Shown in pieces: positions 1 through 64,000 of a stretch of DNA of 64,000 nt (its first letter is position 1; each line of letters opens with the position of its first letter). Location: positions 135,904,001 to 135,968,000 of the forward strand of contig NC_042998.1 of NCBI RefSeq assembly GCF_006345805.1, given 5' to 3'. The notes beneath the pieces were generated by a model. That model saw nothing but the letters and a program-made list of their open reading frames with translations. It did no database searches and was not told where the DNA came from. This stretch comes from Octopus sinensis (lineage: Eukaryota). The translations under genes and the position numbers were made by a program.

Positions 1-301
1 TTTTATCGTTTCTTTTTAAAATAAACAATAAAACATTGAGGTGTTTATGAGTAAGGAAGTAGTGGAAAGTGAGATAAATCTGGAGTACATAAATATGGTG
101 GGGTGGATTATGGGGTGGAAAAAAAACGTGACAACAATAATGCACAGGAAATGGATCAAAGAGAAAAATAGCAATTATGAAACTTTAAAAGCAATTATTA
201 AAAGCATAAGGTGCTGGGACGGCTATAAGGGTATGAATGGCTGTGTGGATATGAAAGTCGCTTTGTAACCACATTGTTTTAAGCTCAAACCTAATAGGTG
301 G

Positions 302-480
302 CTAATGATTTGTAGGTACGCGGTATTTCGTTATGCAACCATGATATACTATAAAGTATATTAAATGCTTTTGTAAGTCAATACCGCAGTAGAAAGCGAT
401 ATTGACTATAAAAACGTTTAATATACTTTATAGTATACTGTGGTTGTATAATGAAACACTGTGTACCTAAAAGTCATTAG
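302..480. repeat. Imperfect palindrome / fold-back MITE-like element (~85-bp arms, 8-nt loop AGTAGAAA)
   Basis: Left arm ctaatgatttgtaggtacgcgg...gtcaataccgc matches the reverse complement of the right arm gcgatattgac...aagtcattag, with 14 substitutions and 1 indel. Confidence 0.9.
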
Positions 481-890
481 TATTTACATACCAGCTTCCA
501 GGAATATGTTTAATATGTAAAATTGGTATATCCAATAACTACACCGATATACATAGTGGCTATTTAAGCAATGTGTTCGAGAATGATTAAAGGATTAGAT
601 GAGTGCTGATGAAGACACCCCCCCCCCCGCGCTCCCAGAAATATGGCATATATGCACCCATTACCCATTTTTCATCTTCCAACTCATTATTTCATCACAC
701 CTGAAACGTAACAAAAATTAGTGCTGGCTATAATGTCTATAGACTATCTGCAGAGATAAACTTAACAAGTAATCTAATAGGTGGCATTTTGGACGAGTGT
801 TTTTTATAATAGCTTCAGACTGAACAATGCATTATGAACCAAACTGACAAATGGCAACTGTAGGAGAACCTATCAAACACATGAACACAC

Positions 891-928
<38 letters not shown>

Positions 929-1481
929 GTATTGACTGTCAGTAGAAAGAGTATCCAATACTATATCAGAGGTAAGAATACTTTTATTTAGCCGAATCAG
1001 TCTCCTGCTACTTTGCATTCGCAGACACTACTACTTTGCATTCATAGTGCAAACTAGATAAATGGAAGTCAAAATCACTTTGTAACTTTTGCTAATTAAG
1101 AACAAAATATATGTATGTTAGGAAGGGCATCCAACCACACATAAGGAGGAGGAGGAGGAGGGGAGGGAAGAAGAAGAAGAAGAAGAAGAAGAAGAAGAAG
1201 AAGAAGAAGAAGAAATTTATGAAAACTGATGTGACTCTTCAAAAAGGTAAATAAGCAATAAGAGTGTCTGTCTTCCTTGGGTTCAAAATGGAAAATGAAA
1301 AAATGCAGAAATATAGACATCTAAAATATCAATGAGAATATCCTGCATTCTTTTTTTAGACAAAATGACAATATCAGTTTTTCATAACTGGTTACAAGGG
1401 AAAAGAAAAAAAAGAAAACAAGAAAGGGAACTCAGTCAAACAGTTTTGAGTAAATGTGATGAAATTTGCCTGTCATTTTAT

Positions 1482-2870
1482 TCATTCTTCCAGGGAGTGA
1501 CAAATATATTTGTCCTTACGCATTTTGAGGGCTGAAAGTGCAGTGGTGTCAGAATATTTTCTGAGAATGTGCTCTTTCAAGTGTTCCTCAAAATTACAGC
1601 TATTTGATGTAGAATGTTTGGCAAGTACTATTGAACTACTGCTATTGTGCCTAACGTCAAACCTACACCCACTGGATCTTTTATTTAATTGCTCTGTTGT
1701 GCAACCAATATAAATCAAGTTGTGTTCGATGCATTCCACTGCATACAGCAAATAAGAATCTTTATATGTCCCACCTTCTGTATAAATCTGAACATATGTT
1801 ACAATTTGTGATGGAATTGACTTGACTCATATTGTTGCACAATGAACAGGGCTTACCATTCTTGCAGCTGTTTTTTGGGGTACAGCATTCAGACTCCAAT
1901 GGTAGTTTTCTTGGGGTTAGAGTTAGTGTTTAATAGCTCTAAAATATTTTTATTTGCATCTAAAGGGGTACAATAGGTAGATGAGGAAATATTTGTTTTA
2001 AATGAGGGTATTTTTCTGAAATATATTGGTAACCTTCATACAACACTTGAAATGCCAGCGAAATTTTTGTGCCAGTTAATCAATGAAGGAATACAATCAC
2101 AAATTTTACTTTGGCTGCTAAAATTATGTGTGAAAGTTTCACTTTTTTTGCTATATCATTTGCAATTTCCTTTAATCATGATTCACTGTATACACATTTG
2201 ACATAATGACATACAAAAGCATTTGCATGCTTCCAGTAATCTCCTGTGTCAGTACAAATCCATTTTATCTTCAAAAACTGGGATTTCAGATTTGACTTAA
2301 CTGTATGATGTGGACGGTGGTGAAGGTAAATGTGATGTAGGCTTGCAAAATAACTGACACTATTCTGCCTTCTGAAAACGACTTTTGTGTCTAAAGACTC
2401 AACACTTAATTTTTGAAAACTAGAAATGAATTTTACATTGCACTTGAAGCCATAGTTTTTGTGAAACAGTTACATAAATGCAAGAAGTTAATTAAACTAT
2501 TCTGCAATCCTTCCCAGACAAAAGAACATGTCATAAATAAACCACAACCAGAGTATTAGTTCATAGCCATGCAACAATTTGAATGTCTCAACTGTGTCTT
2601 GAATTTTGTCACAAAGACATTAGTGAAATTAATTGCCATGGGGGTAACCATGGTGTAACCCTTCATCTGATGGTAAAAGTTTTGTCTAAACTTCATTGAG
2701 AGAAAATTAGATGAAATAAATTTACTTGACCATTTTGCAAAGGCATTCATGCATGCTTCCACCCCCCACCCACCACATCATGGTTACTTCGGTGCTCAGG
2801 ATAATTAATTTTGGACAATAAATCAAAAGTATCCTGAATATAGGAACTTGATCTTTTTGCTACAGGGACT
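1482..2870 (-). mobile_element. Degenerate Penelope-like retroelement (RT plus GIY-YIG endonuclease)
   Basis: Minus-strand fragments: FYHQMKGYTMVTPMAINFTNVFV (PLE RT YxQxxGxxMG..ANxF motif), LWLWFIYDMFFVWE (decayed WxRxxDD), YCKPT, then LYAVECIEHNLIYIGCTTEQLNKR (GIY-YIG). Many stops and frameshifts. Confidence 0.85.
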
Positions 2871-3129
2871 AGAAAGCAATTTAACCATTCTGAAATTTTG
2901 GTTGTAGAACATTAATACCCAATGCAAATTGGATGCAATGAAAGAGGTTTTTTAAAAACTTTTTATGTATTTTTATAAGACCATAACATACAGCTGTTTC
3001 TAACTGGTACTTCATTCCATTGACTGCGAAAGATTGAAAGGCAAAGATGACCTTGGTGGAATTTGAAATCAGAACATAGAAGTATGAAAGATATACCACA
3101 AAGTATTTTGACATGCTGACAATTCTTTC

Positions 3130-3540
3130 AATAATGATGATTTTTATGATGATGATGATGATGATGATGGAGGTGGTGGTGGTGATGATGATGATGGTGA
3201 TCATGACAACAATGAGGATGATGGCGATGATGATGATGACGGTGGGTGATGATGATGACAATGGTGATGATGATGATGATGATTTCTTTTATTTACCACA
3301 TGGATGCCTGATGAGGACAACATTACAAGGATAAGTTACAATTTGTGTGGAGATTTACATGAAAGCAATGAGAGGAAAAAATGATAATGACAGTTGTGAT
3401 GATGATGATGATGGCATTGCTGGTGGTGGTGTGGCAACGGCAGTAGTGGTAGTAGAATGATGGTGGTGGTAATGATGATGATGGCTATGATGATTACAGT
3501 GATGGAGGTGGTGTTGGCATTGATGGTGACAATGATTAAT
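3130..3540. repeat. Long degenerate (GAT/GGT)n trinucleotide tract
   Basis: Directly visible; generates spurious poly-M/I/D/H ORFs. Confidence 0.9.
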
Positions 3541-3791
3541 GTCACATCAGTTCTGAACAAAATCCTGCTGCCAAAGCTGTGTCTTCGGGGGGGTTAGTGT
3601 TAATTATAATACATAGAAGATAAACCGGCTTATTTAGCTCAGACCCAAACTGTGAGAACAAGTATTAAAGAATATTCTCATGTTATACATGATTAAACTT
3701 CTATAAAATAATTGAAGTTCAATTTTTTACATTTTCACATTTCAAGCAAAATGTACAGGAGAATAAAAAAAAAACAAAAAATAGAATCAAT

Positions 3792-3956
3792 AGGCACAAG
3801 CACGGCTGTATGGTTAGGAAGCTGGCCTTGCAACCTCATGGTTTTGAGTTCAATTACAATGTTCAACATCTTGGGCAAATGTCTTCTATTCTAGCCCAAA
3901 GTTGATCAATGCCTTGTGAATGAATTCAGACGATGGAAACTGTGTAGAAGCCCACT
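3792..3956 (+). mobile_element. tRNA-derived SINE 5' part (abundant family)
   Basis: A-box-like tggttaggaagc and B-box-like gagttcaattac, followed by the family core cttgggcaaatgtcttcta...ggaaactg seen in more than 10 copies in the window. Confidence 0.7.
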
Positions 3957-4899
3957 GTCATTGTCATCATCCTGGATTGGATGGTTTGATAGGAGCTGGC
4001 AAGTCACAAGACTGCACCAAGCTCTGTTGCCAGCTTTGACATGGTTTTTACAGATGGAAACCCTTCCTAACACCAGTCACTTTACAGAGTGTACTGGATA
4101 GTTTTTATGTGGCACCAGCAGCAGTGAAGTCACCAACTAATTTACAAAACAAGACCTCTCAATGGTGGAGGAGTGTAGGTTTGAGGAAGGTAGCTTTGTA
4201 CTGGATGAGAGATTAAACTATGAATAGAGATATAGGAATAGACATATTGTGCAGCCCATGCCAGCATGAAAAATGGACATTAAAGGATGATGATGATGAT
4301 GATGATATGTGTGTGTGTATATGTATATGTGTGTGTGTGTATCTATGTATGCATGTGTCCTTGTGCCACAAAAAAAGCACTAAGTCCACTTTGCTGAGTG
4401 GTCATTATTAGGAAGGGCATCCAGCTGTAAAAATCTTGCCAAAATAGTCACAGAAATCCGGTGCAGGCTTCGGGCTGGCTGGTTCTTGTGGTACAATCCC
4501 ACCCATGCTAGCATGGGACATGGACGTTAAATAATGATGATGATGCCGATGATATATATATATATATATGTATCAGCTTCCAAACTGATTTGACATGGTT
4601 TCTACAGCTAGATGTCCTTCCGAACACCAACCATGCCAAGAGTGTAATGGGTGTTTTTTTGTGCCAGTTTTTAAGGCATTATTGACCACAACTATGTTTC
4701 ACTTGACTTCAGGAGTCTTCTTAAGTTTCACTTGGCTTGATGAATATGTGTGTTTATATATGTATATACATATTAGTACGTATGTACATGTGTGTGTGTG
4801 TGCATGTGTCTACTTTGTTCCCCCCCACACATTCACATATACACACAGTTGATTGACAACTGGTGTTGGTTTGTTTATATCATCATAATCAAAATCGTA

Positions 4900-5183
4900 A
4901 TCCTGGCTGGCACCCATACTGGTGGCACACAATAAGCACCATATGAGCATGGGTCGATGCCAGCTCCACCTGACTGGCTCCTGTGTCAGTGGTATGTAAA
5001 ATGCATCCACTACACTTTCAGAGTTGTTGGCGCTAGGAGGGGCATCCAGCTGTAAAATCCTTGCCAGATCACATTGGAGCCTGCTACAGCCTCCTGGCTT
5101 GCCAGTTCTCAGTCAAACCATCCAACCTATCCCAGCATGGAAAGTGGATGTTAAACAATGATGATAATGATGATGACGATGAT
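4900..5183 (+). mobile_element. RTE-LINE 3' UTR fragment with (GAT)n tail
   Basis: gggcatccagctgt...cagcatggaaagtggatgttaaacaatgatgat, the same 3' end as the copy at 11641-12364 that is joined to RTE coding sequence. Confidence 0.75.
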
Positions 5184-7075
5184 TAGTGGGTTGGCAAAAG
5201 AGACCAAAAGAATAAGTACTGGGGTCAATTTGTTTGGCTGAACCCTTCAAAGTGGTGCTCTAATGCACTCAACGATTGAAACAAGTAAAAGGTAAAAGTA
5301 ATACTCACTCTTCTCTGAACATCTTTAAACAGTTTTTTTTTTTTTAAATTATTTTATTTCCAAACAAAATGGTTATTTTTTTTTTCATTTACATATATTC
5401 TTCTATTGTTACCAAACTTACTACACAACTATCACAGGTCTATCTATCTCAAGTTGGTACCGATTTGAACTTGGGGTGATTCCAACATATGGTTGGACAA
5501 ACCTGTTTAACTGATGTTGATAAGCAAAAGACCAACTGTAAGAAACTATTACTGAGGTGAAAGCATGGCTGGGTGATTGAAAAGTTTGCTTTCCAACCTC
5601 ATGATTTCAGGTTCAGTTACACAGTATGACACCAAGGACAAGTCACTCAAAGCACTGTGAGTCAATTTGGTAAACAAAAACTGAGAGAAGTCCATTGTCG
5701 TTGTCATTGTCATCATCATCACCACCATCATCATCATTTTAATGACCACTTTTCCATGCTTACTTGGGGTAGGGTGAAATCTATTGAGGCAGACTTTCTA
5801 CAGTCCGATGCCCTAGCTGTCACCAACCCTTATCTGTTTCCAAGCAAGGCAATGTTTCCCCTTGGCCAGGTATGTTTGGACAGAATAATGAAAATGAATT
5901 ATTTTCATTTTCAACAATCTCATACAGCCATAAATAAAAAAATAAATATGTATGTATGTGTGCAGGCATGTATGTATGCTTGTGTCTCTTTTATTGTGCC
6001 ATCACACAATAGATATAAGTGAGCATGGCTAACATATACACTGTGTTCCTCATTTCCAGTCTCCTAGGAAAATATAGGGAAATACTTTCTCACCTGGAAA
6101 TGGGGAGGGTTGGCAAAAGGGAGGGCATTCAGCTGTAGAAAATCCACTTCAAGAAATATGTCTGACCCATACAAGTATAGAAAAGTAGATATTAAAACAA
6201 AGATGATGATGATGATGGTTATACATTAAGGTATAGACAGAGTCCCATATTTGAATATATTATTGTAGTTGTTTGTGTATCATTTTTAAAGAAGTAGAGT
6301 ATGGCAGGGGCAACATTCATAATCTTTGAAGGCTTTCCCAGGCTGCTGAGAATGATGCAGCTTTTAGTTTATTTAATTTTCTTTTAGCTGCTGAGTCTGG
6401 AAGAAAGGGGCTGACCACACAACATTTTAGGCTTTCCAACTTTATACTGTTAATGTTTGTGGTACCCACTCCGAAGAGCTGCAGAACAATATCTACCAGA
6501 AGAGCTTGGGAGGGGAGAGAACCAATGGGCTGGTAGTAAAGACCAGGTATTGTTGTTGTTTAGCTTCAAGTTAGGCCTGATGGAGCAAGGCATACCTTCC
6601 ACAATCAGACTTTTTTCTTTCCAGGTAGCTGACTACATTATCCAATATATATTTCTTTTTCTTTTAAGGCAGTAAGGTGTAATTTGAAGGTAATTTGGCT
6701 GCTATTTCTAGTAGTCTAAGCAACCTGACTTTCTAGAAGATCTTTAACTGGTTTATGATAGTGCTGGTAGGCCTAACCCTCCAAATGCCTAGTCAACTAA
6801 ATTTCCAATCATACAAAGAGTATAAATAACAATCACTGACACTAGAACAATCCATATTTACAAATATGTTCAACTGAAACAAAGGAATATTTGGGATTAA
6901 ATTTACTACATAAATGACTATTCTCTGAATATAACTATCCCAGGTAACTCAGTGGGATGGTCATTATGCTAATAATAAACATATGCACTTGTCCTATTTA
7001 ACTTCTGATTCTTTGATTAAAGAAACAATCGATTAGTTATTTGATTAATACTTAACAAATTAACTAATAATGATG

Positions 7076-7123
<48 letters not shown>

Positions 7124-7659
7124 GAAGTTAACTACAATCAGTGCATGTGTTTATTATTGGCAAAATTACTCTCTCAAGATACAACAGAATCTGTTTCAAT
7201 ACACAAGTTCACATCAAGAATCTTGCAAACCAAATACAAACACTATATTCCGTTTCATATTGGTGAACTCTGATGAGTGTAAGATTATATAGCCGTATTG
7301 TTACCTAACACCCCATTGTAATCCTAGCATGAAACCAGCTGTGATGGATATATAATACTGTACATTTTGGATAATATATATATATATATATGTGCGCGTG
7401 TGTGTGTGTGTGTGTGTGTGTGTACGTGTGTGTGTGTGTCTGTGTACATGTATGTATATGCACACACATGCACACACACACATACTCACATAAATGCACC
7501 TTGATATGCACATAGAAATAATGATATAGATCTCATTCTCCTCATTGTACATCAGTAGGGTGTGGGTCATTCTGTCAATAAATATTATACATACACTGAT
7601 TATATCTCACTTCTTTACTTATTTGCCAATCTGAATTTTGAAGGATATTTTCACCATTC

Positions 7660-7900
7660 AAGTGGTTGAGGACTTCAGAAAATGAGCATCTGCAAAGCCC
7701 CTACAGCCAACCTCTATGAGCTAGCAGTGTGCATTCCAGCCTCTGGCCTAGAACTTATCCCCCGCTTCCTGGTACTTTATGTGATTCTTCTCCGTCATTT
7801 CACCAGCATACTCTTTCCAGAAACCCATAGATTCCAGCATGATCAATTCCTAGTTGCCTAAGGTGATGATCAGGACTGACTGTCGTGATATTGCTACCAC
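7660..7900 (-). mobile_element. Decayed RLE-domain fragment of a Hero/NeSL-type LINE
   Basis: Minus strand reads S-P-D...IMLE...KYQE...GWNA..IEVGCRGFA (IEVGCRGFA at 7691-7717), a typical C-terminal restriction-like endonuclease motif; frameshifted. Confidence 0.7.
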
Positions 7901-8299
7901 ATGTTGTGGGAACTTCAGTTGCTTGTTCAGATCAATGTACATATAAATGAATGAATGAATGAAAGAAACAGAGTGAGGGACAGACAGAAACAGAGTGATG
8001 GGCAGACAGAAAGAGAGAGAAGGGGGATAGACAGAGACAGACAGATAGAGAGCAGGGTATCTTTAATAAAAATAGATAATTTTCTGAGAGACCAAATTGC
8101 TTGTCAGGGTTACTTTTCACAGTATAAAGCAGCTTACCTTGTCAAGATATTCAAGTAAGGTACAAAGGTTTAACACTTAAAATTAAACTGTTCAAATGCT
8201 TTGATTATTATATTAGAACAAAGTGTAACATTCCTCCAAGTGGACATTCATGGAATTTTTTTTACTAGTCTTGCTTATTAATATTTGTTTTATCTTTTT

Positions 8300-8822
8300 T
8301 CCTTCTTTATCTTTTACCTTTTACTTGTTCCAGTCATTGGGCTGTGGTCATGCTGCCACATCACTTTTAATTGATCCCACCACTACAAATCAACATCAAT
8401 AGTCAATCAAGGTTGGGGGACACATACACACACACACACACATACACACACACAAAATTCACTTCTTACAAATCCACTCATAGCCTATGGCTATAGTAGA
8501 AGACACTTCTTATTTCTTTATTGCCCACAAGGGGCTAAACATAGAGGGGACAAACAAGGACAAAGGGATTAAGCCGATTAGATTAACCCCAGTGTGTAAC
8601 TGGTACTTAATTTATCGACCTTGAAAGGATGAAGGCAAAGTCGACCTCGGCAGAATTTGAACTCAGAACGTAGCGTCTGATGAAATACTGCTAAGCATTT
8701 CGCCTGCCATGCTAACATTTCTGCCAGCTTGCTGCTTCTACAAGGTGCCATACAGTGGAACTGAACCGAGAAACCATGTGGTTGGGAAGAAAACATCATA
8801 ACCACACAGCCATGCCAGCACC
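8300..8822 (-). mobile_element. tRNA-SINE interrupted by a second SINE (~8511-8735)
   Basis: Outer SINE halves ...agaagacactt | caaggtgccatacagtggaactgaacc are split by an inner SINE with head gagctggcagaa...gagttcaaattctgcc and tail cccttgtgggcaataaagaaata (minus strand). Confidence 0.75.
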
Positions 8823-9735
8823 TATATAAAATCTTTAAAAAAACATAATTGCTTTAAGTTCCTTTTTTTTTTTTATTTAATTAGAGTTTTCAGAAATATA
8901 AATTTAAAAACTGAAGAGTAGGGATATAACAAAGCATCTAAAGTTCTGAAAATGATGAATACAAACTAGTCTCTTTTTAACAGCAATTGTCATATGTATG
9001 ACAAATAATATTTAACTGGATCACTACATATTTTCAAGAAGACAGTCATACACTTCACACTCATTACACATAACCACAACTAAAACACAAACACAATGCA
9101 AATACATTGCTACAAATAATAGACCTTATAATGCTTGATGATCTCCCTCAGCAACTTCATGTATACTGCTCTGAAAAACTACATCCCTAAAGAACTTCAA
9201 GCACAATCAGTTGGTAACCCTCAACAAGTCTTAAGTAAGACAAATATTATCGGAGTTGGTTCAGGTTGATTTCAACTATACACTTCCCTCCATATTATGT
9301 GGCCTTCAAAGATGGTGAGCTGGCAGAATCATTACTATGCCAGGCAAAATGCTTAGTGGTATTTTGTCTGCTTTTACATTCTTAGTTCATATTCTGCTGA
9401 GGCTGACTTTGCCTTTCATCCTTTTGGGGCTGATAAAATAAGTACCAGTTGACAATGGGGTCAATGTAATCAATTTATGCAACCCTTGAAATCACTGGCC
9501 TTGTGAAAAAAATTGAAATCAATATTATGCTGCCTTCTCCCAACATTAACAAACTACTTTTATTGTTATTTCTTAATGTTATCGCTATACTTTTATTGTT
9601 TAACCCTCAGTCAACCCTGATCAAGTAGACCCATTATCAAAGATACTCAAATCATGGCCTTTTTTTAAAGAAATAGCGAACTCCAAACAAACTCATCTTG
9701 TGTGTAATTTTTAAGATGACAGAATGTGATATGAG

Positions 9736-9909
9736 CACTAGCGTAGCTAGAGGGAAGTGGAGGGGTGATCCCCCCTGGGTGGTACTTTTATGGGGGTGGC
9801 ACCACTTTGGCTCTGCTGTAGACAACATGTATTTTTTTTGGTGGGGGGGGGGCAAGGACAGCAATCTGAAAGGCCACTCTGGGTGACACACACTCTACCT
9901 ATGCTAGTG
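9736..9909. mobile_element. hAT-type MITE (174 bp)
   Basis: 17-bp TIRs cactagcgtagctagag / ctctacctatgctagtg (15/17 match) and 8-bp TSD GATATGAG / GATGTGAG. Confidence 0.85.
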
Positions 9910-10836
9910 GATGTGAGGGAGATTTGGTTACTGGCTCTAACAGGTCAAATGACTATGTTGAAGCACCTTCATTGGCTCATCATTGTTTTATTTCTGCTGT
10001 TATTGTGTTCTTCTTGGAGATACCATTTAGATCAGACATAAGCAACCTTTTCCAAGATGTGGACTACATGAGACATGACTCACCATCAAGTGAATAGCAC
10101 TACTACAAAAATTCAAGGTAATTTTTCCTTTGGTATGCCATTCAGAAAGAACTGTAAGCCAATGTACCTATAACTGATTTGAGTATTCTATATATTCGGT
10201 GAAATACTGTATAACTTCAACTCAAATAAGAGAACAATTTTGTAACTTTTCAGATAAACAATAAATTACTAATTATAATTATAAAGTAATTCTAATGATA
10301 CAGATACATATTTCAAATTGCTGAAACATCCTACCCACAATATTGCTAAAATATAAGCTTTAAATAACTTTAATTGACATCAATCAATTTAAAAATTAAA
10401 ATGATATTATACCAAGTTGAAACAGAAAAGAACAACAATGTAATATGTAGGATTAGAACCCTATATATTTTGCTTACCAGCTGACTATATTGTTGATTAC
10501 ACCAGAGAGTCCTTACCAGTCCTTCTTCTTAGATTAGATATTATAAATCTATTTTCCTGTCATATGTTGTTCTCTACAAGATAATTGACTAGTCACTTAG
10601 TGCTAAGAGGATAGGCCATACTATTAATGAGCAAACACAATAAGTGGGGGGGGGGTACATCCCTGTTTCATGTATATAATGATAAACAACATAATAAATC
10701 AAATTATTAACAGTTAAGACTTCCTATGTTGTCTCAATAATTAATAAAGGTTTGGTGAAACAAAAAGGAAAATAGAACTCAAAACATAATTACACACACT
10801 CACGGATGCACATGCACACAAAATGTAAACACACAA

Positions 10837-10982
10837 GGTGCAGACATGGCTGGGTGGTAAGAAGCTTGCTTCCCAAACACATGATTCAGGGTTCAGTCAC
10901 AATGCATGACATCTTGAGTGTCTTCTACTAGAGCCTTGAGTCAACCAAAGCCTTGTCAGTGGATTTGGTAAACAGAAACTCT

Positions 10983-11014
<32 letters not shown>

Positions 11015-11150
11015 GCATGCGTGTCTTTGTGGCTGTTTGTCCTCCCCACCCCTTCCACCGTTTGACAATCAGTGTTGGTGTGTTTACATCCCTGTAACTT
11101 AGCAGTTCAGCAAAAGTGCCCAATAGAATAAGTACCAAGCTTTAAAAAAA
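10837..11150 (+). mobile_element. tRNA-SINE with internal (GT)n
   Basis: tggctgggtggtaagaagcttgcttccc...gggttcagtc head, internal (GT)n and gaataagtacc core. Confidence 0.8.
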
Positions 11151-11459
11151 TTAGCTTACTTATATGTATATAAGCATGGCCGCAGCCTTCGGGCTAAAAC
11201 ATTTTTAAGGATTTAAGGATATATATATATATATATATAAATATATAGTGACTGTTTGGTAAGAAGCTTGCTTCCCTACTACATGTTTCTGAGTTCAGTC
11301 CCAATGCATGGCCCTTTGGGCAAATGACTTCTACTATAGCCTGGGCCAACCAAAGCCTTGTGAGTAGATTAGGTAGACAGACAGCAACTGAACTTTTTAC
11401 TTCTTACCACATACACATTCATGAAACTATTATATAAGTATATATCTATGTCTGTTTAT

Positions 11460-11517
<58 letters not shown>

Positions 11518-11529
11518 TACATGTGGAAA

Positions 11530-12364
11530 TGTTTGAAGGTCATGCTTGACTACCTCATCCCATGTCTTCCTGGGTCTACCTCTCCCCCGGATACCTTCAA
11601 CTGTTTGGGAGTGGCACTTCTTCACACATCTCTCCTCATCCACAGAGGCAATGATGAAAGACAGATCTCTGGAGATATGCTGTGACAGCAAATAATGTGA
11701 GTTCATGGCTGCTTCCTGCACCAGTTTCGCATAGCCCCAGCCCATCTGAAGTACCTTGGATTGCAGAACGACCTGCTGTGCTTACTTTGGATCATAGGGT
11801 GACCTGCTGTACTTGAGGAGACCTATTGAGTCAAGTACATCAGCATCAAAATAAATATCAAATGGAAATTGTAATTATGATACCTGTGCCGGCAGAACGT
11901 AAAAAGCACCATCCGAACGTGGCCGATGCCAGCGCCGCCTTGACTGGCTTCTGTGCCGGTGGCACATGACCTGCTGTGCTTGAGGAGACCTATTGAGTCA
12001 AGTACATCAACATCAAAAAATCAAATGGAAACTGTAGTTGTGATACCTGTGCCGGTGGCACGTAAACAGCACCATCCGAACATGGCCGATGCCAGCGCTG
12101 CCTTGACTGGCTTCTGTGCATGTGGCACATAAAAAGCACCAACCGATCATGGCTGCTGCCAGCCTCCCCTGGCATCTGTGCCGGTGGCACATAAAAAGCA
12201 CCCACTAAACTCATGGAGTGGTTGGCGTTAGGAAGGGCATCCAGCTGTAGAAACACTGCCAGATCAGACTGGAGCCTGGTGCAGCCTCCTGGCTTCCCAG
12301 ACCCTGGTCGAACCGTCCAACCTGTGCTAGCATGGAAAACGGACGTTAAACGATGATGATGATG
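11530..12364 (+). mobile_element. 5'-truncated RTE-clade LINE with inverted 5' segment and TSD ATGTGGAAA
   Basis: 11530-11640 encodes DEERCVKKCHSQTVEGIRGRGRPRKTWDEVVKHDLQT on the minus strand. From 11641 the plus strand continues TEAMMKD..DLWRYAV, then the 3' UTR and a (GAT)n tail. Direct repeat ATGTGGAAA at 11521-11529 and 12365-12373. Confidence 0.85.
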
Positions 12365-13497
12365 ATGTGGAAAATTGCTGAGTGTTTGTTTGTGGCATTG
12401 TTATCTAACTCCTCCTACATTGTTTTATTAATTTTGATGAAACTTGACACGTGAGTAGAATTCATGTCTGGAAACCTCGTGACATACTTATATTGTTGAA
12501 AAAAGTCAATAATATGGCCCCATGAAGGGACCTTTAAATCTACCTCATACAACTAATTTTTTTTAAACACCCAAGGGAAATAACCCATACCACATACGCA
12601 ATATTTTTTTTATAAAACACTCAAGGGAAATAACCCATTTCATTGCTTATGTTTGATTACTTTGAATATTGATTTTTTTGTGTACAATTTCTAATTTTTG
12701 CAGACAATATCACTTTTTTATTTTATTTGACATGTGAGTAGAACTCATGACTTGAAACCTCATGACATACTTAGATTGTTGAAAAAATCTATAATAGGGC
12801 CCATCCAATGTATCCTCCTATCTACTACATATTACTAATATTTTATTTAAACAAACCAAGGGAAATAACCCATACCACCTGCAGTATTTAGCAAAGCGAT
12901 CAATATTTGATTCTCACAATTACTCGACCTAATTCTGCATTTCACTACTCAGAATTTTGAACTGCTAAACATTATTATTGCACTTCCTTAATTTGAATCT
13001 TAAAGCTTAAAAACTTCATTCATACATTTCTATACATACATACTTTTTTGAATGCCCATTACTCTGATAATTCTGCATTTTTATAGTTACACTCTCTCCA
13101 TGACAGTAGATAAATTTTTTTTTCCACAACGTATTTGTAGTAGCTTCATGCAGGCATAGTGTGGATTCGATCCTCAATTGCCAAATTTCACTTAACACTT
13201 CAACAGCGCTTTTCTCACTGTAAAACAATAGTTTTTCTGTGAATAACAACCTCTCTAGCCAACATCCGACAACCTCTCTTGCCAACCTTTGAGAATATTT
13301 TTTACCAACCTCCATAAACCTCTCTCGCCAGCCTCCAACAATTTCTCCCCTCCTCTAGCTGACAGATTTTGTACTTTTTTGTGATGGATAATACACCTTT
13401 TGTTGCAGTTATAATGAAATTGCTTTCTTATATCAGAGTAATAAGACATTTCAATAGAACATCTTTACCCCCGGGAATTACCAGGTACACCAGCTAG
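12365..13497 (+). mobile_element. Non-autonomous Helitron (5' end at ~11510, split by the RTE insertion)
   Basis: 3' imperfect hairpin (acccccgggaattaccaggt) then CTAG|T at 13494-13498. 5' region has tgtttgtttg and ttttgatgaaacttgacac. Internal ~280-bp-period duplication (12447 vs 12728). Confidence 0.65.
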
Positions 13498-14959
13498 TAT
13501 ATATATATACAAATTAATCAGCAGAAGTCACAGAGTGATTCAAGATCTGGCAATTTCATGCACTGGCACTTATCAAACATGTTTCAAATTATGGGGATTA
13601 CATTTATGTAGACCAAATACATTGATAAATATAATTCTCTCTGGATTGTTCTAGAATTATATAAACAATTACAAGGTCACATGAATAATGCATATATTTT
13701 CAAAAGAAATATAATAATTAATGTCAAAATTTGATATTTCAGCAGCTAATTAATTCATAAATAAGTAAGCATGACTATGTGGTTAACAAATTCATTTTGC
13801 AATCACATGGATTTAGGTTCAATCCTACTGCATGGCAACTTGGGCAAATGTCTTCTACTAAAGCTCTGGACTGACCAAAGCCTTGAGAATGAATTTGGTT
13901 AAGGGAAACTTAAAAAGAAATCCATTGCATGAGTGCATATATATGTATGTGTGTATGTGTGAGAGCATGTGGCAGAGTGGTTGAAATGTTGCACTCACAA
14001 ACAGAAGATCATGGTTTCAATTCACAAATTGGTAGTGCATTACGTTTTTAAGCAAAACACTTCATAGCATGTAGCTTCAGTCCACTCAGCTGTAAATTGG
14101 TGATCCTGTGCTGGACTGGCATCACCATCAGAGCCAAAAACTTTGAAGATACCAGAAAAGAAAAGAAAGAAATGAAATGACAGAGGAGAAAGGCTTGACA
14201 AAATCAACCTCATTCTCCACCTACATTACCATGCAGTCAATGCCATTGACTCTTCTATGCAAGGATTGGTCTAGAGTCATCAATACCATCACCATAAAGG
14301 AAGCGTTCAGCAAAGAAGAAACTAGATTCTCAGATAGACAATGCTGCTGCTGCTGCTGCTGATGTATATATGTATAAGTATTTGAGTATATAACTGACCA
14401 AAAACCCTTAAAGGTAGTGCTCTAGTATGGCCACATCCCAGTGACTGTAACCAATAAAAGATTTGTTTAAATAATTGCTAAATATTTTTAAATATCTTTT
14501 CACCAAAGGAGACCACCACCAGTTGCAATGGATACTTTTATATGTGAGCTGATAATTATCCCACCCTTATATTAAACTCGTTCAGACAAACTGTAAGAGT
14601 ATATAGAAACTGAATCTGGTGTAAACAACATAGTTAGTGTACAAGAAGTGTGATGACATTTCAGGCTGTCAAGTTACTCCACTTAGTTTTGGCATGCCAA
14701 GTGTATTATTACATATATAACATCTACTTTATATGTAAACATAAATATTTGCAGCAATAGATGAGAAAATAGAGCTGTTGAGATCTTCTATGTAAAGACA
14801 CTAGTGTTTATAGAGATATAAAGTTACTGATGGAGCTATATACTGCAGCTTTTGTTGTTGTTGTTGTTATTTAGCCCAGGTTAATCTGTCCAACATATTC
14901 TATGTTTTGTCATGGTAGGGTATGACATAAGAGAATTTGATTGCTACTTCTAGCAGTTC

Positions 14960-15363
14960 ATGTACATATTTATCTCTTATCCTTTTCTCGTTCCAGTCAT
15001 TAGGCTGTGGCCATGCTGGGGCACCACCTTGAAGAATTCTTAGCTGAATTAATTGACCCCCCAGCCCTATTTTTTTGTGAAGCCCAGTACTTATTTTACC
15101 CCCTTTTTGCCAAAAGGCAAAGTTACAGGGACATAAACACACCAACACTGGTTGTGAAGTGGTGATGGGGGACATACATGAACACACACACACATACATA
15201 AGACAGGCTTTTTAAATTTCTGTCTACCAAATCCACTTACAAGGTTTTGGTCAGCCTGAGGCTATAGTAGAAGATGCTTGCCCAAGGTGTCATACAGTGA
15301 GACTGAACCCAAAACTGTGTGGTTGGGAAGCAAATTTCTTACCACATAGCCACAACTGTGCCT
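14960..15363 (-). mobile_element. Near full-length tRNA-SINE
   Basis: Reverse-complemented head, (CA)n, core and gataaaag-type tail of the main SINE family. Confidence 0.8.
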
Positions 15364-15679
15364 ATGATATCATCATCCTCATCATCATCATCTTAATGTC
15401 CACTTTTCCAGGTTTGTAAAGGCTGGCCAGTGCTCAGGTGCACTACAGCTTATCAGGAAAGTGTAGAAGGGAGAGAAAGCAGCAACAAGTTAAATAAAAA
15501 AAGACACTGATGAAAGCGATAAGTACATGTAAGGTACTCAGGATAAAACATAAAAATGACAGGAACGTGAATAAAAGTAGAGAGAGTGTCACAGATAATT
15601 TATTCTATATTTCAACAGTTCTCAAAGTGAAACAATACTTCTGAAAGTCATGGATGTTGTGTTGTTTTTTTTTCCTTTT

Positions 15680-17638
15680 ATTTTAGTTATACATCCAACT
15701 AAGAACAGTGCTATTCAGATGTTTCTGATATCCCTTTTTTATCATACCTAGAGCACCTACAATAACAGGTACAGTTCTTATTTTAAGATGCCACATCTTT
15801 TGTATTTCAATTTCCAGGTCCTTACATTTACTTAGTTTGTCAAATTCCTTGACAGATATATTTTTATCAATGGGAACACTTACATCTATTAGTCTACAAA
15901 TATTTTTTTCTCAGTCTTTAATAATTATGTCTGGTCAATTAGCCTGGATTGTTCTGTCAGTGTTGACTGGAAAATCCCAGAGGATAGTAACACTTTTACT
16001 TTCAACAACTGGCTCAGGATGATGTTCAAACAAGTAAGCAAGACTGCTGATTTTGTAGTGTTTAAATATTTTCTGCTATAAATACTATCCTACCCTATTG
16101 TAGCTAGTTTTGTATTTGCTTGGTGTCAGCACAGGACATCCCGAGATGAGATGGTCTATTGCTTCAGCAAACGTGTCACAGAATCTGCCTTTAGGGTCAG
16201 AACCATTTTGAAGAACATTAGCCTGGTAGTTTTTCATGAGCAAGCTTTGATCTTGTGCCACCAATATGAAACCTTCAGTCTCTGCTTTCAATCCTGAACT
16301 TCTCAGCCACTGATGGGTTGTTGGTTGATCTACATCAGCATTTCGACTTTGGAGTATATACTGTCCATGCAGAGGCTTCTGGCTCCTCCACTCCTCAATT
16401 TGTTTCTGCCAATTCTTTTTTTGCAGTCTGCTTGATCCATTTTGTTTGTTTTGTGGCAGTGGTTTCAGGTTCTTCAAATATTTCAGGATTAATGCCAAGT
16501 TTCCTTGCAAATTTACAAGCTTCCTTGACAATGGAATATGATTTTTTGCTGCTTTCATGTTTGCACGCAAGTCACAACATCCAGTCCTCTATATTGGATA
16601 AGTACCTGTTCATTACTATTGTGGAGGTCTTATAGCACAGTTCTACCTGCATCATTCCTCTTCCCCCTTTACTTCTAGATCATTACAGATGATTAACATC
16701 TGCTTTTGGGTGGTGAATGTCCTTAGAAGTGAGTAATTTTCTTGTCTTCCTGTCCAGGCAATTGAGCTCTGTAAGATTTCAGTTAATGATGTAAAAATTA
16801 TATTGGATTACTGGAAGTACCAGTGTGTTAATGGCTTCGATGCGATTTTTAGAGTTGAGTTCAGTTTTTAATATGAGTCTTATTCTCCTGCAATATTCCT
16901 TTCTTATTTTTTCCTTCATAGTAGCATGTTGTATACCATCTCCTTTGTTTATATCCAGGTATTTGTAATTTTCTTGTGGGTCAAGCTCCTTGGTGGTAGT
17001 GTCAGTATCTAATCTAATGGGAGCTGTTTGTCTGAGCTTGCATCTTACAAAAGTTGCTTTAGTACACTTATCAAGGCCAAAGTCCATTCTGATGTCATTA
17101 CTGAATTCTTCAACAGTTGTTAGCAGCCCTGCTAGCTCTTTGTCATTTCTAGCAAACAGCTTCAAATCGTCCATATAAAACAGATGGTTTATTATTGTAT
17201 TATAAGCTTTGAACCCATACCTGGTACTATTTAGTTCATTTGAGAGAGAGATCAGTGCCATGCAAAAGAGTAAGGGGGGAGAGAGAGTCACCTTGAAAGA
17301 TGTCTCTGTTGATGTTGTTAGTTTGGCTCATCCCATTACTATGGTTCAGGAGGTATGCGTTCCACTTGGCCATGCTACCTTGTAAGTATTTGGAGATGGC
17401 AGGAGAGATCTTATCTATCTCAAGGGCCTTGAGTAGCTAATTATGTGGGACACTATCAAATGCTTTCCTGTAATCTATCTCTGCCATACTCAGGTGCTTT
17501 TTTTTTTACTCCAGCAAATCTCTACACTCATTTTACTTATGAATAATTGATCATTGCACCAATAAGAATTCCTTTTACAGCCTTTTTGAGCTTGTGGAAG
17601 GATAGATCTCTGTTCAAGGAAAGCTTATTTTCTGTCAA
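15680..17638 (-). mobile_element. R4/Dong-clade LINE, 5'-truncated and decayed (RT, CCHC finger, RLE)
   Basis: QKGCKR..CNDQL, DYRKAFDSVPH, FQGD.LSP.LFC, HLFYMDDLKLFA, YKYL, LKAETEGFILVAQDQSL, RFC...EAIDHLISGC, ILWDFPVNTD...PDIIIKD..IDV. The 5' end abuts (ATT)n. Confidence 0.92.
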
Positions 17639-18561
17639 TTATTATTATTATCATTATTTAATGCTGTTGCACCTCCTTTAATGTTATTGTATGTGAGCTC
17701 TTGTGGCTAATAAAAGAATTTATTATTATTATTATTATTACTATTGTAAGAGCCAACATTATTAACACAAGTGCACAGAGTACATATGGTATTAAAGAGA
17801 AGGTGACTAGATATGAAGAGAGAAGAAGAATGAACAGTAAGCAGAATATCAGAAGGAAATTTAAGAATGGAATCAAGTATGCTGAGAAAACATAAATGAA
17901 GAAGAATTACTTAATTAGAGAAATGTTCAAACTAAAAGAGATGATTTGTTGCTCTTATGACATACCAGAACACTCTTTTACAACCGTCAGACTGCAGCCA
18001 TGCCTGAGTAACAGCTTGAAAGATTTAGTTGACAGACAGATGGATGGATGGATAAATAGATAGTCACGTGTATTAGTATATGTATAGGCTGGTTTGTGTC
18101 CATAGTCTTGACATTGGCTGTCCACTGTGTAATTAATGTCATCATATACATGGTGTGATTGTTTACATCTGTTGTGGAAACATATCTGCCATTGACTTGT
18201 TTGTCATTCAAAAGAACAGGAGGAAATAGTGTCTAAATTGGAAACTAGTGGGTGTTAGCAACAAAAAGGTCATACAGCCATAGGAAAATTATTTCAATAA
18301 GTCTAATCTCATCTGGAAACATAAACTTTAAAACACTGAAAATGATGATGATTATGATGGAGCGTAATTTCATGAGGGGTATGGGTTACAGAAGGGTTAG
18401 GCAACTCAATTGTACAGAGATAGATAACTGAACATTTGACAAGGACTTATAAAATAAATTTAGAATGTATCTCAAATACTTATTTTAAGATACGAAAGGT
18501 TAAGTTGATTTTGACAGAGTTATAAATTCAGAAAATGTACGCAATCAAACAACTATTAATT

Positions 18562-19028
18562 CATCATCATCATCATCATCGTTTAACGTCCGCTTTCCAT
18601 GCTAGCATGGGTTGGACGGTTCAACTGGGGTCTGGCAAGCCCGAAGGCTGCACCAGGCCAGTCAGATCTGGCAGTGTTTCTACAGCTGGATGCCCTTCCT
18701 AACGCCAACCACTCCGAGAGTGTAGTGGGTGATTTTATGTGCCACCGACACAGGTGCCAGACGAGGCTGGCTGACGGCCACGCTCGGATGGTGTTTTCTT
18801 ATGTGTCACCGACACAGGTGCCAGACGGGGCTGGCGGACGGCCACGCTCGGATGGTGTTTGTTACGTGCCCTCAGCACGGAGGCCAGTCGTTGCGGTACT
18901 GGCTACGATCACGTTCGGATGGTTTTCTTATGTGCCACCGGCACTGGTACCACAAGGATACAAATTCCATTGATGTTCATCTATTTTGATTTGGTTCGAT
19001 TTGATTTGATTTGATTCGATTCGATTTG
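18562..19028 (-). mobile_element. Young RTE-LINE 3' UTR copy with tandem ~60-bp subrepeats
   Basis: (CAT)n tail at 18562, CpG-rich and little decayed, with four tgtgccaccg(a/g)cac-type subrepeats. Confidence 0.8.
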
Positions 19029-19184
19029 TACATAATAATAAGTGACACCTAGCAGTTGACCTGGCATTCCATCTTTCATTGATTTGTTCTAAAAGAACGC
19101 AATAGTACAATGGATCTAACTGATTTTAATGATTATAATGATGATGATGATGATGATGATGTAATTTAAACCCAAGTCAGCTCC
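18943..19184. repeat. Arm 1 (donor) of a perfect 242-bp inverted repeat
   Basis: Exact reverse complement of 20735-20976, including microsatellite lengths. Confidence 0.95.
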
Positions 19185-19347
19185 GTCTAAGCAAAGCAAA
19201 TGAATGGCTACGTAAGGAGGTTGCTTTGCAACTACATGACTTCAGATTCGATTTCACTGTATGGTACCCAAGGTAAGTGTCACCTAGCATAGTTTTGGGA
19301 CAACAAAGGCTTTGTAAATGAATTTGGCAGGCAGAAACTGTAGGAAG

Positions 19348-19392
<45 letters not shown>

Positions 19393-20212
19393 TGTGTGTG
19401 TGCATCTGTGTGTGGATGCATGCATGTACATGTGCATGCATGAATGTTTACAACCAAAGGCTGTTTACATTCCTTGTTGAAATTATGGCTGCTTGCTTTT
19501 TGCTTTCTAAGGCTTGTGGAATAAAAAAAATCTCTCACTTGAAAAAGCAGTATGGGTTGAGGACAGGAAGAGCATCCAGCTGTAAAATTTGCCTTAAAAA
19601 AAGTCTCCACTCAATCTATACTTGCATAGAAAAATGTGAAAGTAAATAACACTGACAAGACTTGCACTGTTGTGCAAATGAGCTCTGTTCAAATTTACAT
19701 ACACCATAGACAGCTATAAAGTACTATTCTCTCTGTGGACAAGAAGAAGTATGTGATCTCTGATATGGTATCAATAAATGCTGAAGCTAGTTAGATCAAC
19801 CACTTTTCTAATCCCAGAGAAAAAATTCTTGTGCTTTTATTATATCTGCCTTTGCACAACAAGACTGTTTGCTAAAACCACATACTTGTCAGTTTACTTT
19901 AAATTTCTACACATACACACATGCATATATATTTGAAAAAGATTTTTTTTTTTAAACTACAAATCATTAATCATATCAAAAAATCTTTAGAAAGTGTAGA
20001 GTAACATGAACCTGATGGAAGGAAGTGTTTGTGTAAGTGCTTTGCAGTGCTTTGTAAATATATGTAATGAGAGAATGTGTGTGAGAGAGAAGAGTCATGG
20101 GCACAGAAACAGACATCATGATACATAAGAACAAATGAAAGAGTAAATAAAAGAAGAAAAGGTCAGAGTATCAGTGCAAAGACACCTACAACATAAGTAA
20201 AATAGTACTTAC

Positions 20213-20369
20213 CTCCATCAGTTAATGTGTCTGTAAAAGGTTCAGCATATGTTATAGGTATAGAAATCCTAGAAGCAGAGTTTTTGTCAGATTGGCTATC
20301 ATCTGTTAATACTTTATCATTTTGGCTTGCAGAATTTTCTTCACTTTCACTGTCAGAGGAGGTCGTCAA
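20213..20369 (-). CDS. Internal coding exon (157 nt, phase 0 to 1) of an unidentified host gene; Ser/Asp-rich low-complexity peptide
   Basis: Minus-strand acceptor atatttttcag| and donor GAG|gtaagta. Open frame LTTSSDSESEENSASQNDKVLTDDSQSDKNSASRISIPITYAEPFTDTLTDG in non-repetitive DNA. Confidence 0.75.
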
Positions 20370-20715
20370 CTGAAAAATATAGCACACATTGGTCAAGATT
20401 CTTTTAACATTTATTCCATCTGCACAATGTAAACAAAATTAGGTCTATATAATTTATTTATCATCATGGGTTGGATATTTGCTAGGATTCAATGAGTCAG
20501 AGAACTGTGTTGCACTCTAACATCCATTTTGATATGGGTTCTATGGATGGCTTCCCTTCCTAATGCCATCCACTTTACAATGTGTACTGAATGCTTTATT
20601 CATGGCATCAGAAGTAATGAGATTGCATTCAATTTATTTGTCTCAAAATCTTTGCACTCTGAAACACAACAGAAAGGCTGTATTACTTACCATAACTCTG
20701 AGTGTGTGTGTGTGT

Positions 20716-21260
20716 GTGGCTTAGTAGTGGTTAAGGAGCTGACTTGGGTTTAAATTACATCATCATCATCATCATCATCATTATAATCATTAAAATCAGT
20801 TAGATCCATTGTACTATTGCGTTCTTTTAGAACAAATCAATGAAAGATGGAATGCCAGGTCAACTGCTAGGTGTCACTTATTATTATGTACAAATCGAAT
20901 CGAATCAAATCAAATCAAATCGAACCAAATCAAAATAGATGAACATCAATGGAATTTGTATCCTTGTGGTACCAGTCATAAGGTCATGAGTTCAATTCTC
21001 GGTGATGCATTGTGTCCTTGAGCAAGACACTTCATTTCACGTTGCTCCAGCCCACTCAACTAGCGAAAATGAGTCGTACCTGTATTTCAAAGGGCCAGCC
21101 TTGTCACACTCTGAGTCATGCTGAATCTCCTCGAGAACTATGTTAGGGATACACATGTTTGTGGAGTGCTCAGCCACTTGCTCGTTAATTTCACAAGCAG
21201 GCTGTTGTGTTGACCAGATCAGCTAGAACCCACATCATCGTAACTGACAGAGTACCAGTT
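20716..21260 (+). mobile_element. tRNA-SINE (second family) interrupted by the 242-bp insertion
   Basis: Head gtggcttagtagtggtta, then the insert, then cataaggtcatgagttcaattctc...cttgagcaagacacttc. An uninterrupted relative lies at 60268-60580. Confidence 0.8.
20735..20976. repeat. Arm 2 (inserted copy) of the perfect 242-bp inverted repeat
   Basis: Exact reverse complement of 18943-19184; splits a SINE head. Confidence 0.95.
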
Positions 21261-21273
21261 TTATATATATATA

Positions 21274-21307
<34 letters not shown>

Positions 21308-23299
21308 GGGGAGTGGGGGTGAAGGCATGTGGTTTATTGGTTAGAGCATTGCACTCACTAACCCAGACCGGTGATACATTGCGTTCTTGAGCAGAACACT
21401 TCATTTCATGTTACTTCAGTCACTCAGTTCACTCAACTATAAAATGCTATCCTGTTAAGAGGGAATGTTGGCCTGCCTGTCTGCCTAGCCAATGAGGTGG
21501 CATCATTCAAAAATTACAACAATATGAAATAGCATCTTGTGACCAGTGGTATATCACAACATCTGATATCACTGATATATAATCATCATAATCATGATTT
21601 AGCATCTGTAATCCATGGATGGTTTGACAGGATCTGACAGGTCAGAGGAATAAAAGAAACCATTTTTCCTTTAGGAGAAAAACCTTGCCATGAATTTTGT
21701 CAGCTGTTTTTTGCCAATAAAGCCTCCTCAGTCTCTAGCTCAGGGATTGCAACTTTACAATTATTCTATCTCAGCCAATCCCTAAAGGCATGGAAAATGA
21801 ATCAAGTACAAAAGAAGAAAATTTCCTAAATTTCACAACCTTCTTACTTTCAAAATGCTCTTTAATTTCATTTCATTTGTTAAAATAACCTACTGCCTTC
21901 TGAATCTAGTCAACTCTGATTTGTAAAAGTTAAGTTAGCATTAACATATTTCATGCAGGAAGTATTTATTAGAAAGTTAAGAAGAAATGATTGTGTGGTG
22001 AGGGAAAACACAATACTAGTCAATAACTGATGTCATTTCAGTGAGTACAAGTATGGGGAATAACTCAAGATATGGTTAAATCTCATTAATGACCTCATCA
22101 GCCAAAATAATATTAGAACACTCACTCATGAAAACACAATATTTAACACTGGCCAGTATGGAAAAATAAGAACATTATCATCATCATTTAACATCCATTG
22201 TCCATGCTGGCATGGGTTGGATGGTGTGACCAGAGCTAGTAAGCAGAGGGAGTGGTGCTGCACCTGACTCCAGTATGATTTAGCATGGTTTCTACAGTTG
22301 GATGCCCTTCCTAATGCCAACCACTTTACAGAGCAGAAAACACTGAGAGGATAAAATACTTTCAAGGCACTGCAACCAAGATGTGTTGCACCATGATATG
22401 CCAAAAATCTCTGCCCCCTATTAGCTTTTTAAAGTACTCAATTTCATGTTGTGTGCTTCTCCTAATAATTAATAGTTGAGGGGTTTTTTTGTCTTCTGCA
22501 AGGGTATAGAAGTTTCTGAAATATAACATCTGGTATGACCTGGTTTTCCAGCATGATAGCAGTGGTTAGTAAACCCTGCCTTGCACTGAACGACAATACC
22601 AAAGAAGAGTGGAAAGTACCCATAAATATACTTTTTGACCTTGTGCTAATAAAACATACAAGAGAAGCTATTCATATTATTTATTTTTCATAAAACAATT
22701 TTACTAAACTATATTTTCTAAATGTCATTTCTTAGACATTAGTATCTTAAGTGTTAGTTGTCTTAAATTCTCATTGCCTCTTAAATACCAGCTGTCATAA
22801 ATACTAATTGTCTTAGACTCAACAATATAAATTTTTTTTTATAGTTTATTAAGAGGAGGCAAAATACTGATGACTTTTACAGGCCCTCTAAAACTTGTTG
22901 GAGAAAATGAGGAAGGAACCTCAAATCTGATCTGAGAGCTTGCAAAAGAAGGTTTCTTGTTAAATATGCACAAGGGCCAGGGACTGGTATTAAACTCAGT
23001 GAGAGATTAATTCTACTACTTGAATTACTTAAGCTTCATTTGGAATAAGAATACATTTTGCTACATACACAGTTATTACTTTGTGTATATGTACATGAAA
23101 GAGTTTATGCATAGGTGTGTGTGTGTAAGTATGTTGTTGTTTATCAGGCTAGTTCGGTCTTTAATCAAGCAAACATTCCAAAAAACATGGTTTCAGGTTC
23201 AGTCCTGCTGCATGACACTTTGAAGCAAGTTACTATCACTCCAAGCCAAACAAAGCATTGTGAGTAGATTTGGTTGGCACCAATATCATTCTATGTTAT

Positions 23300-24210
23300 T
23301 TTAAATAAGAGATATCTTATTGCATTTTGCTTGTTTTAGTCAATTTTAGATTATATATAAGTTTATAGGTGAAAATATTGTTTAAATGCTTTCTATAATT
23401 CAAGTTTATTTAATAGCTATAGTTCTACAATGTCGTGGGCATTTTAACATCTGAAATTTAAATGACATGTTATTCAATTTGTTTACAATTATATTGTTTT
23501 AAATGTGTTATCATGTTTAAGTATTTTAGTGAGTTATTTTCATTATGACTTGGATGTTTTAATCATTTTTATATTATATTATACTATGTATATGTTTTTA
23601 GATGAAATATTTATTTAAATTTATTTTCTGTAATTAAGGTTTATAAATGTTGAGAAATAAAAGGTTATACCCATATCATGCTTTTTTAAGATGGTTGGGG
23701 CCCGAATAGATAAACTGATATGTTATTCTGCTAGTTTATATGTGTTTGTTTTACTTATGTTTTTGTGTCTGAAATATATGTTATAGAGTGTGGAGCAGCA
23801 ATGTCAATTGGTCTATGTTCTTTAATTTCTCTATGTTGGTTATCCCTTAGGTTATTGTTTTCTGTTTCATGTATTAGTAATCTGAGCTTTCAATTAGGTT
23901 TAATAAATTTGCTCAATATGTTTAGTTCACTAGTGTGTTAGCAATGTCTTTATGAAAGTATTTTTAATGATATTTTATATGCAGTAATTCTATTTTCTGT
24001 GTTTTATAGCTGTAACTTTGGTATATTTTAGAGATTTGGTGCTTGCATTTGTAATAAGCAGGTGTAGAGCTAATGGACATATTATGCAAACATTTGCTTC
24101 TGCTTCTTGTCTATTAATTCCCAGGCAGCTTTTATGTTTTTAACGCTCTTGACATTGCCAGTGCTGAAACCATAATGATGTCTGTTAGGCAACTGATGAT
24201 GGGAAAACAT
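23300..24210 (-). mobile_element. Highly decayed retroelement-like coding remnant with a PHD-finger-like motif
   Basis: Minus strand 24075-24172 reads WFQHWQCQER*KHKSCLGINRQEAEANVCIICP, resembling the PHD consensus WxQCxxCxxWxHxxCxGI...CxxC. Strong A skew on the minus strand. Confidence 0.35.
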
Positions 24211-24431
24211 TTGATGTACTTGTTGCCTGTAAATCTTTTGTATCTTGTGGTCTCATTGTTGTACTTGTTGATGTACTTGTTGCCTGTAAATCTTTTGTAT
24301 CTTGTGGTCTCATTGTTGTACTTGTTGATGTACTTGTTGCCTGTAAATCTTTTGTATCTTGTGGTTTCATTGTTGTACTTGTTGATGTACTTGTTGCTTG
24401 TAAATCTTTTGTATCTTGTGGTCTCATTGTT
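24210..24431. repeat. 57-bp minisatellite, ~4 near-identical copies
   Basis: Unit ttgatgtacttgttgcctgtaaatcttttgtatcttgtggtctcattgttgtacttg; encodes (TMRPQDTKDLQATSTSTST)n on the minus strand. Confidence 0.95.
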
Positions 24432-25389
24432 CTAAGGTGTCTTTTATTCTAGCAGAGCTGAACTTGTTAAAGAGTTATTGATTTATTGGTTTATGGTGCT
24501 TTGTTGTTTATATCATACCATACATAAATATTGCATGATTGTCTCTCATCAAGATTCTAATTCTGGTAAGGGCCACATTTGCTTCAGAGTTTTTAGTTAA
24601 GATAGTGAGGATTTGTTGCACACACACACACGTGTGTGTGTATGCTTGCATGCATGGGTGTGAGTGTGTGGAAGTTCAAGTGTGCATGTATACGTGTTTC
24701 TGTCTCCTTGACTTGACATCATGAAAATAGTAGTAAACACATATCACCATCATACAAGCAGCCTTTCATTTCCAATCTTCTGTGAAAACATGTTCAGCCA
24801 CAGAGAAATATTACCTTGCTTTGAAACAAGTAAGTTTAGCAACAGGAAGAGCATCCAACATCAACAAATTTTGCCGAACCCATGCAAACATGGAAAAGTG
24901 GACATTAAAAACAATAATGATGATAAACAACAGTTATTTCTGTGAAAATGTATTACTATTTGAGTAAATATAGATTAGTAACAATCAAGTTCTATAAACA
25001 ACAAAACAACAGAGGGCAAGTTCTGAAACTGCAAAAGATCTTCCAAGAAGAATCCATCTAATTAGGTGTTCTTTAGTCTGGAAATGGTTAAAGAAGAAAT
25101 CAGCCAACACATTCCATGACAATAATATATGGCATCAGTTAGATCTGCAGTCGGATGTGTAATTCATTGATTTTTCTGCAAGTCCTTGTTATCTCAGGCT
25201 ATGTCTAATTATCTCATTCTATGAGATTCTCTGCTCCAATTAATCATTCACTAGTTTGTAGCATTTTATCACCCATCATGCTTCATTCTTATTATATATT
25301 TAAACTAACAACAACTATGGGAGAGAGAGAGAGAGGTGGGAAGGGAAGGAAAGAGAGATAGCAGGAGTCAAAATGAGACTGAGAAGAAC

Positions 25390-25530
25390 AGAGTGAAAAT
25401 AAAGGGAGGAAAAGAGGAAAGAGAGAAGGAAAAAAGAGTGAAAATAAAGGGAGGAAAAGAGGAAAGAGAGAAGGAAACAAGAGTGAAAATAAAGGGAGGA
25501 AAAGAAGAGGAAACAAGAGAGAAGGAAAAA
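25390..25530. repeat. 45-bp purine-rich minisatellite x3
   Basis: agagtgaaaataaagggaggaaaagaggaaagagagaaggaaa repeated three times. Confidence 0.9.
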
Positions 25531-26908
25531 AAGAGCGAGATACAAACAGAAAATACAAAACGAAAACTGAAGAGAGAGGATGAGAGAGAAGATAGAGAGA
25601 TGTGAAACTTAACACTCAACTCAAACGTAGAACCATTCAACATTGTTATTATTGTTTTCCCCTGACAATGGATCAGAAGATATAGTGTTTAACCAGGTAA
25701 AGAAAAAATATATATAAAGTTAGGTAATATAACAACCCTGTATGATGTAGCAGTTGTGCTGTTTGTATCTACTAGACATGAAATTGTTTGTATTACTGTT
25801 GTCTTTTAGCCCAAGGCAGCTCTGACCAAATGGATCTTTTGGTAATGACCATCCACCTTTTAGGCACAGAAGTAGGTACAGGTTTGGCTGGCAGGGTGGA
25901 TAGGAAGTTCAGTTAGCTGCCGTGTAGCTTCAGGTTCAGTCTCACTATGTGATGTCTGGGACAAGGGTTGACCAATATCTGGTGACTCAATCTCATAGAA
26001 GGAAACTGTGTGGGAGCCCATAAAACGTGTGTGTATGTGCGTGTGTGTAAAAGAGAGAGACAGAGAGAGATATCTGTACTTATCCACCATCCACCTCCAC
26101 TAATTGACAACAGTGTTGGTTATGTTCCTTTAACTTAGCAGTCCAGCACAAAGTGACTGATAGAATATATACTAGACTTAAAAATCAATACTGAAGTCAA
26201 TTTGTTTTACTAAACTTATTTAAACTGTGCTCCAGTATGGCCACAGTCAACTGAATGAAACAAGTGAAAGACTAAGAAAATAGCAGTCTGGACTATATTA
26301 TCCAGTGTGTAATTACTTTTTTAAGATAGCATATTATTTGAGGGAAATTTGGCAGTTATTTTTAGCAAGTTGAACAGCTACATTGTGGCTCCCTTATTGG
26401 CCTGTAGAGGTGTTGTTATTTTTCAAAGTTTTGTTACAGTAGTCTGTGTTGATTTTGTTTTAGTTTAATCCAGATTGATCATCTAAGATCAAAGGCATTG
26501 AAGTCCAGGACATTATATTATTATTGTCCAGCATAGCATATCTAGAAGTGAATTATCCAATGTGAGTTGGGGAAGATTCACCTGCTATTTTTAGCAGGTC
26601 AAGCAACTCTATAGTGACTCTATTGTTGGAACAGAGCCACAAAACTATGAAAGAATTGAAACACTGAATTGAAAAGTATTATTTTTCTCCATTCTGGAAT
26701 AAACATTTACATGTAACCTAATAATATTCATTAAGACACCTTTTTTCTTTGTCTTTTTTTCTTCTTTTTTTTTAGCTAATTTATTTCCTGATTACAAAAA
26801 AAAAAAAAGAAAAGAAAAAGGGAAAAATGCCAAAAATATAGGTTTGGCAGGAATTTTGATCTGAAAGAATGTTTTTCAAAAACAAGCATTGTTGTATTTT
26901 GGAAGAGT

Positions 26909-27010
<102 letters not shown>

Positions 27011-27718
27011 GAAAGAGAGAGAGAGAGAAGCAGGTAATAATGATGGAAAACTTTGAATGGTTAACAATCAGATAATTAAATAATAAAGAAATGAATAACA
27101 GCCGCAATCAGTGTCTGTGTGTGTGTTTATAATTGGCAAAGATGATTCTTCCAAAATACCTTACAAAATAACAATAATAAAAGGAAAACACAATGTTATT
27201 TCTAAATGAACCCTTGTTGAATCTGAATAAAACCCAAGGAGAAGACAAATATGAAAATAAAAATAAAATAAATAAATACCAAATAATCAAAGAAAAATCA
27301 GTAGAAATCATAATTTTGCAATAAAACTTATCAACATTTCATGCTATTTTTCCATACTTATTGATTTATATCATCATCATCATCATTTAACGTCTGTTTT
27401 CCATGCTGGTCAGGGTTGGACTGTTTGACATGAGCTGGTCAGCCATAGAGCTGTCCAGACACCAATTGTCTGAGGTGGCATGATTTCAATGGCTGGATGC
27501 CCTTCTTAACACCAACCACTTTACAGAGTGTGCTGGGTGCTTTGAATGGGCCACTGGCACAGGTGCATTCATGCAGCACTGGCATGAGTACATTTTATGC
27601 GGCAACAACACCTGTAAAGGACATGCCTGCAAAATATAAGTTAGTCCTAGAGCACACAATTTTCCTAAAAGTCAGCAATGGTCTTTCTCAGTCACGAGTG
27701 GACGGCCATCATCATATC

Positions 27719-27777
<59 letters not shown>

Positions 27778-27779
<2 letters not shown>

Positions 27780-28425
27780 AGTAACATAAAAATCTGGAGT
27801 TCTGGAGCTGATGAACTCTTTGAATGCGCTTTCAACATCGGTTTGATTTTTAAACTCCTTCTCTTGCAGGAAACCATCAAGGTTCTTTAAAACATGGTAG
27901 TCGATAGGAGAAAAGTCTGGGGAATAAGCTAGGTAGGGAAGAACTTCATAGCTAAGTTCCCTCAACTTCTGGAGCTTCATTGGTAAAACATGTGGTCAAG
28001 CATTGTCATGAACAATGATTGGCCCTCTTCTGTTGACTAGTCTGGGACAGAAGAGTAGCAGTTTTTCGTTCATTTTGAAAATTTCATGGCAATAAGTTTC
28101 TGCAGGAATGGTTTTTCCAGGTTTTAAGAAATTATAGTGGATGAGCCCAGCAGTACTCCACCTAACAGTCACCATAACCTTCTTTTTGAAGAGCTTGGGT
28201 TTAGGGAAGGTTTTCGGTGTTTCACTTTGGTCCAACCACTGCAAAGAACGTTTTTTATTACTGTACAGAATCCACTTTTCGTTGCAAGTTACAATATGGT
28301 TGAGAAATGGATCAGTCTGGTTACGGAGAAGTGACAAACAAATTTCATATCTGCACATTTTCTAATTTTCATTCAAATTGTGTGGTACCAATTTGTTGAG
28401 CTTCTTTGATCTTCCAATCGCATGA
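27778..28425 (-). mobile_element. Mariner (DD34D) transposase pseudogene fragment
   Basis: FLNHIVTCNEKWILY (first D mutated to N), KVMVTVRWS, HDNA*PH, YSPDFSPIDYH and FYVTGI. Has a stop and a frameshift; truncated at (TA)n. Confidence 0.93.
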
Positions 28426-28959
28426 TGGTTGTAAGCAAGCATGACTGTCATACAAGCAATGTTGTTTGCTTCCAGTCTTCCATGTAAAACATGTTTGGCC
28501 ATGGGGAAAAATTACCTTGCTCCATTCATAGAAAATATGGTTCAATGAATTCTGTCAAACCCATACAAGCATGGAAAAGTGGACATTTATTGATGATGAT
28601 GATGATGATGATGATGATAAGTATTAGCTTAGGGTGATGACATCTTGATAATAAGGTAATGGGCTCAGTTCTTTGATTGGGTAGCATATTGTGTCCTTGA
28701 ACAGGGCACATAATTTCTCAATGCTCCAGTCTACTCAGCTGAAAATGAGTAACAGCCAACTACTGATGCAGCTCTATCTCCTTCCACTCATTACATCCTC
28801 AATGTTCCACTGGATCAAGAGTGGGAGGGCAAAGAGCATGTCTATGTCCACTGGTGATTGCATGGGTACCTGTAGCAACTAGTGAAAGTGTGGTGCAAGC
28901 CACCAGACCATACTCACTTGCGAGTGATGAGTAAGCTTCAGACAACATATATTATACAT

Positions 28960-28995
<36 letters not shown>

Positions 28996-29005
28996 CATGC
29001 ACATG

Positions 29006-29041
<36 letters not shown>

Positions 29042-31029
29042 CATGCACATGCATGTGTGTGTGTGTGTGTGTGCGTGTGCGTGCATGCACATGCATGTGT
29101 GTGTGTAGAGTGAGAATGCTTGAAGTGGTGTACAGATATTGTATATTAAGAAGAAAGAGGCAGTCAGAATTTGGGATAGCGCTAATAAAGAATTATCCAA
29201 AATTCTGACTGCCTCCTTCTTTATTTCATAAAATTAGCCACAAGGGCTTTACACAGAAGCAATTGCAGGCTGGACAAAATACAAGATGAGACGAAGGATA
29301 AACAAATAGATGATATTGATGGGGAAGACAGACGCCGCCTGCCGATCACTGCCTCCTTCTTAAAACACACACACACACAGACACAGAAAGAGAGGGTTTT
29401 GTACTACAAATGGGAGGAAAAGAACTAAATTCAAGAGACCAACAACTAAATAGAACTTACTTTATGAGTAGATAGCCCAATACCTCATACATTCAGCTGT
29501 CTCACCTCTATGAGGTAAATACTTATTTCTAGTATAGCATTCATATATATTTGTCAAGGAAAAATATAGTCATTTGAACTGATACAGTAAATGACTGGTA
29601 TTTATTTTAGTAACCTTGAAAGGGCTAGCCTAGGTAGGAATTAAAGTAAGAATAAAGACAAACACAACTAAATATTGTGAGATATTTAGTCCAAATTTCA
29701 ATGTCTGAGTCTCCACCTCCCAACAGATTAAATAAATTATGAGAAGAGGTAATATTGAAATCTAACAGACACAAGATTTATGAACTCCAGCACTCAACTG
29801 GTATATTATTTTGTCAACCATGGAAAGATGAATGACAAAGTTGACCTTGGTGGGATTAGAACTCACAACATGAAACACCATAAGTGAATACCACTAGACA
29901 TTCTGTCCAACACCCTAACAATTCTGCTGATTCACAGTAGTAACCGTGTTTGTTTTTATTTTAGCTTGAGTCAGTAAAAACAAAAATTTACAAGTATTTT
30001 TGTTACTTGATTTATCTTTCCCATGAATGAATCTGCAATATAAAGGCTTCTATTGAGATTTTAAGCATCTTATTTTACATAAAACCGAGTCTGTCTGTCT
30101 AGATGGAAAACAGATAAGAGGCCTGCTTCGTGACATGAGAGTGGCTTCTGTTTGAAATAACTATCTGGATATAATTCTTATATTCTTGAAATTCATGCAC
30201 AAATCCACATATACAGGAGTGAGCCTAAATAACTTGGTCATGATGTTTACTTAACAGAGCTGGATCACTGACCATATCGTTCAGAAGTTAAAATCCTACA
30301 GCAGCCATGATGTTGAGTGACCTTCAGCAAAGTCAATAACTTTGACAACAACAAGTAAAACCAGGTCATATTCCTACTCTCACAGTTAAGTGGTTAGCAG
30401 TAGAAAGGGCATCCAACTGTATAAAAAACATTTGATGTATTCATCCAAACAAGGAAAAAGGAAATAAATAAATAAACAAAATAAGTGAAATGCATAGATA
30501 ACTACAAGAACAAGAAAGATTAAAGTGCATTATTCAACAATAAAAATATTTGATTCAATAGTCAATTGCTCATAAAAATATTGATATTTGGAAATTTGCC
30601 ACAGCCAAAACAATCAAAATAAAGCTCCTGTCAAATATTTCCCCTTTTATTATATTTTTCTTGTTTTGAAAATGTTAATCTGATATTTATTTCATTGTAG
30701 TCATGGATGGATAAATTTCCAGAATTCTCTTTCCCTTTTGTCATTTCCTAGGTAACCCTTGACATATCTTACTATTCTGAACTATTCTGTGCACGTGTTT
30801 GTGATTGTGTTTCTGACAGTGTTTGTCATCCATCCCCCCACCCCCATCGAATACCACCACTGCTTGATAACTAGTGTTGGTTTGTTTATGTCCCTTGAGC
30901 ATGTATCAGACTTTAAAAGTAAGTACTGAGGCTGATTTGTTTGAATAAATCCTTCAAGGTAATGCTCCAGCATGGCTATAATCCAATTACTAAAACAAAA
31001 GATAAAAATATAAAGAAAAAATATCTAGA

Positions 31030-31365
31030 GCATTTGTTACTTATGAACCCCTTTTATTACTATTTTATTCTGGTGGTCCCCCAAAGCTTTTCGATGTTTA
31101 AAAACTAGTTTTATAGAAACTTCTTTCAAAATTTCTTTTCGTTTTTTTACACAATAACTAGTATAGGTTAAAGCATGTAAAATGTTAGAAAAAGAACCCT
31201 AGCTGTTTCTTGCAATACATACCAATACATACATCTAAAGCAAAATTTTTTCAGAGGCCCTTAAAATACTATTGTGGATCCCCAATTTACTATTTTGTTA
31301 TGTGGATCCCCAAAAATCTTATATGGACCTTCAGGAGATGAATGAACCCCGATTGAGAAGCACTG
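31030..31365. mobile_element. hAT/Charlie-like MITE remnant
   Basis: 3' terminus gattgagaagcactg and repeated ggaccc/gaaccc subterminal motifs; 5' TIR decayed. Confidence 0.55.
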
Positions 31366-32104
31366 ATCTAAGAATATATTCATAGGTTGTATCTAACACA
31401 GTATGTAATTACACATCAATAATTTACATAATTCATCTTAGGGTCAGCATCATTATCATCCTCATTAAAACTCTTATCCCAAATGAGCTAATTTTTTTGT
31501 TTATATTATTATCTAAATAGTTCCTATACTTACAATGCCTGTATTTCAAAATTTCACTTAATACAATAACTGTTCTTTTCACTGTTATATTAGGGCTGGA
31601 GGCCTTTCTAGAAATAGAAGCTAAATCATCCTCAAACTACTCCATCTTTAAAAACAATGAACAGCTTGAATAATATAGTCTAGTCTGCAATATGTCTGAA
31701 AAATAGGCAAGATAGTCACAGCTGGAAAGTATCTAATCATAGAAAATTTTGTTTCTGTATTTGGTTTATAAAATTCTCACATGTTGAAACAAATTTTATT
31801 TTATCTTGAGGGGGTGAATTTGCCAATAATAAACACATGCACTAGTTTTATTTTATTTTTTAAAATTATTATTTTCATTAGCCTCTTCTTTCAATTCTGT
31901 TTCCATTTCTTGCCAAAGGTCTTCTTGACACCTAGGGCAGAGAAATGTACTGTATACATTGGTAGGCCATTAAAATAAACACACCAGATTGTTCATTTAC
32001 AAAGTCATGTGATAGAGAAAAAGGGAACAAAAGACAGAGAGAAAAAGGAAACAATAAAAAATAAAAAAGTAAACAAAGAAAATAAAGAGGGGAGGGAAGA
32101 AAAT

Positions 32105-33552
32105 TCATAGCGACAATGCTCTTCTCAATATGCATGACGTACCAGTTAAGACAATCTTTTGCACTTCCTGCAAGGATGGTAAGCAAGAGATCAATCTTAA
32201 ATAATTTTCAGTTCCTTTTTTGATCATTCCAAGTGCTCCTACGATCACTGGTACTGTATCCGTCTTGAAATGCCACATCTTTTCGATTTTGATTGGCAAA
32301 TTTTTATATTTTCTGAGCTTAGCAAATTCTTTTGCTGAGATATTATAGTCACAGAGTATGCTCATGTCAATCAATAAAGAGACGTTATTGTTTTGGTCTT
32401 TCACAACAACATTTGGTTTATTTGCTTTGATGGTCTGGTCTGTACATACTGGGAAGTCCCAAAGAATAGTTACATTTTCTCCCTCAGTTACAGCCACAAG
32501 GTGGTGCTTGTACCTTTTGTCAGTAGTTTTGATTTTATAATGCTGACACATTATCCACTGTAGATATTGGCCAATTCTGTCATGTCTTGATTTGTACTCT
32601 ACAGGTGCTAAAACCTTACACTCAGATCAGTTGGTCCACTGTTTCAATCCCATCATTGCAGTATCAGCAGTTTGGGTCTATGCCATTTTTCATCACATTG
32701 GCTTGATAGTTCCAGGTCAATAAGCTCTGATCTTGGGCAACCAAGATAAAGCCTTCACTCTCTGCCTTTAGCTCTGAGCTCTGCAGCCACTGATGGGTGT
32801 GCTTCTAGTTTACATCAGCTTGTTTGCTATGGGCCACATATTTGTCATACAGAGGTTTTTGTTCTCACCTATTAGCCAACTTTCCAAATGCATTTTGCTT
32901 TGCAATTGATTTCACCTTTGCAACTACAGTTGCTGCACTTCTATCATGCTGTTCTACGTGGGTATTATGCATAAACTCACTTGCAAACTTTTTGCTCTCC
33001 TTCATAACAGAACGAAACTGCTTACATTTTTCAAAGTTTTCAACAAGCTTTAGCATCCAGTTGTTAGATGTTTCAAGATATTTTGCCAGTCCAGTTGTGG
33101 TGGCTTTGCAGGAGATTTCAAACTGCATCAAGTCTCAACCTCCTTGAGCTCTGGGTAGATAAAGACAATCTGCATCTACCTTTGGGTGGTGCATCTTATT
33201 GCAAGTCAGCAGCTTATGGATTTTCCTGTCAATCTTCCTTATTTCACTCATATGCCAGTTTAACACATTGAAACTGTAAATAACAACCTGAATTGCTAAG
33301 GAACTTATAGCTAAAACCTTGTTACATGCATTTAACTCGGATTTTAGGACTGCTCGAACTCTTCTATAACATTCCTTCCTGATCTTCTCTTTCACACTTG
33401 CATGCTAAATGCCAGAGCCCTCATTTATTCCAAAGTATTTGCAAGTTTGTTCCTGCTCAAGTTCTTTTGTGACCACGTCAACATCTAACACCACTGAATG
33501 TGAAGTCTTCAATTTCCCTTTCTGGAAAGTGGCCTTGGTACATTTATCAATC
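32105..33552 (-). mobile_element. Second R4/Dong-clade LINE, 5'-truncated and decayed
   Basis: MKEKIRKECYRRVRAVLKSELN, HHPKVDADCLYLPRAQGG, ILWDFPVCTDQTIKANKPNVVVKD..LIDMS..K..KY.....VPVIVGALG (RLE). Homologous to, but diverged from, the 15.7-17.6 kb copy. Confidence 0.92.
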
Positions 33553-33586
33553 TGGTGGCGGTGGTATTAGTAAGAGTAGTAGTAGT

Positions 33587-33840
33587 AGTCAACTAGTAGA
33601 CCATTTAACCAAGTAAGTAATCAATTGTTTGATTAAACATTTAGCCAATCAATCAGTCAGGTAAGTACGTCAAAGTCTTTTCATTACCTTTCATGACCGC
33701 ATCAGTAACTGCTTCAGACTTGAAGTAGAAAGGGCATGTCATTGACGAGGTCATGAATAGCAGCAAAAGGACTTCAACAAACTTAACTGACAGACAAGTT
33801 AATCAAACAATCTATAGGTTAATTGGTTAACTAGCTGACT
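33587..33840. repeat. Degenerate ~250-bp palindrome (fold-back/MITE-like)
   Basis: agtcaactag..attgtttgattaa..aagtcttttc..ttcatgacc versus ggtcatgaa..aaaaggactt..ttaatcaaacaat..ctagctgact. Confidence 0.75.
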
Positions 33841-35493
33841 AATAAAAGAAGTGAAATATAACCAGTGCATGCATTTATTATTGGCGAAATGACACTCCCA
33901 AGATACAACTAAATTTAATCACAGATATGTTCAATTACTAGCAACTTAGGGCTAATTACCAGCACTACAGACACCTTTAGTAGAGGCCAGCAGTCAGATC
34001 AGATTTCTACTTCTATCTCCCAGCCTAGATTTTTCTGCAGAGTTGTCACCTTGTAATCCACAAGGAGTTACAAGATGATCTCACATGTGCTAATGCCATG
34101 AAAAAAAATGCCCAGTACACTCTGCAAAGTGATTGGCATAAGAAATGCATACAACTACAGAAGACATATCAAAAATGAGACATTAGAGTAAACCAGCCAC
34201 CTATGCCAGCATGAAAAGCAAATGGTTGATGACGATGATGATGTTGACGACAACAACAACAACAATGATGAGTCAAGCTTAGACAGCATCCACATCAATC
34301 TCTCTTGTCTGGGAGGCCTTGTAAACATCAAAACAACTATTCATCTGCCATTGACTAACTTATATATTAAGAATCTATCTAAAAAAGACAAGAAAAGAAA
34401 ACTTTTATCTCAATCCAGTCTGATTACCATCCTATCAACTGCCTCAAACAGATATTTTACCATCTTCTCAGCCAGTTTTATTAAAAGTTTGCATCACTGA
34501 TTTTCTTTCTGGCAAACATCTAAAATCTTAAAATAGATCCATTGGACATAGAGGAAAGAGAACTGGGAAACTGACTGGAAATTAAAGACATTATATAATA
34601 TTGATATTGTTGTATAGCCCCAGGTCAGCTCTGGACAAATGCACCTATGATGAAAGGCACTTCAGCCATAACAATCCTGTCTTTTATGAGATATAGTGAA
34701 TCAAGTACCATATCATTTAATGTGTCCTTTTACATGACAGTATGTCCTTATAAAAAGGACACACATATGAAGGAGACTTGGCTGCTACTTTTAGCAGGGT
34801 GAGCAACCATGAGGAGACTCTCTCTTACTGACTTGGTTAAATAATGTTGTTGCTTTCCATCCTCAGGTTAACTGTGATCAAAGGCATTCCAGCCTTGATC
34901 ATCCATCTGTTTGGTATGTTTAGGGAAAACACAACCACGTTATCCAAAGGGACCATTTCTGACATGGTTGGGTGTGAATTGAGGAAATTTCGAGTGCTGT
35001 TTCAAGCAGGTCAAGTAATAAACTAGAGGCTGCTTTGTTAGCCAAGTTACATAATGTATGCAAGAGAGTTAGGTGACATTACAGGTATGGATACATGATG
35101 CAGCTGAACGACCTCTAATAGATGAAAATAAAACATGTCATGCTAACAATGATAGTTTCCTATTGAAGAGTAAGACAAAAAAAATATATGAGAAATGATG
35201 TTAATTGGATCTCAGGACACTGTTATTCTGATTCATGACATTTTGGACAGCTTGTTCTTTGACAGAGATTATAAATCAACACTAAAAATACTATTAATGT
35301 CTACATAAGCCTCCTGCCTTAATTTACTGTATCTACTCATGTATAAATCACACTATGTTGTAACTGATTTTAACTGAAAAAATTAGGGTGTGACTAATAC
35401 ACAGGGTAAAGCTAAAACTATGAAGAAGGAAAAAAATTTGTACCAACATTTAACATTAAATTAGAGGTGCAACTTATACACAAGTAAAGATAG

Positions 35494-35714
35494 TAACCAT
35501 TATGCTACCATATTTCTGGTGAAATACTCAGCCTTTCTTTCAATTAATTTTGAAAATAATGGAGAATTTAATAAAATAACTTTTAAGCTGGTGTTCGGAA
35601 TACAAATTAACATGGAATTTTTATGGAAGGTTTTAATTTAGATCACTTTAAAACAGGAAGTTTGTATTGTAGAGCCAAGGGTGGTCTTAGGCAGGTTGGT
35701 ATCAGAAGGGTTAA
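35494..35714. mobile_element. piggyBac-like MITE (family shared with 47790-48014)
   Basis: Ends ...ggtatcagaaggg|TTAA; internal sequence similar to the copy at 47790-48014. Confidence 0.6.
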
Positions 35715-36979
35715 TGAATTCAACCATTAATTGAATTTATTACTATCAATGTATTACTGGTACATATCAACTGGAGAAGAATGAAAAGTTAAATCAGTCA
35801 AAAATAGTTTCCACACTCAAGCAATGAGATGCAATGAGTACAATATGTTATCAATGAACCAATATCACATAATGTAATCTTCTAAGACAAGGAACATCTG
35901 TTAATTACACATTTAAATGGAAATGCAGATGAATGTGCGAATATTTCTGAATATAATTAAAGCAAGGAGCTTATAACTAATTCCTTTATCTTGCTAGCTG
36001 TGTGAAGATTTATTTTTAAAATCACAGAAAAGAACTGAGAGAAAAGACAAAAATGATATTTAAAAAAACATAAAGGAAAAAGATTTAAAAACAAAAAAAA
36101 ATTGAATTGATAGGAAGTGAGAGCTTGCAAAAAGAATTTAAAGAAAAAAGATCTTATCAAGTTACAGGTTTAAAACCCATCATTTTCGTTGACAGAAGGC
36201 AATAACTTTTGAATACTACTGAAAGATTTGTTTATTTCTAATAAATAAAACAGGAAAAAAAGAATGAGAAATGTTAAGAAGAAAGACAAAACTGTTGTTT
36301 GTAATTGTAATGTTTGAGACATTGATGAGGTAGCATTAAAAAAATATAATGATTGTGATAGCATGAGATAAAATGTTGGATTAGTAATTGAGAAAATGAT
36401 GCTTACAGTACAGTGAAAACAAACAATAATGTTTAATATAATGTTATAGGTGTGGTAGGGATGGCATTGGAAAATAACAGGATATAATAACTGTGAGTTT
36501 AAGAATGATTTGTTGGCAGCAGCAGAAAAAAATAAACTTAAAAAAATAAAAAAGATGAAAAAAAATGGCAGATGTTTGCAGAAATAGAACATTATTAGAA
36601 GAATGTTGCATTTTGAAGGTGGCACCAAGCCTGAAACTTATAAGTGGTGTGATGGAGGTGAAGACAAAAGAATATTGGACCTGCTTTCTTTACTTTAAAT
36701 GGAAAACAGTGGGATCAATATTTCCATAAAGAAATTTAAAAAAAAACATTAATAAAAGTTACCCAGTAGATGTGATTCATTACACACACTTTGAAGATAG
36801 AAGCAGAATTATCCCCACACTCCATTTCTCTAAATTACTTGAATTTTTTTTTTTTGCTAAATTCTTAAAATTTTTTTGTTAAATTCTTTGAACTTTGAGG
36901 AATTCCTTGAATTTCTCAGATAAGATCTCATTAGCAGAATGATGCAAGTAAACTTTATCTGTTCTTCATTAAAAGATTG

Positions 36980-37365
36980 TATTTCAAACCATGAATTAAA
37001 AACCTCTTTCTGAACCAACATATTTCAGACAATAGCCTAGAAAAACATTTGTTATTTCAAACCTTGATCTATAAAACCACTTTACTAAACCAGAGTATTT
37101 CAGACTAAAACTCAAAAACTATTTTGCTGAGCTGTAATATTTCACACCACTGAGTACAAACTTCTTTTATTGAGCTGCTGTAGTCCAAAGCAATATCCAA
37201 AAACCACTTTGCTGAACTACTATACTTCAGACCATGAACTATAGACCACTGTATTGGAACTCTATACTTAAGACTTAGCTACTGCTTCCAGTTCTGAGAC
37301 CTAACTACTACTTCCAGTTATAACCAGACCTAAGTACTGTTTCTATTTATGACCAGACCTAATTA
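36980..37365. repeat. Ancient degenerate ~42-bp tandem repeat (~7 units) followed by a ~27-bp repeat
   Basis: tatttca(a/g/c)ac-like starts at 36980, 37021, 37053, 37096, 37138, 37181, 37223 and 37265, then agacctaa.tact.. units. Confidence 0.75.
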
Positions 37366-40300
37366 ACCCCCTTACATGCTACCCTAACAAACCATTGATA
37401 CAGATGCAATCAACTTTCTATCTATATACCTTAACATCCATTCACTTCATTGATCATAAACTTAGTGCTCCAAAGTTCCCTTAGGCTAATGAATTGAATG
37501 TGTGATAAACACACATTCATCTGAAAGGTGAAGCTGTTCTCAAATGACAAAATACTACAAATATTAGCATATTTAGATATGAATCTGATGAAATATATTA
37601 AAAATGAATATGTAAGTCATTGTAAAAATACAGAATCATGATTAATCCTACAACTAACCACAACCCTTTAGTCTTGTTGGGGACAAGATGACCACTCAAG
37701 TGCTGCAGCTATGATAGTATGCTTCCAGTTCACACTGTGAAGTGGTTGGTGATAGAAAGGAAGTACAGCCTTCCTTAGAAGCCAAGCCAAAAACAGTGGA
37801 AACCAAACCAAAAATTATACAAACCAAACCGAAACTACAATGTTTGTATTAGATGTGGTCTTCTGAGCCAGCTAGAAAGGTAGTAACTGTTAATAAAAAG
37901 TAACACAGCCCATAACAACCCATATAATTTACAAGACATGAAAAGTTAACATAAAATGATAAAGAAGATGAAGATGATGGTAACTAACCCATGCAAACTT
38001 TACTGTATCACTCCCACACAAAGGCTTTTATTTAATGCTTTCAAATAAATTAGGATAAGAAACTAACATAACTAGTTTTGTGAGAAATGCCATTGTTTTA
38101 TTACATCATATCAATATGCATTTAATCTCCTTGTAAAATTATAGCCCCCAGGAAAGCCAATCTGACAGACTGTGATAAGGATTGAACTGACTGGCTACAT
38201 TGTTACTTCACAACTCATCCAGATCCATGTTGTATAGTTGGTACTGTAGTTATTATAAAAACAAGATTTATCACCCTGTATAGTACTATTCAAACAGATA
38301 TCACAGAAGAACAATTACTATTAGAAATATAAAACTGTTGTCCAGTTTGTTATCCTATTATTACAAGAACTGAACCTTAAGAGGAAGTATTTTTATGTCC
38401 TCAAGTTTAGAAAACCATGTTAAATAGCTTCTGAATATTTTGTTAATTATGTCCCACATTTCAAGCATAATGTTTATTTATAGACATAAAGTATTGGTGC
38501 ATTGGTGTGTTTGAGCATGCATTTGTGTGAAAAAAAAAAAGATAAAACATGTGCATACATACATATATACATGCACACATACATACACACACATATATAC
38601 ATACACATACATACAAGCAAACAAGCACATATTCATGAACAGACAATACTAAAAGCTGTAAACCATTTGGGTGACTTATACACACAAATGTCCAAATTTG
38701 TAATAAAAAGAAAAAATTAAGAAAGGAGAGAAAATCCTTATATCATACACGATAATATTGTTTTTTTTTTTTGTTTTTTTTTACAAATTTAAAGAGTGCC
38801 CCTGTGTATGTCCACTTAGAATTAAATTTGTTGACTGACTAAGGTGCTACAGTTAGGCAAACAAACAAGCTAAATCTCTCTACCATATACATTACACTAT
38901 CTCATCTTACTCTGACCATCTGGAAAATATTAAATATTTGTTTCTATTCAACAAGGATCACTGCCTATTGTTAAATACTTGTTTTATATTGGGATAACTA
39001 TCCACTTATTTCTAGTACACATGAATATACCTAGTATTGCTGACCAATAGAACCTTGATACAAGAACTTAACATAGGAATATTTCAAATATTTCTAGCAG
39101 AAACAAATGAATGAATGAAAACACACACACACATGATGGTTGCAATTTGATCTTAAGCAATGTCATCACTTGCCTGTTCTCCTAAAGCAGCAGCAATGTG
39201 GCAATGATGGGTGCCACTTGTTCAGAGAGCTACCCCATCCACACATACACCTTCATTCCATCATTGAGTGTTTTGCCTTTTATGACTATGGCCAGCCATA
39301 GTATGCAACACATAACAGATGTTTAAAAAAAAAAAAAGCAATACCAGAGCCTAAAACTTTTCAAAATAAGGCAAGGCCCACTCTCTAAACAATGCAAGAA
39401 TTTTCCCAAAAAGACAAACTAGACGACATCATTAGATGCAAACAAAGTTGCAAGTTTTCCTTCCTTTCAAGAGATATTTAAACAAAGATAAGGTATCTCT
39501 GACTTGCAGCTGTTGGATGGTTGTTGATGCTACTGAGTTCATCAATCCTTTGATAGGTTTTGTCTTGTGGAGTGTCCTACAAAAACCAATCTCCTTGCCA
39601 AGCAGGCTGTACAGAGTTACATGTTACAGTAGCACTAACAATGATCTAACAGTACTCATCATCATCATTGTTAAACATCCTCCTTCCATGCTGGCATGGG
39701 TTGAACAGTTTGACAGGAGCTGGCCAGGCAGAGCCTGCACCATGTTTCTGTGTCTGTTTTGGCATGGTTTTTATGGTTGGATGCCCTTTCTAACACCAAC
39801 CAGTGAGCTGAGTGCTTTTTTATGTGGCACTCACACAGGTGAGGTCAGTTTTGGCACAGTTTTTGCTGCTGGATGCCCTTCTTAATGCCAACCACTTTAC
39901 AGTGTAGACTGGGTGCTTTTTAAGTGGCACCTGCACTGGAAGGATAAACCAAGTAACTTTGCAAATTATATATATACATATAAACTCGTATAGTGAGGGC
40001 ACAAAGCTTAGTGGTGAGGGAGTTAAATTCCTAGACTGGGTGGTGCATTGTGTTCTTGAGCAAAACACTTCATCTCATGTTGCTCTGTGATCACTTCAAA
40101 GCCTGACGCATGGTACACAGTGCACCTGTACAGACAATGTTGATTTGATGGAGAGAGTGATATGCGGCACAAGCATTTGATCATCATCATCACCATTATC
40201 ATCGTTTAACATCCACCTTCCATGGGTGGGACATTATAAACAAATCATTTGTGCATCTGTAAAAATCATGTCAAAAGTAATCTTAACTGAGCTAGTACCA

Positions 40301-40470
40301 TGTAAAAAGCACTGAGTTCACTCTGCAGAGAGGTTGATGTTAGGAAGGGCATCCAGCCATAAAAACCCTACCAAAACAGATACAGTAAACTAGAGTAGTT
40401 TTCTACTTGGCTGGCTCCTCTCAACCATCCTACCCACGAATGCACGGAAGACGGATGTTAAAAGATGATG

Positions 40471-40505
<35 letters not shown>

Positions 40506-43400
40506 GACGCATGATAACAAGTGTACATTCTGGCACCTTGTCACCACCACATTTGCCTCTTTTTTTGGCATACTCCATCCACCTCATCTAAAATGCAAGG
40601 TAGCCACAAATCTCCACAACAGTAAACATGTTCCTGCTCCCCACATCATACCTTTCAACATCCTACTTGAAGCAGTTCAGTATTTTTACTAAAATAAACA
40701 ATTTATGAGTGCTAAAAGTAAAAAACCTGTTGTTAGTGTTGTTCATTTCTATGTAGCACAAATGAAGTAGACATATGATCAAAGCACTCCAGCCACGACC
40801 ATCACATTTATTTGTATATACTAGAGCCTACACTGTCCAATATATTATTTTTGTCTTTTGCAGTACAGTTTGATTTGAGGAAAATTTAGCTGCTCTTTCT
40901 AGCAGGTTGAGTGACTCACACAGAGGTTCAATCATTTTGTTGTGGCTTCTTAGAGAAAATTAGAATATTTCAGCAACTATTGATGATAAACATCTAAAAA
41001 TCTATCTGAGTGGATGGATATAAGTTGTCAGACTCATATCTAAGGAAGACAGTAATTTGTATCCTGTTACCCATCAGTGTTATTGGTATTTGGTGCCTGA
41101 TGTTACACTTAAAGCAGTCACAGAGCAAGTAGAATAACAGGAAGAGAATAAATTGGTGGTGAAGGGTCAAATGAACTGGAAATCACCATGTAGTTTGCGG
41201 GTTTAGCAAAACCAAAATCCTCTCACATGAAAATCAATAACCTAGAACATTTCCAAGATCTCTTGCAGAAGTTGACATTTAAGATTATAGAAATTAATTT
41301 GTTTAGTAGCACCATCTTGCAAGTAAATTAAATTTGGTCAAAAGTTGTACACAAGCTTCACTTCATTTTAAAGATACTTTCTTTTCTATTTTATAACCAT
41401 TCTTCAATGCTCAAGTGGGATTGTTCTCCAATTTCTGATTAATTTTGAATCATCATCATCATTACTATTATTATTATTATTATTATTATTATTACAAAGT
41501 TTTTAAAAATTTTTATTGAAAGTGTTAGTCAGATGGAAGCAATTAATTTATTGAATTTCATTCAAAAGGCCATGTCTGTTATTCAAAGGAAGTGAAAACA
41601 AGAGCAGTACTTCATTCATAAGAATCTGAAGTTCTCAAGAGCAGGAATTTTAGTATGACATAGTAGCCTTGAAAGACAAAAGAAATCAACTAACTGAAGC
41701 AAACCATTTGACTGTTAGAAGCATTTGGGGCTTTAGGCAAATGTGAATCTGAAGTGATAATATCTTGATATAAAACTGACTAGAAAGAAATAGGTTAGCA
41801 GCTAAAGGAACTGAGGCAGTTTGTCATGATTTCCATTTAGTAACAGAGATGTGTAGACACTTATTGATTAAGAGAGTTAATACAGTTCAAGCTATGTCTT
41901 TAGGTTAGGCATATTAGTTTATCTGCTTAGCTTAACTGAAAACAAGATGGTTTAGAGCCAAGTGAGTAGAAGCAAACATTTTTAGATGAAAAACTGTGAA
42001 ATAGTTATTTAACTTTTTTGCTACCCTATAACATGTACAGGCATGGTTGTGAGGTTAAGGAGCATGTTTCCCAACCATGTGGTCTCTGGTTCAGTCCTAC
42101 CATATGGCACCTTGGGCAAATGTTTTCTACTTTAGCCTTGGGCTGACCAAATGAACTTGATAGACAGAATCTGGAAAAAAGCCCCTTTGTGTATACATGT
42201 GTGTGTATATGTGTATGTTTATGTGAGTGCATGTGAGAGCATATATATGTGAGTGCATGTGTGCATGCATGTGTGCATGCATGTGTGTATGTGTCTGTGT
42301 ACCCTTGTTGTGATATCATGTAATGGTTGTAAATGAGAACCATCAAGATACAAACAAGTTTGTTTGTATCCAGTCTTCCATGCAAAAAACACCTGGTCGT
42401 GGGAATATATTACTTAACCTGGGAACAGGTAAGGGTTGGCAACAGGAAGAGCAACTGGCCATAGAAAATATGCCTTAACAAAATTCCATCTGACCCATGT
42501 AAGCATGAAAAACTGGATATTAAAATGATGATGATGATGATGATGATGATTGAAATTTGTTGCAACAGCTTCAATTAATATTCTAAATAATGAAGTATTT
42601 ACTATAATACCTTTATCATTATTAAAGCAGGTGTTTTTCATAGCATAAAATTAACATGAAAGTATAATGGAAGGTTTTTAATTCAGATAACTAAGAAAGC
42701 AAAGGTTGGTTTCATAGCAAGCGGTTTTGGATGGACGAGCTTGGTATGAAAAAGATTAATAGATTCAATTTCAAGTATTAATACACTATTCTTGTTTGTA
42801 CCCAGTAAATAAATTAACTATTTGCAGTTTATTACAATTTGCCAGAGATGTTCATAACATTCTAAATGTTATTATTAAACAGTTCAAACCTAAGATATTG
42901 TTTGCTAAGTCAACTGCAATCAAGCCAAACCACCATGGTTCATGTTGTATTGTTGTAGCAAGAGGAAGTCAATGTGGAGATAAGGGTGTGAATTGGAATT
43001 TACATTTCTACCACATAAAGTCAAGTGGTTTAACAGCATTATACATTACAATTTACTGAAGGTGAAACTGCATTTTATAGTGTGTATGTACGTGTGTGTA
43101 TGTATGTAAATATAATATATATATATACACACACAAACATACATACACACACACACACATATATATATATATATGTATGTATGTATATATTCACATATAT
43201 AAAGCATGCTATGGTTTTAATTTTGGATGCAATTTTTTGCTCCTAAGTCATGGCTGTGTGGTTGAGAAGTCGGTGTCCTAACCACCATAGTCTCAAGTTT
43301 AGTCCTTACTGAGTGGCACCTTGGGCAAGTGTCTTCTACAATAGCCCCAAGAGGACCAAAGCTTTTTGAATGGGCTTCACAAATGGAAAGTGAAAGAAAT

Positions 43401-43458
<58 letters not shown>

Positions 43459-43691
43459 TCTTTAATTATAAGCTGTCTGGGAGATATCTTATGGTAGAGG
43501 AATAGTATTTGACTGCTATTTCTAAATTTCGGTATGTGGTGAAGGAATTTGCTGAACCCTAATTAATATTATGCTTATAATTATAGAATTTTTGTACAAG
43601 GTTACCGATAATGGTTCTTTAACATACCGAACTACTTGGTAAAATTATTAATTATTAATTAATTAATTAATTTTACCCTTTATTATTATTG

Positions 43692-43746
<55 letters not shown>

Positions 43747-43987
43747 GAGAAAGAGAGAGAAAGAGAGAGATAATTGCATAGAATAAAATTAAATTAAGGG
43801 CACAGAAACTACCATGCCTATATGCTAGAAGTAGATGCCAAATACATCCAGCCACTATATGTTTCACTTCAAAAATACACAGGCTGAAAAGCATATAGGC
43901 ATGGTAGTATAGATGGAAGACCACACTATTCTTCTATAATATAATGAACTCTAGTGAACTTCCTCTCTCTATTATATATACATACAT

Positions 43988-44655
43988 ACGAACGTAGTAA
44001 GTAACAGGTAACCTTTGGGTAGTGTTTTGGACTCCGTTGTGTCTACCACACTGATAGGTTAGTACTGGCGCAATTTCTCTCTTACTCTATCCATACCAAT
44101 ATACAACCCAACCAATCGCAGCCTCCAAATGAATCACGTGAGGCAGTCTGTTCTAAACTACATTTGAGCTTACTGTTAGCTATAAAAACTCACCTCTTCC
44201 TAGTCTTGGAGTCTGTTGGTTCCAGACCTTCTAAGGTCTAACCACTGACAACATTACATTGCCACCATCATGTCTCTCACCAATGTCATCAACAACATCT
44301 CCACACAGCACCAACACACTGCACAGGTTCTAACATATCACTGTTCATGAGCTTCCTCACCAAGATTAACAGCTAACATACAACCCACATAGATGCATGT
44401 AGATATATGAATAAATGTCCATCAACCACTTCCATTTATCATTCAGCTTGTATATATATGTATGTATGTGAGGCCCACATTAAAGACATTTAAAGTCACC
44501 ACCTTGTTCCATGTATTTCTTTATACCGTGTTCCTGTCAAATGATATTACAGCCTTCTGAGTAGAGTCACATTAGATGGAATACAACTATCCATCTATAA
44601 TGGCAACAGGGTCCAAAACAGCACCTAAAGGTTAACTGTTACCTGCTACGTTCGT
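43988..44655. mobile_element. Non-autonomous element with 52-bp terminal inverted repeats and internal promoter-like motifs
   Basis: TIR 43988-44039 vs 44604-44655 match at 44/52. Internal CCAAT (44096, 44112), CACGTG (44135), TATAAAA (44181) and AATAAA (44410). Confidence 0.8.
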
Positions 44656-44756
44656 GTGTATGTATATATACTAGAAAGAGGAAGTTTACTGGAGTTCACT
44701 ACAGTAGCTTCTGTGCCCTTAATTATAATTGTATTCTATACAATTATCTATATCTA

Positions 44757-45791
44757 TCTCTCTATATATAAAACTGAGAATGTGTGTGTGTCTGTCTGTC
44801 TGTGTGTTTCCCTAAAACTTGAGAACTACACAACCAATTTCATTCAAATTTTACACATGCCTTACTTAGGGTCCATGTAGTTTCATGGGCAAAAAAATGT
44901 TCAACTTCTTGCCTAGAGCGAGCCCATAGCAATATCATATCTTTTCCACTATTTCAGTATTACGTGTTAAAAGTGAAACAAAAACATTTCTCTATTTTAT
45001 ATCAGATACTTTCACTTTAACAATAAAAATTAGAGATAATAATAACAATTGAATTATATGTAGTAAGTAATAATTAAAATCAAACTAAAGTATAATGTAA
45101 TTGTAACATAACAAAAGTAAAAATAGCAATTGGTATAAAATTGCATCAATGACTTGAACTTGAATAAGTGGTTTCACATGAATGGGAATAAATTAAAAAT
45201 AAAATTAGTGTGCAGAAATGGAATAGTCCAGATGGATAATAAAAAATCAAATTAAAGAAAAGACTATTGTCTATAAAGTATACAATGTAAAGAAAAAAGA
45301 AGATTTGAACACCTGGAGGAAAGCACCTTCGAAAAGCGTCTTGGTGCGACTATGAAAGATATCTCACCAGAGGCGGTAAATTCGCCACAATAGAAGCAAG
45401 GTTCAAGTCAACGGAGCATGCAAGCGAGTACTCGACTTGAACTTGCAAAGTGGAAATATTTTATTTTTACCTTTATATCTGGGACGTAGGACGTCCCAGA
45501 TAAAAATTTAAAATGCCCCCCCCCCCCCAAGTAGAAGTAGGCTGGATTGTAACCACACTTCTATACAAGAGGGAGGACAAGATTTAATTGATCGAAATTG
45601 CAAGAGACGGGCTAACAATTCCAGTCTGTTATATATTTTGAGAATTGTTATCACTAGCGATATCAAGATATAACTTTGTATTTTATATGTAGATGTATAT
45701 ATATAGATGTACATGTAATATGTACACATATATATACACATATATACATGCGCTAGCACTATGACCCGGCAACGACAGGTCTTAATGCTAG
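44757..45791 (+). mobile_element. Non-autonomous Helitron
   Basis: 5' A|TC..tctatatataaaa followed by (GT)/(GTCT)n and caatttcattcaaatttt. 3' hairpin gacccggcaacgacaggtc then CTAG|T at 45788-45792. Confidence 0.8.
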
Positions 45792-45887
45792 TATATCTCT
45801 ATATATGAATTTTACCTAAAAGGTTATTTTTTATATGCTGGCCACTGATAAAATCCATTAATCTTAATGATTTTATCCTTTAATTAT

Positions 45888-45920
<33 letters not shown>

Positions 45921-45924
<4 letters not shown>

Positions 45925-46199
45925 AGCGCCGCCTCGACTGGCTTCCGTGCCGGTGGCACGTAAAATACACCAATCCGACCGTGGCCGTTGCCAGCCTCGC
46001 CTGGCACCTGTGCAGGTGGCACGTAAAAAGCACCCACTATACTCACGGAGTGGTTGGCGTTAGGAAGGGCATCCAGCTGTAGAAACATTGCCAGATAAGA
46101 CTGGAGCCTGGTGCAGCCTTCTGGCTTCCCAGAACCCCGGTCGAACCGTCCAACCCATGCTAGCATGGAGAACGGACGTTAAACAATGATGATGATGAT
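45921..46199 (+). mobile_element. Young RTE 3' UTR copy inserted in (TA)n
   Basis: Near-consensus, CpG-rich copy of the 12.0-12.36 kb sequence, flanked on both sides by (TA)n. Confidence 0.8.
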
Positions 46200-46894
46200 A
46201 TATATATATATATATATATATATACGTTAAACGACGATGATGTAACAGTAATAAAATAAACCAATTATATATTTTACGTAGCGCAAACATTTATTGATAC
46301 AGAACTCAATATGCTGCATAGAGTGGATCGGTATATATGTATTATACATAGATGGGCTATTCATGATTGTTCACTGTTGTGAACAGCTCATCCAAGGATG
46401 ACACTAAGAGTAGACTATCAACTTTGATATAGTGTGTGTGTGTGTTTCTCTCTCTCTGTCTTGATATTGAGTGATAGATGTAAATGAGTTGTTACTATTA
46501 TACTAGCAATGACTTTCACTGCTAATTTTCCATGAAAATATGCCTGGTCATGTGGAAATATTACCTTGCTTGTAAAACAAGTGAGGGCTGGGCAACAAGG
46601 AGGGCATCCAGCCATAGTAAATCTACCTCAACAAATTACCATCTGACCCATAAGAACATGGAAAAGTGGATGCAATAATAATGATGGTAAAGATGATGAT
46701 TGATTACACATTTCCTGTGATACTTTATGAATAGTATATTATCACTTAAATATTGAAACATTCAGGTAAGTATCAGGTAACATAACCTGAGGTTCACCAA
46801 ACCTTTGGGAGAGAAATTTGGTAAATGGAAACTATGTGAAATCCCATAAGAGGGATTGTTCTTGTCTTTACATAGGAGACTTAACCCTTTAGCA

Positions 46895-47546
46895 CAGAGG
46901 TTGCCAAACTTTTCACTACAAAAGACCCCTTTTATTTAAATGAATTTTCCCACGGACCCCTTTTAATATGCTTATCCTTATGTGAATATATATATATATA
47001 TTGGAAGGTTTGGAGATGATGTACAGGTATTATATATTAGAAGAAATGAGGTAATCAGAAGATCGGATGGTTTATATTTACAGATATTTATTTATATATT
47101 ACATTTTTTACATATATATCATATCACTTAGATCATTAGCGCTTTCTCCCATTCTAGTGGGGTTTTCAAATCAAAATAATTCCTTTGTGGGGAATTTTAA
47201 TCATTTTATAGAGTTTCATAGTGGTGGGGAGGAATAAGACAGTACAAAAGGGTGAGGTGGATGAGGAGAAAGTGAGAGAGCGAACATGTGTGTATGTGTA
47301 TGTGTGTGTGAGTGTGTGTGTTTGTATCTGAGGCGAGTGCTAAAGAGAAAGAGGGAAGAAGAAGGAAAGAATTTTTTTTTGGTTAAATATCTGTAAATAT
47401 AAACCATCCGATCTTCTGATTACCTCATTTCTTCTAATATATATATATATATATCTGTATATGAAATTTTGAATTTAATTCACAGACCCCCAGTACTATC
47501 TTAGCGGACCACCAAGGGTCCTCAGACCACAGGTTGGGGACCACTG
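46895..47546. mobile_element. hAT MITE nested in the piggyBac MITE
   Basis: TIR cagaggttgccaaac / ggttggggaccactg; exact 8-bp TSD CTTTAGCA at 46887-46894 and 47547-47554. Confidence 0.85.
47031..47443. mobile_element. Element with perfect ~60-bp inverted ends inserted in (TA)n (inner layer)
   Basis: tatatattagaagaaatgaggtaatcagaagatcggatggtttatatttacagatattta (47031-47090) is the reverse complement of 47384-47443. Confidence 0.85.
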
Positions 47547-47789
47547 CTTTAGCATTCAGATTATTCTATCAAATGAAATGGCTTATTTATTCACATTATT
47601 TCGAATTAATCATGCATTATCTCATATCTTTGAGATTTTAATGATGTGACTGTTTATATTTAGAATAACATTGTAGGGTAGGTGTGAGAGCCTGGATCTG
47701 GTCAATTTAAACATAAAACAGATGGAATATTTTGGTTGTATATGGATGGTTTAAATACTAAAGGGTTAATTCTTAATCCGTTGTGCAGT

Positions 47790-48014
47790 TTAAACCTATT
47801 TGTTACCATATTTCTATTGAAATTAAATTGCTTTTGTTTCAAATAATTTTGGAAATAATTAAGTTTCTAAAATAGCTGTCATAATGAAGCTGGTGTTTGA
47901 AAGATAAATTTATATGAAATTTTGACAGATGTTAATTTAGAACACTTTACAACAGGAAGTGTGCATCATAGATCTAGGTGTCAGTCTCAGGTGGGTTGGT
48001 ATTAAAAGGGTTAA
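47790..48014. mobile_element. piggyBac-like MITE
   Basis: TTAA at both ends, 3' ...ggtattaaaaggg|TTAA; similar to 35494-35714. Confidence 0.6.
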
Positions 48015-51000
48015 CACCACCACTTGATCCATGAGTACCTTTAGTAGAGTCCACTCTGTTGCAAGCATTTGGACCAGATCTCTGGTCTAAGGCTAAATTC
48101 CTCTCTTCCTTTCAGAGTTCTTGAAAAGGTTCATGGGTGTTTCCTTTCCTCTTCTGACTAACTCATATAAAAACTTTAACCAAATAAAACCAGGTTTGAA
48201 TTTTTCATACAAAAGCTCATTCAGCATATCCTGTTTCTTTGCCTATGGTACAATACAGCTGATGTGTGTGAATATATCATGAGGGCAGCTTAGTGGCTGT
48301 ATTTAGGTTAAACTGGTGAATAATTGATATAATTGTGCTTATAGAGTTGATTAAACAATCTCTCTCTCTTTAAGAGCTATAAGCTAATATAAAATATAGT
48401 TAATAAATTCATATAAGTTAATAAAAGTTAAAATATATTAATAAAATAAAATATGTCAATAGAAGATATACAGTACATGGGATGAGAATGGACATCAAAC
48501 TATAGGAATCAAACTAAAAATGAAATACAAGTGAAATGTGGTCCTCTAGTCAGTCTGGGGGAGCAGTACTGTCACACATAAACTGACTCCAACCATGGCG
48601 ACCCATGGAAAGCAGACATGAAACAATGATGATGAAGAAGAGGAGAAAGAGGAGGTGGAGGACATACTTTCATGAGTCACCTGAATCACCTGAAATAATT
48701 ATTACAGACTAACAAGTTTTCTCAATCCCAACTGATGCGTGTCTCTACAACAACAACAGCAGCATCAACAAAATAATTATATGTACAAAATAATATATGT
48801 ACAAAATAAATATATGTACAAAAAAATTTCTTGAATATCTCAGCTATAGTTAATTCTTCAATGTTCTGATTACTACAGAATGCAAATCATTAAATTTCTG
48901 TATTAGTACTTCAGCACATAACAGTCATTCTCTGTGATTTAGTACAAACACTTCTTTGTTTTCTTATTCATGGACATTTTTCTAGGATTTCTCTTATAAT
49001 AATCATATTAAGTCATATAACAGTTATTTTAAGATAATGATGATACAAATTTGTTTTCATTCTTCTTGTTGTCTAAGAGGAAGCACAAATCTGCTACAGA
49101 TAATGGTAGAAAACCAACACAAACAAGAAGAAAAACTAATATAAATGAAGTAAAAAATACAATGTTGAAGTTCTGAGAATGCTAAAAGGGCAAAACACAA
49201 GAAGCATGTTTTTAAAGAGTTCTTGTGTAACCCCAGGATAGACCCAATTGAGTGGAGAAATTATGACCAAAACAGTGCAACTATAACCATCCCATATTAA
49301 ACTAAGATCAGATTACATCTCAGATCACCTCCCTCTATATTATTCCTCGATCCCCACCTAACTGAGGTCATTATCTTGCAAGTTACTTAGTGACCCTACA
49401 CTCCTGGCGCTGGGCCATGGAAAAAGTACCCAGTACACACTATAAAATGGTTGGTATTAGGGAAGATACCCAACTATTGAAATTGTGCCAAATCAGACAA
49501 TAGGGCTTGACTTCCCTGCCGGCTTGCCAGCTCTTGTCAAACCATCCTACCCAGCATGGAAAAAGGATGTTAAATGATGATGATGATTTTTCTCCCCCTT
49601 TTAATACAGAAGGGTTTGATTTGAGAGAAATTTAGTGTTATTTCTAGCAGTAACTGCATAGAGGTTACTGAATTGGTTCATACTCCTTACTTAAAGGAGA
49701 CAGGGAAGTGACTTCTGTAGATCATCTCGGGTGGTGAGACTGATGCTGATTTGTGTTCACTATGAGTATCTCTAAAAGAGAGTCACAAATAAGTTACTGT
49801 ATGATACAGTGAGAGGGGGGGGTGGCAAGTGTGCAAAAAACCAGTGAATTACAGAGATGTGGTTGGAAGAACATCAAGAAAGTTCTGAGAACTGGTTGTT
49901 TTAGTACAGGTAGACAGGTAGCAGAGAGAAGAAATAAAACATTTGGCACTAACGCTTATAACATTGTAGGGATTGGGTCTTTGTGAGGCAGTTGAAAGGA
50001 CTTCTTTTGGTTGTGGTCATTGTTCTTTTTTTTTTCGCTTTTTTTTTATTGGTTTGGTGTTGCGAAAGGGGCCATGCATAGGACCTTCACAGACCCACTG
50101 AAGTCTAGAAGATTTATGTTATAATCCTGAATTTATCAGCAGTAATATAATGTAGGTGAATTTGGAGCTTTGTAGATGGGCAGCTGTTTGGTTAAAGAAG
50201 TTTCCACCATATGGTTTCAGGTTTCATGACACTGCATGGCACCTTGGGCAAGCATCTTCTACTTAACCTTAGATTCACCAAGCCTTGTTAGTGATATTTG
50301 GTAGGCATAAACTGTGCAGAGTTCCATCATGTGTGTGTGCACATGTTTGTATGTGTGAATGTGCATGCATGTGTGTGTGTGTGTGCATGTGCTTGCATGC
50401 ATGTGTGCTTATGCCAGTATAAATCTGGATCCAAAAGAAGTCTTTAAAGGGACATATATAAGTAAACTTAACCATTTGATAAATGAATGTCAGGCAAAGT
50501 ATGGTGTCAATATAATTAGCTAAACCTTTTGAAAGTTCCAGTTTGGCTGCAATTCAATGACTGGAACCAAGAAGAAAAGTACTCACATTCAGTACTAAAT
50601 AGAATCACTTATTCTAACAACAGGTACTTGACTTATGCCACCTTTTGTAACCAGTAAGTGACCAACTCTGAACAATTGTGAATATCAGAATCGAGTTAAA
50701 TACTACTTTGAACCAGTTTCGAACTGAACATCAATTAGATCAACTTCCCAAATCAAGGCAAGTCCAGACAAGTCACAACTAACTTACATCCACTACAGAC
50801 TAGACAACACAAAACAAGGATTTTTTAGAAGACCTTTCAGATTAAGTCAAACTTCTAATCCCAACACTAATCCTGGGAGTATATTTAGCCTTGCTCTAAA
50901 ACAATTTTGGATTTATAACACCTATTGATTACCAAATTTATATCAACACATAATTTATTCTGATATTTACTAACATGATAGCAAGAACCTTTATGGTTCT

Positions 51001-53734
51001 AACATTATTGAAACTGAATAACTCCTATTTATGGTGATGACACTTTCAGTATATTATCTGAATACATACTATCTAAAGGTATCCTCTAACATCTCTTTGT
51101 CCCACTGCACTAACTGCCCTCCCCCAATTGCTTCTTCACTTTTTCATACTCTTTCCCATCTTTCTTCCTTTGACCAACCTCCACAACACCTCAACCTCTC
51201 CTTCTTCCAATGGCTTTCAGGATTCCTCTCCACCTTAGTCTACAGACACCTCTCTGTCCCATTCCCCTCACATCTTCTGTCAAAACTCACCATTATAAGG
51301 TAGGATAGTCACAGTCCCCCCATACACACATGCTGCACAACCCACTCTATTAACCACTCATCTTTCTTAATAACCCATGTCACAAATCCCTTCCCTCTTG
51401 TCTTTTCCCTGTGCTCCCACACCCCAATTAGTCACTACTAATTGCTACTCTCCTCACCTTTACCACTCTATAGCAACTATAAATCCCTTGCTTTCATCTT
51501 AACCTCCCTCATCCTCCAGTCTAGAATTATCACCCACTCTCTCTGCTATTCTCCTTAATTACAAGGGTCACTATAAGTTTTTTTTTCCTTGCAAAATACA
51601 AAGCAATCTTCAGAAGTACTTGTGCCAAGGTAAAAGAAGCCAGTACACTCCTGTATCGGTTGGCATTAGCAAAGGCAACCAACAGTAGAAATCATGCCAA
51701 ACAAGGCACTATCATGACAGTCCTCTGACTTGTCATATCCTGTAAAACTGTGTAACCCATGCCAGCATGGAAGCCAGATGTTTCATAATGCCATCAATAC
51801 TGACAATGCCCTCTCTCTCCTTCTCTTTCTCATTGGATATCAACCTTTAAATAGTTTTCAAGTCAGACTAGAAATATTTTCATATAGGATTAATTAGTTC
51901 TTGTGTTTTATGTAGTTATGTTATTATCTTCATACAGTAATTGCCAAGTCTACACAACCAAATGATTTATACTGGATATTAACGGATATATAATCAGTCT
52001 TACTGAAGCAATATGTGTAGTAGTAATAGCATGAAAGCAAACTCTGAAATCTGAGGAATCTAGTGTTGATCTGATTCAATTTTGGGGCAAAACCAGCAAT
52101 CCAATAAGCATAATCATCAACCTAATTAGTCAATAGGTATATTCATAGAAGAGTTTGTTTTTAAAAGATTTTTACTGTATTTTTTCTCAAGTTGGAAAGG
52201 ACGACTATTTTTCTTATTAGTGCTATTTTGAACAGTTTGACTCATTTTTGTTGCAAAGTCAAAATGCATTCTTTGTACATAAATATTTCTCTGTGCTGTT
52301 TTGTATTTTTAGTGTTACAATCTTTGCCTATTTATTTCTTGTTATTGTACTTCGCTTATTCCTGTCCTTGTTCTCCTATCATGTCCACTCATTTATATTC
52401 CAGCAAGTTGTATTGCTGACAATACCAAATTGAATATTGTCAGGAGTTGTTGAAATTGTGGTGATATTTGGTCAACAATAGATAAGGAATGGCGCTTGTG
52501 CACATGTGTGTGTGTGTGTGCATGCATGCACACAGGCGTTTTTTCATAAATTTAATTGTTGTTCCCCTGTCCCACATTTTCATTATTTTGATAGAAATGT
52601 TTGATGTGTTTGTTCGCTTTGAGTGAAGAATTCAATGTTTCAAGCTCTCACCCTTTGTTTGAATGAAAAAGAGAGAGAGGGGGGTTAGAGGAGAGAGAGA
52701 AAGTGGTCTTGTTACTTTGAGTTTAAACACAGTTGCCTGAAATGTTAAATTCTTCACTCATCAAAGTAATTCACCTTATTGAACTCTCCTAACAATACAG
52801 TATTGGCTAAGTTGAGATCCTTCAGCCATTATATCTGCATGTTCTGCTTATTAGTTACAACAACCAAATAATCTTACAGCAAGATTAGACCTATTTTCTT
52901 ATACATGATTAACAAATACACTCTAAGGTGTTTTACATAGTTGTTCTAGCTATCTATATTTTCCAGTATAAGGCAGTTGCAGGAGTTTGTCCTTTACTGA
53001 TGAAACAAAACATGCATGATCAATGGCTAGGATGGATGGAGAGCGAGGTTGGGAGAATAGTCAAACTTGATTAAAAGAAAAGGCACAAAATCTTTATTAA
53101 CAAATGCATTTGAATATGACCACATTGATTCTATGATACAAACTTGCCATTTTATAGGGATCTAAATAAAAATCTTCTATAAAAATTTGATGTTGCACAG
53201 TAGGACCAAACCTGAAACCTCATGGTTGTGAAGCAAACTTCTTAACCAGAGCTTTGCTTGTGCCTATAATTCTATCCTTTTATAATTACATCTGATTAAT
53301 ATAAATGATTTAATTAGTAATTAAAAACATCCAGGAAAGGAATAAAGAAATGTTTCTGAGTTCAAAATCTGATTAATTAATTATTAATAAAATTATTCAA
53401 TATGCAAAATCAAATTTTGCCAATCTCACTCATCTCATAAATTTATCAGAGAGCACCTTCCTCAAGTGCTTCTTGAAAATGATGAGGGCTTGGCCAGGGC
53501 AGAAAACCACTGTCTGTAAATCTTTCAACCACATCCACCATATAACTTCCTTTGCCTGTAGCTGCCAAATAGAGGAAGGCTACTTGTTTTTACTTGCCAA
53601 AGAAAATGAGATGGTTTATCTAAACAACTGACTCAACTGATTATCAGATCCATCCTACTTATGATAATAGGTATTCAAGATAAATTTGACTGTTTTTGTC
53701 TCATTTTTTCAGGAACAGCTTGACATATTGGAGA

Positions 53735-54035
53735 ATGTACCATGAAAACAAAGTTCCCAAAAATGTAATGGTCATTGGATAAGTCTCCAGTGGTGATGAC
53801 ATCATATTGCCCAACATCTTTGAAATAGGCTTTAGGCTCAATTCAGACAGCAACGTGAAGCTGCTAGAGACTGTGATCAAACTCTGGCTGGAGAGGGTTG
53901 CTGCTGGAAGGCCATGTTTATGGCAGCAAGATTCAGCTCCATGCCTTACTTCCAGAAAAAGTCAGGAGTCACTGTTAGAGAATTGTTACAACTTCACCAG
54001 CCCCAATTTCTGGTTTTTTAAATTCTCCTGATCAT
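53735..54035 (+). mobile_element. Tc1/mariner-superfamily (maT/DD37D-like) transposase fragment
   Basis: KFP.NVMVIG*VSS...LPNIFEIGFRLNSD...LETVIKLWLERVAAGRPCLWQQDSAPCLTSRKSQ..L.EN...PNFW..NSPD. Confidence 0.8.
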
Positions 54036-55093
54036 AATCATGAAAGGAACGACATTCAGCCATAGAAAATCTACCTCAACTAATTCCATCTGACCCATGC
54101 AAGAATAGAAAAGTGGACATTAAAACAATGGTAGTGATGAAGATGATATTTTTATTGTCACAACATATTTTCAAAAAGTCACAACAAGTTTACTAAAATA
54201 AATAGATAGGTGTATAAATGAATATAAACTAAGTTAAGTAAAAAAAAATATTTAAACAAAAATCAAGTTAAACTTCAGTTTACAATACAATGAAGCTAAG
54301 AATTGTTAAAAAATATTTCTACAAAATAAATTCAACGATAAAAATGGCTGCTGTAAACATTTTCATCTTTTCACCATGACAGTTGTATAATTTAACAACT
54401 AAACAATTCTGTTTAGTTATGAGATTGATTTCTAAGCACTTATAATTTAATCAATATCTGCAAAATGTATTTTCAAAACATCAGTATTTCTTTGTAAGTC
54501 TAACAAAGACAACCAGAGAGAAATATAATGAACTAAGAGACATGTTTAAAGTTCATTTGCGTGCATGTGTGTGTGTGTGTGTGAATGTATATATACATAT
54601 AAATATAATAACTGAGGGGATAGATATAACCAGGTGATCACCTCATCAGCAGTACACATAGGGACTTGGCTAGTGTAATATTCCAAAAACTGAAGGAAGA
54701 TCAGTTATACTTCAGTTAATGATAAAAACAGAGCACTTTGCAAATCCAAGGTATGATCCAGTAAGCATGTTGTAAGCCTCACAGAGTAAATGATAATTGA
54801 GGAAAAGAGAATTTAAATCAATGTTACAAACATTTCTGCAAATGAATGTTACTTATTATATACTACATACAAAGTTATGCAACTCAAGTTAATTGTGATT
54901 CAAATCAGGATGTCTGAGGAAGTGAATGAACAATACTATCACATATGTCACATATACTACATAACTTAGTGTGTAGTATGAAATAAACAACATTCATTTA
55001 TGGGAAACATTCAAAACATCGATTTGACTTCCCTTTTCTTGAATGAATGAATGTAAGTATGTATGATGTATGTATATATGTATATGCATATTT

Positions 55094-55139
<46 letters not shown>

Positions 55140-56347
55140 TTACTCAGAGTACATTTAAATATAGATAATATATCAATACAAATATACATATACATAGAGT
55201 ATATACAAATGGATAGATCTCCATTGGTTTTGATTATGATTCCAACTAGATCAACTGAATTACCAGGTCATTGAATTAGTTTAGCATGACAAGCTGAGCA
55301 TTCTAGACATGTGAACATAAAACCAGTGTGACACAGTATACAACAAGACTATATCTTGTTCTATTCTCTTGTCATTTCAATGGCAGCTTCTGTGACAAGA
55401 AAGAGTATAGCACTCACTACCTAATTGCATTTTAGTCTAAAATAATTTCTAGTGGTCTTCATCAACCAAGCTGTCAATTCTTGTAGATATCCAATGCCAA
55501 AGGAATACAATTTACAGTTTTCTCAATAAGAAATGAACCATCTTGTCTTTCCTATGAGATGTCATCACTCCCAGAAAAAAAGGGGTCAATTTTTTTTCCT
55601 TTAAAAAAAACTACCATATAGAAAAAGCTACACAGAAAAATTAACTAGCAAAACTATGTACACCATTGTATATTTCAACAGCACCAGAACCTCAATCAGT
55701 AGACATGTAAAAGAAACAATCTTACAAATACTACATCATTCCTATACATGACAAGCTTCTTTAATTGTGTGTAGATTTGGTAGAATGAAATTAAAAGAAG
55801 ACTGTTGCTTCTGCTGCTCAATTTATTTTTAATAATCCCACTGGCTTTTAGCAACACCTGTGCCCGATTGGTCCCTGTATTTCTAAGTATATCACTAGCA
55901 AAGCAGTCACTGCTATTTCCAGTAGCCAGGTATCTGCCACAAACAAGGCCAAAAGAGGCCAAAATCACATGATCTGGTAGTCCTGGCAATGAAAGTAGTG
56001 GTGATTGTCTTCTGCTGGAGAGAGCTACGATATGCTTTTATGTATCGTAAAATCATATGTGAGTTTTTCTCCCTTGGTAAATATCACAGTATTTGGGTGT
56101 TCTAATGCAACATCCACTTTTAAGTGGTGAATATTTCAGTCACTCTAATTATATACATACATATATATATATACATACATATATATATATATATATAAAT
56201 ATGAATAAAAGTAAAGAGTATAGAAACTTGTACATCTACAAAATTCATGTTGTACTTATATACAGCATAATGACCTGCACATGTTTCCGCTGCAGTGACT
56301 AGTCACTGGTCATTGTGGTTAGCTGTTAACTACTTAACTGAGAGCTA

Positions 56348-56407
<60 letters not shown>

Positions 56408-58697
56408 TATATATATATATAAAACTATCATCATCAGTATGTGTACATATAAGTTACCTGAAAACAAGACATTCAAGATGTGGTGTATATAAACATACAA
56501 AAAATAATGATAAGTAGTTATTAATTAAACTAACATTTAACATTTTAGTTATTACTAAAATATCGAAATATAAAAATCTGCTTCAATAACAGCTGATGTA
56601 TTTCATGACAGTTTTTTGGGGGTTTTTTTTTACATGATTTAGCCACTTCATAATCATGACTGCCTAAAGCCCTAAACACTTCTAACAGCCAAGTGGTTGC
56701 CTCAATATCTTGATTTCTTTTGTCTGTCAAGGCCACCATGACATACTAAAATCCTTCTCTTGTGATTTTGATAGGTGAAGTACTCATATTATTTTATATA
56801 AATTTCTTTGTATTCCTTGTATTTTAAACATAAACAGACATGTCCTTCGGTGAAATTCAGTAAATTAATTGATTGAATATGACTAATGTGAAGGAATAAT
56901 TGACACTAAGAAATTAATACTAATCACAAGAAACATGATAATCATCCAAAATTGATCAAAAACTAAAACCAGAAACAAAAATATAATCAAATAAATTTAA
57001 AAAGTGAAAATAAAAAATTAATTAAATGTTGATTATTAAAAAATAAACTATATTTATCATTGTATTGTGAATAATGTTAGAGCAGTGAATTGTAAAAATT
57101 AGTTGAGGAGTATCAGACAAAATACCTTGTGATATTTAACTACCTCACTTTACTTTCTGATTTCAAATCACATCAATGTCAGTCATCTTTAGATTACAGG
57201 GATTCTCAAATCAAGATACAAGTACTCTGAGGAATTTGTAAAAGAAATTTTGAGTATGTGAAATTTTTCATCCTTTAAGTGCAGTGATTCTTAAGCTGGG
57301 GTACATGTATTCCTGGGGGTACACAAGACAAATTATGGGGTTAGGTAAGATTTGTAAAAACATTGAATTTTAAAGTAATATCACAACTAACTATTTTTCA
57401 ATGGTGCACTCTCTGATTTAGTAAACAGCATTTATAAAAGAAGACATTCAACCAGATGTTTGGAAGTCTTCACTTTCAAATGCAATGATTAATAATTAGT
57501 TAGGCACAGAAGGCAGTGAGCTGGCAGAATTGTTAGTACACCAGGCAAAATGCTTGGCGGTATTTTGTCTATCTTTATGTTTTGAGTTCAAATTCTGTCA
57601 ATGTCAACTATGCCTTTCATCTTTTCAGGGTCAATAAAATAAGTACCAGTTGGGCACCTGGGCCAATGGAATCAACTTATCCCTCCCTTGAAATTGATAG
57701 CCTTCTGCCAAAATTTGAAACCAATAGCAAATTAGGCTATGTGCAAAACAAGCTTCTTAATCAAACAGCCTTATAAAAGGAAGAAGTGTCATTTTATAAA
57801 AAGAAGAACTGAATGATGCTATTTGTGGTATTTTATTGCAGAAGACACTATAATGGTTTTTGAAGGCATTTATATTTTCTCTATCATTGCTGACCTAGGG
57901 TTAAACAACACAACTTACTTCAGCTGGCCAATTTCTAGAACATGATGACCTTGGTAATGTACACTATATATGGATATATATGGCAACAGTGATGTTATAT
58001 CAGGTTGTTATGCAATTATAATGGGCATTTGAGAAAACAACACTCACACAGGAATATCAAATGATCATTAATTATAAGATTTCACCATCAGCATCATCCA
58101 CACCATTCCCAATGATTCCTGACACCACTGTCATTACAACAATTGTTAACACAGTCAAAAAATCACCACACAATTATTAAACATTACACCAACAACCACC
58201 ATAATCTTCCTCAGTAGAGACACCAACAGCAGCAACAATAACAACAATGAGGATGAATGCCTTCTGTAGTTTAAGATGGAATTCTTCTCAGAGTTTTAGT
58301 TCCAAACTAGCAATGATTCTCTTCAAATTAGAAATAGTGTCACTTCCAGATCTTTTTTCCAGTCAAGCAGTTCCAGCAAAGACCTGAGGTGAAGTTTGTG
58401 CACAATTGAAGAGACCTTAAGCCTGTAATGTTGGTGCATAATAACAAATGACTGAGTGCAGTTCAAAATCCCTTTGCTCAAATCAACACCCTCCTACACA
58501 CCACCACCACCACCACCACCACCACTAAACTCAACGAACATATATTTTACAAGACACCAGCTTTAAACAAGGTCTGTCTTACTTTTTATTATTATCTAAT
58601 TTACAAATCAAAATAAGTGGTTATGGATGTGTGAATTATGGCAATTTAGTGTAGCAGTGTATGTGCTGTGTATGCATGTAAATTATATGTGTGTGTG

Positions 58698-58752
<55 letters not shown>

Positions 58753-58761
<9 letters not shown>

Positions 58762-60884
58762 TTGTCATATTTGGGGATGGTTATCTTTTGCAAATAAACA
58801 CATGCAATATTTATTTGATCTTCACTTTAGTTTTATTATTATTATTAATAATATTAAAAATAATATTCTTTTCTTTTATTGGCCACAAGGGCCCAAGACA
58901 TAGAGGACAATATTGAAGGATGAGTTAGAGCACAAAAAAAAATTACAAAAACGTGTGGTTAACATCAATCAAGGAGAGATGCTATCACATTAAAGAATAT
59001 AATAGGATATATATAAGAAAGTAGAGAAATAAATTATAAATAAATAAATAGAATGCCCAATAGCAGAGCAGCCCACTTAAGGTAATCTGGGGTAAACCTC
59101 AAACAAAAATCCCACATTACTCTGCCATCTCTAAACCATGGGAAAGTGTCCTCTTCCAGTTTCTTTCCTCTCGCTTGGAAGAGCATACTCAAAGTAGATC
59201 TATTCAGTCTCAGCAGTCTTGCCACTGTCAACTATCTTTTGATAATCACACTAGAAGGTAGCACATCTCTCTCTATCCTCCCCTTCCGCTTCAAATGATA
59301 TTGATGAAGGTTTGACCAGATAAGAATGTGCCTGCCTTCAAGCCTTTCAGATGGGTCCGGTCCACCACACAGCCTCTTTAGCCACAACCACTAAACTGAG
59401 AAAGATCTGCCTTCCTTCTTTGCTAAGGGAAGGTGTTGTAATCATCAATGATTTCAAATTTATATATGAGTATGTATGTATTATCATATTATGTTCACAT
59501 ACTCTTATTAAATAAGACTGATTATTGCATTGCAAGCATCTATCAAAGACTAATACTATAATCCTTAAATAAGGTATTTTTATGAGACTATTAGACTAAT
59601 TATACTAATTAGCATATTGTTTTAAAATGTGTTCTAAGTCCACTACCCTCACATTTCTATAACAACCAAATATAATCATTTTCATTCTTCATCATCATTA
59701 ACCTCATTAATTTTTATATCCTTCTTCTTCCTCCATTCACTTCGCCATCGCTTAGACCCCAAAATATACTTCTATTGCCTAATTTATCCAATTAGATTTT
59801 AACCTTCCAATAATTTAATCATTCCATTATTTAATTTGATAGCACAATGATATAACTTTTACCCTTAATTTAGTAGAATTTACTTTTTCCTTTGCATCAT
59901 TTTATGACTTGTACCAATTTTTATTCTTTTTTTTTAACATTGCAAGCTTAATACCTTACTTAATAGATTTAACATTTTACTCCACTTATTGCAAAATGTA
60001 ATTCTTCCATTCCTTTTTGCTTATTTCTTTTCTGTTTCCCTTTAATTTCATCACTAACTTACACCTTCTCCTTTACCTTTCTTCTGTAACTCCATTTTCT
60101 AAATCTAAAATTTAATTATAAATTTAAATTTTTAACATTTGTTTTCCTTTTCACTTGTAATATAGTAATCCATTATTCATTAAAAAGAAAATTCCACCTC
60201 AATTTCCCATTGATTAAACTATATATTCTTTAATATAGTCATATTTAACATTTGCAAAGATGCATGTGTGGCTTAATGGTTAGAATATTCAGCTCATGAT
60301 CATAAGGTTGGGAGTTCAATTTCTGGCAGTGCACTGTGTCCTAGAGCAAGATACTTTATTTCACATTGCTTCAATCCACTCAGCTGGCAAAAATGAGTTG
60401 TACCGGTAAACTCAAAGGGTCATCCTTGTCACATCATGTACTATGCTGAATCTCCTTGAGAGCTACGTTAAAGGTATGCATATGTATGTCTGTAGAATGC
60501 TCAACCACTTGTACACTAATTGTACATTAATTTCATGAAGAGGCTGTTCTACTGATTGAATCAACTGAAATCCTGGTTATCTAGTATTCATTTGACAAAT
60601 ATCAAAAAATTGAAACATACAGCAATTTGACTGAAATGACTTAACACACACTGTCTGAGTACTATCATATTTCTCAAAGTAAAATACACAGACACAGATA
60701 CACACACCCATGTATATAATCATCATGATCATCAACATCAGTTAACATCCGGCTTCTAAGCTGGTATGAGTTGGCTGGCTTGACAGGGTCTGACAAGTTG
60801 GAGAACTGTCATGCACCAAAGTCTACTTTGGCATGCACACCCACATATAACAATAGATGCATGTGTGTGTATATATATATATAT

Positions 60885-60920
<36 letters not shown>

Positions 60921-63035
60921 CACACACATTGTCATATTTGGGGATGGTTATCTTTTGCAAATAAACACATGCAATATTTATTTGATCTTCACTTTAGTTT
61001 TATTATTATTATTAATAATATTAAAAATAATATTCTTTTCTTTTATTGGCCACAAGGGCCCAAGACATAGAGGACAATATTGAAGGATGAGTTAGAGCAC
61101 AAAAAAAAATTACAAAAACGTGTGGTTAACATCAATCAAGGAGAGATGCTATCACATTAAAGAATATAATAGGATATATATAAGAAAGTAGAGAAATAAA
61201 TTATAAATAAATAAATAGAATGCCCAATAGCAGAGCAGCCCACTTAAGGTAATCTGGGGTAAACCTCAAACAAAAATCCCACATTACTCTGCCATCTCTA
61301 AACCATGGGAAAGTGTCCTCTTCCAGTTTCTTTCCTCTCGCTTGGAAGAGCATACTCAAAGTAGATCTATTCAGTCTCAGCAGTCTTGCCACTGTCAACT
61401 ATCTTTTGATAAGCACACTAGAAGGTAGCACATCTCTCTCTATCCTCCCCTTCCACTTCAAATGATATTGATGAAGGTTTGACCAGATAAGAATGTGCCT
61501 GCCTTCAAGCCTTTCAGATGGGTCCGGTCCACCACACAGCCTCTTTAGCCACAACCACTAAACTGAGAAAGATCTGCCTTCCTTCTTTGCTAAGGGAAGG
61601 TGTTGTAATCATCAATGATTTCAAATTATATATGAGTATGTATGTATTATCATATTATGTTCACATACTCTTATTAAATAAGACTGATTATTGCATTGCA
61701 AGCATCTATCAAAGACTAATACTATAATCCTTAAATAAGGTATTTTTATGAGACTATTAGACTAATTATACTAATTAGCATATTGTTTTAAAATGTGTTC
61801 TAAGTCCACTACCCTCACATTTCTATAACAACCAATATAATCATTTTCATTCTTCATCATCATTAACCTCATTAATTTTTATATCCTTCTTCTTCCTCCA
61901 TTCACTTCGCCATCGCTTAGACCCCAAAATATACTTCTATTGCCTAATTTATCCAATTAGATTTTAACCTTCCAATAATTTAATCATTCCATTATTTAAT
62001 TTGATAGCACAATGATATAACTTTTACCCTTAATTTAGTAGAATTTACTTTTTCCTTTGCATCATTTTATGACTTGTACCAATTTTTATTCTTTTTTTTT
62101 AACATTGCAAGCTTAATACCTTACTTAATAGATTTAACATTTTACTCCACTTATTGCAAAATGTAATTCTTCCATTCCTTTTTGCTTATTTCTTTTCTGT
62201 TTCCCTTTAATTTCATCACTAACTTACACCTTCTCCTTTACCTTTCTTCTGTAACTCCATTTTCTAAATCTAAAATTTAATTATAAATTTAAATTTTTAA
62301 CATTTGTTTTCCTTTTCACTTGTAATATAGTAATCCATTATTCATTAAAAAGAAAATTCCACCTCAATTTCCCATTGATTAAACTATATATTCTTTAATA
62401 TAGTCATATTTAACATTTGCAAAGATGCATGTGTGGCTTAATGGTTAGAATATTCAGCTCATGATCATAAGGTTGGGAGTTCAATTTCTGGCAGTGCACT
62501 GTGTCCTAGAGCAAGATACTTTATTTCACATTGCTTCAATCCACTCAGCTGGCAAAAATGAGTTGTACCGGTAAACTCAAAGGGTCATCCTTGTCACATC
62601 ATGTACTATGCTGAATCTCCTTGAGAGCTACGTTAAAGGTATGCATATGTATGTCTGTAGAATGCTCAACCACTTGTACACTAATTGTACATTAATTTCA
62701 TGAAGAGGCTGTTCTACTGATTGAATCAACTGAAATCCTGGTTATCTAGTATTCATTTGACAAATATCAAAAAATTGAAACATACAGCAATTTGACTGAA
62801 ATGACTTAACACACACTGTCTGAGTACTATCATATTTCTCAAAGTAAAATACACAGACACAGATACACACACCCATGTATATAATCATCATGATCATCAA
62901 CATCAGTTAACATCCGGCTTCTAAGCTGGTATGAGTTGGCTGGCTTGACAGGGTCTGACAAGTTGGAGAACTGTCATGCACCAAAGTCTACTTTGGCATG
63001 CACACCCACATATAACAATAGATGCATGTGTGTGT
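58753..63035. repeat. Tandem duplication, two ~2.17-kb units, >99% identical
   Basis: Identical ORFs at 59034 and 61201 (offset 2167) and matching starts at 60771 and 62936 (offset 2165). All junctions lie in (GT)(TA)n tracts. Confidence 0.95.
58868..59420 (-). mobile_element. L1/Tx1-like LINE 3' end (duplicated at ~61035-61587)
   Basis: LSLVVVAKEAVWWT...HLKRKGRIERDVL...VARLLR, then a T-rich UTR ending cccttgtggccaataaaagaaa. Confidence 0.6.
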
Positions 63036-63038
63036 ATA

Positions 63039-63072
<34 letters not shown>

Positions 63073-63362
63073 CATACATATATATATATACATACATATA
63101 TACACATACATATATACACATACATACATATATACATACATATATACATACATATATATATACATATATATATATATACATACATATATATATATATATG
63201 TATACACACATACATATATACACACATACATATATATATATATATATGCATACATATATATATACATATTTATATATACATACATATTTATATACATATA
63301 TATATATACATACATACATATTTATATATACATATATATATATATATACATACATATATATA

Positions 63363-63394
<32 letters not shown>

Positions 63395-63415
63395 CATATA
63401 CATACATATATATAT

Positions 63416-63463
<48 letters not shown>

Positions 63464-63475
63464 CACACACATACA
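63036..63475. repeat. Long compound (TA)/(TACA)n microsatellite
   Basis: Directly visible; source of the long Y/I/H/T ORFs. Confidence 0.95.
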
Positions 63476-64000
63476 TAAACATAAAACACACAAAGTTCTT
63501 AAAGGAAAATCAATATACATATATCGCATGATGGTCAAAACTTTAGTTTTGATTCTAACTGAATTGTCAGTTCTAGAAGGCCAAACGATCAAAATTGCTG
63601 AAAAAGACACCAGAATAACATGGTCCAAAACCTATAATTCTACCAACACACCCATTATTCTGCACATACATACAAGTATTAATTCAAAAACTGCCATGAG
63701 CTATAATATTTCGTTATCCAATAATAGGTATCCTTCGATGACTTTCAATATCCCATATCACATATGGAAATGAATATCTTCTAATACTACGAGGTATAAT
63801 CAATAGTTTATTAACATTTCCAGTCAGCCAAGAAATTCTCTTAGTTTCTATGGAATAACTTTTTCTCACTCAGTCTTTTGCTTTTTTTTTTTTATTACTT
63901 CCATTATTAAGTGCAAGTGAGGTTGCTTGGTTAAGAAGCTTGTTTTGTAACCATATGGTCTTGGTTTCAGTCCCACTGCATGGCACCTTAGGCAAATATC

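Follow-up and report, generated by a model that had tools for sequence, protein, structure and literature searches.

A Perfect 242-nt Inverted Repeat around a Coding Exon of Octopus sinensis: Probable Templated Inverted Insertion and Its Possible RNA Consequences

Introduction

How does a coding exon of an octopus gene come to lie between two exactly complementary stretches of intron, and what could such an arrangement mean for the transcript? The question is raised by a locus of Octopus sinensis within a stretch of 64 kb of chromosomal DNA, which was analysed as a whole and is referred to here as the window. A preliminary description of the window had interpreted the two complementary stretches as source and product of a very recent local copy, and had proposed that the product might act as a switch for double-stranded RNA formation, exon skipping or circular RNA (circRNA). 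Coleoids are known for heavy A-to-I RNA editing, and templated inverted insertion is already a known kind of event. In the literature searched, nothing was found on local inverted copies in octopus or on their recurrence there. The literature compared below is cited from excerpts of the respective sources.

Geometry of the Inverted Repeat and Its Junctions

In the assembly sequence, each of the two arms (18943-19184 and 20735-20976) is the exact reverse complement of the other over its 242 nt, and 1550 nt separate them (Table 1). The identity includes both microsatellite lengths, as originally reported, and the spacer does hold the 157-nt exon, from which the arms are 365 nt upstream and 1028 nt downstream (the latter first given as ~1030). 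No inverted pair in the window, whose N count is 0, is longer, and no other of at least 200 nt reaches 100% identity in the 1.664 Mb examined. A chance origin of the pair was rejected.

The left arm is a composite, and the preliminary claim that it spans the 5' junction of a retrotransposon together with flanking DNA was confirmed by the genome search and by fetched copies of the element. At least 38 other loci are 100% identical to the element over 127-128 nt (38 of the 40 scored matches). Among eight fetched copies, seven match it over 294 nt at 99-100% and the eighth over 466 nt at 98.5%; all eight continue into a common 5' sequence, and a longer copy carries a reverse transcriptase ORF (RVT_1, E=1.6e-28). 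The element is presumably RTE-like, judging by its tail and a C-terminal motif. Around its insertion (18562-19027) no clear target-site duplication is seen beyond CAT, and three extra letters are present at the 5' junction. When the arm was used as a query, only its positions 1-128 were found to recur across the genome, while the unique part gave two copies and the whole left arm two full matches (in each case among the best 40 of 626 candidates scored). Terminal inverted repeats of a transposon, or paired copies of one element, were rejected as an identity for the arms because the whole arm does not recur in the genome.

The right arm is located inside a SINE-like repeat, whose head and body are in register across the insert. 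The box that precedes the insert is found in 26 of 29 fetched SINE relatives, the other three being without it, and the gap from box to body measures 17 nt in 18 of the 26 and 18 nt in five. With the ancestral letters taken from these family copies rather than from an empty allele, the right arm would have replaced about 17 nt of the SINE. Hence, the splitting of the SINE head was described correctly, whereas the earlier figure of ~10 bp for the replaced letters was too low. The box is followed by GG in 24 of the 26 copies and the body is preceded by T in all 26; the insert has both. The junction microhomology would thus amount to about 2 nt on the left and 1 nt on the right, which is no more than expected by chance. 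Neither a target-site duplication nor a tail was seen at the right arm in the assembly sequence, in agreement with the first account. The assignment of the left arm as source and the right arm as derived copy is likewise supported.

Table 1. Features of the locus and of the comparison loci. Positions without a prefix are those of the window.
Feature	Position	Strand	Remarks
Young 5'-truncated non-LTR retrotransposon copy	18562..19027	-	(ATG)n tail at the 3' end, 18562-18580
Left arm, inferred template	18943..19184	+	spans the retrotransposon's 5' junction, with 85 nt of the element and a locus-specific flank of 157 nt
Internal coding exon, 157 nt	20213..20369	-	phase 0 to phase 1, AG/GT
(GT)9 run	20701..20718	+	16 nt ahead of the insert's left junction
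SINE-like repeat head, severed by the insert	20716..20734	+	resembles heads of family copies
Right arm, inverted copy within the SINE head	20735..20976	-	microhomology GG left, T right
SINE-like repeat body (same repeat as the head)	20977..21260	+	85-89% alike to best relatives
Three inverted local copies of unique sequence (431, 159, 100 nt)	L093:7617-9089 (G000:C1:100127617-100129089)		98-100%
Older locus-specific inverted pair, 99 nt	L059:7484-7582, G000:C2:135895481-135895579		94%, 3.9 kb apart; downstream intron of LOC115230820
Locus-specific inverted pairs, 120-640 nt	L147:6961-7600, L146:2619-2847, L173:4305-4676, L125:9546-9665		89-98%, 1.2-3.2 kb apart
Terminal inverted repeats, 470 nt	L196:136-605 (G000:C12:20150136-20154270)		young DNA-transposon-like family, many copies, 98-99% identical

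Origin of the Right Arm

The explanation preferred here, with a probability of about 0.6, is a recent template-switch or repair-templated inverted insertion that arose in one event on a chromosome already carrying the young retrotransposon and that has remained unfixed. Synthesis would have halted in the SINE head beside the (GT)9 run, and the 3' end would have paired over about 2 nt (GG) with the opposite strand at a point 1.55 kb back. After the copying of 242 nt, rejoining would have taken place about 17 nt further along with about 1 nt of microhomology, which would correspond to the switch-point order 3-2-1-4 in the four-point template-switch model. An insertion is favored by the composite nature of the arm (retrotransposon end plus unique flank), by the intact donor and by a spacer that keeps the orientation of the gene. 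In animals, templated inverted insertions at breaks arise through MMBIR or polymerase-theta-type repair, and polymerase-theta-mediated end joining typically uses 2-6 nt of microhomology. The sequence alone cannot name the enzyme, polymerase theta included.

Several known systems resemble the proposed event in part. In the excerpted text of the great-ape study (PMC7954356), the 3-2-1-4 order is a major class of template-switch mutations, and the copies have a median length of 12 nt and a maximum of 128 nt. There too, a nearby reverse-complement copy replaces a few bases and leaves one perfect inverted repeat; however, the octopus copy of 242 nt from 1.55 kb away is far longer, and its ancestral letters come from family copies. 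Templated inverted insertions in yeast, as far as the excerpt of PMC11724301 describes them, share the copy-paste mode, the intact donor, the microhomology of 0-4 nt and the small loss, but foldback copies are mostly below 34 nt and lie next to the break.

Both novel junctions are also what one would expect from a staggered-break inversion (A-B-C-D to A-B-C'-B'-D) that flipped the spacer and the exon, now or at some time in the past. Such breaks explain 17 of 29 Drosophila inversions in the available part of PMC1885836, where an inverted duplicate of unique sequence likewise flanks a segment, and an inversion in heterozygous state, once collapsed, could also account for roughly one copy of the arm per haplotype, the state that the depth of run X1 prefers (see below). 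Unlike in those inversions, the segment enclosed by the octopus arms is not inverted in the assembly: the exon has the orientation of the gene's other exons, as the preliminary description had held for the spacer, and the SINE head is in register with the body. The forward spacer would then require an extra step, either mixing of haplotypes or a second flip between the arms that restored the orientation, and the inversion scar is regarded as very unlikely.

A further route would use RNA as the template. A break in the SINE could have been primed on the nascent pre-mRNA by a retrotransposon reverse transcriptase, in the manner of class 2 templated sequence insertion polymorphisms. The insert's + strand reads in the same sense as the downstream intron in the pre-mRNA, as a cDNA patch would, and the young element that bears a reverse transcriptase is abundant. 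In the extract of PMC5110952, class 2 insertions are germline polymorphic patches with a microdeletion and microhomology and without target-site duplication or poly(A) tail, all of which recalls the present locus; the known donors are distant, whereas the octopus donor is local and an RNA template is only a candidate. Moreover, DNA templating yields the same geometry, direct local copies are about as common as inverted ones (10 direct versus 14 inverted under 4 kb), and the arms show no A-to-G differences of the kind that an edited RNA template would leave. Very little likelihood is therefore given to an RNA-templated patch, and the DNA-templated inverted insertion is retained as the preferred reading.

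Allelic State in Public Sequencing Runs

If the insertion is recent, other animals may lack it. Contigs of five of the 24 listed runs, all of them assembled contigs, were compared at the locus. One comparison covered 19420-21270 in runs X1, X2, X4 and X5 (likeness 88), where SINE contigs dominate and the left junction is repeat-masked; the other covered 20713-21010 in runs X1, X3, X2 and X4 (likeness 96), with both junctions repeat-masked and no contig placed from runs X2 and X4. No contig was seen across either junction of the right arm, and neither this nor the empty outcome for runs X2 and X4 is given any weight. The letters of the contig ends were masked as well, and allele states were inferred from lengths, offsets and depths. 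Word shares of 0.93 (run X1, the best holder), 0.83 and 0.80 do not distinguish the loss of a junction from ordinary variants.

Two contigs extend across the arm's unique part on the element side, by 847 nt in run X3 (971 nt, depth 94.3) and by 542 nt in run X5 (848 nt, depth 20.5). At these depths, the high-copy element cannot lie within them. With the element absent, their far ends fall on microsatellites near 17716 (run X3) and 18021 (run X5). On the other side, the X5 contig continues for 216 nt to the (TG)n run at 19352, beyond the branch point of a second arm, and by offset it places the left arm contiguous with 19185-19338. Runs X3 and X5 are thus likely to be without the retrotransposon and also without the inverted insert, because the insert includes the element junction that they likely lack; cleaning of the assembly graph could hide a branch. 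The inverted copy is therefore likely to be young and unfixed, in line with the recency first proposed. The insertion of the retrotransposon itself (18562-19027) is apparently polymorphic, being present in run X1 and, by inference, absent in runs X3 and X5.

Run X1 gives a different picture. Its contig of 158 nt starts at 18999, within 1-2 bases of the point at which word sharing with other copies of the element ends, as the retrotransposon junction predicts, and the run likely carries this junction on all its arm copies. The depth of this arm contig is 62.6; the 27 single contigs of the same run that serve as an upward-biased baseline have a median of 54. Expected depths would be about 82 at 1.5 copies per haplotype and about 109 at two, depth not being equal to copy number. 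Two arms on both haplotypes are rejected by these values, which prefer one arm per haplotype; with a baseline of 45-50, the state of 1.5 fits equally well or better and a heterozygote is allowed. Run X1 may stem from a different animal, from a heterozygote, or from the assembled animal itself, which would then lack the insert; its depth speaks against the insertion as much as for it. Runs X1 and X3 carry one sample code, yet their contigs imply different alleles at the locus; the sole explanation offered is that two animals may stand under one label.

The third of these states would make the right arm an artefact of assembly or polishing, in which a chimeric read or a local misjoin created the second arm and polishing kept the arms identical. 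In run X1 the retrotransposon junction is present, but the depth of the arm agrees with a single copy per haplotype; the identity is perfect with both microsatellite lengths included, and runs X3 and X5 give no sign of the right arm. Nevertheless, two separate false joins and a return to register would be required, run X1 may derive from a different animal or from a heterozygote, and neither an alternative haplotig nor a second contig of the locus was found in the assembly (best 40 of 1233 candidates scored). On the assembly method, the literature searched yielded nothing. Taken with the genomic background described below, an artefact is considered unlikely.

Local Inverted Copies in the Octopus Genome

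The background was sampled from a further 1.6 Mb of seven chromosomes, giving 1.664 Mb with the window. Among 363 inverted alignments of at least 80 nt within 10 kb in this sample, three have 100% identity, and the 242-nt pair is the longest of the three. Two-copy pairs were defined as at least 80 nt long and at least 85% alike, with arms present in two copies within the sample. Of such pairs, 14 of 15 inverted and 10 of 12 direct ones are less than 4 kb apart in the 1.664 Mb. The 14 inverted rows correspond to 13 loci, including the 242-nt pair. A genome-wide search, which skips common words and scores the best candidates only, was applied to eight of the 12 other loci and identified six as locus-specific and two as transposon families; these two families and the four loci outside the search weigh against the preferred explanation. 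The six locus-specific pairs show identities of 89, 93, 94, 94, 98 and 98-100%, and all are less than 4 kb apart. The six may be insertions or inversion scars. One 98%-identical pair is part repeat and part local sequence, as is the 242-nt arm, and the cluster at L093 looks like a chain of template switches.

A frequency of at least 3.6 per Mb, combined with the spread of ages, appears to mark a real and continuing process, of which the perfect 242-nt pair would be the youngest member. Aged locus-specific pairs of the same geometry, with identities of 89-99% and no lone spike at 100%, stand against an artefact. The recurrence of such pairs lowers the odds of an artefact and makes the locus less surprising too. 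The singular switch suggested at first is not supported, given that locus-specific inverted copies of varied ages recur several times per Mb.

Other repeats are present in the window. A perfect 60-nt inverted repeat with arms 293 nt apart (47031-47090 and 47384-47443) is read as MITE-like rather than as a local copy because related copies exist elsewhere in the sample. Two young tandem arrays, both with 98% matches, lie at 24211-24431 (57 nt x 3.9) and 25390-25505 (45 nt x 2.6).

The Enclosed Exon and Its Gene

The 157-nt exon (20213-20369) encodes residues 42-93 of the proteins P0004 and P0005 and joins its flanking exons in frame. P0004 corresponds to isoforms X1 and X2 of O. sinensis LOC115230820, an uncharacterized and weakly PDZ-like gene, for which the sole domain match is PDZ_6, below the Pfam cut-off; no literature naming LOC115230820 was found. 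The protein cluster comprises named isoforms from O. sinensis (LOC115230820), O. vulgaris and O. bimaculoides, and the translation of the exon gave one protein match among 28 candidates, from Octopus bimaculoides. The gene spans more than 400 kb on the - strand, with upstream first exons at window-scale positions 152151 and 114973 and the next exon 110 kb downstream. As computed, skipping of the exon leads to a frameshift and a stop 24 codons later, in keeping with the frame shift predicted by the preliminary description.

The same description had called this exon the only one in the window, which is probably wrong. A 33-nt stretch that resembles a first exon, with a GT donor, occurs twice (60063-60095 and 62228-62260) and matches the start of P0001, a protein of O. 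bimaculoides. The doubling of this stretch, with its ATG and GT donor, is due to a 2.2-kb tandem duplication of 99.4% identity (58696-60926 and 60862-63096), which represents either an uncollapsed haplotype or a recent event that doubled an alternative start.

Possible Consequences for the RNA

Complementary arms are present in both introns that flank the 157-nt exon, and in the pre-mRNA of the inserted allele they could pair over 242 bp with the exon in the loop, giving a putative ADAR substrate. The predicted duplex has an energy of -424.5 kcal/mol and contains 163 adenosines. Following the established behavior of ADAR enzymes, pairing and editing would be likely in a carrier. The duplex could also raise skipping somewhat; isoforms that start further downstream would be untouched. 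Partial skipping is possible by analogy with other systems. A circRNA switch appears unlikely because the exon is short and octopus circRNAs are few. A protein-coding circle was rejected, the frames of the circle closing within a few codons past the junction.

The closest analogy is provided by inverted Alu pairs (PMC13019944 and PMC4201285, both represented by excerpts), in which an exon is likewise flanked, at a distance of up to about 1 kb, by complementary arms in the introns with a predicted duplex. In contrast to these, the octopus arms derive from local copying and not from two element insertions, their pairing is perfect, and they are known from DNA alone. Could the duplex then be a functional, selected RNA switch, tuned by ADAR, that drives circRNA formation or regulated skipping? 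Among the 21 inverted pairs in the window that bracket the exon, it stands well ahead in both proximity and strength, the next being 79% alike and 9.8 kb wide. In addition, gain of an inverted Alu raises skipping in primates, by about 1 to over 40% PSI in seven of eight reporters, according to the portion available of PMC13019944.

Several points argue in the opposite direction. The arrangement appears not to be conserved or fixed, as judged from runs X3 and X5, and the exon codes for low-complexity N-terminal residues that are missing from three of the five annotated O. sinensis isoforms, which begin downstream. In the part of PMC4201285 available, duplex stability was no predictor of circRNA output and single exons of up to 400 nt circularised poorly in the ZKSCAN1 reporter, with exons of 336 and 360 nt from other genes reported as circularising. 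Only 296 octopus circRNAs passed the filters, at low levels, in the excerpt of PMC9699675. A selected switch is therefore very improbable, and the inverted copy is most likely a by-product of the templated insertion rather than an evolved switch.

Outlook

Taken by itself, the locus is a mutational scar of an ordinary kind, and the function of the gene that bears it is uncharacterized. Its wider meaning depends on the company it keeps: locus-specific inverted copies of 100-640 nt at no fewer than six other loci in 1.66 Mb of the octopus genome could add ADAR substrates that do not derive from transposon pairs. A broader proposal, still rather improbable, is that octopus genomes keep generating local inverted copies of unique intron sequence, 100-640 nt long, several per Mb and on the order of ten thousand genome-wide, as a transposon-independent source of near-perfect intronic duplexes for A-to-I editing. 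The 242-nt locus would then be a recently born member, still segregating, whose arms enclose a frame-shifting exon in their loop. If this is true, the locus would offer a within-species test of the effect of one new duplex on editing, skipping and back-splicing. If the insert is real and segregating, carriers and non-carriers would constitute a natural experiment on duplex editing and exon choice in a coleoid.
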